Part shown: piece by piece, positions 1 through 7,927 of the stretch | Layout of the letters: each line of letters opens with the position of its first letter | How positions within the stretch are numbered: position 1 is the stretch's first letter | IMG/VR virus record: IMGVR_UViG_2713896776_000004 | Length of the DNA: 7,927 bases | Origin: a virus | Taxonomy: Duplodnaviria; Heunggongvirae; Uroviricota; Caudoviricetes | Reading direction: 5' to 3' (one strand) | Position numbers and translations under genes: made by a program | Notes under the pieces: generated by a model | Database searches by the model: none | The model's input: only the letters and a program-made list of their open reading frames with translations | Told to the model about the DNA's origin: nothing

Positions 1-60
1 GACAAAGTCATCGGGCATTATCTGAACATAAAACACTATCAATAAGTTGGAGTCATTACC
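1..60 (+). mobile_element. IS1 terminal fragment: 3' end of insB plus right inverted repeat
   Basis: Frame 1 of nt 1-45 reads DKVIGHYLNIKHYQ*, which I recognise as the InsB C-terminus. The sequence ends ...AATAAGTTGGAGTCATTACC at nt 60, the IS1 terminal inverted repeat. Confidence 0.9.
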
Positions 61-150
61 GGCATCTTCAGTAAATACTGGGTTACTGATAGTGACACCA
101 ATTTCAAAACAACCTTCAGACGTATTAACGTTTGGTAATAACGTTTTCAT
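61..150 (-). pseudogene. dicB: dicB 5' fragment (codons 1-30), truncated by the IS1 end
   Basis: The reverse complement of 61-150 starts at ATG (148-150) and reads MKTLLPNVNTSEGCFEIGVTISNPVFTEDA, matching the DicB N-terminus as I remember it. The frame runs straight into the IS1 terminus at nt 60. A GAGGA Shine-Dalgarno lies at 158-162 on the - strand. Confidence 0.7.
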
Positions 151-167
151 TATCGCGTCCTCAACAA

Positions 168-315
168 TGAATTTTGTGATGCAGTGCCTGGTGCCTCCAG
201 GTGACGTTAACCAGTTAACAATTAACGCCGGATACAGAGAATCCACCCATAACACTGTTTTTGGTTTTAACTGTTCCGCGTGCGCTCAGCCGCATTCACC
301 ACATCACAAAATTCA
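168..315 (-). repeat. 14-bp perfect inverted repeat pair (168-181 and 302-315) flanking the dicF-dicB spacer
   Basis: TGAATTTTGTGATG at 168-181 and CATCACAAAATTCA at 302-315 are exact reverse complements. They sit just 3' of the DicF terminator and just 5' of the dicB Shine-Dalgarno. Confidence 0.5.
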
Positions 316-324
316 CTTTAAAAA

Positions 325-377
325 GGGCGGCAGAGCAGTCACGGAGTAAAACTGATACCGCCAAACGTCACCAGAAA
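325..377 (-). ncRNA. dicF: DicF small regulatory RNA (ftsZ/manX-targeting sRNA of the dicB operon)
   Basis: The reverse complement of 325-377 is TTTCTGGTGACGTTTGGCGGTATCAGTTTTACTCCGTGACTGCTCTGCCGCCC, followed by TTTTT. This matches the 53-nt DicF sequence from memory, including its GC-rich 3' stem and U-tract. Confidence 0.8.
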
Positions 378-402
378 ATTGATAACAGAGGGCGTTGCAG
401 CG

Positions 403-424
403 GGGTTGTCACTTAAGCGTATGG
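403..424 (+). repeat. Left copy of a 22-bp imperfect direct repeat (GGGTTGTCA core); also the half-site of a 9-bp inverted repeat with 431-439
   Basis: GGGTTGTCACTTAAGCGTATGG at 403-424 matches GGGTTGTCAGTTAAACTCGTGG at 1956-1977 at 17 of 22 positions, with an identical 9-mer core. TGACAACCC at 431-439 is the reverse complement of the core. Confidence 0.4.
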
Positions 425-755
425 TCAACCTGACAACCCGGTGTCCTCAACGGGGAAGGAATAACCCCGCCATACTTACCGCCGCGCCATTTCGCGGGTT
501 GCCACAACCGGAAGCGCACGGTCGACGAAAATTTAACGACAGGCTATCTATGAACCAGCTACCTCGCCGTGCGCTTTCGCGTTATGGTCTGACTTTTCAG
601 GGAAATATCCTTTCAGTAAACTGTCAGTGCCGGATGCTCACCCGTGTCCGGCGCACGCACTCCACCTCACCCGTGGAGAACTCCTTAATTACTAACCTTA
701 GCTTTGTTGATTAGCTACTAACGCGGGTAGCCGCGTGTCCACTATTGCTGGGTAA

Positions 756-1685
756 GATCAACCATCTTACGGTGAACTGATCCAGATTGATGGCTCACCT
801 CATGACTGGTTTGAAAATCGAGGCCCCAGATGTACACTGATCGTTTTCATTGATGATGCCGCCAGTGCGTTGATGGCGTTGCGTTTTGTGCCTGCTGAAA
901 CAACCCGGGCTTACATGGAAACCCTCCGGGGTTACCTTAATGATCATGGCGTACCGCTCGCTCTCTACTCTGATAGACACAGTATATTCAGGGTAAATAA
1001 CCCAGAGCGGGAAGGTGAGCTGACCCAGTTCACTCGTGCGATAAAGACACTGGGCATCGAGCCAATCCATGCCAACAGCCCGCAGGCAAAAGGGCGGGTA
1101 GAGCGCGCCAATCAGACACTACAGGACAGGCTGGTCAAAGAAATGCGGCTTCAGAATATCAGTGATATTGAAACAGCAAATGCATGGTTGCCGACTTTTA
1201 TTGAAGCCTATAACAACCGGTTCGCTACGTCGCCTCGTACTACTGATAATGCTCATCTTGATGTGCACCATTCTGAAGAGGAACTGGGTTATATCTTCAG
1301 CCTACAGGCGAAGCGCGTTCTGTCTAAAAATCTCACTTTCCAGTACAAAAGCAGTGCGTTTCAGGTACGCAGTGAGAGCCGGGGATATCGACTTAGGCAT
1401 TCGGTTGTTACTGTATGCGAGAACTTTGACGGTGAAATTAACGTTCTGTATGACGGGAAAGCGCTGGGCTGGGAAAAGTATGTTGATGGCCCGGAGCCTA
1501 TACCACTGGATGATGAAAAGAGTGTCCATGAACGAGTGGATAATGCCCGTATTGATTTACGCTCAAAATACTATGTTAAACCTAAAGCTGACCATCCCTG
1601 GCTTACGCGCCGAACGCAAAGTCATCAGCAAGTTAAGCCCCCGAAGTTACCTAAAAAGAAGCCTGATCCCGATAAAAAAGATTGA
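756..1685 (+). pseudogene. rve (integrase-core) DDE transposase remnant, N-terminal domain missing
   Basis: The open frame from 756 contains IQIDGSPHDWFE...LIVFIDDAAS...LYSDRHSIF...ANSPQAKGRVERANQTLQDRL, a D, D, E integrase-core pattern, and ends in a lysine-rich tail. An in-frame stop at 753-755 leaves no room for an N-terminal DNA-binding domain. The first ATG is at 873. The IS family is not assigned. Confidence 0.6.
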
Positions 1686-1739
1686 AACCAAGATCGATTC
1701 GGTTGAGTGCATATCCATTCATAGGGTAGATTCTTAAGT

Positions 1740-1805
1740 CGCGTTTCTGGTGTTCATTTTCGGGTGGTTTGTTACTTGTTTTACCGGGGATATGCCAGAA
1801 ACGCG
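1740..1805. repeat. 11-bp perfect inverted repeat with a 44-nt spacer, just after the transposase remnant
   Basis: CGCGTTTCTGG at 1740-1750 and CCAGAAACGCG at 1795-1805 are exact reverse complements. Confidence 0.4.
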
Positions 1806-1955
1806 CTGAGTCAGTCTGGGCGGTGCGCGTAATGAGGCGTTATGGTAAATAGCCTATGCTAATGTCCGCTAAGAGCAAGAAGCGGAAGTTGGCAGTTTTG
1901 TGGACTGTCCCCACAAAAGTGACTACAGAAATAGTTGCAATTCATAATTGATCAT

Positions 1956-1977
1956 GGGTTGTCAGTTAAACTCGTGG
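1956..1977 (+). repeat. Right copy of the 22-bp imperfect direct repeat (GGGTTGTCA core)
   Basis: See the 403-424 entry; 17 of 22 positions are identical, including the 9-mer GGGTTGTCA. Confidence 0.4.
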
Positions 1978-2084
1978 CGATTTAAATAGACTAATTGGGA
2001 GTGCGTCCATTACTTATATCTTGTAATGTTAACTATCAGAAATGATACAAAGATAATATGTCTTTAAAGAAAAGGCTGATGGCG

Positions 2085-2107
2085 AAAAGTGGCCCGATGA
2101 GGGCCAC
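2085..2107 (-). terminator. Putative intrinsic terminator downstream of flxA
   Basis: A 7-bp perfect stem GTGGCCC/GGGCCAC with a 5-nt loop lies at 2089-2107. On the - strand it is followed by TTTTCGCC, a short U-run, so it is probably weak. Confidence 0.4.
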
Positions 2108-2121
2108 AATACGGCTGTCAC

Positions 2122-2454
2122 TTAGACGTAAATATCAATGGTGCCAGCGGTATTTGTATCGTCTTTTTTCTCTTCTTTTTTATCAGGCTGAACTGTCGCG
2201 TCTTCATTCTTTTTCTCTGCCTGCTGCCTTAACAACTGCTCCAGTTGAGCCCAGAGGCTTTCAATTTGCTTCTGTACCAATGCAGCCATTTCTTTTTTCT
2301 GCTGTGTCGTCATCCCCTCTTCCGATGAGATTTTCCCAAGCTTTTCAGTCAGCACCTGAATTTGTCTTGTGATTTTGGCTATTTCTGATGTTCCTTCCGG
2401 GGCGGAGTTGTTTGAAATAACGGTTGAGGTATTTCCCTGAATTGTGACAGACAT
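2122..2454 (-). CDS. flxA: FlxA (FliA-regulated prophage protein)
   Basis: The 110-aa translation MSVTIQGNTSTVISNNSAPEGTSEIAKITRQ...TAGTIDIYV matches FlxA of the Qin prophage as I recall it. A GGAG Shine-Dalgarno precedes the ATG and a sigma28 promoter lies upstream. Confidence 0.9.
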   Translation of the reverse strand: MSVTIQGNTSTVISNNSAPEGTSEIAKITRQIQVLTEKLGKISSEEGMTTQQKKEMAALVQKQIESLWAQLEQLLRQQAEKKNEDATVQPDKKEEKKDDTNTAGTIDIYV

Positions 2455-2477
2455 AGATTTCTCCTTTTAAAAAAGCA

Positions 2478-2504
2478 CTATCGGCATGAACAAAAAAATC
2501 TTTA
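2478..2504 (-). promoter_or_regulatory. sigma28 (FliA) class-3 flagellar-type promoter for flxA
   Basis: The - strand reads TAAAGATT, then an 11-nt spacer, then GCCGATAG. The consensus is TAAAGTTT-N11-GCCGATAA. It sits about 25-50 nt upstream of the flxA start. Confidence 0.75.
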
Positions 2505-2656
2505 ATCGTATTTCTTGTGTCATTAATTGTTTGATGTTCAGATTGTTTTCCTCGCGGGCTGGCGCGCCTCAGAAAGTAAAGCTTGTTGACAGGGGTAAAC
2601 GTTCGGCAATAATTTTCTGCCGCATGCGGGTGTTGCATAAAACGTGTTACGTTCCT

Positions 2657-2962
2657 TTATCGACAGGTCAGGTCACCGCTCACCCGCCGACGAGAAAGCA
2701 ACACTGACATGCTAAAGCAAAAAATAGATGAATAAGTTGAGTTGTGCATATGTAGCCTGACCGTCACAAAGTATATGGTGTCTGTACCAGTAAGATGATG
2801 GCCGGACTCTTTAAAAACGAGCTGACCTGCACAATACAGGATGGACTTAGCAATGGCTGCTCCTGGCAGAAAGCGGACAGTGATCACCGTTCTTACGACT
2901 ACTTTCTGACTTCCTTCGTGACTTGCCCTAAGCATGTTGTAGTGCGATACTTGTAATGACAT
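2657..2962 (-). CDS. Doubtful 101-aa ORF, possibly the ydfV-equivalent reading frame
   Basis: This is a 101-aa ORF between flxA and relB, co-directional with flxA. Its length and position fit my memory of ydfV in K-12. The composition is poor (Ser/Arg/Val-rich) and the start codon lies inside the relBE operator, so it may not be expressed. Confidence 0.25.
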   Translation of the reverse strand: MSLQVSHYNMLRASHEGSQKVVVRTVITVRFLPGAAIAKSILYCAGQLVFKESGHHLTGTDTIYFVTVRLHMHNSTYSSIFCFSMSVLLSRRRVSGDLTCR

Positions 2963-2986
2963 TTGTAATTACAAGAGGTGTAAGAC
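2923..2986 (+). promoter_or_regulatory. relBE promoter and operator (relO)
   Basis: Operator repeats TTGTAAT-gacat-TTGTAATTACAA lie at 2951-2974; the last 12 nt are a perfect palindrome. A candidate -35 TTGCCC (2923-2928) and -10 GATACT (2946-2951) are 17 nt apart. The promoter elements are tentative. Confidence 0.6.
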
Positions 2987-3226
2987 ATGGGTAGCATTAA
3001 CCTGCGTATTGACGATGAACTTAAAGCGCGTTCTTACGCCGCGCTTGAAAAAATGGGTGTAACTCCTTCTGAAGCGCTTCGTCTCATGCTCGAGTATATC
3101 GCTGACAATGAACGCTTGCCGTTCAAACAGACACTCCTGAGTGATGAAGATGCTGAACTTGTGGAGATAGTGAAAGAACGGCTTCGTAATCCTAAGCCAG
3201 TACGTGTGACGCTGGATGAACTCTGA
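2987..3226 (+). CDS. relB: RelB antitoxin
   Basis: The 79-aa translation MGSINLRIDDELKARSYAALEKMGVTPSEALRLMLEYIADNERLPFKQTLLSDEDAELVEIVKERLRNPKPVRVTLDEL is near-identical to E. coli RelB from memory. Its stop overlaps the relE start (TGATG). Confidence 0.95.
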   Translation: MGSINLRIDDELKARSYAALEKMGVTPSEALRLMLEYIADNERLPFKQTLLSDEDAELVEIVKERLRNPKPVRVTLDEL

Positions 3227-3513
3227 TGGCGTATTTTCTGGATTTTGACGAGCGGGCACTAAAGGAATGGCGAAAGCTGGGCTCGACGGTACGTGAACAG
3301 TTGAAAAAGAAGCTGGTTGAAGTACTTGAGTCACCCCGGATTGAAGCAAACAAGCTCCGTGGTATGCCTGATTGTTACAAGATTAAGCTCCGGTCTTCAG
3401 GCTATCGCCTTGTATACCAGGTTATAGACGAGAAAGTTGTCGTTTTCGTGATTTCTGTTGGGAAAAGAGAACGCTCGGAAGTATATAGCGAGGCGGTCAA
3501 ACGCATTCTCTGA
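3226..3513 (+). CDS. relE: RelE mRNA-interferase toxin
   Basis: The 95-aa translation MAYFLDFDERALKEWRKLGSTVREQLKKKL...VISVGKRERSEVYSEAVKRIL matches RelE. It is translationally coupled to relB. Confidence 0.95.
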   Translation: MAYFLDFDERALKEWRKLGSTVREQLKKKLVEVLESPRIEANKLRGMPDCYKIKLRSSGYRLVYQVIDEKVVVFVISVGKRERSEVYSEAVKRIL

Positions 3514-3584
3514 ACCAAAGCATGACATCTCTGTTTCGCACCGAAGGTGACACTTCTGCTTTGCGTTGACAGGAGAAGCAGGCT

Positions 3585-3740
3585 ATGAAGCAGCAAAAGG
3601 CGATGTTAATCGCCCTGATCGTCATCTGTTTAACCGTCATAGTGACGGCACTGGTAACGAGGAAAGACCTCTGCGAGGTACGAATCCGAACCGGCCAGAC
3701 GGAGGTCGCTGTCTTCACAGCTTACGAACCTGAGGAGTAA
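3585..3740 (+). CDS. hokD: HokD (RelF), Hok-family small membrane toxin
   Basis: This 51-aa ORF is below the ORF-track size cutoff. It reads MKQQKAMLIALIVICLTVIVTALVTRKDLCEVRIRTGQTEVAVFTAYEPEE, with a hydrophobic helix and the Hok C-terminal motif. An AGGAG lies 11 nt upstream of the ATG. Confidence 0.9.
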   Translation: MKQQKAMLIALIVICLTVIVTALVTRKDLCEVRIRTGQTEVAVFTAYEPEE

Positions 3741-3808
3741 GAGACTCGGCGAGTGAGAAATCCCTCGCCACCTCTGATGTGGCAGGCATCCTCAACGCAC
3801 CCGCACTT

Positions 3809-3840
3809 AACCCGCTTCGGCGGGTTTTTGTTTTTATTTT
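3809..3840 (+). terminator. Intrinsic terminator of the relB-relE-hokD operon
   Basis: The stem is CCCGC-ttcg-GCGGG, followed by TTTTTGTTTTTATTTT. Confidence 0.8.
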
Positions 3841-3956
3841 CAACGCATTTGAAGTTCTGGATGGTGCCGGAATAGAATCAAAAATACTTAAGTAGCGCGC
3901 AGGGATAAGAGGGATGGTCCCTTAAAGGGGAGAGCTAATTATCCGGAAGGATTCTG

Positions 3957-4208
3957 ATGATGAACATCGAAGAACTGCGTAAAATTTTTTGTGAAGATGG
4001 CCTCTATGCTGTGTGCGTTGAAAATGGAAATATTGCTAGTCATTACCGCATTGTGTGTTTGCAAAAAAATGGGGCTGCGTTAATTAATTATGTGGATGCC
4101 CGAGTGACGGACGGATTTATCTTGCGCGACGGTGAGTTTGTCACTTCATTACAGGCATTGAAAGAGATCGGAATAAAAGCTGGCTTTTCTGCTTTTTCAG
4201 AAGAATAA
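3957..4208 (+). CDS. rem: Rem-like prophage protein of unknown function
   Basis: The 83-aa translation MMNIEELRKIFCEDGLYAVCVENGNIASHYRIVCLQKNGAALINYVDARVTDGFILRDGEFVTSLQALKEIGIKAGFSAFSEE fits my memory of Qin Rem. It has a GGAAGG ribosome-binding site, is AT-rich, and sits immediately downstream of hokD as in K-12. Confidence 0.75.
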   Translation: MMNIEELRKIFCEDGLYAVCVENGNIASHYRIVCLQKNGAALINYVDARVTDGFILRDGEFVTSLQALKEIGIKAGFSAFSEE

Positions 4209-4274
4209 ACTCATCTACAATCTTGCGCGGGGCTGAACTCCCGCTGAGTAACACCGTGCCACCGGAGAAAACCG

Positions 4275-4553
4275 ATGGCACGCAACGCAAAATATTACAA
4301 TCATGATAATTCGACCGTTCTTGCCCACACGCACGAGCGGTATTCTCACGCATTTAAGTCAGACTGGTACCAGCATCCCCCATGCACTGAAGAACAGGCC
4401 GAATGGCTCATTCAGTGTTACCGCAGGCGCGGATGCGAGGTTAAAAAAGCCCTTAGCCTCGACTACCGTCACTGGATAATCTCCGTCAGGCTTCCTTACT
4501 CCGAACGCCCACCGCGTCCGTCCCGCACATTCCAGCAACGCATCTGGAGGTAA
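4275..4553 (+). CDS. Hypothetical small Cys/His-containing prophage protein (92 aa), translationally coupled to the DUF968 gene
   Basis: A GGAG lies 7 nt upstream of the ATG at 4275. The translation MARNAKYYNHDNSTVLAHTHERYSHAFKSDWYQHPPCTEEQAEWLIQCYRRRGCEVKK... has no stops. Its TAA (4551-4553) sits between the GGAGG and the GTG start of the next gene. I could not assign a family. Confidence 0.5.
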   Translation: MARNAKYYNHDNSTVLAHTHERYSHAFKSDWYQHPPCTEEQAEWLIQCYRRRGCEVKKALSLDYRHWIISVRLPYSERPPRPSRTFQQRIWR

Positions 4554-4554
4554 C

Positions 4555-5604
4555 GTGCGGGTATTACTTCGACCTGTTCTGGTACCGGAACTCGGGCTGG
4601 TGATCGTTAAGCCGGGCCGTGAACCCATGCCGGTATTCCACAATACCCGGTTACTGGTGGAGCCGGAACCGAAAAGCATGCGTAATCTGCCGTCCGGGGT
4701 CGTTCCTGCCGCTCGCCAGCCGCTGGTGGAAGACAAAACATTGCTGCCGTTTTTCAGTAACGCACGGGTGATTCGTGCTGCTGGTGGTGCTGGTGCATTG
4801 TCTGACTGGCTGTTGCGCCATATTAAATCCTGCCAGTGGCCACACGGCGATTATCATCACAGCGAAACCGTCATTCACCGTTATGGTACCGGCGCAATGG
4901 TGTTGTGCTGGCACTGCGACAACCAGCTGCGTGACCAGACATCCGAATCACTCGAGCAACTAGCTCATCAAAACCTGTCAGCATGGATGATTGACGTCAT
5001 CGGTCACGCAATAAGCGGTACGCAGGAGCGTGAATTATCTCTGGCTGAATTATCCTGGTGGGCGGTCCGCAATCAGGTGGCGGACGCGCTACCGGAAGCG
5101 GTATTACGTCGTTCGCTGGGGTTGCGTGCGGAAAAAATCCGCTCAATGTACCGTGAAAGCGACATCGTACCGGGAGAGCAGACCGCCACCAGCATACTGA
5201 AACAGCGCACAAAAAATCTTGCACCGTTGCCTCACGCCCACCAGCAACAAAACCCATCACAAGAAAAGACGGTGGTAAGCATCACCGTTGATCCAGAGTC
5301 TCCGGAATCTTTCATGAAGCTGCCTAAACGTCACCGTTGGGTTAAGGAGAAATACACACGCTGGGTTAAGACACAGCCGTGTGCTTGCTGCGGTATGCCA
5401 GCCGACGATCCGCATCATCTGATTGGTCACGGGCAGGGCGGAATGGGAACCAAAGCACATGATCTCTTTGTGTTGCCTTTGTGCAGAAAGCATCACGACG
5501 AGTTGCATACGGATACCGTGGCATTTGAAGAGAAGTATGGCTCCCAACTGGAGCTGATTTTTCGATTTATCGATCGCGCGCTGGCAATTGGTGTGCTGGC
5601 CTAA
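4555..5604 (+). CDS. ydfU: DUF968-family prophage protein with a C-terminal HNH-like motif (YdfU-like)
   Basis: The 349-aa ORF has a GTG start with GGAGG 4 nt upstream. The C-terminus contains CACCG...[10 protein letters not shown]...[10 protein letters not shown] (a Cys pair, His-His and H-x3-H), typical of a beta-beta-alpha-metal HNH fold. A second Cys/His cluster ([11 protein letters not shown]...LCWHCDN) lies near residues 93-122. The size and position after rem match K-12 ydfU. Confidence 0.8.
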
Positions 5605-5621
5605 TTTTGTGGAGTAAGTTG

Positions 5622-5999
5622 ATGCGTGATATTCAGATGGTTCTTGAGCGTTGGGGGGCATGGGCTGCTAATAATCATGAAGATGTGACCTGGTCGTCCA
5701 TTGCCGCCGGTTTTAAGGGATTAATTCCTTCAAAAGTAAGATCTCGTCCGCAATGCTGTGACGATGACGCGATGATCATTTGTGAATGTATGGCTCGCCT
5801 GAAAAAAAACAACAGCGATTTACATGATTTATTGGTGGACTATTATGTCGGCGGCATGACTTTTATGGCGCTTGCACGTAAGCATGGGCGATCTGATTGT
5901 TGGGTTGGCAGGATGCTCCAGAAAGCTGAGGGCGTAGTGGAGGGCATGCTGATGGTGTTGGATCTCCGATTGGAGATGGATGCTGATTGTTCGAAATAA
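5622..5999 (+). CDS. Late-gene antiterminator Q (small phage-21/QuuD-like class)
   Basis: ATG at 5622 with GGAG 6 nt upstream gives 125 aa. The translation [34 protein letters not shown]...[37 protein letters not shown]... matches my memory of the DLP12 QuuD / phage 21 Q family. The ORF-track start at 5607 is a TTG that I consider less likely. Confidence 0.75.
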
Positions 6000-6011
6000 T
6001 TAAAGGAAAAG

Positions 6012-6040
6012 TTGCTGTCTGATTTTCATTAGTCTAACAT
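6012..6040 (+). promoter_or_regulatory. Candidate late promoter PR' (Q-utilisation region)
   Basis: -35 TTGCTG (6012-6017), a 17-nt spacer, then -10 TAACAT (6035-6040). It lies 13 nt after the Q stop and about 60 nt upstream of a strong terminator, as expected for a PR'/qut/tR' module. Confidence 0.4.
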
Positions 6041-6097
6041 TTTAAATGTTGGAATCGCAACGTAGTTATTATCATATAACAGCTTGTTTCCTGATTT

Positions 6098-6128
6098 AGC
6101 CAGCCTCCCCAAAGGCTGGTTTTTTTCT
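6098..6128 (+). terminator. tR'-like intrinsic terminator downstream of Q
   Basis: AGCCAGCC-tcccc aaa-GGCTGGTT stem followed by TTTTTTT. Confidence 0.75.
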
Positions 6129-6154
6129 AATAAGTATCATTTCGGGTGGGGATT

Positions 6155-6679
6155 TTATTGTTTAACCCATAATAGTTCATTGACATTGAATCCCAACTTT
6201 TGAGCGGTACGCACATAGTCTGCTTTTACATTATCTGGAATAGTTTGGGTCCTTGCCAGAATCCATAGGTATTCTCTGTTCGGACCACTGACAAGAGCAT
6301 ACTTATACTCATCATCCAGTTTGATTACATTATAGCCACCATAGAAGGGGCCAAAAAACGAAACTTTCAACGCTGCAGTTTTAGTATCTCCAGTAAAGTA
6401 TGCTTTACCTTCGCTCTCGCTCCATTTGTTTTTCGTTGGATCGTATCCACGGTTAAGTACGCGAATCCCTCCGTCGTTCCGTTTTTCATAAGTAGCGCTG
6501 ACCTGTTCCAGACCACGTTCGAACCAGTTCTCGAGGCGAGCTATTTCATACCATTTTCCGAGGTAGCGGTTGGCGTCAAAATTTGTAATCGGCTGCACAC
6601 CTTTAGGTGGTGTCGGGGCCTTACATGCTATAAGAGTGAAAGAGAGTGCAATGCCAGTCAACACAGGCCATAACTTCAT
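6155..6679 (-). CDS. Blc-family bacterial lipocalin, predicted outer-membrane lipoprotein
   Basis: The 174-aa translation has a signal peptide with lipobox LIAC (Cys19). Motifs NFDANRYLGKWYEIARLENWFERGLEQVSATY and GKAYFTGDTKTAALKVSFFGPFYGGYNVIKLD...YLWILARTQTI align with E. coli Blc at roughly half of positions, so it is divergent. The gene is AT-rich. Confidence 0.85.
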   Translation of the reverse strand: MKLWPVLTGIALSFTLIACKAPTPPKGVQPITNFDANRYLGKWYEIARLENWFERGLEQVSATYEKRNDGGIRVLNRGYDPTKNKWSESEGKAYFTGDTKTAALKVSFFGPFYGGYNVIKLDDEYKYALVSGPNREYLWILARTQTIPDNVKADYVRTAQKLGFNVNELLWVKQ

Positions 6680-6871
6680 AATAAATCCTGTACTTTTGAT
6701 AGTTGAGAGTAAGTATGAAAGATAGATGAGTACGACCGATCACTTAAAGAACTTTCCTACTATATTAGGAATAGTCAATAACAGAAAAATTGTCAGTGAT
6801 GAAGCCAGAAAGGCAATTTAGTCCGTGCACTACAAAGTTTATGTGTTAATGAATTAGTCAAGGGGGAGGAA

Positions 6872-7831
6872 ATGATAAAAAAACCTGTGATTGGGATCAG
6901 CGGTTGTTTGGGCGGTTCTGCTGTTCGTTTTGATGGTGGTCACAAAAGAGATGACTTTTTAATGGACAAATTAGTGGAATGGGTAACATTCAGACCAGTA
7001 TGTCCGGAAATGGCTATAGGGCTGCCAGTTCCGCGTCCTGCTCTACGACTTGTGCGCTCGAAGCAAGGAAATATACGGATGTGTTTCAGCCACGACCAGA
7101 ATGAGGATGTGACAGAGAGAATGACAGAGTTTAGTCGTTCTTATATGGACAAATTAAAGGATGTATCGGGGTTTGTGGTTTGTGCTAAATCTCCCAGCTG
7201 TGGCATGGAGCGCGTGCGTGTCTATGATGAAAATGGTAATCGAGGTCGTAAAGATGGAGTGGGACTATTTACGAGCACTTTGATGGAAAAGTTTTCCTGG
7301 CTACCGGTTGAAGAGGATGGGCGATTACATGATCCAGTGCTTCGTGAGAATTTTATTGAAAGAGTTTTTGCTTTGCATGAGCTCAATCACCTTTACAAGG
7401 AGAAATTATCAAGAAGAGAGTTATTAGCTTTTCATAGTCGTTATAAGCTTCAGTTGTTGGCGCATAGCCAGGCAGGCTATAAAGATATGGGACCATTTGT
7501 GGCTGCAATACACGAGTGGGCGGACCTTGAATCATACTTTGAGGTGTATCGTGATAATCTGATGGCGATTCTCAGAAAACCAGCATCACGTAAAAATCAC
7601 ACGAATGTGCTGATGCATATACAGGGGTATTTTAGTAATTACTTAAGTACACGCCAGCGTAAAGAGTTGAGCGAGGTTATACTTAACTATCGCTTTGGCA
7701 CATTGCCTCTTCTTGCGCCGTTGACTCTGCTGAAGCATTATCTGGGTGAGTATCCTAATGATTACTTGCTTACACAGAATTACTTCGATCCCTATCCGGA
7801 AGAACTGGCTCTAAGACTGATGGTGAATTAA
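6872..7831 (+). CDS. DUF523 (TudS-like Fe-S domain) - DUF1722 (YbgA-like) fusion protein
   Basis: A strong Shine-Dalgarno GGGGGAGG precedes the ATG at 6872. The 319-aa protein begins MIKKPVIGISGCLGGSAVRFDGGHKRDDF, with conserved Cys at 12, 44 (PVCPEM) and 104/110 (CAKSPSCG). The C-terminal half resembles YbgA/DUF1722. The gene is AT-rich. Confidence 0.8.
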   Translation: MIKKPVIGISGCLGGSAVRFDGGHKRDDFLMDKLVEWVTFRPVCPEMAIGLPVPRPALRLVRSKQGNIRMCFSHDQNEDVTERMTEFSRSYMDKLKDVSGFVVCAKSPSCGMERVRVYDENGNRGRKDGVGLFTSTLMEKFSWLPVEEDGRLHDPVLRENFIERVFALHELNHLYKEKLSRRELLAFHSRYKLQLLAHSQAGYKDMGPFVAAIHEWADLESYFEVYRDNLMAILRKPASRKNHTNVLMHIQGYFSNYLSTRQRKELSEVILNYRFGTLPLLAPLTLLKHYLGEYPNDYLLTQNYFDPYPEELALRLMVN

Positions 7832-7867
7832 CTGTATGCGATATCATCTGAAAGTGATGAGTTCCTG

Positions 7868-7927
7868 GGTAATGACTCCAACTTATTGATAGTGTTTTAT
7901 GTTCAGATAATGCCCGATGACTTTGTC
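7868..7927 (-). mobile_element. IS1 terminal fragment (right inverted repeat end), inverted relative to the copy at 1-60
   Basis: GGTAATGACTCCAACTTATTGATAG... at 7868-7927 is the exact reverse complement of nt 1-60. Confidence 0.9.

Follow-up and report, generated by a model that had tools for sequence, protein, structure and literature searches.

The 7,927-nt window, by which we mean the whole stretch of DNA analysed, is very probably a complete short-read contig that ended on both sides where the assembler met the multicopy 768-bp element IS1. Equally probably, as part of the same explanation, the two IS1 copies around its 7,807-bp interior arose in place by separate events, and the segment neither moved nor flipped. 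One IS1 would have entered codon 30 of dicB by simple insertion, generating a 9-bp duplication. The other would have landed 36 nt after a YbgA-family gene, within an AT-rich region that is hot for IS1, and 5.16 kb on the side of its left inverted repeat (IRL) would have been lost through an IS1-adjacent deletion or IS1–IS1 recombination. Separate arrivals of this kind would amount to ordinary IS-driven prophage decay and not to a transposon that has moved. Formally the structure is 'pseudo-compound'; its history is one of IS-driven prophage erosion.

IS1 termini at the ends of the window

The two ends of the window form a perfect inverted repeat of 60 nt (100% complementary), a length for which the chance expectation in 7.9 kb is effectively zero (~1e-29). 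The repeated 60-mer corresponds, with 0–1 mismatch, to the final 60 nt of IS1 elements annotated at 768 bp in complete E. coli genomes. Each arm therefore represents IS1 nt 709–768, comprising the C terminus of InsB and the right inverted repeat (IRR):

1–60, plus strand: left IS1 end, last 60 nt of the element (709–768), with the last 14 codons and stop of InsB (1–46) and the IRR (38–60)
7868–7927, minus strand: right IS1 end, last 60 nt of the element (709–768, reverse complement), assigned by its match to the IS1 terminus

Translation of the left arm yields DKVIGHYLNIKHYQ followed by a stop codon at 44–46, the InsB C terminus found in full IS1 copies, and its IRR reads ATCAATAAGTTGGAGTCATTACC. 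The IRR points inward in both arms, placing the pair in inverted orientation. The first-pass annotation had described inward-facing, inverted IS1 3' termini, and the match over 60 of 60 nt agrees with this. The bodies of the two elements lie to the left and right of the window, respectively, truncated by the contig ends. Because the window edges cut both arms, 60 nt has no biological meaning as a length.

The same annotation had allowed that the window might be a draft contig interrupted within collapsed copies of IS1, and this is supported by the recurrence of the segment in other short-read assemblies with IS1 ends of varying length. In a MEGAHIT k141 contig (L018) with 100% identity to the window, the sequence extends 206 nt into IS1 at one end and 138 nt at the other, and a further contig (L019) includes 109 nt of IS1. 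For what is probably a third such contig, 7,860 nt long, its length and its 39-aa partial DicB'–IS1 product indicate about 27 nt of IS1 at each end. As the same segment carries different lengths of IS1 in different assemblies, arm length tracks the assembler, and the value of 60 nt is an assembly artefact. Both window ends stop equally far (60 nt) inside a multicopy repeat in the manner of repeat-collapsed de Bruijn-graph contig ends, from which we found them to differ in no respect. The region is also often fragmented in assemblies, since the YbgA-family gene lies on 2–10-kb contigs in 8,718 of 17,794 index blocks.

A collapsed repeat would be expected to give identical 60-nt ends even if the two IS1 ends did not both adjoin the segment in the genome, as in a chimeric contig or a mixed population, and the window by itself carries no proof of linkage. 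We regard such a pure artefact as most unlikely, because two independent assemblies (L018 and L019) reproduce both junctions base for base, both IS1 copies are traversed within one 4.82-Mb contig, and two complete genomes likewise contain the right junction.

The interior is a resident Qin-type prophage

The interior (61–7867) aligns as one colinear piece, with 2 mismatches, to the chromosome of EC09, where IS1 is absent from both edges of the corresponding segment. We mapped the EC09 annotation onto the window (window position = L001 position − 5940); with the matches named in each entry, the following features are assigned:

61–150, minus strand: dicB', codons 1–30 of the 62-codon cell-division inhibitor gene, broken by IS1 (EC09 comparison)
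61–69, no strand: inner copy of the 9-bp target-site duplication GGCATCTTC; the second copy lies directly outside the IRL of the left IS1 in L017
325–376, minus strand: intact gene for the small RNA DicF (Rfam RF00039, full model 1–52 matched at 76.7 bits; gathering threshold 48)
730–760, no strand: filler of 31 nt at a deletion joint, with no origin assigned, between K-12-type DNA on the left and ISEsa1 on the right
761–1415, plus strand: ISEsa1 (IS1202-like, ISNCY) transposase remnant, 5'-truncated, beginning 416 nt into the gene (L014 from 3890 onward)
1536–1685, plus strand: ydfW (EC09 annotation)
2122–2454, minus strand: flxA (Pfam FlxA on the identical L018 gene)
2657–2962, minus strand: ydfV (gene call and EC09 annotation)
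2987–3513, plus strand: relB–relE type II toxin–antitoxin pair (relB 2987–3226, relE 3226–3513; Pfam RelB, ParE_toxin)
3585–3740, plus strand: hokD type I toxin gene (Pfam HOK_GEF)
3957–4208, plus strand: rem (gene call, EC09 annotation)
4275–4553, plus strand: hypothetical 92-aa gene (gene call, EC09 annotation)
4555–5604, plus strand: ydfU/DUF968 (gene call, EC09 annotation)
5622–5999, plus strand: Q-family antiterminator gene (EC09 annotation)
6155–6679, minus strand: lipocalin (Blc-like) moron gene (gene call, EC09 annotation)
6872–7831, plus strand: YbgA-family (DUF523/DUF1722) gene (gene call, EC09 annotation)
7832–7867, no strand: first 36 nt of an AT-rich spacer, with the IS1 junction after ...GAGTTCCTG

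The gene order dicB–dicF...ydfW–flxA–ydfV–relBE–hokD–rem–ydfU–Q, beside int and rspAB, is of the Qin type, as judged from the EC09 annotation, gene calls and Pfam matches in L017, and the Rfam match to DicF. On this sequence comparison, the interior is native chromosomal DNA of a defective E. coli Qin-type cryptic lambdoid prophage beside rspAB. K-12-type Qin DNA (dicB–dicF–ydfC') stops at 729 and the interior of ISEsa1 starts at 761, with dicA, dicC and ydfABC absent at the joint; the EC09 pseudo-CDS of the ISEsa1 remnant corresponds to 777–1415. This deletion joint is common to EC09, L017, L018 and L019 only. At the left edge, the reading frame of the broken dicB continues into IS1 and encodes a 56-aa fusion product, and an exact-sequence cluster look-up returned the identical DicB'–IS1 protein as STG76741.1, which has a Pfam DicB match.

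A spanning relative links both IS1 copies to the segment

The 4.82-Mb contig of GCA_900448805.1 (L017) matches the entire window (1–7927) with a single mismatch, at position 5666 (T in the window) in the Q-family antiterminator gene. On this one molecule, a full 768-bp IS1 lies on each side of the segment, at L017rc 9314–10081 (+) on the left and 17889–18656 (−) on the right. The two copies are identical; insA and insB are open in each, and the A6C frameshift site lies at nt 307. Because both are read through, the inverted pair is real and resides on a single molecule, in line with the earlier proposal that two inverted copies flank the segment; they are neither unlinked nor in direct orientation. 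All three IS1 copies of L017 are identical over 768 of 768 nt, and an assembler mis-join across them is possible.

The earlier annotation had also suggested looking for 8–9-bp duplications outside the IS1 pair. The left IS1 of L017 is a simple insertion into dicB codon 30, with its own perfect 9-bp direct duplication of GGCATCTTC, a sequence present once in EC09 (L001 6001–6009). Its outer flank is colinear with EC09 through dicB–ydfD–exonuclease–xis–int–rspBA. At the flanks of the right IS1, no target-site duplication was found. Outside it, the sequence resumes at EC09 L001 18968, in native orientation toward nohA and terminase; 5,160 bp are therefore missing, including the holin, lysozyme, Rz, cold-shock and neighbouring genes, and this deletion accounts for the lack of a duplication. 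The segment itself is in native orientation relative to both flanks. These flanks were read in a relative with one mismatch, and L018 and L019 end before linkage across IS1 is reached; the genome of the window probably shares them.

These observations resemble IS1 behaviour in other E. coli cryptic lambdoid prophages of the Qin/DLP12 type, in which a 768-bp IS1, a 9-bp duplication at dicB, a copy without direct repeats, a deletion starting exactly at the IS1 terminus and an AT-rich target region have parallels; nothing essential differs, except that this pair of sites was found only in this clone. When IS1 deletes adjacent DNA, the element is left with no direct repeats around it (PMC9330008). 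The right IS1 likewise carries the adjacent-deletion signature known from intramolecular rearrangements of Tn9 and IS1 (one fixed terminus, no direct repeats, here with 5.16 kb lost), as relayed from Turlan & Chandler 1995 in PMC9330008. Tn9 has direct IS1 repeats, whereas those here are inverted, and the inversion outcome of the Tn9-type reaction is not seen in this segment.

Inversion would be another route to an inverted pair. A resident IS1 at the YbgA junction could have used dicB as the target of an intramolecular replicative transposition 'in trans', creating a second, inverted IS1 and flipping the 7.8-kb segment between them. This derivation predicts a pair with both IRRs inward and a contig indistinguishable from the window. 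IS1 transposition within the chromosome is chiefly replicative (PMC12428005), inversions are a known outcome for IS1 and Tn9 (PMC9330008), and the L017 copies are identical. The distribution of the junctions also fits an older donor and a newer target, as the right junction occurs in the complete genomes S30 and VE-T9 but a junction-specific search found no single-piece match to the left junction in 5,426 complete E. coli genomes. In L017, however, the segment runs in its native direction with respect to the DNA outside each IS1, and the left IS1 has a direct 9-bp duplication in place of the inverted 9-bp pair expected of this reaction. For this one-mismatch relative the scenario is rejected, and overall we consider it very unlikely. 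The suggestion that the window is an invertible segment fares no better, as the segment was nowhere observed in the inverted state, and L017, which supplies the sole copy read through on both sides, is colinear with EC09.

No sign that the unit has moved

The first-pass annotation likened the window to Tn1681, in which a heat-stable enterotoxin gene lies between inverted IS1 copies (PMC7554612). The likeness is real to the extent that a DNA segment is bracketed by two inverted copies of the same IS on one molecule (L017), and both copies are intact and identical, with open insA and insB. An IS1–7.8 kb–IS1 unit that transposed whole, or still does so, would use its two outer IRL ends. Past movement of this kind would be marked by a 9-bp direct repeat around the unit, yet none was found around it in L017. 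Immediately outside the unit lie GGCATCTTC to the left and GACATGAGG to the right, and the left-hand 9-mer has its partner in the inner flank of that same IS1. In contrast to Tn1681, the cargo is a resident prophage in its native place and orientation, colinear with the IS1-free EC09, with two IS1 copies of separate histories and no evidence of movement.

A second location was likewise absent from the collections searched. All records covering at least 80% of the window are E. coli genomes, with no plasmid records among them, and the five that were opened (EC09, NT1N31 and TUM9868, together with L010 and L014, which were reached through the YbgA look-up) all carry the segment at the Qin locus. 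Neither junction was hit by exact-pattern scans of the species-representative genome and metagenome collections (0 hits each); with one genome per species, the former is poorly suited to detecting a trait of an E. coli strain. When the whole window was compared by BLAST, matches H5 and H7 seemed to cover IS1 only through IS1 copies from elsewhere in the prophage that had been joined to them; these are not the window junctions. Taken together, a mobilized unit of the Tn1681 type is extremely improbable, and the data speak against its having moved.

The AT-rich spacer as a target for IS1

The full spacer in EC09 is 406 nt with 31% GC, and other strains have IS1 at six or more positions within it, making the AT-rich spacer after the YbgA-family gene a regional sink for IS1. 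Target duplications were kept in only 6 of the 20 IS1 copies examined. Five of the six spacer site classes have the same IS1 orientation, a bias that is not statistically significant.

A junction at exactly the same nucleotide, 36 nt beyond the gene ('YbgA +37'), is seen in three backgrounds, including S30 and VE-T9, and the IS1 variants there are only 95–97% identical between backgrounds. This divergence leans toward independent hits rather than an inherited junction. The last 2.2 kb of the window are nearly invariant across backgrounds (3 mismatches to S30), and recombination is therefore possible as a source of the right junction common to S30 and VE-T9. In the inverted IS1 pair of VE-T9, neither direct nor inverted 9-bp duplications were found; a junction search intended to date the two junctions of the right IS1 found no single-piece match to its outer IRL junction. 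The dicB codon 30 and YbgA +37 sites were found together only in this clone, represented by L017, L018 and the window.

A bolder reading is that, in prophages of the Qin/DLP12 type, the spacer that separates the Q/lipocalin/YbgA moron module from the lysis cassette is a recurrent, nucleotide-precise IS1 target, where selection may favour hits because they reduce late-gene and lysis expression and give rise to deletions, and that the 9.3-kb inverted-IS1 structure of this clone, with relBE, hokD and DicF, could now act as a nascent composite transposon or invertible segment. We consider this unlikely.

Implications

The case adds a further instance of cryptic-prophage erosion by IS1, with little significance beyond bookkeeping. 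A striking, perfect inverted repeat at the two ends of a window can be nothing more than a contig cut in a collapsed insertion sequence, and public long-contig assemblies can supply its true context when searched for the fusion open reading frame that a junction creates. In this prophage, erosion has interrupted dicB and removed the cold-shock genes together with those for holin, lysozyme and Rz, while relBE, hokD, DicF and the moron genes are kept.

The two ends of the window

Nucleotides 1–60 and 7868–7927 of the window are exact reverse complements of each other. The 60-mer corresponds to the final 60 nt of the annotated 768-bp IS1 in complete E. coli genomes (0–1 mismatch), and window nt 1 corresponds to IS1 nt 709 when a full IS1 is aligned to the longer short-read sister contig L018. 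Each arm encodes the InsB C terminus (...DKVIGHYLNIKHYQ, stop codon at 44–46) and then runs into the right inverted repeat (IRR). The bodies of the two IS1 copies are therefore external to the window, their IRRs facing inwards and in inverted orientation, as the first-pass annotation had read them. An inverted repeat of 60 nt is far beyond chance, yet it is part of a multicopy element; a query joining 35 nt of IS1 end to a single-copy dicB stretch matched 7 places in the median E. coli genome, mostly IS1 ends.

The length of the arms is not biological, because they end at the window edges and other assemblies hold other lengths of IS1. L018 (ENA ERZ19693104, MEGAHIT k141, 8,151 nt) is 100% identical over the entire window and extends 206 nt into IS1 at one end and 138 nt at the other, and a second sister contig, L019 (k111), carries 109 nt. 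A 7,860-nt NCBI contig is probably the same segment, judging from its length and its 39-amino-acid partial DicB′–IS1 product; this product implies an IS1 stretch of about 27 nt at the end where it is encoded. Equal arms at the two ends of a whole contig would be consistent with a graph assembler halting at a fixed distance inside a collapsed repeat. This variation among assemblies of identical DNA supports the earlier suggestion of a draft contig broken in collapsed IS1. The YbgA-family gene, beside the right end, was found on 2–10-kb contigs in 8,718 of 17,794 index blocks, indicating that the region is often fragmented in assemblies.

A resident Qin-type segment

Over its 7,807 nt, the sequence between the arms (nt 61–7867) differs by 2 mismatches from the E. 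coli EC09 chromosome, to which it aligns unbroken. The matching stretch belongs to a Qin-type cryptic lambdoid prophage adjoining int and rspBA, and neither of its edges carries IS1 in EC09.

Features of the segment between the IS1 ends
61–150, minus strand: dicB codons 1–30
325–376, minus strand: DicF RNA (Rfam, 76.7 bits)
730–760: deletion joint with a 31-nt bridge, GCCGCGTGTCCACTATTGCTGGGTAAGATCA
From 761: ISEsa1 transposase gene, 5′-truncated
Rest of the segment, in order: ydfW, flxA, ydfV, relBE, hokD, rem, hypothetical gene, ydfU, Q antiterminator, lipocalin, YbgA-family gene

The left IS1 interrupts dicB after codon 30, and the right IS1 lies 36 nt beyond the YbgA stop codon. At the deletion joint (729–761), K-12-type Qin DNA stops 12 nt into the 3′ end of ydfC and is followed by the interior of ISEsa1, with the loss of dicA, dicC and ydfABC; this joint was seen only in EC09, L018, L019 and the 4.82-Mb contig L017 described below. 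The block ISEsa1–ydfW–flxA–ydfV–relBE (window 761–3589) also occurs at 99.3–99.9% identity on many plasmids of Enterobacter, Klebsiella, Salmonella, Citrobacter and E. coli. In the single plasmid opened (L024, IncFIB/IncFII; 3085–6329), the block is preceded by an ISEsa1 transposase gene of full length and stops immediately ahead of hokD, which suggests that a Qin piece with relBE was mobilized, or else delivered, by ISEsa1.

Recovery of the flanking sequence

An identical contig would be expected from two independent insertions or from an IS1 duplicative inversion, so data from outside the window were needed. Neither junction appeared in scans of metagenomes or species-representative genomes, and the left junction was present in 0 of 5,426 complete E. 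coli genomes. Whichever IS1 copy dicB′ is read into, the predicted product is a 56-amino-acid fusion of 30 native and 26 IS1-encoded residues. The exact fusion is on record as STG76741.1, and the longest contig encoding it is L017 (GCA_900448805.1, UGBB01000002.1).

In window orientation, L017 matches nt 1–7927 with 1 mismatch, at position 5666 in the Q gene (codon 15, third base). The window and L018 have T here, and EC09, L017 and the complete genome S30 have G; L019 stops at window 3169, so that this position is outside its coverage. The T is a clone marker. The reverse complement of L017 (L017rc) contains full 768-bp IS1 copies at 9314–10081 (plus strand) and 17889–18656 (minus strand), continuing from the window ends. 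The inverted IS1 pair is thus real and present in one molecule, its flanks being read in a 1-mismatch relative. Both junctions are reproduced in independent assemblies, which contradicts a pure assembly artefact.

Separate histories of the two IS1 copies

In L017, the left IS1 is bordered by a perfect 9-bp direct duplication (...GTTAAT GGCATCTTC, IS1, GGCATCTTC AGTAAA...), and the sequence on its outer side stays colinear with that of EC09 across the remaining dicB, ydfD, an exonuclease gene, xis, int and rspBA. The left IS1 is a simple insertion. The right IS1 has no duplication (inner flank ...GAGTTCCTG, outer flank GACATGAGG...). Its outer flank picks up in the same orientation at position 18968 of the EC09 locus (L001), running on into nohA and terminase, and 5,160 bp of EC09 sequence are absent beside its left inverted repeat (IRL): an AraC-like HTH gene, essD, ydfR, rrrQ, rzpQ, cspI, ymcF, ynfR, ynfN, gnsB, ydfO and most of ynfO. 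In published IS1/Tn9 adjacent deletions, the element lacks direct repeats and the deletion begins exactly at its terminus (PMC9330008, section 5.2.1); the right IS1 matches on both counts. The loss may have arisen in this way, or by IS1–IS1 recombination, which could leave an equal outcome.

In L017, the direct duplication at the left IS1 and the native orientation of the segment relative to both flanks contradict a duplicative inversion. The invertible segment entertained in the first-pass annotation is not supported, as L017, the one assembly spanning the segment, has it in native orientation. Tn1681 is bounded by inverted IS1 (PMC7554612), and its likeness to the structure here is one of architecture only. 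The pair did not arrive as a unit, and a mobile composite transposon is not supported: the 9-bp duplication belongs to the left IS1, with none at the right IS1 and none enclosing the whole structure; the cargo is resident DNA that still occupies its native place; and no second context for the IS1–segment–IS1 unit was found among the chromosomes or plasmids searched.

A third, identical IS1 lies near speG/ynfB (L017rc 10–777), around 8.5 kb farther left than the left copy, with an 8-bp duplication (CTATTGTG). The 3 copies fall within 18.7 kb and have open reading frames.

Consequences for prophage genes

The ISEsa1-associated deletion, common to the IS1-free EC09, had earlier removed dicA, dicC and the promoter region from the dicB operon. 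Immediately upstream of the disrupted dicB, the DicF gene is still intact, despite the deletion of the operon promoter and repressor region. The lysis cassette is lost, and toxin–antitoxin genes, DicF and moron genes are kept. Both IS1 copies are transcribed towards the segment, the left on the strand opposite dicB and DicF and the right antisense to the YbgA gene, an arrangement that does not suggest gene activation by either.

An IS1 sink after the YbgA gene

The spacer past the YbgA gene (window 7832–7867; EC09 L001 13772–14177) adjoins the lysis cassette and is 406 nt long, with 31% GC compared with 46.5% for the window. Across strains it holds IS1 at no fewer than six positions (+15, +37, +105, +157, +213 and +225), in one orientation at 5 of the 6 and with intact 9-bp duplications at 3.

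The +37 junction (GATGAGTTCCTG joined to GGTAATGAC) recurs at the identical nucleotide and in the identical orientation in the complete genomes S30 and VE-T9, with VE-T9 carrying it in another prophage, located at ybhC/bio. The IRL-side flanks differ, and +37 never has a duplication in the three backgrounds. The IS1 copies of S30 and VE-T9 are 95.3% and 97.1% identical to that of L017, and the 2.2 kb adjoining +37 are nearly invariant between backgrounds. The site may be a hot spot hit with nucleotide precision, or recombination may have spread an old insertion.

Inverted, IRR-inward IS1 pairs also surround the lipocalin–YbgA module in the ybhC/bio prophage of VE-T9 (L005 6390–11892, around 4.0 kb enclosed) and beside corA in the complete genome YZB902 (L023 342–3513, around 1.6 kb enclosed); duplications of every kind were looked for at these two pairs and none was found.

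A duplication survives in only 6 of the 20 complete IS1 copies inspected across these loci, so rearranged IS1 is the rule here. This part of the prophage acts as an IS1 sink. The structure bracketing the window is ordinary decay of a cryptic prophage driven by IS1, and public assemblies already contain it.

Follow-up and report, generated by a model that had tools for sequence, protein, structure and literature searches.

The closest described system is the dicBF operon (ydfABC-dicF-dicB-ydfD) of the Qin prophage of Escherichia coli K-12. The small RNA DicF of this operon is made through processing, by RNases III and E, of a polycistronic transcript whose start is dicBp, upstream of ydfA (PMC10448788). 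Ragunathan et al. is cited for dicBp as the DicF promoter, and there is 'no evidence for other promoters' for DicF (PMC10448788). Both dicB and ydfD are toxic when expressed, and Rem is an antirepressor that relieves DicA repression of dicBp (PMC10448788). DicB is highly toxic, with DicA as its repressor (PMC10448788, PMC4967827). DicB without its last 8 residues remains lethal (Yang et al. 2016, PMC4967827). Colonies grow and lethality is lost with DicB deltaC12, deltaC16, and deltaC20 and with an N-terminal 26-residue fragment, and the N-terminal fragment and truncations have a weakened residual activity when overexpressed (PMC4967827).

The window analyzed here is the whole stretch of 7,927 nt, and its positions are preceded by w. 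Both of its ends are the same IS1 terminus, 60/60 identical to annotated IS1 and facing inward; these symmetric 60-nt ends have the look of a short-read contig broken at a repeat. The region w729..61 was colinear with the K-12 dicBF operon, and the spacers were kept. The alignment was gapless with 99.6% identity, and its 3 mismatches (w638, w629, and w569) were all in the ydfC-dicF spacer. The locus differed from K-12 Qin in that dicBp, dicA, dicC, ydfX, ydfA, ydfB, and most of ydfC were missing and dicB was split by IS1, whereas the downstream IS2 and the exonuclease truncation of K-12 were not seen here. The results suggested, with a probability of about 0.78, that the window is what remains of the early region of a Qin-like cryptic lambdoid prophage in E. 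coli, in which the dicBF operon is cut to a 669-bp internal fragment between IS scars. The locus is accordingly read, with the same probability, as stepwise decay of a toxic prophage module and not as selective retention of a small RNA. The features are listed in Table 1.

Table 1. Features of the 7,927-nt window discussed in the text.
Feature	Position	Strand	Evidence
IS1 terminal 60 nt, end near the 3' end of the transposase gene	1..60	+	60/60 against annotated IS1A-family element (L003 3102-3161)
dicB 5' fragment, codons 1-30	61..150	-	Translation, K-12 identity, DicB profile 1-30/62
dicF-dicB spacer with dicB ribosome-binding site	151..324	-	Identical to K-12
DicF sRNA gene, 53 nt; terminator U-run to about w318	325..377	-	Rfam, K-12 match, fold
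Retained ydfC-dicF spacer, the DicF precursor leader	378..717	-	3 mismatches against K-12
ydfC last 12 nt including stop codon; deletion endpoint	718..729	-	w729 corresponds to K-12 L005 2882; ydfC annotated 2675-2893
IS3 end stub, 33 nt, transposase-proximal end (TGATCTTACCCAGCAATAGTGGACACGCGGCTA)	728..760	-	Identical to annotated GF31 IS3 end
ISNCY-family (IS1202/ISEsa1-like) transposase fragment, antisense to DicF	761..1685	+	NF033594; RefSeq annotation in EC09 and 33-6
flxA (w2454..2122) and terminator-like hairpin/U-run (about w2106-2080)	2080..2454	-	EC09 annotation; fold
rem, antirepressor of DicA	3957..4208	+	Annotation, PF27490 Rem
Second IS1 end, inverted relative to left copy	7868..7927	+	Same terminus as w1-60

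The DicF gene was complete, as the initial annotation had stated. Rfam RF00039 matched w376..325 on the minus strand with 76.7 bits (gathering score 48, E = 4.5e-16, model positions 1-52 of 52), and all 53 nt of w377..325 were the same as K-12 MG1655 DicF. The 3' end folded as the expected terminator hairpin (-15.9 kcal/mol), followed by UUUUU. A leader of 352 nt was retained 5' of DicF. The fold of a 243-nt leader plus DicF, in which the RNase III precursor structure was sought, gave z = -1.3, indistinguishable from shuffles. Among 5,426 E. coli genomes, 3,969 had DicF, the median copy number being one. The dicF-dicB spacer is bracketed by a perfect 14-nt inverted repeat, with one arm (w302-315) immediately 3' of the DicF terminator and the other (w168-181) immediately 5' of the dicB ribosome-binding site. 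This repeat is shared by K-12, 33-6, 22F46, and EC09 and may form the duplex at which the reported 3' processing by RNase III takes place. The long open reading frames that run antisense to dicB, dicF, and the leader, or across them, were w47-349 (+, 100 aa) and w379-714 (+, 111 aa), for which no family support was found. The leader of the near-identical chromosome L009 described below also carries a publicly annotated 54-aa gene (9437-9601). These long frames and the annotated leader gene are most likely spurious.

The dicB ATG is at w150, and the 30 codons (MKTLLPNVNTSEGCFEIGVTISNPVFTEDA) that reach w61 were identical in DNA to K-12 dicB and were followed by 60/60 nt of IS1, so the earlier claim that IS1 cuts dicB after codon 30 was borne out. 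In the alignment with K-12 dicF-dicB proposed as a check, DicF and dicB codons 1-30 were both identical; the w61-150 peptide was that of DicB, and DicF differed at no position. The exact matches of DicF, the dicB stub, and the IS1 end to characterized sequences indicate that these assignments are not due to chance. DicB profiles covered residues 1-30 of 62 only, with 61.9 bits for NCBIfam NF049927 (cut-off 100) and 64.5 bits for Pfam PF05358. Judged by these partial matches, dicB in the window is a gene fragment, and not the full-length gene of about 62 aa.

Extension of the dicB frame through a standard IS1, of which the window itself holds only 60 nt, predicted a 56-aa DicB(1-30)-GNDSNLLIVFYVQIMPDDFVMQLHRF fusion, in which residues 31-62 are replaced by 26 IS1-encoded residues. 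The exact 56-aa peptide (P0001) was found on 6 contigs in public data. Public assemblies already contain the dicB::IS1 allele of the window, annotated there as 'division inhibition protein'. The fusion keeps the essential N-terminus and is missing 32 C-terminal residues; the stub has none of the C-terminal region, beyond the last 8 residues, on which lethal inhibition of division depends. Because published C-terminal truncations lose lethality (PMC4967827), strong attenuation of the 30-residue stub is expected. This fusion is the only form in which DicB could still be made here, and without a promoter little of it should be produced. The initial annotation had described the strain as possibly lacking a functional DicB. 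This is to be amended to a truncated fusion predicted to be strongly attenuated, whose non-function we infer, with the weak residual activity of the N-terminal fragment reported in PMC4967827 kept in view.

The far side of the left IS1 was read outside the window, in the near-identical genome L009 (GCA_900448805.1, a 4.82-Mb E. coli chromosome contig), which was 99.99% identical over the 7,927 nt with 1 mismatch (w5666). The left IS1 in L009 was a complete element of 768 bp (10091-10858) with the 9-bp direct target duplication GAAGATGCC on both sides; the minus-strand copy of GAAGATGCC in the window is w61-69. Its DDE transposase gene (DDE_Tnp_IS1) was antisense to dicB and in the window reads toward w60. 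The far junction of a simple insertion would read ...GGCAGCATCACC / GAAGATGCCATTAACAAG... (IS1 end, duplication, and dicB codon 31 onward), and the predicted far junction was ...GTAAGTTGGCAGCATCACC / GAAGATGCC / ATTAACAAGAGAAAACAAG.... In L009, dicB codons 28-62 were found directly beyond IS1, and in silico removal of IS1 and one duplicate gave the exact K-12 dicB. The continuation of dicB with a target-site duplication, for which the initial annotation had suggested searching, was therefore present in L009. Beyond the split dicB were ydfD, an exonuclease gene, xis, int, and rspB, with int beside rspB, as at the K-12 Qin site. As judged from L009, the left IS1 is a simple transposition into dicB by which the gene was split and nothing was deleted.

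The same dicB::IS1 junction was found on two metagenome contigs. One (L010, ENA ERZ19693104) was 100% identical to the whole window, and the other (L011, ERZ27238074) was identical across the 3,169 nt it spans. The lineage thus occurs in the communities sampled by these two metagenome assemblies. Among 5,426 complete E. coli genomes, the exact IS1/dicB junction was not found as a single-piece match. Two full-coverage junction matches in complete genomes were ruled out as joins to IS1 in ydfD. A third IS1 in L009 was located beside speG (19450-20147), within 10 kb of the locus, which marks the lineage as IS1-rich.

The right IS1 had a different origin from a simple insertion. In L009, it was also 768 bp (1516-2283) but had no target duplication, and it replaced 5,160 bp of JMF1 (L006 15018-20177). 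The JMF1 genes replaced were an HTH gene, essD, ydfR, rrrQ, rzpQ, cspI, gnsB, ydfO, and ynfO. Compared with JMF1, the right IS1 marks the site where an IS1-associated deletion took out the lysis and cold-shock module and joined ybgA to the nohA side. A right-hand junction common to JMF1 and TUM9868 was ruled out; the IS1 copy was elsewhere in those genomes, and the matches had been joined.

The two IS1 copies can be read in other ways. IS1 could mark an IS1-mediated deletion or rearrangement in the source of the window, with the 3' half of dicB absent or located elsewhere: the window ends 60 nt into IS1, the other bounding copy is tied to the 5.16-kb deletion and has no target duplication, and two inverted copies would permit inversion. 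This was considered very unlikely in view of the simple insertion with its 9-bp duplication in L009, the gene order colinear with K-12 and JMF1, by which a transposed or inverted segment was ruled out, and the identical junction on both metagenome contigs. The IS1 ends also face the 7.8-kb segment between them from both sides, as in a composite transposon with dicF and toxin-antitoxin genes as cargo. Such a transposon is scarcely credible here. L009 retains the native Qin order (nohA side, ybgA ... flxA, dicF, dicB', IS1, 'dicB, ydfD, exo, xis, int, rspB), the left IS1 is flanked inside dicB by a 9-bp duplication of its own, and the right IS1 by none; neither a relocated unit nor one outer target duplication, the signs of an IS1 composite transposon, was found. 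Simple insertion of the left IS1 within a native Qin-like prophage remained the preferred reading.

The upstream part of the operon was lost by a separate event. Homology to the dicBF operon stopped at w729, with only the final 12 nt of ydfC left. The IS3 stub has its last 2 nt (TA) in common with ydfC, a microhomology at the deletion join. With 33 nt of one end and no transposase, the IS3 stub appears as a scar and not as an element, and this 33-nt stretch matched many unrelated sites per genome, as expected of an IS end. The adjacent transposase gave 312 bits with NF033594 (cut-off 250) over profile positions 125-365 of 368, and about the first 124 residues were missing. By this match, it is a truncated and inactive member of the ISNCY family. 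For K-12 ydfX, dicC, dicA, ydfA, ydfB, and ydfC, blastn and tblastn showed no trace, either within the window or across 20 kb surrounding the L009 locus. By these searches and the junction, the deletion took dicBp, dicA, dicC, ydfX, ydfA, and ydfB and left only 12 nt of ydfC. The rem gene was intact, although its target DicA and the promoter controlled, dicBp, were gone from the prophage; by gene content, rem is an orphan antirepressor.

The deletion junction between the IS3 stub and ydfC was found in only 1 of 5,426 complete E. coli genomes, EC09 (NZ_CM169492.1). The Qin-like prophage of EC09 was 100% identical over w61-7867 and had intact dicB and ydfD, neither flanking IS1, and no dicA nearby. 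It therefore represents the state before the IS1 insertions. Since EC09 has the deletion junction together with an intact dicB, the upstream deletion came first and the IS1 insertion second. Strain 33-6 carried the same ISEsa1 remnant, yet about 5.7 kb of immunity region and ydfABC lay between the remnant and dicF. The steps shown by these genomes are as follows. IS3 inserted into an already truncated ISNCY (ISEsa1-like) transposase gene, and a deletion then removed the sequence between a point 31-33 nt into IS3 and the last 12 nt of ydfC, which is the state of EC09. IS1 then inserted into the AT-rich dicB after codon 30 with a 9-bp duplication, and 3' dicB, ydfD, exo, xis, and int remained just beyond it.

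The effect of the upstream deletion on DicF was considered. The known route of DicF biogenesis, processing of the dicBp transcript, was absent, as dicBp, ydfA, ydfB, and most of ydfC were missing. A consensus scan of the DicF strand at w1-2800 found no sigma-70-like site, and promoter and terminator scans were blank. A permissive promoter scan of w2200..300 gave 1 weak match, fewer than the 6 +/- 2.4 of dinucleotide-shuffled sequence. On the DicF strand, the first gene upstream was flxA, 1.7 kb away, and its 3' side had a GC-rich terminator-like hairpin with a U-run (-17.3 kcal/mol, z = -2.8). On the EC09 chromosome, the IS3-junction query matched 4 places by megablast, the query with leader and dicF added matched 5, and a junction-plus-dicF chimera matched 4. 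The fifth place was ruled out as a second dicF by this chimeric-query control and was leader homology only. At megablast sensitivity, no second dicF copy was found in the chromosome of EC09, the nearest complete genome.

Because dicBp is deleted, no substitute promoter was found, and megablast showed no second dicF in the EC09 chromosome, DicF regulation was probably lost along with DicB. On the sequence and the literature, DicF is probably a promoterless orphan. The proposal of the initial annotation that the strain may keep DicF-mediated regulation was thus not supported, dicA and dicC also being deleted. Having lost the only promoter known to produce DicF, the locus is most likely not transcribed for either inhibitor, except by any low read-through. 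In EC09, intact dicB and ydfD are tolerated with no dicA nearby, as would fit a silent locus.

It is doubtful, against this background, that DicF is still working and only DicB was lost, with a promoter other than dicBp transcribing through dicF. DicF, its terminator, and the 352-nt leader are intact, and the same strand carries flxA and ydfV farther upstream; the candidates would be read-through from flxA/ydfV, a cryptic antisense promoter within the transposase fragment, or a hybrid one at the IS3 stub. With the stable processed DicF and a leader with presumed processing sites kept, any crossing transcript could yield DicF, and low read-through or a non-consensus promoter, for example antisense in the transposase fragment, may be beyond the reach of sequence scans. 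The deletion of dicBp, together with all that lay upstream of the final 12 nt of ydfC, argues against a working DicF, as do the literature, in which no other DicF promoter is given (PMC10448788), the absence of a promoter-like site on the DicF strand, the terminator-like hairpin after flxA, and the tolerance of intact dicB and ydfD by EC09 in the same promoterless context. That dicF is transcribed by read-through of a new input, for example the flagellar-regulon gene flxA or antisense across the transposase remnant, is very unlikely. If true, with the dicA/dicBp control and DicB gone, a toxin module would have become a stand-alone sRNA gene with its regulation rewired. The insertion in dicB might also have been positively selected to silence toxic DicB after the loss of DicA, and not be a neutral event in an IS1-rich genome. 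DicB is highly toxic, its repressor gene dicA is deleted here, and IS1 insertions in dicB recur at no fewer than seven sites. Selection is nevertheless unlikely. Because dicBp went in the same deletion, derepression of dicB by the loss of DicA is not expected; in EC09, dicB is intact in the same context; and the genome has several IS1 copies within 20 kb. The GC content of dicB also fits the preference of IS1, and the recurrence may be that of a hot spot. Stepwise decay of the module remained the preferred reading.

IS1 was found in dicB at at least 7 different positions in public data. In 22F46, IS1 lay around dicB codon 7, oriented as in the window and flanked by a 9-bp duplication of its own (L003 3080-3890). 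Peptides P0002-P0005 and P0007 had an IS1-encoded tail as in P0001, with 15, 39, 40, 41, or 45 DicB residues kept. In-frame IS1 insertions in dicB always add the same IS1-encoded tail. Among the 5,326 matches of the protein search, many were unrelated genes fused to this tail, which makes the 'DicB' family look bigger than it is. No published dicB::IS1 allele was found among the papers searched. IS1 prefers AT-rich targets. The GC content of dicB was 36%, compared with 46.5% for the window, which fits this preference, and the recurrence in dicB may reflect an IS1 hot spot only.

DicF, DicB, IS1, IS3, the ISNCY transposase, and the Qin-like prophage are all known components, and the locus is a case of ordinary IS-driven decay of a cryptic prophage. 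The wider significance is small. It is a clean case of stepwise IS-driven erosion, in which promoter and repressor went first and the toxin gene was then split. For annotation, it is a caution that an sRNA gene perfect by Rfam can be a promoterless orphan. A survey of presence and absence would score DicF as 'present' where the strain probably cannot make DicF. That the intact DicF gene lacks its promoter is a useful correction to the earlier reading.

Other prophages were compared with the locus. 22F46 was similar in the IS1 orientation, the 9-bp duplication, and the tail, and differed in the insertion site and in that the upstream ydfABC and immunity region were retained. GF31, 20AR0354, 33-6, and JMF1 shared the ISEsa1-remnant/ydfW/flxA/relBE/hokD/rem backbone with independent IS-associated losses around dicBF, here described from their annotation. 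In 20AR0354 (L007 1402-1915), dicB was kept with a DUF977 fragment 38 nt upstream, and dicF and ydfABC appear to be gone. In GF31 (L008 2536-3075), ydfABC-dicF-dicB was kept, and an unrelated gene fragment started 27 nt upstream of ydfA; dicA and dicC appear to be gone, and dicBp was probably lost as well. 33-6 had IS1 in ydfD, and JMF1 had lost the whole dicBF block. By the EC09 annotation, relBE (type II) and hokD (type I) are toxin-antitoxin modules of Qin. In contrast to the decayed dicBF module, relB, relE, and hokD (window 2987-3718 and about 3730-3890) carry annotations as intact genes in EC09, whose sequence there is 100% identical.

Follow-up and report, generated by a model that had tools for sequence, protein, structure and literature searches.

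A probable decay scar with IS3 and ISEsa1-type remnants between dicF and flxA of a Qin-type prophage

ISEsa1 from Cronobacter sakazakii, a member of the IS1202 family (formerly the IS1202 group of ISNCY), has a length of 1609 bp, encodes a 439-aa transposase and has no detected target duplication; its terminal inverted repeat is given in ISfinder as 15/22 (PMC10132070). The ISEsa1 subgroup is characterized by a transposase of about 390-510 aa with an N-terminal HTH and a DDE (rve) core, by imperfect terminal inverted repeats of about 22-29 bp and by the lack of a detectable target duplication, whereas the other IS1202 subgroups generate duplications of 3-6, 15-18 or 24-29 bp. A relative from Hahella (62% identical) has the properties of a classical IS; it is 1449 bp long and possesses clear terminal inverted repeats as well as 15-17-bp duplications, with no common target in 10 copies. 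The element of which a part lies between dicF and flxA in the DNA studied here resembles ISEsa1, which is known to us by its published description, with regard to the N-terminal HTH and rve_3 DDE core of its transposase, its PGAP name, its size and the absence of a target duplication. It differs in that the left end and the HTH are missing here and the enterobacterial copies have no recognisable right-end inverted repeat.

The other system for comparison is the Qin prophage of E. coli K-12. The window, by which we mean the whole stretch of 7,927 nucleotides that was analysed, is collinear with K-12 Qin over dicB, dicF, ydfW, flxA, relBE, hokD, rem and ydfU, with 96-99.6% identity. In contrast to K-12, however, it lacks ydfX, dicC, dicA, ydfA, ydfB and nearly all of ydfC, and its dicB is cut by IS1. 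There are also differences among the antiterminator and downstream genes, where the window has a Q-family protein, a lipocalin gene and a YbgA-family gene as opposed to ydfT and cspF/cspB in K-12.

We consider the interval 378-2084 to be, with a probability of roughly 0.9, an ordinary decay scar in a Qin-type lambdoid cryptic prophage, made up of an IS3-marked deletion, an ISEsa1-type remnant and two 22-mers that resemble each other by chance. It is an already annotated, IS-scarred deletion variant of Qin. The finding itself is of little weight; for the strain, it means a Qin prophage without the DicA/DicC switch and without the promoter of the dicB operon.

Composition of the interval between dicF and flxA

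An alignment with the dic region of K-12 MG1655 Qin, which had been proposed together with the original prediction, resulted in two collinear blocks with 1671 bp of K-12 DNA missing between them. Window positions 61-729 correspond to K-12 1649698-1649030 (99.6% identity), whereas positions 1501-5604 correspond to K-12 1647358-1643255 (96.5% identity), a block that starts inside ydfW and runs through flxA, relBE, hokD, rem and ydfU. The K-12 segment missing in between (1647359-1649029) comprises ydfX-dicC-dicA-ydfA-ydfB and most of ydfC, and there is no DicA-like ORF among the ORFs of the window. The supposed absence of dicA, dicC and ydfA-C is therefore real. Vice versa, the 771 bp at window positions 730-1500 have no counterpart in K-12; they consist of an IS3 stub and the interior of a transposase gene. 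The features of this part of the window are the following:

1-60, plus strand: end of IS1 (terminal 60 nt), which cuts dicB; identical to the last 60 nt of the annotated IS1A in L094 (2441-2500)
61-150, minus strand: dicB', only the first 30 codons, truncated by IS1; assigned by the K-12 alignment (K-12 dicB is 1649609-1649797)
325-376, minus strand: intact gene of the small RNA DicF; Rfam RF00039, 76.7 bits at a threshold of 48, model positions 1-52 of 52
377-717, minus strand: spacer between ydfC and dicF, native Qin DNA and leader of the dicF precursor; 99.6% identical to K-12
718-729, minus strand: 3' end of ydfC, 12 nt (3 codons and the stop), left edge of the deletion; K-12 homology stops at 729
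730-760, minus strand: IS3 stub, terminal inverted repeat of 31 nt (33 nt with the ambiguous TA at 728-729); 33/33 match to the IS3 end
761-1685, plus strand: pseudogene of an ISEsa1-like (IS1202 family/ISNCY) transposase, codons 140-446 and the stop; 94% identity to P0001 (446 aa)
1536-1685, plus strand: 'ydfW' stretch, the last 49 transposase codons in frame; annotated in L001 and K-12, aligns to the C-terminus of the full-length transposase
1686-1888, plus strand: 3' non-coding part and right terminus of the IS (end within 1886-1890); placed by the loss of homology in independent copies
1889-2084, no strand: native Qin DNA from the IS end to the flxA terminator; common to K-12, holds the right 22-mer
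2085-2107, minus strand: terminator-like hairpin of flxA, 7 G+C-rich pairs followed by UUUU; -17.3 kcal/mol, z-score -2.83

The real junctions in this region are located at 729/730, at 760/761 and at approximately 1886-1890. The interval 378-2084 is thus not one insert but three unrelated pieces, namely a native Qin spacer, the IS3 stub, and the IS remnant together with its native flank. The left junction cuts ydfC; the K-12 ydfC end (1649041) corresponds to window position 718. Only one complete genome, that of EC09, has the same arrangement of 378-2084 (100% coverage, 99.9% identity), and PGAP annotates a transposase pseudogene and ydfW there. The junction of IS1 and dicB at the left edge of the window occurs in no complete E. 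coli genome; the exact reverse complement of the IS1 piece at 1-60 closes the window at 7868-7927, the terminal inverted identity amounting to exactly 60 nt.

The sequence at 728-760 (TAGCCGCGTGTCCACTATTGCTGGGTAAGATCA) shows 100% identity to the final 33 nt of an IS3 that occupies two other sites of the same region (in L005 and L006), with a 3-bp target duplication at both. These 33 nt represent a true IS3 terminus: in L005, the inserted block has a length of 1258 bp, and positions 4112-4114 of L004, the corresponding locus of strain CFSAN064036, are duplicated on either side of it. The TA at 728-729 can be assigned to either ydfC or IS3, and on the other side homology to L004 begins exactly at window position 761 (L004 5001). 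The similarity to IS3 consists in the complete identity to its outer end, which lies next to the start of the IS3 transposase. In contrast to a complete element with two ends and orfA/orfB, only the 31-33 nt of the terminal repeat are present, and there is neither a transposase gene nor a second end nor a target duplication.

Significance of the two 22-mers

According to the original prediction, the interval is bounded by 22-bp imperfect direct repeats, which could be element ends, att-like cores or a repeated operator. The 22-mers GGGTTGTCACTTAAGCGTATGG (403-424) and GGGTTGTCAGTTAAACTCGTGG (1956-1977) indeed agree at 17 of 22 positions and share a 9-nt core. However, they do not bound the interval, as the junctions lie elsewhere: the left 22-mer is 306 bp away from the nearest one (729/730) and the right 22-mer is located 66-70 bp outside of the IS end. 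Both belong to DNA common to K-12, where they flank an intact dicA-dicC region. Furthermore, in 21% of 100 dinucleotide-preserving shuffles of 378-2084, one or more direct 22-mer pairs reach a match of 17 positions or better. The observed region contains two such pairs in comparison to a shuffle mean of 0.25, which is a mild excess at most. A search for the motif at the ends of related elements had also been suggested, and independent copies of the IS do not carry it. Because of the shared K-12 DNA, the distance from the junctions and the chance-level match, an interpretation of the 22-mers as element ends, att cores or a demonstrable operator does not hold, and the pair is a chance resemblance. 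This example argues for caution, as short imperfect repeats beside a pseudogene should be subjected to a chance test and a comparison with reference genomes before they are read as element ends.

It is improbable, but more credible than the other alternatives, that GGGTTGTCA is functional in a way unrelated to any IS. The hairpin GGGTTGTCA(18 nt)TGACAACCC might then be a determinant of processing or stability of the dicF precursor, or a protein-binding site with a repeat near flxA. On the plus strand, the core of the left 22-mer forms one arm of a predicted hairpin with a 9-bp stem at 403-438 (403-411 with 430-438), approximately 26 nt upstream of DicF, and this hairpin is predicted in both the MFE and the centroid fold. 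Moreover, the left region is 99.6% conserved with K-12 and a third, weaker copy of the motif is found at 2113-2130. On the other hand, the fold of the whole leader has a z-score of only -1.28, the right copy has no inverted partner, and the pair of motifs does not exceed chance level. As E. coli genomes hardly differ over this entire block, the conservation of the left region is uninformative; there is no covariation in the sequences either. We therefore keep to chance resemblance as the explanation for the 22-mers.

The transposase remnant and the history of the deletion

The plus-strand frame at 756-1685 is open over 309 codons and 94% identical to residues 139-446 of ISNCY family transposases with 446-447 aa. 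In the full-length protein, Pfam detects HTH domains (HTH_28/23/32/29) only within residues 9-116 and rve_3 at residues 238-291. The view that this is the remnant of a DDE transposase without its N-terminal domain is therefore correct, as the HTH part (approximately residues 9-116) is missing. The window retains the C-terminal 307 of the 446 codons, while the start codon and the N-terminal HTH domains are lost. The rve_3 match of the fragment reaches 24.4 bits as compared to a Pfam cut-off of 26.5, and the first in-frame start, a TTG at 870, lies past the putative first catalytic D (identified by reading of the sequence). For the same DNA in E. coli genomes, the PGAP label is 'IS1202-like element ISEsa1 family transposase', pseudogene, followed by 'ydfW', and an intact copy of 446 codons is present at L004 4585-5925. 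Since only residues 140-446 are kept and the HTH part is absent, the window appears to hold a fragment of a member of the ISEsa1 subgroup and not a functional member.

A full enterobacterial copy of the IS has about 1.62 kb and codes for a transposase of 446 aa. Its right end could be placed at window positions 1886-1890, where homology is lost in three different contexts, i.e. at the flxA side in Qin, at the ncrY side on plasmids (L007-L012) and in a remnant on a Shigella plasmid (L013). The left terminus of full-length copies is TGTTAACACCAAGCTGTAATGTCCCC, which matches the terminal repeat of the Hahella relative and is absent from the window. Only the right 1.13 kb of the IS are present in the window, the left end being deleted. 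A comparison of the two ends of the full IS (L004, L007) for inverted repeats revealed only chance matches of 11-15 nt, so in the enterobacterial copies the right terminus has no inverted match to the left terminus of the kind described for the ISEsa1 subgroup. In agreement with this subgroup, no target duplication flanks any of about 15 enterobacterial copies. The last approximately 165 nt of the IS (1727-1889) had been taken for a hok leader by eye and on the basis of a MAFFT alignment; they have no Rfam match at E ≤ 1, a 40-aa ORF listed in some records as DUF5431 or 'mobilization protein' belongs to no Pfam or NCBIfam family, and this candidate was discarded. Two loci were examined as possible empty sites: strain KW21 (L093) has only a variant of the last approximately 28 nt of the IS beside unrelated DNA, and the locus of EH10-18-47 (L094) is cut by IS1; neither of them is informative in this respect.

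The K-12 gene ydfW is the same DNA as window 1536-1685 and is nothing but the tail of the IS transposase. Its upstream neighbour in K-12 is a ydaT-like fragment (ydfX) to which it was fused, whereas in the window 258 more codons of the transposase gene still precede it. We take ydfW/ydfX to be what was formerly called the intK pseudogene.

One could assume that the transposase fragment is a domesticated and expressed gene, giving rise to a 271-aa protein from the TTG at 870 or to YdfW, a peptide of 49 aa. In favour of this, the frame is open over its 309 codons, ydfW is annotated as a protein in K-12, and the transposase interior (761-1500) is found at ≥ 99% identity in 793 of 5426 complete E. 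coli genomes, usually as a single copy. We regard this as very unlikely. The near-identity reflects the recent common ancestry of the whole prophage block and not selection, and the fragment is devoid of any DNA-binding HTH domain; a product starting at 870 would in addition lack the putative first catalytic D of the DDE triad. The point of truncation also varies by lineage, as seen from K-12, the window, strain S3 and the copies interrupted by IS3, and the plus-strand promoter-like site at 811-838 is one of 4 such sites at an expectation of 3.8. A dead fragment is thus the reading of 761-1685 on which the following is based.

In the prophage of CFSAN064036 (L004), the genes are arranged in the order cI-like (dicA-like), cro (dicC-like), ydaT, replication genes, DUF977, a methyltransferase pseudogene, the IS, flxA, relBE and hokD. 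The arrangement in K-12 equals that of L004 minus positions 917-5740, with a fragment of ydaT (ydfX) fused to the transposase tail (ydfW). K-12 keeps the same right end of the IS together with 185 nt from the 3' end of the transposase gene, joined to the flxA side at the same nucleotide. Therefore, the IS predates both lineages. As the window and K-12 represent different deletions from an L004-like form, the IS is older than either of them and is no insert by which dicA was displaced. In other words, the IS is ancestral, and K-12 and the window are independent deletion derivatives of a fuller prophage such as that of L004. A conserved ancestral segment is what the original prediction had itself named as evidence against an insert, and besides the 793 genomes with the transposase interior, window 1600-2121 (IS end and flank) is present at ≥ 99% identity in 1143 of 5426 complete E. 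coli genomes including K-12 strains, again usually as a single copy.

Hardly anything is left of the proposal that a degenerate IS-like insert replaced dicA and dicC between dicF and flxA, with the 22-bp repeats as its ends, target duplication or att-like cores: the repeats with their 9-nt core do lie on either side of the transposase ORF and the dicA region is absent, but in K-12 the same repeats stand on both sides of an intact dicA-dicC, neither is placed at a junction, the full-length IS starts with TGTTAACACCAAGCTGTAATGTCCCC and makes no target duplication (PMC10132070), and an equal pair arises in about a fifth of the shuffles. What stands of the original prediction is the 5'-truncated rve/DDE transposase, the missing dic block with its immunity and promoter region and the 17/22 match; the single insert relative to K-12 and the repeats as its bounding ends had to be given up.

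Under the reading as a deletion derivative, the ancestor would have resembled the L004 prophage, with dicB-dicF-ydfCBA-dicA on one side of the immunity region and dicC(cro)-ydaT-replication genes, a hok/sok leader, a complete 1.6-kb ISEsa1-like IS and flxA-relBE-hokD on the other. In the lineage of the window, an IS3 would have come to adjoin the ISEsa1-like transposase gene at codon 139. A deletion that followed would have had one end within this IS3, 31-33 bp from its border, and the other within ydfC, 12 bp from the 3' end of the gene; relative to L004, the loss reaches position 5000, with the IS3 stub at the joint. It would have removed about 5.7 kb, among them ydfC, ydfB, ydfA, dicA, dicC, the promoter of the dicB operon, the replication genes, the hok leader and transposase codons 1-139. 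The DNA that is left consists of the native dicF leader (377-729), the IS3 repeat (730-760), the dead remainder of the transposase gene together with the right end of the IS (761 to approximately 1888) and the native flank up to flxA. K-12 Qin originated from the same kind of ancestor by the other deletion (L004 917-5740), in which dicA and dicC were kept. While the underlying sequences are observed, we infer the order of the IS3 events, including the intermediate, since a complete IS3 placed precisely at 760/761 was encountered in no genome. In strain S3 (L002), a different IS3-family element has its end 1 bp from the junction of the window, and 51 nt more of ydfC are kept. This arrangement counts against a simple linear history, which leaves S3 unexplained.

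Consequences for dicF and insertions at hok start codons

Control of the dicB operon by DicA requires the dicA gene and the promoter/operator of the operon upstream of ydfA-ydfB-ydfC-dicF-dicB. Neither is found in the window, and the suspected loss of the repressor and promoter region thus applies to the DicA/DicC immunity genes as well as to the dicB-operon promoter. Judged from its sequence, dicF itself is intact but is cut off from the DicA-controlled promoter. It had been proposed that expression of dicF might depend on a promoter inside the inserted DNA; the consensus scan detected no promoter-like site on the dicF strand there. All 4 promoter-like sites within 1-2600 are located on the plus strand (3.8 expected), and no sigma-70-like site was found on the minus strand of this region, although the scan is a crude one that leaves room for weak or non-sigma-70 promoters and for read-through. 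Transcripts coming from flxA would face three obstacles on their way to dicF, namely the terminator-like hairpin of flxA at 2089-2107, which lies upstream of the IS remnant on the dicF strand, and two further terminator-like sites of the minus strand at 1371-1355 and 924-907. With dicF parted from the DicA-controlled promoter and IS1 truncating dicB, the cell-division-inhibition module (DicF/DicB) is most likely silent, and DicF and DicB are probably not inducible in this strain.

The only point of wider interest is a side observation, which concerns the position of ISEsa1-type elements exactly at hok start codons in repeated cases. The IS of L004, like many copies from other genera, begins right after the Shine-Dalgarno sequence and the AT(G) of a hok leader. 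In at least six hok/sok leaders that clearly differ from one another, ...GGAGAAG(A/C)AGGC(C/T)AT(G) is followed by the first base of an intact IS copy. Full-length matches to sok (Rfam RF01794, 81-104 bits) end at most 1 nt from the IS junction in L004/L025, L015, L019/L031, L022, L033 and L048. The hok leaders diverge from each other by about 30%, as against an identity of 77-100% among the IS copies, and independent targeting is therefore likelier than one inherited event. None of these loci has a Hok coding sequence on the right side of the IS: an HMM built from Hok sequences and the HokD of the window was searched against the six-frame translations of 19 loci and of window 1-2600, and its only matches were the genuine hokD of L025 and, in L029, a reversed hok. 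Three different leaders (L016, L019 and L022) are combined with one and the same right flank, which hints at intramolecular events that deleted the toxin gene.

The literature search yielded no paper that connects hok with IS of the ISEsa1/ISNCY type, and hok is not mentioned in the paper on the IS1202 family (PMC10132070). We tentatively suggest, at slightly less than even odds, that this IS lineage targets the start codon of hok-family toxin genes in a site-specific manner and that the Qin copy, the hok leader of which is deleted from the present window, goes back to one such event. If this is true, the ISEsa1 subgroup would gain a defined target, comparable to the dif sites used by relatives of ISAjo2, and the IS would be linked to the disarming of type I toxins.

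Insertion at hok/sok leaders

In loci outside the window, the left start of intact ISEsa1-like IS copies coincides exactly with the start codon of a hok/sok leader. The junctions, each with an Rfam sok (RF01794) assignment, are the following.

L004 (locus of strain CFSAN064036), 4340-4511: hok/sok leader-IS junction
L015, L019, L022, L025, L031, L033 and L048 (IS copies in other loci), at ~2256-2428: hok/sok leader-IS junctions

At least six diverged leaders give a full-length match to RF01794 in Rfam that ends no more than 1 nt from the IS junction. On the other side of the IS no Hok coding sequence was detected in these loci, and their IS copies show no target duplication. The hok start codon may represent a target specificity that is so far undescribed for this ISEsa1-like subgroup. 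The portion of the IS kept in the window is the right part only (761-1888).

The hokD locus of the window itself (3400-3740) has no sok match at the Rfam gathering threshold, DicF being the sole Rfam family across the entire window. The second hok leader, which is the one struck by the IS in L004, reaches 104 bits to Rfam sok. This agrees with the loss of upstream regulatory elements in hokD/relF. In Kluyvera sp. STS39-E, an Rfam match to the Hfq-binding sRNA isrO (58.8 bits; L026 2337-2450, - strand) overlaps the left junction of the IS copy.

IS3-family elements in and beside the ISEsa1-like element

Independent IS3 insertions are found in or beside the same ISEsa1-like element at several positions in different E. 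coli strains, and strain S3 carries a second, different IS3-family element.

L005, 2776-4033: complete IS3 copy
L006, ~2778-4033: complete IS3 copy
H5-H8 and H13 (E. coli matches to the window interval): further cases
L004, 4112-4114 and ~4354-4358: IS3 insertion sites
position corresponding to window 761-2084: at least one IS3 insertion site in these other strains
L002 (strain S3), 6353-7664: different IS3-family element between ydfC and the transposase remnant, with ends TGTAGTGG...

The end of the S3 element and that of the IS3 stub in the window (compared over 729-761) lie 1 bp apart, at L004 5000 versus 5001, and strain S3 retains 51 nt more of ydfC than the window does. Two different IS3-family elements that end within 1 bp of each other may point to a hot spot or to the targeting of IS ends.

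IS1 ends and genes downstream of the Q antiterminator gene

The outer parts of the window comprise the following features.

1-60 and 7868-7927: two oppositely oriented IS1 ends that bound the window, each the exact reverse complement of the other over 60 nt
5607-5999: Q antiterminator gene
6155-6679, - strand: lipocalin (Blc-like) gene
6872-7831, + strand: YbgA-family (DUF1722) gene

One IS1 end cuts dicB after codon 30, and the other follows the YbgA-family gene at a distance of 36 nt. Judging by their inner 9-mers, the two ends share no target duplication, and the IS1-dicB junction is absent from all complete E. coli genomes searched. These ends may stem from an IS1-mediated inversion or from a Shigella-like source.

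The lipocalin and YbgA-family genes directly follow the Q antiterminator gene and look like prophage cargo ('moron') genes. Their arrangement is identical in EC09 and CFSAN064036, whereas K-12 Qin possesses ydfT, cspF and cspB in their place.

A third motif copy and an IS end beside flxA

At 2113-2130 the motif recurs a third time in weaker form, GGCTGTCACTTAGACGTA, overlapping the flxA stop codon; the identity of this copy to 404-421 is 83% and it is probably due to chance. Also beside flxA, the final ~28 nt of the right end of the IS survive in variant form, ATGTCTGTTATGAGCAAGAAGCGGAAGT, in E. coli strain KW21 (L093 2500-2530). The variant shows ~4 mismatches, concentrated in the first 14 nt, and the adjoining 230 nt are ~99% identical. 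Unrelated DNA abuts it, close to paoD and a tRNA fragment.

Follow-up and report, generated by a model that had tools for sequence, protein, structure and literature searches.

The window, that is, the whole stretch of 7,927 nucleotides of a Caudoviricetes virus that was analysed (IMG/VR record IMGVR_UViG_2713896776_000004), carries the known gene ydfU preceded by a real, conserved and unnamed phage gene. With somewhat better than even probability, these are two independent genes of the nin region, one coding for an HNH nuclease and the other for a small accessory protein, which are coupled by the architecture of their operon. The substrate of the nuclease and the role of the small protein are much less certain than this overall picture. 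As the genes, though tightly packed, do not form a dedicated pair, most of the finding is ordinary, and a single lead of modest weight is new.

The locus is a Qin-type cryptic prophage of Escherichia coli with the gene order rem – ORF – ydfU – Q (Table 1). The nin-region position upstream of Q, as given in the preliminary description, was confirmed; rem is the upstream neighbour, separated from the small ORF by 66 nt, and Q starts 17 nt past the ydfU stop. An IS fragment and rearrangements are found near the module. As its sequence indicates, the ydfU gene of the window is an allele of E. coli K-12 ydfU (b1560, Qin), which is about 90% identical, codes for a protein of the same length (349 aa) and has the same neighbours, rem upstream and Q downstream. 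However, the Q proteins differ, that of the window being of the 125-aa PF06530 type while K-12 has the 250-aa YdfT.

Table 1. Coordinates, in the window, of the small gene, ydfU and their surroundings.
Feature	Position	Strand	Basis and details
rem (context)	3957..4208	+	RefSeq annotation; phrog_340
SD of small ORF: GGAG	4263..4266	+	Read from sequence; spacer to ATG about 7-8 nt
Small 92-aa gene, unnamed, phrog_1212 family	4275..4553	+	ATG 4275, 92 codons, TAA 4551-4553
Predicted RNA hairpin	4522..4561	+	Spans small-ORF 3' end to ydfU start
Coupling junction GGAGG-TAA-C-GTG	4546..4557	+	Sequence; identical spacing in 156/161 loci
ydfU, 349-aa DUF968 protein	4555..5604	+	GTG start 4555, stop 5602-5604
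HNH motif core in ydfU	5380..5508	+	Alignment of 38 sequences, about 15 genera
Antiterminator Q gene (context)	5622..5999	+	Pfam Phage_antitermQ E 8e-51; RefSeq annotation

YdfU is a member of the Pfam family DUF968 (PF06147), whose profile it matches over its entire length (positions 1-171 of 171 on residues 160-346; 258.3 bits, E 4.5e-77, the gathering threshold being 27.8 bits). The protein can be divided into three regions. Residues 1-190 make up the N-terminal region and residues 265-349 the C-terminal domain, a His-Me finger (HNH); the linker between them (about 190-260) is disordered. The Cys pair, the His-His and the H-x3-H arrangement described previously for the C-terminus, as well as a second Cys/His cluster, are present and conserved. 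The C-terminal motifs are C276-x2-C279, D284-D-P-H287-H288 and C310-x2-H313-H314-x3-H318. C276, C279, H288, D303, H314 and H318 are invariant among the aligned sequences, and H287 and C310 are conserved in at least 90% of them. Zn is putatively bound by C276-x2-C279 together with C310/H314, and H288 would serve as general base and H318 as metal ligand, D303 replacing the Asn of the HNH motif. The predicted ββα fold, in which the catalytic His ends β1 and the helix carries the metal-binding His/Asn, and the conservation of the catalytic and Zn-ligand residues place this domain among the His-Me fingers and bear out the HNH-like C-terminus that had been proposed. The HNH assignment has already been published, since the His-Me classification names YdfU (PMC5714182; group 7, Jablonska et al. 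2017). The gene is listed in the y-ome, and a search of the literature yielded no experimental study of YdfU.

The match of YdfU to Pfam HNHc_6 (PF16784) is restricted to residues 271-328 and, at 24.4 bits (E 2.6e-5), its score stays below the gathering threshold of 26.6 bits; many close relatives carry precomputed PF16784 tags. In the N-terminal region, the conserved cluster C93/H101/C118/C121 (C118-W-H-C121) sits on a ββα unit and is probably a Zn site. A duplicated second HNH domain was considered for this unit and discarded, the comparison of the N- and C-terminal sub-alignments with hhalign giving a non-significant probability of 0.6%. The NinB/Orf-like N-terminus published for Listeria and Staphylococcus 'DUF968' proteins (the Orf-HNH type) was not found in YdfU.

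Different phage-encoded HNH proteins can be compared with YdfU. For instance, YbcO (DLP12 prophage, DUF1364, PDB 3G27) is a stand-alone HNH domain of 96 aa, while YdfU has an added N-terminal region of 260 residues that contains the second Cys/His cluster. According to the predicted structure, the nuclease domain of YdfU is closest to that of the RecA-dependent HNH endonuclease Ref of phage P1 (PDB 3PLW), a recombination-linked nuclease (PMC4330346, PMC3973344) of 186 aa that is devoid of the N-terminal domain of YdfU. Ref was absent from the PDB profile search of YdfU at E ≤ 1, and there was no match to Pfam RecA_dep_nuc. The C-x2-C ... C-x2-H-H-x3-H layout of YdfU is shared by Gp16 of the S. 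aureus phage ΦNM1, which is of the Listeria/Staphylococcus 'Orf-HNH' kind (HNHc_6). This protein, assigned to HNH 'subclass 6', has been experimentally shown to act as a nickase; it also binds RecA and favours the propagation of the phage (PMC12817073). The closest characterised relatives of YdfU, Ref and ΦNM1 Gp16, are recombination-linked nucleases.

The small protein belongs to phrog_1212, an enterobacterial phage family of about 66 aa, and matches the full-length 66-aa profile (positions 1-66) with its residues 27-92 (E 5.1e-36). An exhaustive profile search retrieved 73 cluster representatives, mostly proteins of 66 aa. Only residues 27-92, which form a basic β-α-β-β-α core, are conserved, and the AF2 model is confident from residue 28 on (pLDDT 90-98); residues 1-26 are an Escherichia-specific extension, disordered and weakly constrained. 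A net positive charge is present in 31 of 33 family members. The PGAP annotation of the product is hypothetical protein, the gene is not annotated in MG1655, and searches of the protein against PADLOC, Pfam and NCBIfam gave no match. The only BFVD fold match was 'orf QD1' of phage N15 (E 1e-3), and Gifsy-2 STM1021.1n and mEp237 gp51 are 36-39% identical to the small protein over the core. Whereas the Escherichia protein has the 26-aa N-terminal extension and is followed by ydfU, the N15/Gifsy-2/mEp237 type is followed by NinG or by a YbcO-like gene.

Both genes are under purifying selection, with dN/dS values of 0.21 for the small ORF and 0.125 for ydfU and dS values of 0.4-0.8; synonymous changes are present. 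Within the small ORF, dN/dS decreases from 0.65 (residues 1-26) to 0.11 (residues 27-66) and 0.056 (residues 67-92), and it is above 1 in most other reading frames. The small ORF is a conserved and selected gene, so that a lack of conservation, which the preliminary description had named as an argument against its reading, does not apply. Its description as Cys/His-containing is true of this copy and does not extend to the family, in whose alignment no Cys or His column is conserved: Y49 alone is invariant, F32, L45, D63, V69, L73, P74 and W91 are at least 90% conserved, and the relatives of 66 aa do not retain C37, C48, C54 or most of the His residues. The 3-4 conserved Cys/His ligands expected of a zinc-binding small protein are therefore missing, and the protein is unlikely to bind metal.

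The small family is found in very different contexts. In loci devoid of DUF968, its members have NinG/Rap, RusA or a YbcO-like HNH gene immediately downstream, or RdgC as a neighbour. They usually follow an Orf-like mediator gene (DUF1367 or YbcN); altogether, the neighbours include four nuclease families, DinI, DUF1367/YbcN, RdgC and RecA/LexA-like proteins. The distant loci were retrieved by exact-protein look-ups and by tblastn in phage records. One reading of this distribution, which is unlikely, is that the phrog_1212 protein serves junction-processing nucleases of phages in general as an accessory factor. Its target could be a host recombination protein or DNA that is branched or coated with RecA, and by binding it the protein would license or restrain the next nuclease, be it NinG/Rap, RusA, a YbcO-like HNH protein or YdfU. 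This would explain both why the small gene keeps its slot 5' of four nuclease families, unrelated or only distantly related, and why the coupling persists. It should be considered that, lambdoid genomes being mosaic, their synteny can result from positional inheritance and not necessarily from a shared function.

The two-protein unit suggested in the preliminary description would imply that the small protein is a specific partner of DUF968, either an immunity- or antitoxin-like inhibitor or an obligate subunit, produced at a fixed ratio through coupling. The order of the genes, with the small one in first position, and their tight coupling recall the layout of antitoxin-toxin pairs, and in Escherichia both genes are nearly always adjacent. 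In E. coli their co-occurrence is near 1:1 (8,524 vs 9,098 places, about 4,530 genomes), ydfU is located downstream of the small ORF in 161 of the 163 viral-contig loci that carry the latter, the Klebsiella-type genes still abut although their identity is only 40-50%, and one natural in-frame fusion of the two genes exists (P0129). One locus (L112) that seemed to have the small ORF without ydfU was rejected as such, since it retains the first 14 codons of ydfU, up to a rearrangement breakpoint. However, across the wider families each gene is found without the other. Among 28 YdfU-type loci from different species, the small ORF is absent from 10, and in seven others RusA separates the two genes. 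Among sequenced phages, 185 records contain YdfU homologs, against 62 with the small family, and the small gene never accompanies a second subtype of E. coli YdfU (the SfV orf45 type). Together with the small genes that abut NinG, RusA or YbcO-like genes, these loci do not sustain the constant association with DUF968 that the proposed unit calls for, nor the obligate co-occurrence of a toxin-antitoxin or nuclease-immunity system. No match to a known defence or toxin-antitoxin family was obtained either, PADLOC included, and the suggested role in phage-phage conflict found no supporting evidence here. A dedicated two-protein system is thus quite unlikely, and the small protein does not seem to be specific to DUF968, either as its partner or as its inhibitor.

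The junction between the two genes is nevertheless very compact. The Shine-Dalgarno sequence of ydfU (GGAGG, 4546-4550) is contained in TGG-AGG, the final pair of sense codons of the small ORF, and the stop of the latter precedes the GTG by 1 nt, so that the TAA does lie between the SD and the start codon, as previously noted. This gap is identical in 156 of the 161 loci and the junction sequence TGGAGGTAACGTG is almost invariant, a conservation far above chance; in the Klebsiella-type junction the genes overlap in TGATG. By this geometry, in which SD and start abut the upstream stop and are kept across homologs, the genes have the arrangement of a translationally coupled pair, and the geometry together with the local hairpin described below makes the coupled expression proposed earlier plausible. 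The arrangement is that of other coupled pairs of the nin region (ATGA or TAA-N-ATG), in which the SD is likewise inside the upstream ORF, a single nucleotide separates stop and start, and pairing with the upstream coding sequence would, as predicted, mask the start. It is not exclusive to this pair, gaps of -14 to +7 nt being the norm between all neighbouring nin genes in seven phages. Since such gaps are general among adjacent nin genes, the tight spacing is not special to the small ORF and ydfU; it makes coupled translation plausible and leaves a dedicated two-protein unit unsupported.

A hairpin is predicted at the junction. Its first arm, CCCGCAC-A-UUCCAG (4522-4535), lies within the small ORF and would pair with CUGGAG (4544-4549), at the ydfU SD, and with GUGCGGG (4555-4561), at the ydfU start. 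Its ΔG is -17.8 kcal/mol (z = -2.2) and 9 of 300 shuffles fold equally well, so it is only modestly better than shuffled sequences. The hairpin is kept in nearly all Escherichia-type junctions, where stem changes are mostly from G-C to G·U and a few rare variants break the predicted fold. It is not kept across all divergent junctions, being missing in some that are coupled, and is thus lineage-specific. For this reason, a conserved RNA structure as the main cause of the invariant C-terminus of the small ORF is only partly tenable; the W-x-stop ending persists even in the absence of coupling.

These features bring up the possibility that the small ORF acts mainly in cis, its translation opposing Rho termination and unmasking the ydfU SD while the peptide itself is functionless. 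In K-12, the interval upstream of ydfU has been reported as a very strong Rho-dependent terminator, suggesting that the small ORF is little translated in the lysogen. Besides this terminator and the position of the ydfU SD and start, embedded in or paired with the 3' end of the small ORF, the lower dS of the last 26 codons (0.34, versus 0.82 in the middle of the ORF) is consistent with a cis role. However, the protein core is strongly constrained (dN/dS 0.06-0.11) in the presence of synonymous changes, has a confident independent predicted fold, and belongs to a family that persists at 30-45% identity in other genera, also in uncoupled contexts such as PY54 and L167, where the small gene is followed by a gap of 48 nt and the next gene has an SD of its own. 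A leader without a functional peptide is therefore very unlikely. That both genes are functionless remnants, retained because the prophage is young or by hitch-hiking with relBE and hokD, is highly improbable: Qin is a cryptic prophage, transcription is silenced by Rho, the IS fragment and rearrangements lie nearby and about 4% of ydfU copies are truncated, but dN/dS is well below 1 for both genes at the dS values given above, and phages that are inducible and form plaques carry these genes as well (HannyBb, mEp460_ev081, PPompW phages, Gifsy-1/2 and mEp237).

In the favoured reading of two independent genes, both would belong to the recombination ('ninR') segment of the lambdoid prophage and be co-transcribed toward Q. 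YdfU would be a DNA endonuclease of several domains, with an intact Zn site and the catalytic His retained in the ββα-Me (HNH) domain at its C-terminus, and it would most likely nick or cut recombination or replication intermediates during lytic growth, branched DNA and RecA-bound DNA being candidate substrates. Its slot would be the one filled by NinG/Rap, RusA or YbcO in other lambdoid phages. The small basic α/β family, which seems to sit habitually just 5' of whichever junction nuclease the phage has, most likely provides an accessory nucleic-acid-binding or regulatory factor of the recombination module. In the Escherichia lineage, translation of ydfU probably depends on ribosomes that finish the small ORF: the weak GTG and the SD of ydfU are predicted to be paired with its last codons, so that an upstream ribosome would unmask both.

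These results do not overturn current understanding. ydfU and the small ORF are present in roughly 8,500-9,000 copies (about 8,500 for the adjacent pair) in 5,426 complete genomes of E. coli, Stx-phage backgrounds among them. The curated record of K-12 MG1655 lacks this conserved and selected 92-aa gene between rem and ydfU, an interval that has been treated in the literature as untranslated, Rho-terminated RNA. With respect to function, Ref and ΦNM1 Gp16 both act with RecA, which offers a concrete assay lead for YdfU, and the fixed place of the small gene before four junction-nuclease families constitutes a testable lead on the recombination modules of lambdoid phages.

The window belongs to a cryptic lambdoid E. 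coli prophage of the Qin type, and its positions 3900-6050 match strain S1 (NZ_CP010226) at 100%. The RefSeq gene order in S1 is rem, a hypothetical protein gene (279 nt), ydfU (DUF968 domain-containing protein) and the gene of an antiterminator Q family protein; the rem-like/279-nt ORF/DUF968 order is also present in K-12-like genomes and O157:H7 prophages. The preliminary description had correctly placed the 279-nt ORF and ydfU in the nin region, ahead of Q, and the TAA of the 92-aa ORF between the Shine-Dalgarno (SD) sequence and the GTG of the 349-aa ydfU can be read directly in the sequence.

Features of the prophage segment, with positions in the window
Feature	Position	Strand	Remarks
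Segment without alignment to strain S1	730-1537
ISNCY-family transposase, C-terminal two-thirds	870-1685	+	271-aa ORF; NF033594, E 1.5e-70, profile positions 160-365/368
flxA, ydfV, relBE, hokD			upstream of the rem-ORF-ydfU-Q stretch
Terminator-like hairpin	3809-3826	+	after hokD
σ70 promoter-like site	4194-4221	+	TTTTCA-16-TACAAT, 9/12 matches; between rem and the small ORF
Small ORF	ATG 4275, TAA 4551-4553	+	92 codons; GGAG 8 nt before ATG
Predicted hairpin, 5' arm	4522-4535		CCCGCAC-A-UUCCAG, codons S83-Q87
Predicted hairpin, SD segment	4544-4549		CUGGAG
ydfU SD	4546-4550	+	GGAGG; last two sense codons of the small ORF, TGG-AGG
ydfU	GTG 4555, stop 5602-5604	+	349 codons
Predicted hairpin, start segment	4555-4561		GUGCGGG
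YdfU residues 93-123	4831-4923		C93...H101...C118-W-H-C121-D-N123
Q	ATG 5622		17 nt past the ydfU stop
Blc-type outer-membrane lipocalin	6155-6679	-	NF007786, E 6e-94; directly downstream of Q
YbgA/DUF1722-like gene	6872-7831	+	downstream of Q

Outside the unaligned segment the window matches S1 at 99.97-100%; therefore, the source strain differs in IS content upstream of flxA. The lipocalin and YbgA/DUF1722-like genes, which precede the prophage lysis genes in S1, are cargo at the position held by Stx genes in Stx phages. Consensus matches in the region (6 promoter-like and 7 terminator-like, versus shuffle means of 2.9) exceed the shuffles by about 1.5 and 2.3 SD, respectively.

The small ORF is conserved as an ORF in homologous prophages. 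Among 163 viral-contig loci retrieved with either the small protein or one of its divergent relatives, it is intact in essentially all, with a length of 273 or 279 nt, and its overall dN/dS is 0.21 (pairwise Nei-Gojobori, 76 distinct alleles). In the same alignment, dN/dS is 1.1-1.8 for four of the five other frames and 0.32 for one reverse frame. Constraint is uneven along the gene, dN/dS being 0.65 for codons 1-26, 0.11 for 27-66 and 0.056 for 67-92, in agreement with the span of the 66-residue model phrog_1212, which aligns with residues 27-92. Of 1.84 billion cluster representatives searched exhaustively with a profile, 73 were relatives, the majority being 66-aa proteins aligned to residues 28-92. 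AlphaFold2 (AF2) predicts β(28-33), α(39-51), β(55-60), β(67-75) and α(84-91) elements, with pLDDT 90-98 from residue 28 on and low confidence for residues 1-27. Therefore, the Escherichia protein is composed of a conserved 66-aa core and a lineage-specific, probably disordered extension.

Y49 is the sole residue invariant across the family; conservation reaches at least 90% at F32, L45, D63, V69, L73, P74 and the penultimate W91. This Trp is kept even where its codon can have no SD role (loci L167 and L170), and thus reflects a protein-level constraint. The core is basic: 31 of 33 members have a net positive charge (median +4). No Cys or His position is conserved in the family alignment, so that the label "Cys/His-containing" has no functional weight and a metal-binding role of the small protein is not supported. 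The small protein has no match in Pfam, NCBIfam or PADLOC, and the suggested role in phage-phage conflict or defence found no support here. A sequence profile comparison with the PDB gave chance matches only, and the sole significant match in BFVD was "Orf QD1" of phage N15, itself a family member. In N15, this ORF is flanked by Q (gene 40) and gene 41 (NC_001901.1 35939-36151; locus L203 2201-2413); it carries no annotation in the RefSeq record and is called "orf QD1" in the older partial record U45242.

The curated record of MG1655 contains no CDS in the 346-nt rem-ydfU gap (NC_000913.3 1644305-1644650; locus L201 2806-3151, minus strand). Since MG1655 has kept both the 92-codon ORF and the GGAGGTAACGTG junction intact, the small gene is an annotation gap in the reference genome; PGAP annotates it in other genomes. 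One of the strongest Rho-dependent terminators silencing prophage genes in K-12 reportedly lies in this interval, upstream of ydfU (PMC9160355). The small gene is probably poorly expressed in the lysogen; by analogy with other lambdoid prophages, it would be expected to be expressed during induction, from the antiterminated early rightward transcript.

YdfU is on the y-ome list of uncharacterised proteins (PMC11551758). Pfam DUF968 covers residues 160-346 (E 4.5e-77), HNHc_6 is slightly sub-threshold (24.4 versus 26.6 bits) and phrog_96 "HNH endonuclease" spans the whole protein. The Cys/His arrangements noticed previously are conserved: an alignment of 38 sequences (about 15 genera) shows C276, C279, H288, D303, H314 and H318 to be invariant and H287 and C310 to be conserved to at least 90%. 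The AF2 model (mean pLDDT 79) has a confident core at residues 61-190, a disordered linker at about 190-260 and a confident C-terminal ββα domain at 265-349. The YdfU sequence profile also finds YbcO (E 7e-4). The gene is under purifying selection (dN/dS 0.125 overall, 0.083 in the HNH domain). The family matches, the predicted ββα domain and the YbcO match support the HNH reading, which is already published: Jablonska et al. 2017 assigned DUF968 and DUF1364 to His-Me finger group 7, naming YdfU and YbcO (PMC5714182), and Curtis et al. 2014 described an HNH motif in DUF968 proteins (PMC4118853). Curtis et al. 2014 (PMC4118853) also reported an Orf/NinB-like N-terminus in Gram-positive members; YdfU showed no sign of one.

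In the N-terminal region, the broad alignment shows no variation at C93, H101 and C118, and an 18-sequence alignment none at C121. This cluster lies outside every Pfam model because DUF968 begins at residue 160, and in the AF2 model it sits on a β-hairpin (105-118) and a helix (119-125) around C118/C121; it is probably a structural Zn site. A second HNH at this place was not demonstrable (hhalign probability 0.6%).

The nearest experimentally studied relatives of YdfU are tied to recombination and RecA. [quoted passage not shown] Gp16, the HNH nickase of S. aureus phage ΦNM1, shares with YdfU the C-x2-C ... C-x2-H-H-x3-H layout (PMC12817073). P1 also codes for PdcB (pdcB, AF234173.1 88636-89559), a full-length YdfU homolog that is 26.5% identical over 91% of the YdfU query.

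Within Escherichia, the small gene and ydfU travel together, as an already known and very abundant prophage module. ydfU lies downstream in 161 of the 163 loci; one exception is a contig end, and the other, L112, was rejected as a small ORF without ydfU, the first 14 ydfU codons being present up to a rearrangement. A survey of 5,426 complete E. coli genomes gave 8,524 places with the small ORF (4,529 genomes) and 9,098 with the 5' part of ydfU (4,542 genomes). One contig carries a natural in-frame small ORF-YdfU fusion (P0129, 438 aa, ...RTFQQR|MRVLLRP...), which could be a real small junction deletion or an assembly error.

Beyond that lineage, however, the link is broken both ways. Among 28 YdfU loci of Escherichia, Shigella, Enterobacter, Klebsiella, Kluyvera, Kosakonia, Phytobacter, Buttiauxella and Symbiopectobacterium, the small gene abuts ydfU in nine, lies about 355 nt upstream with a RusA gene between in seven, is present as degraded upstream copies in two, and is absent from the 3 kb upstream in ten. 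Those inspected among the loci without the small gene have, ahead of ydfU, RusA or a gene of the ANT/Rha antirepressor-like or KilA-N type. Another YdfU subtype, common in E. coli/Shigella (SfV orf45, Stx2c phages; L181 and L197 of Shigella flexneri), is 329-331 aa long with about 57% identity; it has RusA and a KilA-N/ANT-type gene upstream and no small-family ORF. Among sequenced phages, 185 records contain YdfU homologs and 62 the small family.

The 1-nt stop-start gap is identical in 156 of 161 loci. In a predicted hairpin, codons S83-Q87 of the small ORF pair with the SD and start of ydfU (ΔG -17.8 kcal/mol over 50 nt, z -2.2; 9 of 300 dinucleotide shuffles fold as well). Among 27 variants of closely related junctions, the common stem changes are C to U, keeping G·U pairs, a few rare ones lose a pair or shift the fold, and third-codon positions in the loop vary freely. 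The conserved geometry and the predicted hairpin make classical coupling plausible, in which ribosomes on the small ORF would unmask the SD and start of ydfU, helped by its weak GTG. The 141-nt junction context is not unusually stable (z -0.76), and divergent coupled junctions are mixed (z -2.9 and -1.9 in two Klebsiella-type loci, +1.1 in L165, a metagenomic contig). In seven phages, adjacent nin genes are regularly separated by -14 to +7 nt; therefore, the tight spacing is general operon architecture.

A dedicated two-protein unit, as initially proposed, is not supported, and the gene that directly follows the small gene varies across its family. It is YdfU in Escherichia and in a Klebsiella type with a TGATG overlap; RusA in L171, L164 and a Kosakonia/Kluyvera type; NinG/Rap in Gifsy-2, SPN3UB, Klebsiella ST16-OXA48phi5.1 and Edwardsiella GF-2; and a YbcO-like HNH followed by RusA in mEp237 and phiES15. 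NinG lies one to four genes further on in Hafnia Pocitis76, Erwinia vB_EhrS_59 and Enterobacter vB_Ecl_MII_001, and in N15-like phages the small gene adjoins an RdgC-like gene. Upstream there is usually a gene for an Orf-like mediator, DUF1367 or YbcN, and DinI is often close by. In L165 (375-3431), genes for RecA, a hypothetical protein and a LexA_DNA_bind protein precede, in this order, the small gene and DUF968, so that a phage-borne recA adjoins a Ref-like nuclease module.

Therefore, the small gene is not a DUF968-specific partner; it is a recurrent component of the ninR recombination segment, located just 5' of whichever junction nuclease is present. Two modest points are new, namely the unannotated small gene of K-12 and the association of its family with four junction-nuclease families, a genomic position that suggests an accessory role in phage recombination.

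Follow-up and report, generated by a model that had tools for sequence, protein, structure and literature searches.

The lipocalin gene and its control region

The window, i.e., the whole stretch of phage DNA that was analysed (7,927 nucleotides), encodes a lipocalin lipoprotein between the late antiterminator gene Q and the gene of a RudS desulfidase. The following features were identified (coordinates, strand, description):

5607-5999, plus strand: Q-type late antiterminator, 130 aa (Pfam Phage_antitermQ, E 8e-51; phrog_79), the upstream edge of the moron slot
6098-6128, plus strand: tR'-like intrinsic terminator of a short late leader (terminator scan; 9-bp G+C-rich stem, then T7)
6155-6679, minus strand: lipocalin lipoprotein gene, 174 aa, ATG start; Blc family, MerR/RudS-linked paralogue group
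6623-6679, minus strand: predicted type II signal peptide with lipobox L16-I17-A18-C19 (direct reading and pattern match)
6680-6871, no strand assigned: divergent control region between lipocalin and RudS, 192 bp, AT-rich (34% GC)
6686-6689, minus strand: AGGA Shine-Dalgarno upstream of the lipocalin
6712-6717, minus strand: -10-like CATACT, at the same place as the CTACACT -10 of chromosomal blc genes (putative promoter element)
6754-6766, minus strand: block AATATAGTAGGAA in the control region
6825-6834, plus strand: GTGCACTACA in the control region
6872-7831, plus strand: RudS (TudS desulfidase + DUF1722), 319 aa (Pfam PF04463 and PF08349; phrog_3275, full length)
7868-7927, no strand assigned: IS1 end (sequence comparison and annotation of matching genomes); the same end is found inverted at 1-60

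The lipocalin matches Pfam Lipocalin_2 (PF08212, E 7.5e-43) and, over residues 1-174, the NCBIfam model NF007786 "outer membrane lipoprotein Blc" with 312.6 bits against a cutoff of 267. By these curated family cutoffs, it belongs to the Blc subfamily over its full length; its PHROG family is phrog_2809. The protein aligns without gaps to the solved structures of E. coli Blc (3MBT, 1QWD and 2ACO; E ~1e-66, best 8e-67), and 102 of 174 residues (59%) are identical in an equally gap-free alignment with K-12 Blc. Based on this ungapped alignment, it is predicted to adopt the lipocalin fold, an eight-stranded barrel followed by a C-terminal helix. The DiB proteins carry mutations at the cavity residues A36, V74 and L141; these three are the same in the window protein and in K-12 Blc. 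An AlphaFold2 model built from a 36-sequence alignment was poor (pLDDT 63.9, TM ~0.4 to Blc) and was dropped for pocket analysis; its only hits were Blc and other lipocalins, which the sequence match had already given. The homologues recovered number about 8,000, which, together with dN/dS values of 0.06-0.23 among the phage alleles, indicates that this ORF is a genuine, conserved gene and no product of chance.

The N-terminal segment MKLWPVLTGIALSFTLIAC conforms to the pattern of lipoproteins: K2 lies in the n-region, and residues 16-19 are LIAC. The lipobox is kept in all aligned homologues, and Cys19 is predicted to be the lipidated N-terminus of the mature protein. The residue at +2 is Lys (K20) and not Asp, in agreement with the sorting rule for outer-membrane lipoproteins. 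The clear lipobox described in the sequence-only reading is thus present. Its description of the strand was also correct, as the lipocalin gene lies on the minus strand and Q and the downstream late-direction genes on the plus strand. The gene is AT-rich as it had stated (43.8% GC, GC3 0.41), although only modestly so against 46.5% for the whole window. Its composition is nevertheless unlike that of the surrounding phage genes (ydfU 54.1%, Q 46.8%), and the intergenic regions that flank it have 34-36% GC.

The hairpin at 6098-6128 has a predicted RNA folding energy of -14.9 kcal/mol (z -3.35), and none of 200 shuffled sequences was equally stable. On the minus strand, the same hairpin lies 26 nt beyond the lipocalin stop codon and has no U-tract. 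Rfam gave no match near the lipocalin gene.

The control region was compared with 12 chromosomal loci in a collinear MAFFT alignment, and with the K-12 blc upstream sequence. Where the sequence is CTACACTTA in K-12 blc and in the chromosomal paralogues, the phages have tCATACTTA or tAATACTTA, and -13C/-12T of the CTACACT motif, a sigma-S-type -10, are gone. When nhmmer profiles were built from the sequences upstream of the chromosomal lipocalin and RudS genes, none gave a significant hit in the intergenic region of the phage (E of at least 1.3), and the 10-mer common to both, GTGCACTACA, is no more than chance would produce; the -10-like element is therefore assigned only as a putative promoter. 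A sigma-70 consensus scan of 6680-6871 gave no convincing promoter. The inverted repeat ACTTGGACAAA-N8-TTGTGTAAGT, found upstream of chromosomal RudS, is unrecognisable in the phage region with the same profiles.

Carriage by lambda-like phages

In a collection of 50,697 phage records, only 12 Escherichia phage records carried the lipocalin, all of them isolated phages with 96-97% identity and the order Q / lipocalin / RudS / AraC-like / holin: phage 1H12, ten related Lambda_* isolates and IdasGreatGrand. The gene thus occurs in viable, packaged phage genomes. The same order was found in 80 of 80 IMG/VR contigs where the flanks allow it to be read (exact order in 58). The lipocalin is present in 1,135 of 5,426 complete E. 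coli genomes, 996 of which have Q, lipocalin and RudS together, and BL21(DE3) is among the genomes with this block. Q lies upstream of the lipocalin in all phage and prophage copies. Two distinct prophage backbones have the gene in the interval from Q to holin, and intact prophages have holin, head and tail genes downstream of the module. In the Qin prophage of K-12, the same slot is occupied by cspF/cspB; the gene therefore sits between conserved phage modules that have other cargo or none in relatives.

These results confirm that the lipocalin gene is phage cargo (a moron) of lambda-like phages, not a chromosomal or IS1-associated gene. The prophage moron position proposed from the letters of the window is the classical Q-to-lysis slot of a lambdoid prophage, antisense to late transcription. 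The context survey that had been suggested gave no sign of an IS1 association, each IS1 junction of this window being present in only 4 of 5,426 genomes. The window carries the Qin-site allele (W52), encoding a protein identical to the BL21(DE3) copy, in an IS1-truncated remnant in which an IS1 copy stands in for the AraC-like gene and the lysis genes.

Mathieu et al. 2020 (Nat Commun; PMC6969025) had listed blc among the predicted morons of their lambda-like coliphages, more than half of which have it, so that the core finding, a blc-type moron, was already known. On the function of the phage lipocalin, only this listing and a 2026 proteomics table were found in the literature. A Blc-like lipoprotein is also encoded by the unrelated Morganella phage IME1369_01, between the lysis and terminase genes and in late orientation.

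Origin of the lipocalin and of its RudS partner

Chromosomal homologues with 73-80% identity to the phage lipocalin are all divergent from MerR-(X)-RudS, with the exception of Huaxiibacter, where the MerR start codon is lost. Identity to the Blc proteins linked to sugE/ampC is 56-61%. In neighbour-joining trees, the phage clade has a bootstrap value of 1.00, the phage and MerR-linked group 0.98, and the canonical Blc group also 0.98. Both paralogues occur in Buttiauxella izardii. The phage gene shares neither the ampC-blc-gdx(sugE) synteny nor the clade of E. coli blc, and its closest relatives are the MerR/RudS-linked genes. As judged from these trees and gene orders, it is shown to be an orthologue of a second enterobacterial Blc paralogue and not a diverged E. 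coli blc. The sequence-only reading, which saw a gene related to yet divergent from chromosomal Blc and suggested a phylogeny, was right about the distinctness (59% identity, and a separation from the chromosomal blc clade with 0.98 support). It did not see that the gene groups with the MerR/RudS-linked paralogue and does not derive from E. coli blc, nor that RudS travels with it, nor that a blc moron had been published.

RudS is the constant neighbour of the phage lipocalin, encoded directly beside it in divergent orientation at a distance of 192 bp. In the chromosomes of Enterobacter, Leclercia, Buttiauxella, Raoultella and Cedecea, the paralogue is divergent from a MerR/MlrA-like regulator gene and from an operon whose last gene is RudS. 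The Cedecea operon adds an SDR / amine-oxidase / DUF1365 / CFA-synthase set, which by analogy appears to be of the kind run by photo-oxidative stress regulators elsewhere. RudS removes 4-thiouridine from tRNA, and the phage 1H12 orthologue ("RudS_vir") has been tested and lowers tRNA s4U (PMC11417400). RudS genes sit in light-responsive MerR/LitR operons (PMC11417400), and induction by light, UVA or oxidants has been described for RudS operons in Pseudomonas (PMC11417400) and for the MerR-like VCA0056 in V. cholerae (PMC5241685). In S. maltophilia, a lipocalin gene is the last of a cfa operon controlled by RpoEc-ChrR, and a chrR mutation raises its expression 165-fold (PMC11832516). Maruyama 2022 makes no mention of lipocalins. 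More distant lipocalin loci (Flavobacterium, Microbulbifer and others) have no cfa or RudS neighbours, one MAG excepted, so the association with the stress cluster is clade-specific.

No MerR homologue was found in the window or in the phage loci, and light/UVA regulation of the phage lipocalin has therefore probably been lost. An AraC-family gene follows RudS in the phage module, in place of the MerR regulator.

The phage lipocalin and RudS both have a low GC content (43-44%), compared with 51-60% for the chromosomal orthologues. The point added here, which is not in the prior literature, is their probable joint capture from a light-stress cluster of other enteric bacteria. No donor genome was found in which the lipocalin directly adjoins RudS; the closest homologues (77-80%) all keep MerR between them. 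The proposed origin from a collapsed cluster relies on protein trees and synteny, because the non-coding homology is non-significant. An AT-rich lipocalin of a Scandinavium MAG, considered as another phage capture, proved to be chromosomal, with catalase, parE and tolC as neighbours.

Proposed role in the lysogen and comparison with known systems

Purifying selection acts on the phage lipocalin: dN/dS is low across alleles with dS up to 0.20, and 1,042 of the 1,135 copies in complete E. coli genomes (92%) are full length. In BL21(DE3), the lipocalin is intact beside a RudS gene disrupted by IS3. In E. coli CCUG 70745, TMT proteomics quantified WP_000780581.1, the accession annotated in the prophage of strain 144; this assignment could conceivably draw on peptides that canonical Blc shares. 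Among proteins of envelope stress, it was 2.0- and 3.0-fold up after a 15-min treatment with meropenem (PMC13459554). The dN/dS values together with this published detection argue for a functional gene.

On this basis, the explanation that we favour, and hold to be probable as a whole, is that of a lysogenic-conversion moron, captured with RudS from a MerR stress cluster and transcribed from its own promoter, with a role in envelope lipids or stress. The lipoprotein would be processed by Sec, Lgt and LspA, anchored via Cys19 and, because there is no Asp at +2, probably sorted by Lol to the outer membrane. Its barrel may bind amphipathic lipids, a putative ligand class proposed from E. coli Blc. 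With a promoter of its own, and read against the Q-dependent late transcript, the lipocalin gene would be expressed in the lysogen and counteracted by late transcription in lytic growth. The phage would have retained both ends of the cluster, lipocalin and RudS, and lost the regulator and the middle genes. E. coli, which natively has neither gene, would thereby gain a stress cassette of two genes, either unregulated or under a different regulation. Its likely benefit would be protection of envelope lipids combined with tRNA de-thiolation under near-UV, oxidative or envelope stress. A narrower proposal is that the two genes jointly form a phage-borne cassette for tolerance of sunlight (near-UV/photo-oxidative stress) derived from the MerR-controlled enteric cluster, the lipocalin scavenging or shuttling photo-oxidised or lyso-lipids. 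We regard this as speculative and rather doubtful. RudS strips UVA-sensitive 4-thiouridine from tRNA; if the proposal holds, E. coli lysogens would gain in survival once outside the gut, or light would tune the induction of the prophage.

The lipocalin could instead be a neutral passenger, useless in E. coli and persisting because it is wedged between Q and the RudS/lysis genes of a successful mosaic block. The near invariance of the module means that linkage alone could carry it, the regulator of the ancestral cluster is lost and the promoter signal is weak. The window allele also has a non-conservative R52W change at a position where at least 90% of the relatives have Arg. The selection seen across alleles, the large share of full-length copies, the survival of the BL21(DE3) copy beside a destroyed RudS and the detection of a stress-responsive protein all speak against mere hitchhiking, and we consider it unlikely.

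Receptor masking in the manner of Cor and Llp, which block FhuA, had been an idea of the sequence-only reading; by shielding a phage receptor of the outer membrane, the lipoprotein would keep other phages from superinfecting the lysogen. Such a role would suit a prophage-encoded, predicted outer-membrane lipoprotein that is presumably expressed independently of the late genes, in phages that also carry bor/iss and sieB-type genes and in which envelope morons are common. However, the protein resembles neither Cor nor Llp nor any defence model of PADLOC, only lipocalin families being matched. The gene is linked to Q and lysis genes in different backbones and not to tail or receptor-binding genes. 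It is still 73-80% identical to orthologues from stress clusters outside phages and evolves under purifying selection, as would be expected if the ancestral function had been retained. The idea is thus left without support, and exclusion appears improbable.

A role in lytic growth, e.g., in outer-membrane lipid handling at lysis or in virion adsorption to debris, is suggested by the adjoining lysis cassette and by the late orientation of the Morganella phage gene. It is very improbable for the E. coli module, whose lipocalin is antisense to the Q-dependent late transcript; this transcript must read through the gene and should suppress it. Finally, a chromosomal or IS1-borne islet gene abutting a prophage remnant, the earlier fallback, is suggested by the inverted IS1 ends that bracket segment 61-7867 of this remnant, but packaged phages, 80 viral contigs and intact prophages continuing into holin, head and tail genes all carry the module and the IS1 junctions are rare, so this reading can safely be dismissed.

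An extra prophage lipocalin is present in roughly one fifth of the sequenced E. coli strains, BL21(DE3) among them. Databases and at least one proteomics paper call it "Blc", thereby conflating it with the chromosomal gene. The preferred reading, a moron captured from a stress cluster, would make it a clean example in which a phage has taken a regulated stress cluster of a host and kept the effector ends alone; no new class of system is opened. The paralogue status and the constant RudS linkage lead to a testable hypothesis, namely a role in envelope-stress and UVA tolerance.

E. coli Blc is reportedly an outer-membrane lipocalin whose expression depends on sigma-S and whose ligands are lysophospholipids and fatty acids. 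The phage protein is of the same family as E. coli Blc (b4149), with the lipobox and the GxW motif in common and a -10-like element at the equivalent upstream place. E. coli Blc differs in its ampC-blc-gdx(sugE) context and its separate clade. Signature residues also distinguish the phage/MerR-linked clade from canonical Blc: CK(A/S)PTPPKGV versus CSSPTPP, LEN versus FDH, and ALVSGP versus ALVCGP. The chromosomal MerR/RudS-linked paralogue is of the same clade and has the same divergent orientation, the first ~90 nt upstream being collinear. It differs by its higher GC (51-60% versus 44%) and by the MerR/MlrA-like regulator and the transthyretin-like gene or 8-gene cfa-type operon that precede RudS.

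Lambda Bor is, like the phage lipocalin, encoded antisense to late transcription. Bor/Iss and Cor/Llp are likewise prophage-encoded outer-membrane lipoproteins expressed in the lysogen (the location being predicted for the window lipocalin), and bor/iss are present in the same phages. They have unrelated folds and families, however, and are much smaller proteins, and Cor is linked to tail genes. Smlt2367 of S. maltophilia (PMC11832516) resembles the lipocalin by context: it lies in an oxidative/photo-oxidative cluster that also encodes a CFA synthase and an FAD oxidoreductase and in this respect is similar to that of Cedecea. Its control is by a sigma/anti-sigma pair and not of the MerR type, and it is not phage-borne. 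The closest known system is the "blc" moron of lambda-like coliphages (PMC6969025; 1H12 gp65 "Lipocalin Blc"), which is the same gene, 96-97% identical and in the same module, listed there as a predicted moron without origin or function.

Setting of the lipocalin gene in the window

The window is the remnant of a Qin-type prophage, in which the lipocalin gene stands between the Q antiterminator and the RudS gene:

1-60: same IS1 terminus as 7868-7927 (GGTAATGACTCC...), inverted
325-376 (-): DicF small RNA (76.7 bits to Rfam RF00039), which K-12 Qin has too
870-1685 (+): ISEsa1-like transposase fragment in the early region of the prophage, containing an rve_3 integrase core; matching genomes list it as an IS1202-like transposase of the ISEsa1 family
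2122-5604: flxA, ydfV, relB, relE, hokD, rem and ydfU, arranged as in K-12 Qin
5607-5999 (+): Q antiterminator, 130 aa (Pfam)
6098-6128 (+): strong hairpin with a run of seven T (terminator scan, RNA fold), apparently tR'-like
6155-6679 (-): lipocalin, on the strand opposite Q
AT-rich spacer of 192 bp between lipocalin and RudS
6872-7831 (+): RudS (TudS + DUF1722, Pfam), 319 aa, intact here
7868-7927: IS1 end

The two IS1 copies flank the 7.8-kb dicF-to-RudS prophage segment, which would make it a possible composite-transposon-like unit. In K-12 Qin, Q is of another type (the 250-aa ydfT) and the slot is filled by cspF/cspB/ynfU. This difference in Q type places a mosaic breakpoint at the ydfU/Q boundary.

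The lipocalin ORF is a real gene with an ATG start, encoding 174 aa. The protein matches Lipocalin_2 in Pfam (E 7.5e-43) and, over residues 1-174, the NCBIfam model "outer membrane lipoprotein Blc" (312.6 bits, cutoff 267). Its alignment with E. coli Blc of known structure (3MBT, 1QWD and 2ACO; E about 1e-66) has no gaps, and 59% of its residues (102/174) are identical to those of K-12 Blc. The N-terminus, MKLWPVLTGIALSFTLIAC followed by K, agrees with the pattern of lipoprotein signals: LIAC is the lipobox and Lys stands at +2. The gene has a GC content of 43.8% (GC3 0.41), below that of ydfU (54.1%) and Q (46.8%), and the intergenic regions on either side have 34-36%. The sequence-only reading, which described a divergent, AT-rich Blc-family lipoprotein gene opposite to the late direction of the prophage, thus holds in every element.

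Carriage by phages and spread in E. coli

The lipocalin is phage cargo. One intact prophage, integrated at rspB/ydfJ (the Qin site), has the order ydfU, Q, lipocalin (-), YbgA-family gene (RudS), AraC-type HTH, holin, lysozyme, spanin, terminase, head and tail. The same block is found on a lambda-like backbone (cI/cII/O/P/nin/rusA, Q, lipocalin, YbgA, HTH, holin, rrrD, rzpD, iss). Twelve isolated Escherichia phages, among them Jouyvirus 1H12 and IdasGreatGrand, carry the lipocalin with 96-97% protein identity and an unchanged block order. IMG/VR adds 80 viral contigs that keep Q / lipocalin / RudS / AraC-like / holin in this order as far as their flanks reach, 58 of them exactly; RudS is linked to the lipocalin throughout. 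The recurrence of this block in phages, viral contigs and intact prophages refutes the reading as a neighbouring chromosomal or islet gene, which had also been considered.

The lipocalin is present in 1,135 of 5,426 complete E. coli genomes, with at most three copies per genome, nearly all of them on the chromosome. Q, lipocalin and RudS lie in one piece in 996 genomes. Each IS1 junction of the window occurs in only 4 of the 5,426 genomes, so the link to IS1 is a strain-specific accident. BL21(DE3) encodes an identical protein (WP_000780584.1), with RudS interrupted by IS3. Codon 52 (6524-6526) is Trp in this window/BL21 allele and Arg in at least 90% of relatives and in other phage alleles (motif RFERG); the W52 allele class (>=99% identity) is present in 409 of the 1,135 carriers.

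Between RudS and holin, intact prophages and phages encode a regulator of the AraC family (HTH_18), 237-243 aa long (22639-23352 in L001 and 2417-3148 in L003, two of the compared loci), often frameshifted in viral contigs. It could target the module or host genes, and it resembles the prophage AraC-like PatE and PsrA/B of EHEC.

Two further loci were observed. A 2.1-kb contig of a 'Candidatus Nanosynbacter' MAG (JARKOR010000135.1) contains Q and lipocalin genes 97-98% identical to those of the E. coli phages, and is most likely a binning contaminant. Morganella phage IME1369_01 (L005, 6001-6516) encodes a Blc-like lipoprotein of another lineage (50% identity, 39% GC) in late orientation, with lysis genes on one side and the small terminase on the other, suggesting a separate lipocalin capture by another temperate phage.

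The lipocalin is an already known, annotated moron of a known protein family. "blc, a bacterial lipocalin" is among the predicted morons in >50% of 19 lambda-like coliphages (Mathieu et al. 2020, PMC6969025), whose GenBank records read "Lipocalin Blc"; in PHROGs it is phrog_2809, function unknown. Our literature search for functional work on the phage lipocalin found none. RudS of the window belongs to the tRNA 4-thiouridine de-modifying enzymes. Native RudS is absent from E. coli, and overexpression of the phage 1H12 orthologue ("RudS_vir", gp66) lowered 4-thiouridine in E. coli tRNA (PMC11417400). What is added here is a distinct paralogue captured jointly with RudS, from which the testable hypothesis of a stress cassette follows.

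Origin from a second Blc paralogue

The nearest non-phage homologues show 73-80% identity. At every readable locus of this kind (six Enterobacter species, Leclercia, Buttiauxella, Raoultella, Cedecea and several metagenome contigs), the lipocalin is divergent from a MerR/MlrA-like regulator, followed by RudS on the strand of the regulator (70-72% identity to RudS of the window). The interval between regulator and RudS may be empty or hold a transthyretin-like gene; in Cedecea it contains an operon of eight genes (SnoaL, SDR, amine oxidase, DUF1365, CFA synthase, DUF2878, chalcone-isomerase-like, DUF3833). Canonical blc, beside sugE/gdx and ampC, shares only 56-61% identity with the phage lipocalin, and Buttiauxella izardii has both paralogue types.

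Neighbour-joining analysis (200 bootstraps) supports the phage clade at 1.00, its grouping with the MerR-linked sequences (Kosakonia, Pantoea and Symbiopectobacterium within) at 0.98, and the canonical enteric group with K-12 Blc at 0.98. The proposed phylogeny against chromosomal blc thus sets the phage lipocalin outside the canonical group. Tree, identities and loci together identify it as an orthologue of the second paralogue, not of canonical blc.

The phage module corresponds to both ends of the chromosomal cluster, without regulator or middle genes. In Huaxiibacter chinensis (L017, 9140-10000), the MerR gene has lost its start codon and appears decayed, and tblastn for MerR in the lipocalin-RudS interval gave no match; this locus appears to be a natural intermediate that lost the regulator and retained both other genes. 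No donor genome with the two already adjacent was found among the closest homologues. The shared low GC of the phage genes (43-44%; 51-60% in chromosomal orthologues) suggests that the two have been together in phages for a long time, or that they came from a low-GC donor not yet sampled. A third lipocalin paralogue, AT-rich (42.5% GC), was observed in a Scandinavium MAG (L022, 745-1266), in a chromosomal position beside a catalase gene and parE/tolC.

Control, selection and proposed role

Aligned with MAFFT, the 230-nt regions upstream of phage and chromosomal lipocalins are collinear over about 90 nt and share the block AATATA(C/G)TA(C/G)GAA. A -10-like element reads TGCACTACACTTA in chromosomes, CTACACTTA in K-12 blc and tCATACTTA or tAATACTTA in phages; the similarity ends at the expected MerR start-codon position. 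Chromosomal RudS is preceded, 25-55 nt upstream, by a conserved inverted repeat, ACTTGGACAAA-N8-TTGTGTAAGT (L010 8575-8604 (-); equivalent positions in L009 and L011-L015), which looks like a candidate operator/promoter for the adjacent MerR/MlrA-like regulator. This repeat is not recognisable in phage copies, profile searches of chromosomal control regions against the phage region were not significant (E >= 1.3), and GTGCACTACA (6825-6834, upstream of RudS) occurs at a frequency within chance, leaving promoter and regulation of the phage lipocalin putative.

The best-supported role would be that of a lysogen-expressed outer-membrane lipocalin which binds amphipathic lipids and aids the envelope under stress. 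In this reading it was acquired jointly with RudS, the source being a cluster of the light- or photo-oxidative-stress type. Since the gene lies antisense to the Q-dependent late transcript, it is predicted to be expressed in the lysogen and to meet interference in lytic growth.

A pure passenger is disfavoured by the pairwise dN/dS of 0.06-0.23 (dS <=0.20) among six phage/prophage alleles, for which RudS gives 0.11-0.28, by the full-length gene in 1,042 of the 1,135 carriers, and by detection of the protein in proteomics. In E. coli CCUG 70745, WP_000780581.1, labelled "Blc" by the authors, was 1.99- and 2.98-fold more abundant after 15 min of exposure to meropenem (TMT, peptides possibly shared with canonical Blc), accompanied by Spy, PspC, YcfJ, YgdI and MliC (PMC13459554). 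In the prophage of strain 144, the lipocalin is annotated under this accession. Receptor masking or superinfection exclusion, proposed earlier, finds no support, as PHROGs and PADLOC searches matched no exclusion or defence family and the order Q / lipocalin / RudS is fixed in viral contigs.

The proposed source cluster has parallels in known systems. RudS operons are under MerR/LitR control (PMC11417400), and the blue-light response of V. cholerae, CFA synthase included, runs through the MerR-like VCA0056 and ChrR (PMC5241685). In S. maltophilia, the RpoEc-ChrR-controlled cfa operon ends in a lipocalin gene, 165-fold up in a chrR mutant (PMC11832516).

Follow-up and report, generated by a model that had tools for sequence, protein, structure and literature searches.

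Desulfidases related to the prophage protein

One relative of the protein described here is TudS (PDB 6z92 and related entries), a single domain of ~160 aa (150–166) that acts on free 2- or 4-thiouracil or on 4-thio-UMP. Proteins in which a TudS domain is fused to a DUF1722 domain form the RudS family (Jamontas et al., Nucleic Acids Res 2024, PMC11417400). RudS is a [4Fe-4S] desulfidase that converts 4-thiouridine (s4U) in tRNA to uridine, and its overexpression in E. coli lowered tRNA s4U 5- to 26-fold (PMC11417400). Activity depends on three cysteines and on the [4Fe-4S] cluster being intact, and it was abolished when E51, R60, S111, or S113 of the Pseudomonas putida enzyme RudS_KT was replaced by methionine (PMC11417400). 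The DUF1722 domain of RudS_KT was reported to touch the tRNA anticodon arm, and the same paper describes a reduced UVA growth delay in E. coli overexpressing this protein (PMC11417400). All published RudS activity comes from overexpression.

One of the enzymes assayed is viral. RudS_vir is gp66 (H3V29_gp66) of Escherichia phage 1H12 (NC_049947), with Cys12, Cys44, and Cys110 (PMC11417400, Table 1). Its expression in E. coli lowered tRNA s4U, as did that of every RudS variant tested; relative to its protein level it was a weaker tRNA desulfidase, and on free 4-thiouracil it gave the shortest lag among the RudS proteins tested (PMC11417400). YbgA of E. coli K-12 (b0707) is a stand-alone DUF1722 protein of 169 aa without a catalytic domain, and it stayed at the empty-vector level in the thiouracil growth assay (PMC11417400). 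The ybgA gene lies upstream of phr and overlaps its start, so the first-pass annotation was right to place it beside the photolyase gene.

Published work already covers the RudS family and its chemistry, including its presence in siphoviruses and the activity shown by a near-identical phage orthologue (PMC11417400). E. coli is said there to be without RudS. A literature search by protein accession, or for work on rudS specifically in prophages, returned nothing besides this paper.

The rudS gene and its product

We analyzed a 7,927-nt stretch of DNA (IMG/VR record IMGVR_UViG_2713896776_000004; hereafter, the window), which is a piece of a defective Qin-type lambdoid prophage at the rspAB-ydfJ site. 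The features discussed are listed in Table 1. The rudS reading frame runs uninterrupted through 319 codons from an ATG start to a TAA stop, and the gene has a 100% DNA match that is annotated in E. coli EC09 and S30. RefSeq labels the protein "YbgA family protein" (WP_000592549.1), and the gene falls in PHROGs family 3275, "unknown function."

Table 1. Coordinates and strands of the features discussed, in window positions
Feature	Position	Strand	Basis or remark
Antiterminator Q (PF06530 family)	5622..5999	+	86% identical to K-12 DLP12 QuuD
Strong intrinsic terminator	6098..6128	+	9-bp stem + T7; ~100 nt after Q stop
Blc-type outer-membrane lipocalin lipoprotein gene	6155..6679	-	PF08212, E = 7.5e-43
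Divergent blc-rudS intergenic region	6680..6871	.	Promoter and LexA scans
Shine-Dalgarno AAGGGGGAGG	6860..6869	+	Anti-SD duplex −11.3 kcal/mol
rudS, 319-aa TudS-DUF1722 fusion	6872..7831 (including stop codon)	+	ORF, Pfam, 100% DNA match
TudS/DUF523 catalytic domain	6890..7318	+	Residues 7–149; C12, C44, C110; E46, R55, S107, S109
DUF1722 domain	7445..7798	+	Residues 192–309, all-helical; PF08349
IS1 terminus	7868..7927	-	Begins 36 nt after rudS stop

The first-pass annotation had described the gene as a fusion of a TudS-like DUF523 half, bearing the cysteine pattern of that family, and a YbgA-like DUF1722 half. Each part of this description was upheld. Pfam matched PF04463 (2-thiour_desulf, formerly DUF523; E = 5.8e-40) and PF08349 (E = 9.4e-40) over the residues given in Table 1, both with scores far over the gathering cut-offs. 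The C-terminal 152 residues were 49% identical to K-12 YbgA. Two further models scored below their thresholds: a TudS-related NCBIfam model gave 17.7 bits against a cut-off of 130, and the YbgA equivalog NF007549 gave 189.1 bits against 237, matching only residues 161–315.

The alignment paired C12, C44, and C110 with TudS C10, C43, and C104, and the motifs C12-L-G-G, C44-P-E46, P-R55, and S107-P-S109-C110-G lined up with the TudS cluster ligands. TudS 6z92 was the sole solved structure reached by sequence (E = 8e-4 with the single sequence, E = 3.1e-15 with a family profile of 107 members). Among 141 diverse family sequences (the query plus 140 representatives, 34–56% identical to it), the seven residues C12, C44, C110, E46, R55, S107, and S109 were each 95–99% conserved, the three cluster cysteines at no less than 97%. 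By offset, C12/C44/C110 match C17/C49/C114 of RudS_KT, and E46/R55/S107/S109 match its E51/R60/S111/S113. Phage 1H12 was among the phage matches to rudS, with gp66 as the syntenic gene. The window protein and RudS_vir were 91.85% identical (293 of 319 residues, no gaps), and none of the 26 substitutions fell at a ligand or catalytic position. A role in thio-nucleobase or thiolated-tRNA metabolism had been called untested at first reading; this no longer stands, as the family has been characterized as RudS and so close a relative has been assayed (PMC11417400).

An AlphaFold model built from a diverse alignment of 107 sequences was of high confidence (pLDDT 96.7, pTM 0.93), with helices spanning residues 155–300. 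In a Foldseek search with this model, the top five hits were all TudS (probability 1.00, target TM 0.71–0.74). These five entries were the only significant PDB matches, and no solved relative of the helical C-terminal domain was found among them. The predicted fold of the N-terminal domain is thus that of TudS. An earlier model from a shallow alignment (52 sequences, 70–97% identity) was poor and was discarded (pLDDT 70.9, below 40 at the N-terminus); Foldseek found no significant match with it.

From its domains, ligands, catalytic residues, fold, and orthology with an assayed enzyme, we file the window protein as RudS, and it is very probably a TudS-DUF1722 tRNA 4-thiouridine desulfidase. 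The chemistry and the tRNA specificity that it would have are carried over, by analogy, from the literature on RudS.

The gene is AT-rich, as first described, with 43.2% G+C (GC3 40%); the whole window has 46.5% and the chromosomal orthologue of Citrobacter 54%. The very strong Shine-Dalgarno also proved correct: AAGGGGGAGG gave the strongest anti-SD pairing in the window, equalled by just 0.2% of the sampled 20-mers. The closest chromosomal homologues in enterobacteria (Citrobacter, Klebsiella, Serratia, Enterobacter, and Salmonella) were only 70–75% identical and had higher G+C, so the phage rudS lineage is old and distinct and was not picked up recently.

A prophage module, its distribution, and its transcription

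EC09 is identical (100%) to the window from position 61 to 7867. The gene order in the window is truncated dicB, DicF RNA, an ISEsa1 transposase fragment, ydfW, flxA, ydfV, relBE, hokD, rem, a small ORF, ydfU (DUF968), Q, the Blc-type lipocalin gene on the opposite strand, and rudS, which is co-directional with Q. In intact relatives and in the viable phages 1H12, Lambda_2E9, and IdasGreatGrand, the genes downstream of rudS are an AraC-family gene, holin, endolysin, and spanin, in this order.

This arrangement recurred among the 80 viral loci from IMG/VR. The lipocalin, which scored 312.6 bits with NF007786 (above the cut-off of 267), was a constant partner of rudS, on the reverse strand at −193 in 79 of the 80; the flank of the other locus was too short to tell. 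Wherever the flank was long enough, the spacings counted from the rudS start were near-constant: −1250 for Q, about +1310 or +1366 for the AraC-like gene, and about +2230 to +2270 for the holin. The position of rudS between Q and holin, co-directional with both, was found in most of the 80 loci and in 2E9, IdasGreatGrand, 1H12, and EC09. The genes upstream of Q differed among the loci, as expected of lambdoid mosaics. We also considered that blc and rudS had been captured together from a chromosomal photo-stress operon. This was rejected for the Citrobacter lineage, where the second gene upstream of rudS, encoding 175 aa, had no Pfam lipocalin match and gave E = 1.8 in BLASTP.

An intact 319-aa reading frame with all the catalytic residues was present in 79 of the 80 loci, which encoded 14 protein alleles. 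The gene was found in 12 deposited phage genomes, in 127 IMG/VR contigs, and in 1136 of 5426 complete E. coli genomes (~21%), almost always on the chromosome. Of these 1136, 1064 had at least 80% of its length, and at least 80% of the stretch 6000–7927 (lipocalin and rudS) was present in 1042 genomes. A dN/dS of 0.14 between the window and 1H12 alleles indicates that rudS is under purifying selection. K-12 has no rudS; in the E. coli B lineage the gene is truncated by IS3 after nt 147, and in strain KMi012 IS1 lies inside it. The first-pass annotation had taken rudS for prophage cargo, as its place in a fixed lambdoid module bears out. The same annotation thought such a function unusual for prophage cargo, which is at odds with a module carried by about a fifth of the complete E. 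coli genomes.

IS1 borders the segment on both sides. Positions 1–60 are also an IS1 terminus, perfectly complementary to 7868–7927, and truncate dicB; with complementary termini at both ends, the whole 7.8-kb segment lies between two inverted IS1 copies. On the right, IS1 parts rudS from the genes (AraC-like and lysis) that follow it in intact relatives. The contact between rudS and IS1 noted at first reading is therefore real, and the survey of recurrence proposed there had a divided outcome. The fusion is recurrently linked to prophages, on the lambdoid module of the viral loci. A recurrent association with IS1 was rejected, since the rudS-IS1 junction is common to only ~4 of the 5426 complete genomes and an IS1 end lies near rudS in one of the 80 viral loci. 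The contact is incidental and reflects decay of the defective prophage, with no functional link.

Late read-through into rudS, which the first reading had suggested, is plausible. The gene is co-directional with Q, as noted, and of the two places where the late promoter may lie, only one would give read-through. The strong terminator after Q recurs as an exact copy in 77 of the 80 viral loci; it either serves the late operon as tR′ or ends the Q transcript. In arrangement A, pR′ may lie just after Q; the late transcript that depends on Q would then include rudS and cross blc in the antisense direction. The terminator stands at the textbook tR′ position for this arrangement; a scan of 6000–6097 gave no sigma-70-like promoter at the threshold used. 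In arrangement B, pR′ may lie just upstream of the holin. EC09 has a promoter-like site there (TTATCA-16-TATGAT), with a second strong terminator ~60 nt on and the holin start ~100 nt further, and in DLP12 the reported place of the Q-controlled lysis promoter is between nmpC and essD, on the downstream side of the cargo. Arrangement B would leave rudS dependent on a promoter of its own or on transcription continuing from the early operon.

The region upstream of rudS (6680–6871) had no sigma-70-like promoter at or over the scan threshold, a scan that leaves room for activator-dependent or alternative-sigma promoters. Because IS1 took the downstream half of the module, only arrangement A or a promoter of its own could drive rudS in the window. 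The Q-proximal intergenic region was present in 1113 genomes and rudS in 1136, and this covariation gives no separation of the two arrangements. Locating pR′ by k-mer comparison with K-12 DLP12 was abandoned, as the shared part was a short ATATAACAG island that is found elsewhere as well. A LexA box, and with it an SOS link, was also rejected: the window had three near-matches compared with 2.6 expected, and the promoter region had none.

Proposed role and comparison with known systems

If the window protein works as RudS does, C12, C44, and C110 of its TudS domain would hold a [4Fe-4S] cluster that leaves one iron free. This iron would bind the sulfur of a 4-thiouridine (s4U8/9) flipped out of the tRNA, and E46, placed by R55, S107, and S109, would activate a water molecule. 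In this way s4U would be desulfurated to U by hydrolysis, with no redox step. The helical DUF1722 domain would dock the tRNA anticodon arm, and on account of this docking the fusion would be expected to act on tRNA and not on the free base.

s4U8 is a near-UV sensor whose crosslink to C13 stalls aminoacylation, causing a growth delay and accumulation of ppGpp. Erasing s4U8 should keep translation going in sunlight- or UV-stressed cells. The benefit might go to the lysogen, or to the phage during UV-triggered induction if rudS is read from the Q-dependent late transcript. We tentatively raise the possibility, which we think less likely than not, that rudS is a timed tRNA eraser: transcribed together with the lysis and late genes once Q antitermination has occurred, it would strip s4U8 in UV-induced cells, so that the crosslink growth delay and the stringent response could not throttle late protein synthesis. 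In a weaker version, rudS may be a lysogenic-conversion gene that makes about one-fifth of E. coli strains UVA-tolerant.

It is very unlikely that the enzyme acts mainly on free thio-nucleobases or nucleotides (4-thiouracil, 4-thio-UMP), salvaging or detoxifying the breakdown products of thiolated tRNA. Its catalytic domain and residues are the same as those of TudS, the short lag of RudS_vir on 4-thiouracil was seen in a uracil auxotroph, and the tRNA activity of RudS_vir looked low for its protein level; but no RudS matched the growth support given by TudS, none grew on 2-thiouracil, and the authors hold that thiouracils are not the primary substrates (PMC11417400). The lowering of tRNA s4U by all the RudS variants tested, and the retention and conservation of the fused DUF1722 domain, also speak against it. 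Given the RudS_vir results, the enzyme may nonetheless have some activity on the free base. A change of the tRNA pool unrelated to photoprotection, either in tRNA stability or in evasion of a host defence that targets tRNA, is purely speculative and seems to us extremely improbable. RudS_KT overexpression roughly halved tRNA-Ser and tRNA-Tyr in the literature, and the slot between Q and holin is one where host-acting cargo is common. Against this, tRNA genes and nucleases are absent from the module, and rudS matched no known defence or counter-defence family (0 PADLOC matches), so that a defence or anti-defence role was rejected.

The state of the prophage raises another reading, in which rudS is silent and decaying cargo, intact here by chance and with no current role. 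The segment is enclosed by inverted IS1 termini with dicB truncated, IS1 cuts rudS off from the downstream late genes, the gene itself is disrupted in KMi012 and in the B lineage, and the scan of 6680–6871 found no clear promoter of its own. This reading nevertheless has to account for a full-length reading frame with all the catalytic residues and a very strong Shine-Dalgarno, for the low dN/dS, and for the survival of the gene in so many E. coli genomes and viral loci; we consider it unlikely.

Taking rudS as a probable tRNA desulfidase gene, two points go beyond the published account (PMC11417400), both of them modest extensions. A prophage rudS is present in about 21% of complete E. coli genomes, always on the lambdoid module, and this module has the fixed order Q-blc-rudS-AraC-holin. 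Strains of E. coli may therefore differ in near-UV physiology and in tRNA s4U levels. The fixed place between Q and holin raises the question of whether removal of a host tRNA modification belongs to the induction programme of a temperate phage.

Compared with TudS, the window protein shares the fold and the active site in its N-terminal domain, and unlike TudS it is a 319-aa fusion of two domains, which would place it in the tRNA-acting branch. It has the TudS-DUF1722 architecture and the three cysteine ligands of RudS_KT (PP_0741) and of Salmonella RudS_ST (STM1389/ORF319), and RudS_ST also shares its length of 319 aa and Cys12/44/110. Chromosomal RudS genes lie in light-responsive operons that are MerR/LitR-controlled or photolyase-linked, whereas the phage copy is without such neighbours: neither the window nor the intact relatives had a MerR gene or a photolyase, a context that is typical of RudS and does not define it. 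In Citrobacter the rudS homologue ends an operon of SDR, amine oxidase, DUF1365, CFA synthase, and DUF3833 genes, which are also missing beside the phage copy.

The closest likeness is to phage 1H12. RudS_vir has the same length of 319 aa and the same Cys12, Cys44, and Cys110, and the 1H12 locus has the same order of Q, blc on the reverse strand, rudS, AraC-like gene, and holin. Whereas 1H12 is viable, the window copy belongs to a defective Qin-type prophage in which YdfU precedes Q and IS1 parts rudS from the lysis genes. With stx of 933W-type phages and nmpC of DLP12, rudS shares the slot between Q and the lysis cassette, and for stx Q-dependent read-through is established.

IS1 boundaries and the region left of rudS

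The window starts and ends with IS1 termini that are complementary to each other; therefore, an inverted IS1 pair brackets the 7,807-bp prophage segment. This arrangement resembles a composite transposon, or leaves the segment open to inversion. The left IS1 copy truncates dicB, and the DicF sRNA gene adjoins the truncated gene. The ISEsa1 transposase (IS1202-like) is marked incomplete by RefSeq in E. coli EC09, where its sequence is identical to that of the window. Two toxin-antitoxin loci of Qin are present, relB-relE of type II and hokD of type I; rem follows them, and flxA and ydfV lie upstream on the opposite strand.

Features of the window and of the comparison loci
Feature	Location	Strand	Details
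IS1 termini	window 1-60 and 7868-7927		60 nt each; 100% mutually complementary
DicF antisense sRNA	window 325-376	-	Rfam RF00039, 76.7 bits, E=4.5e-16
ISEsa1 transposase fragment	window 777-1685	+	rve_3 domain
relB-relE and hokD	window 2987-3740	+	
AraC-family HTH gene	L005:15178-15891 (EC09); L001:8152-8883 (phage Lambda_2E9)		PF12833, PF00165; PHROG 1450
Promoter-like site and strong terminator	L005:15874-15990		directly upstream of holin
Truncated rudS	L093:3501-3647		E. coli B95.deltaA
IS1-interrupted rudS	L095:2501-4237		E. coli KMi012
Salmonella rudS	L009, L010, L011; 5001-5960 or 3704-4663		73% identical
Chromosomal rudS operon	L006-L008; 1-5960		contigs with a protein assigned to Citrobacter braakii by NCBI

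rudS in other genomes

In the E. coli B lineage, IS3 truncates rudS after 147 nt, with an associated deletion that extends to the tail-fibre genes; thus, common laboratory B strains keep only a stub of the gene. The KMi012 rudS carries IS1 internally. One E. coli database protein (P0002, 403 aa) has the RudS domains joined to a GGDEF domain (PF00990); an artefact of assembly or rearrangement is the probable cause.

The Salmonella rudS lies beside ttcA; part of an integrase gene and a phage gene for a DUF1367 protein are adjacent, and neither blc nor Q was found near it in the three contigs. To judge by these neighbours, rudS appears to have another prophage-remnant setting, independent of the first. 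In the Citrobacter contigs, rudS is the final gene of an operon that encodes, in order, an SDR, an FAD amine oxidase, DUF1365, a cyclopropane-fatty-acid synthase, DUF2878, a 175-aa unknown protein, and DUF3833. A DUF3833-RudS fusion occurs in one database protein (P0006, 500 aa).

The interval between rudS and holin

Most intact versions of the module have an AraC-family gene between rudS and holin (product of 237-243 aa); in the window, IS1 separates this gene from rudS. The late promoter pR' and its terminator tR' could instead lie at the holin-proximal promoter-like site and terminator of EC09. A similar terminator precedes essD in the DLP12 prophage of K-12.
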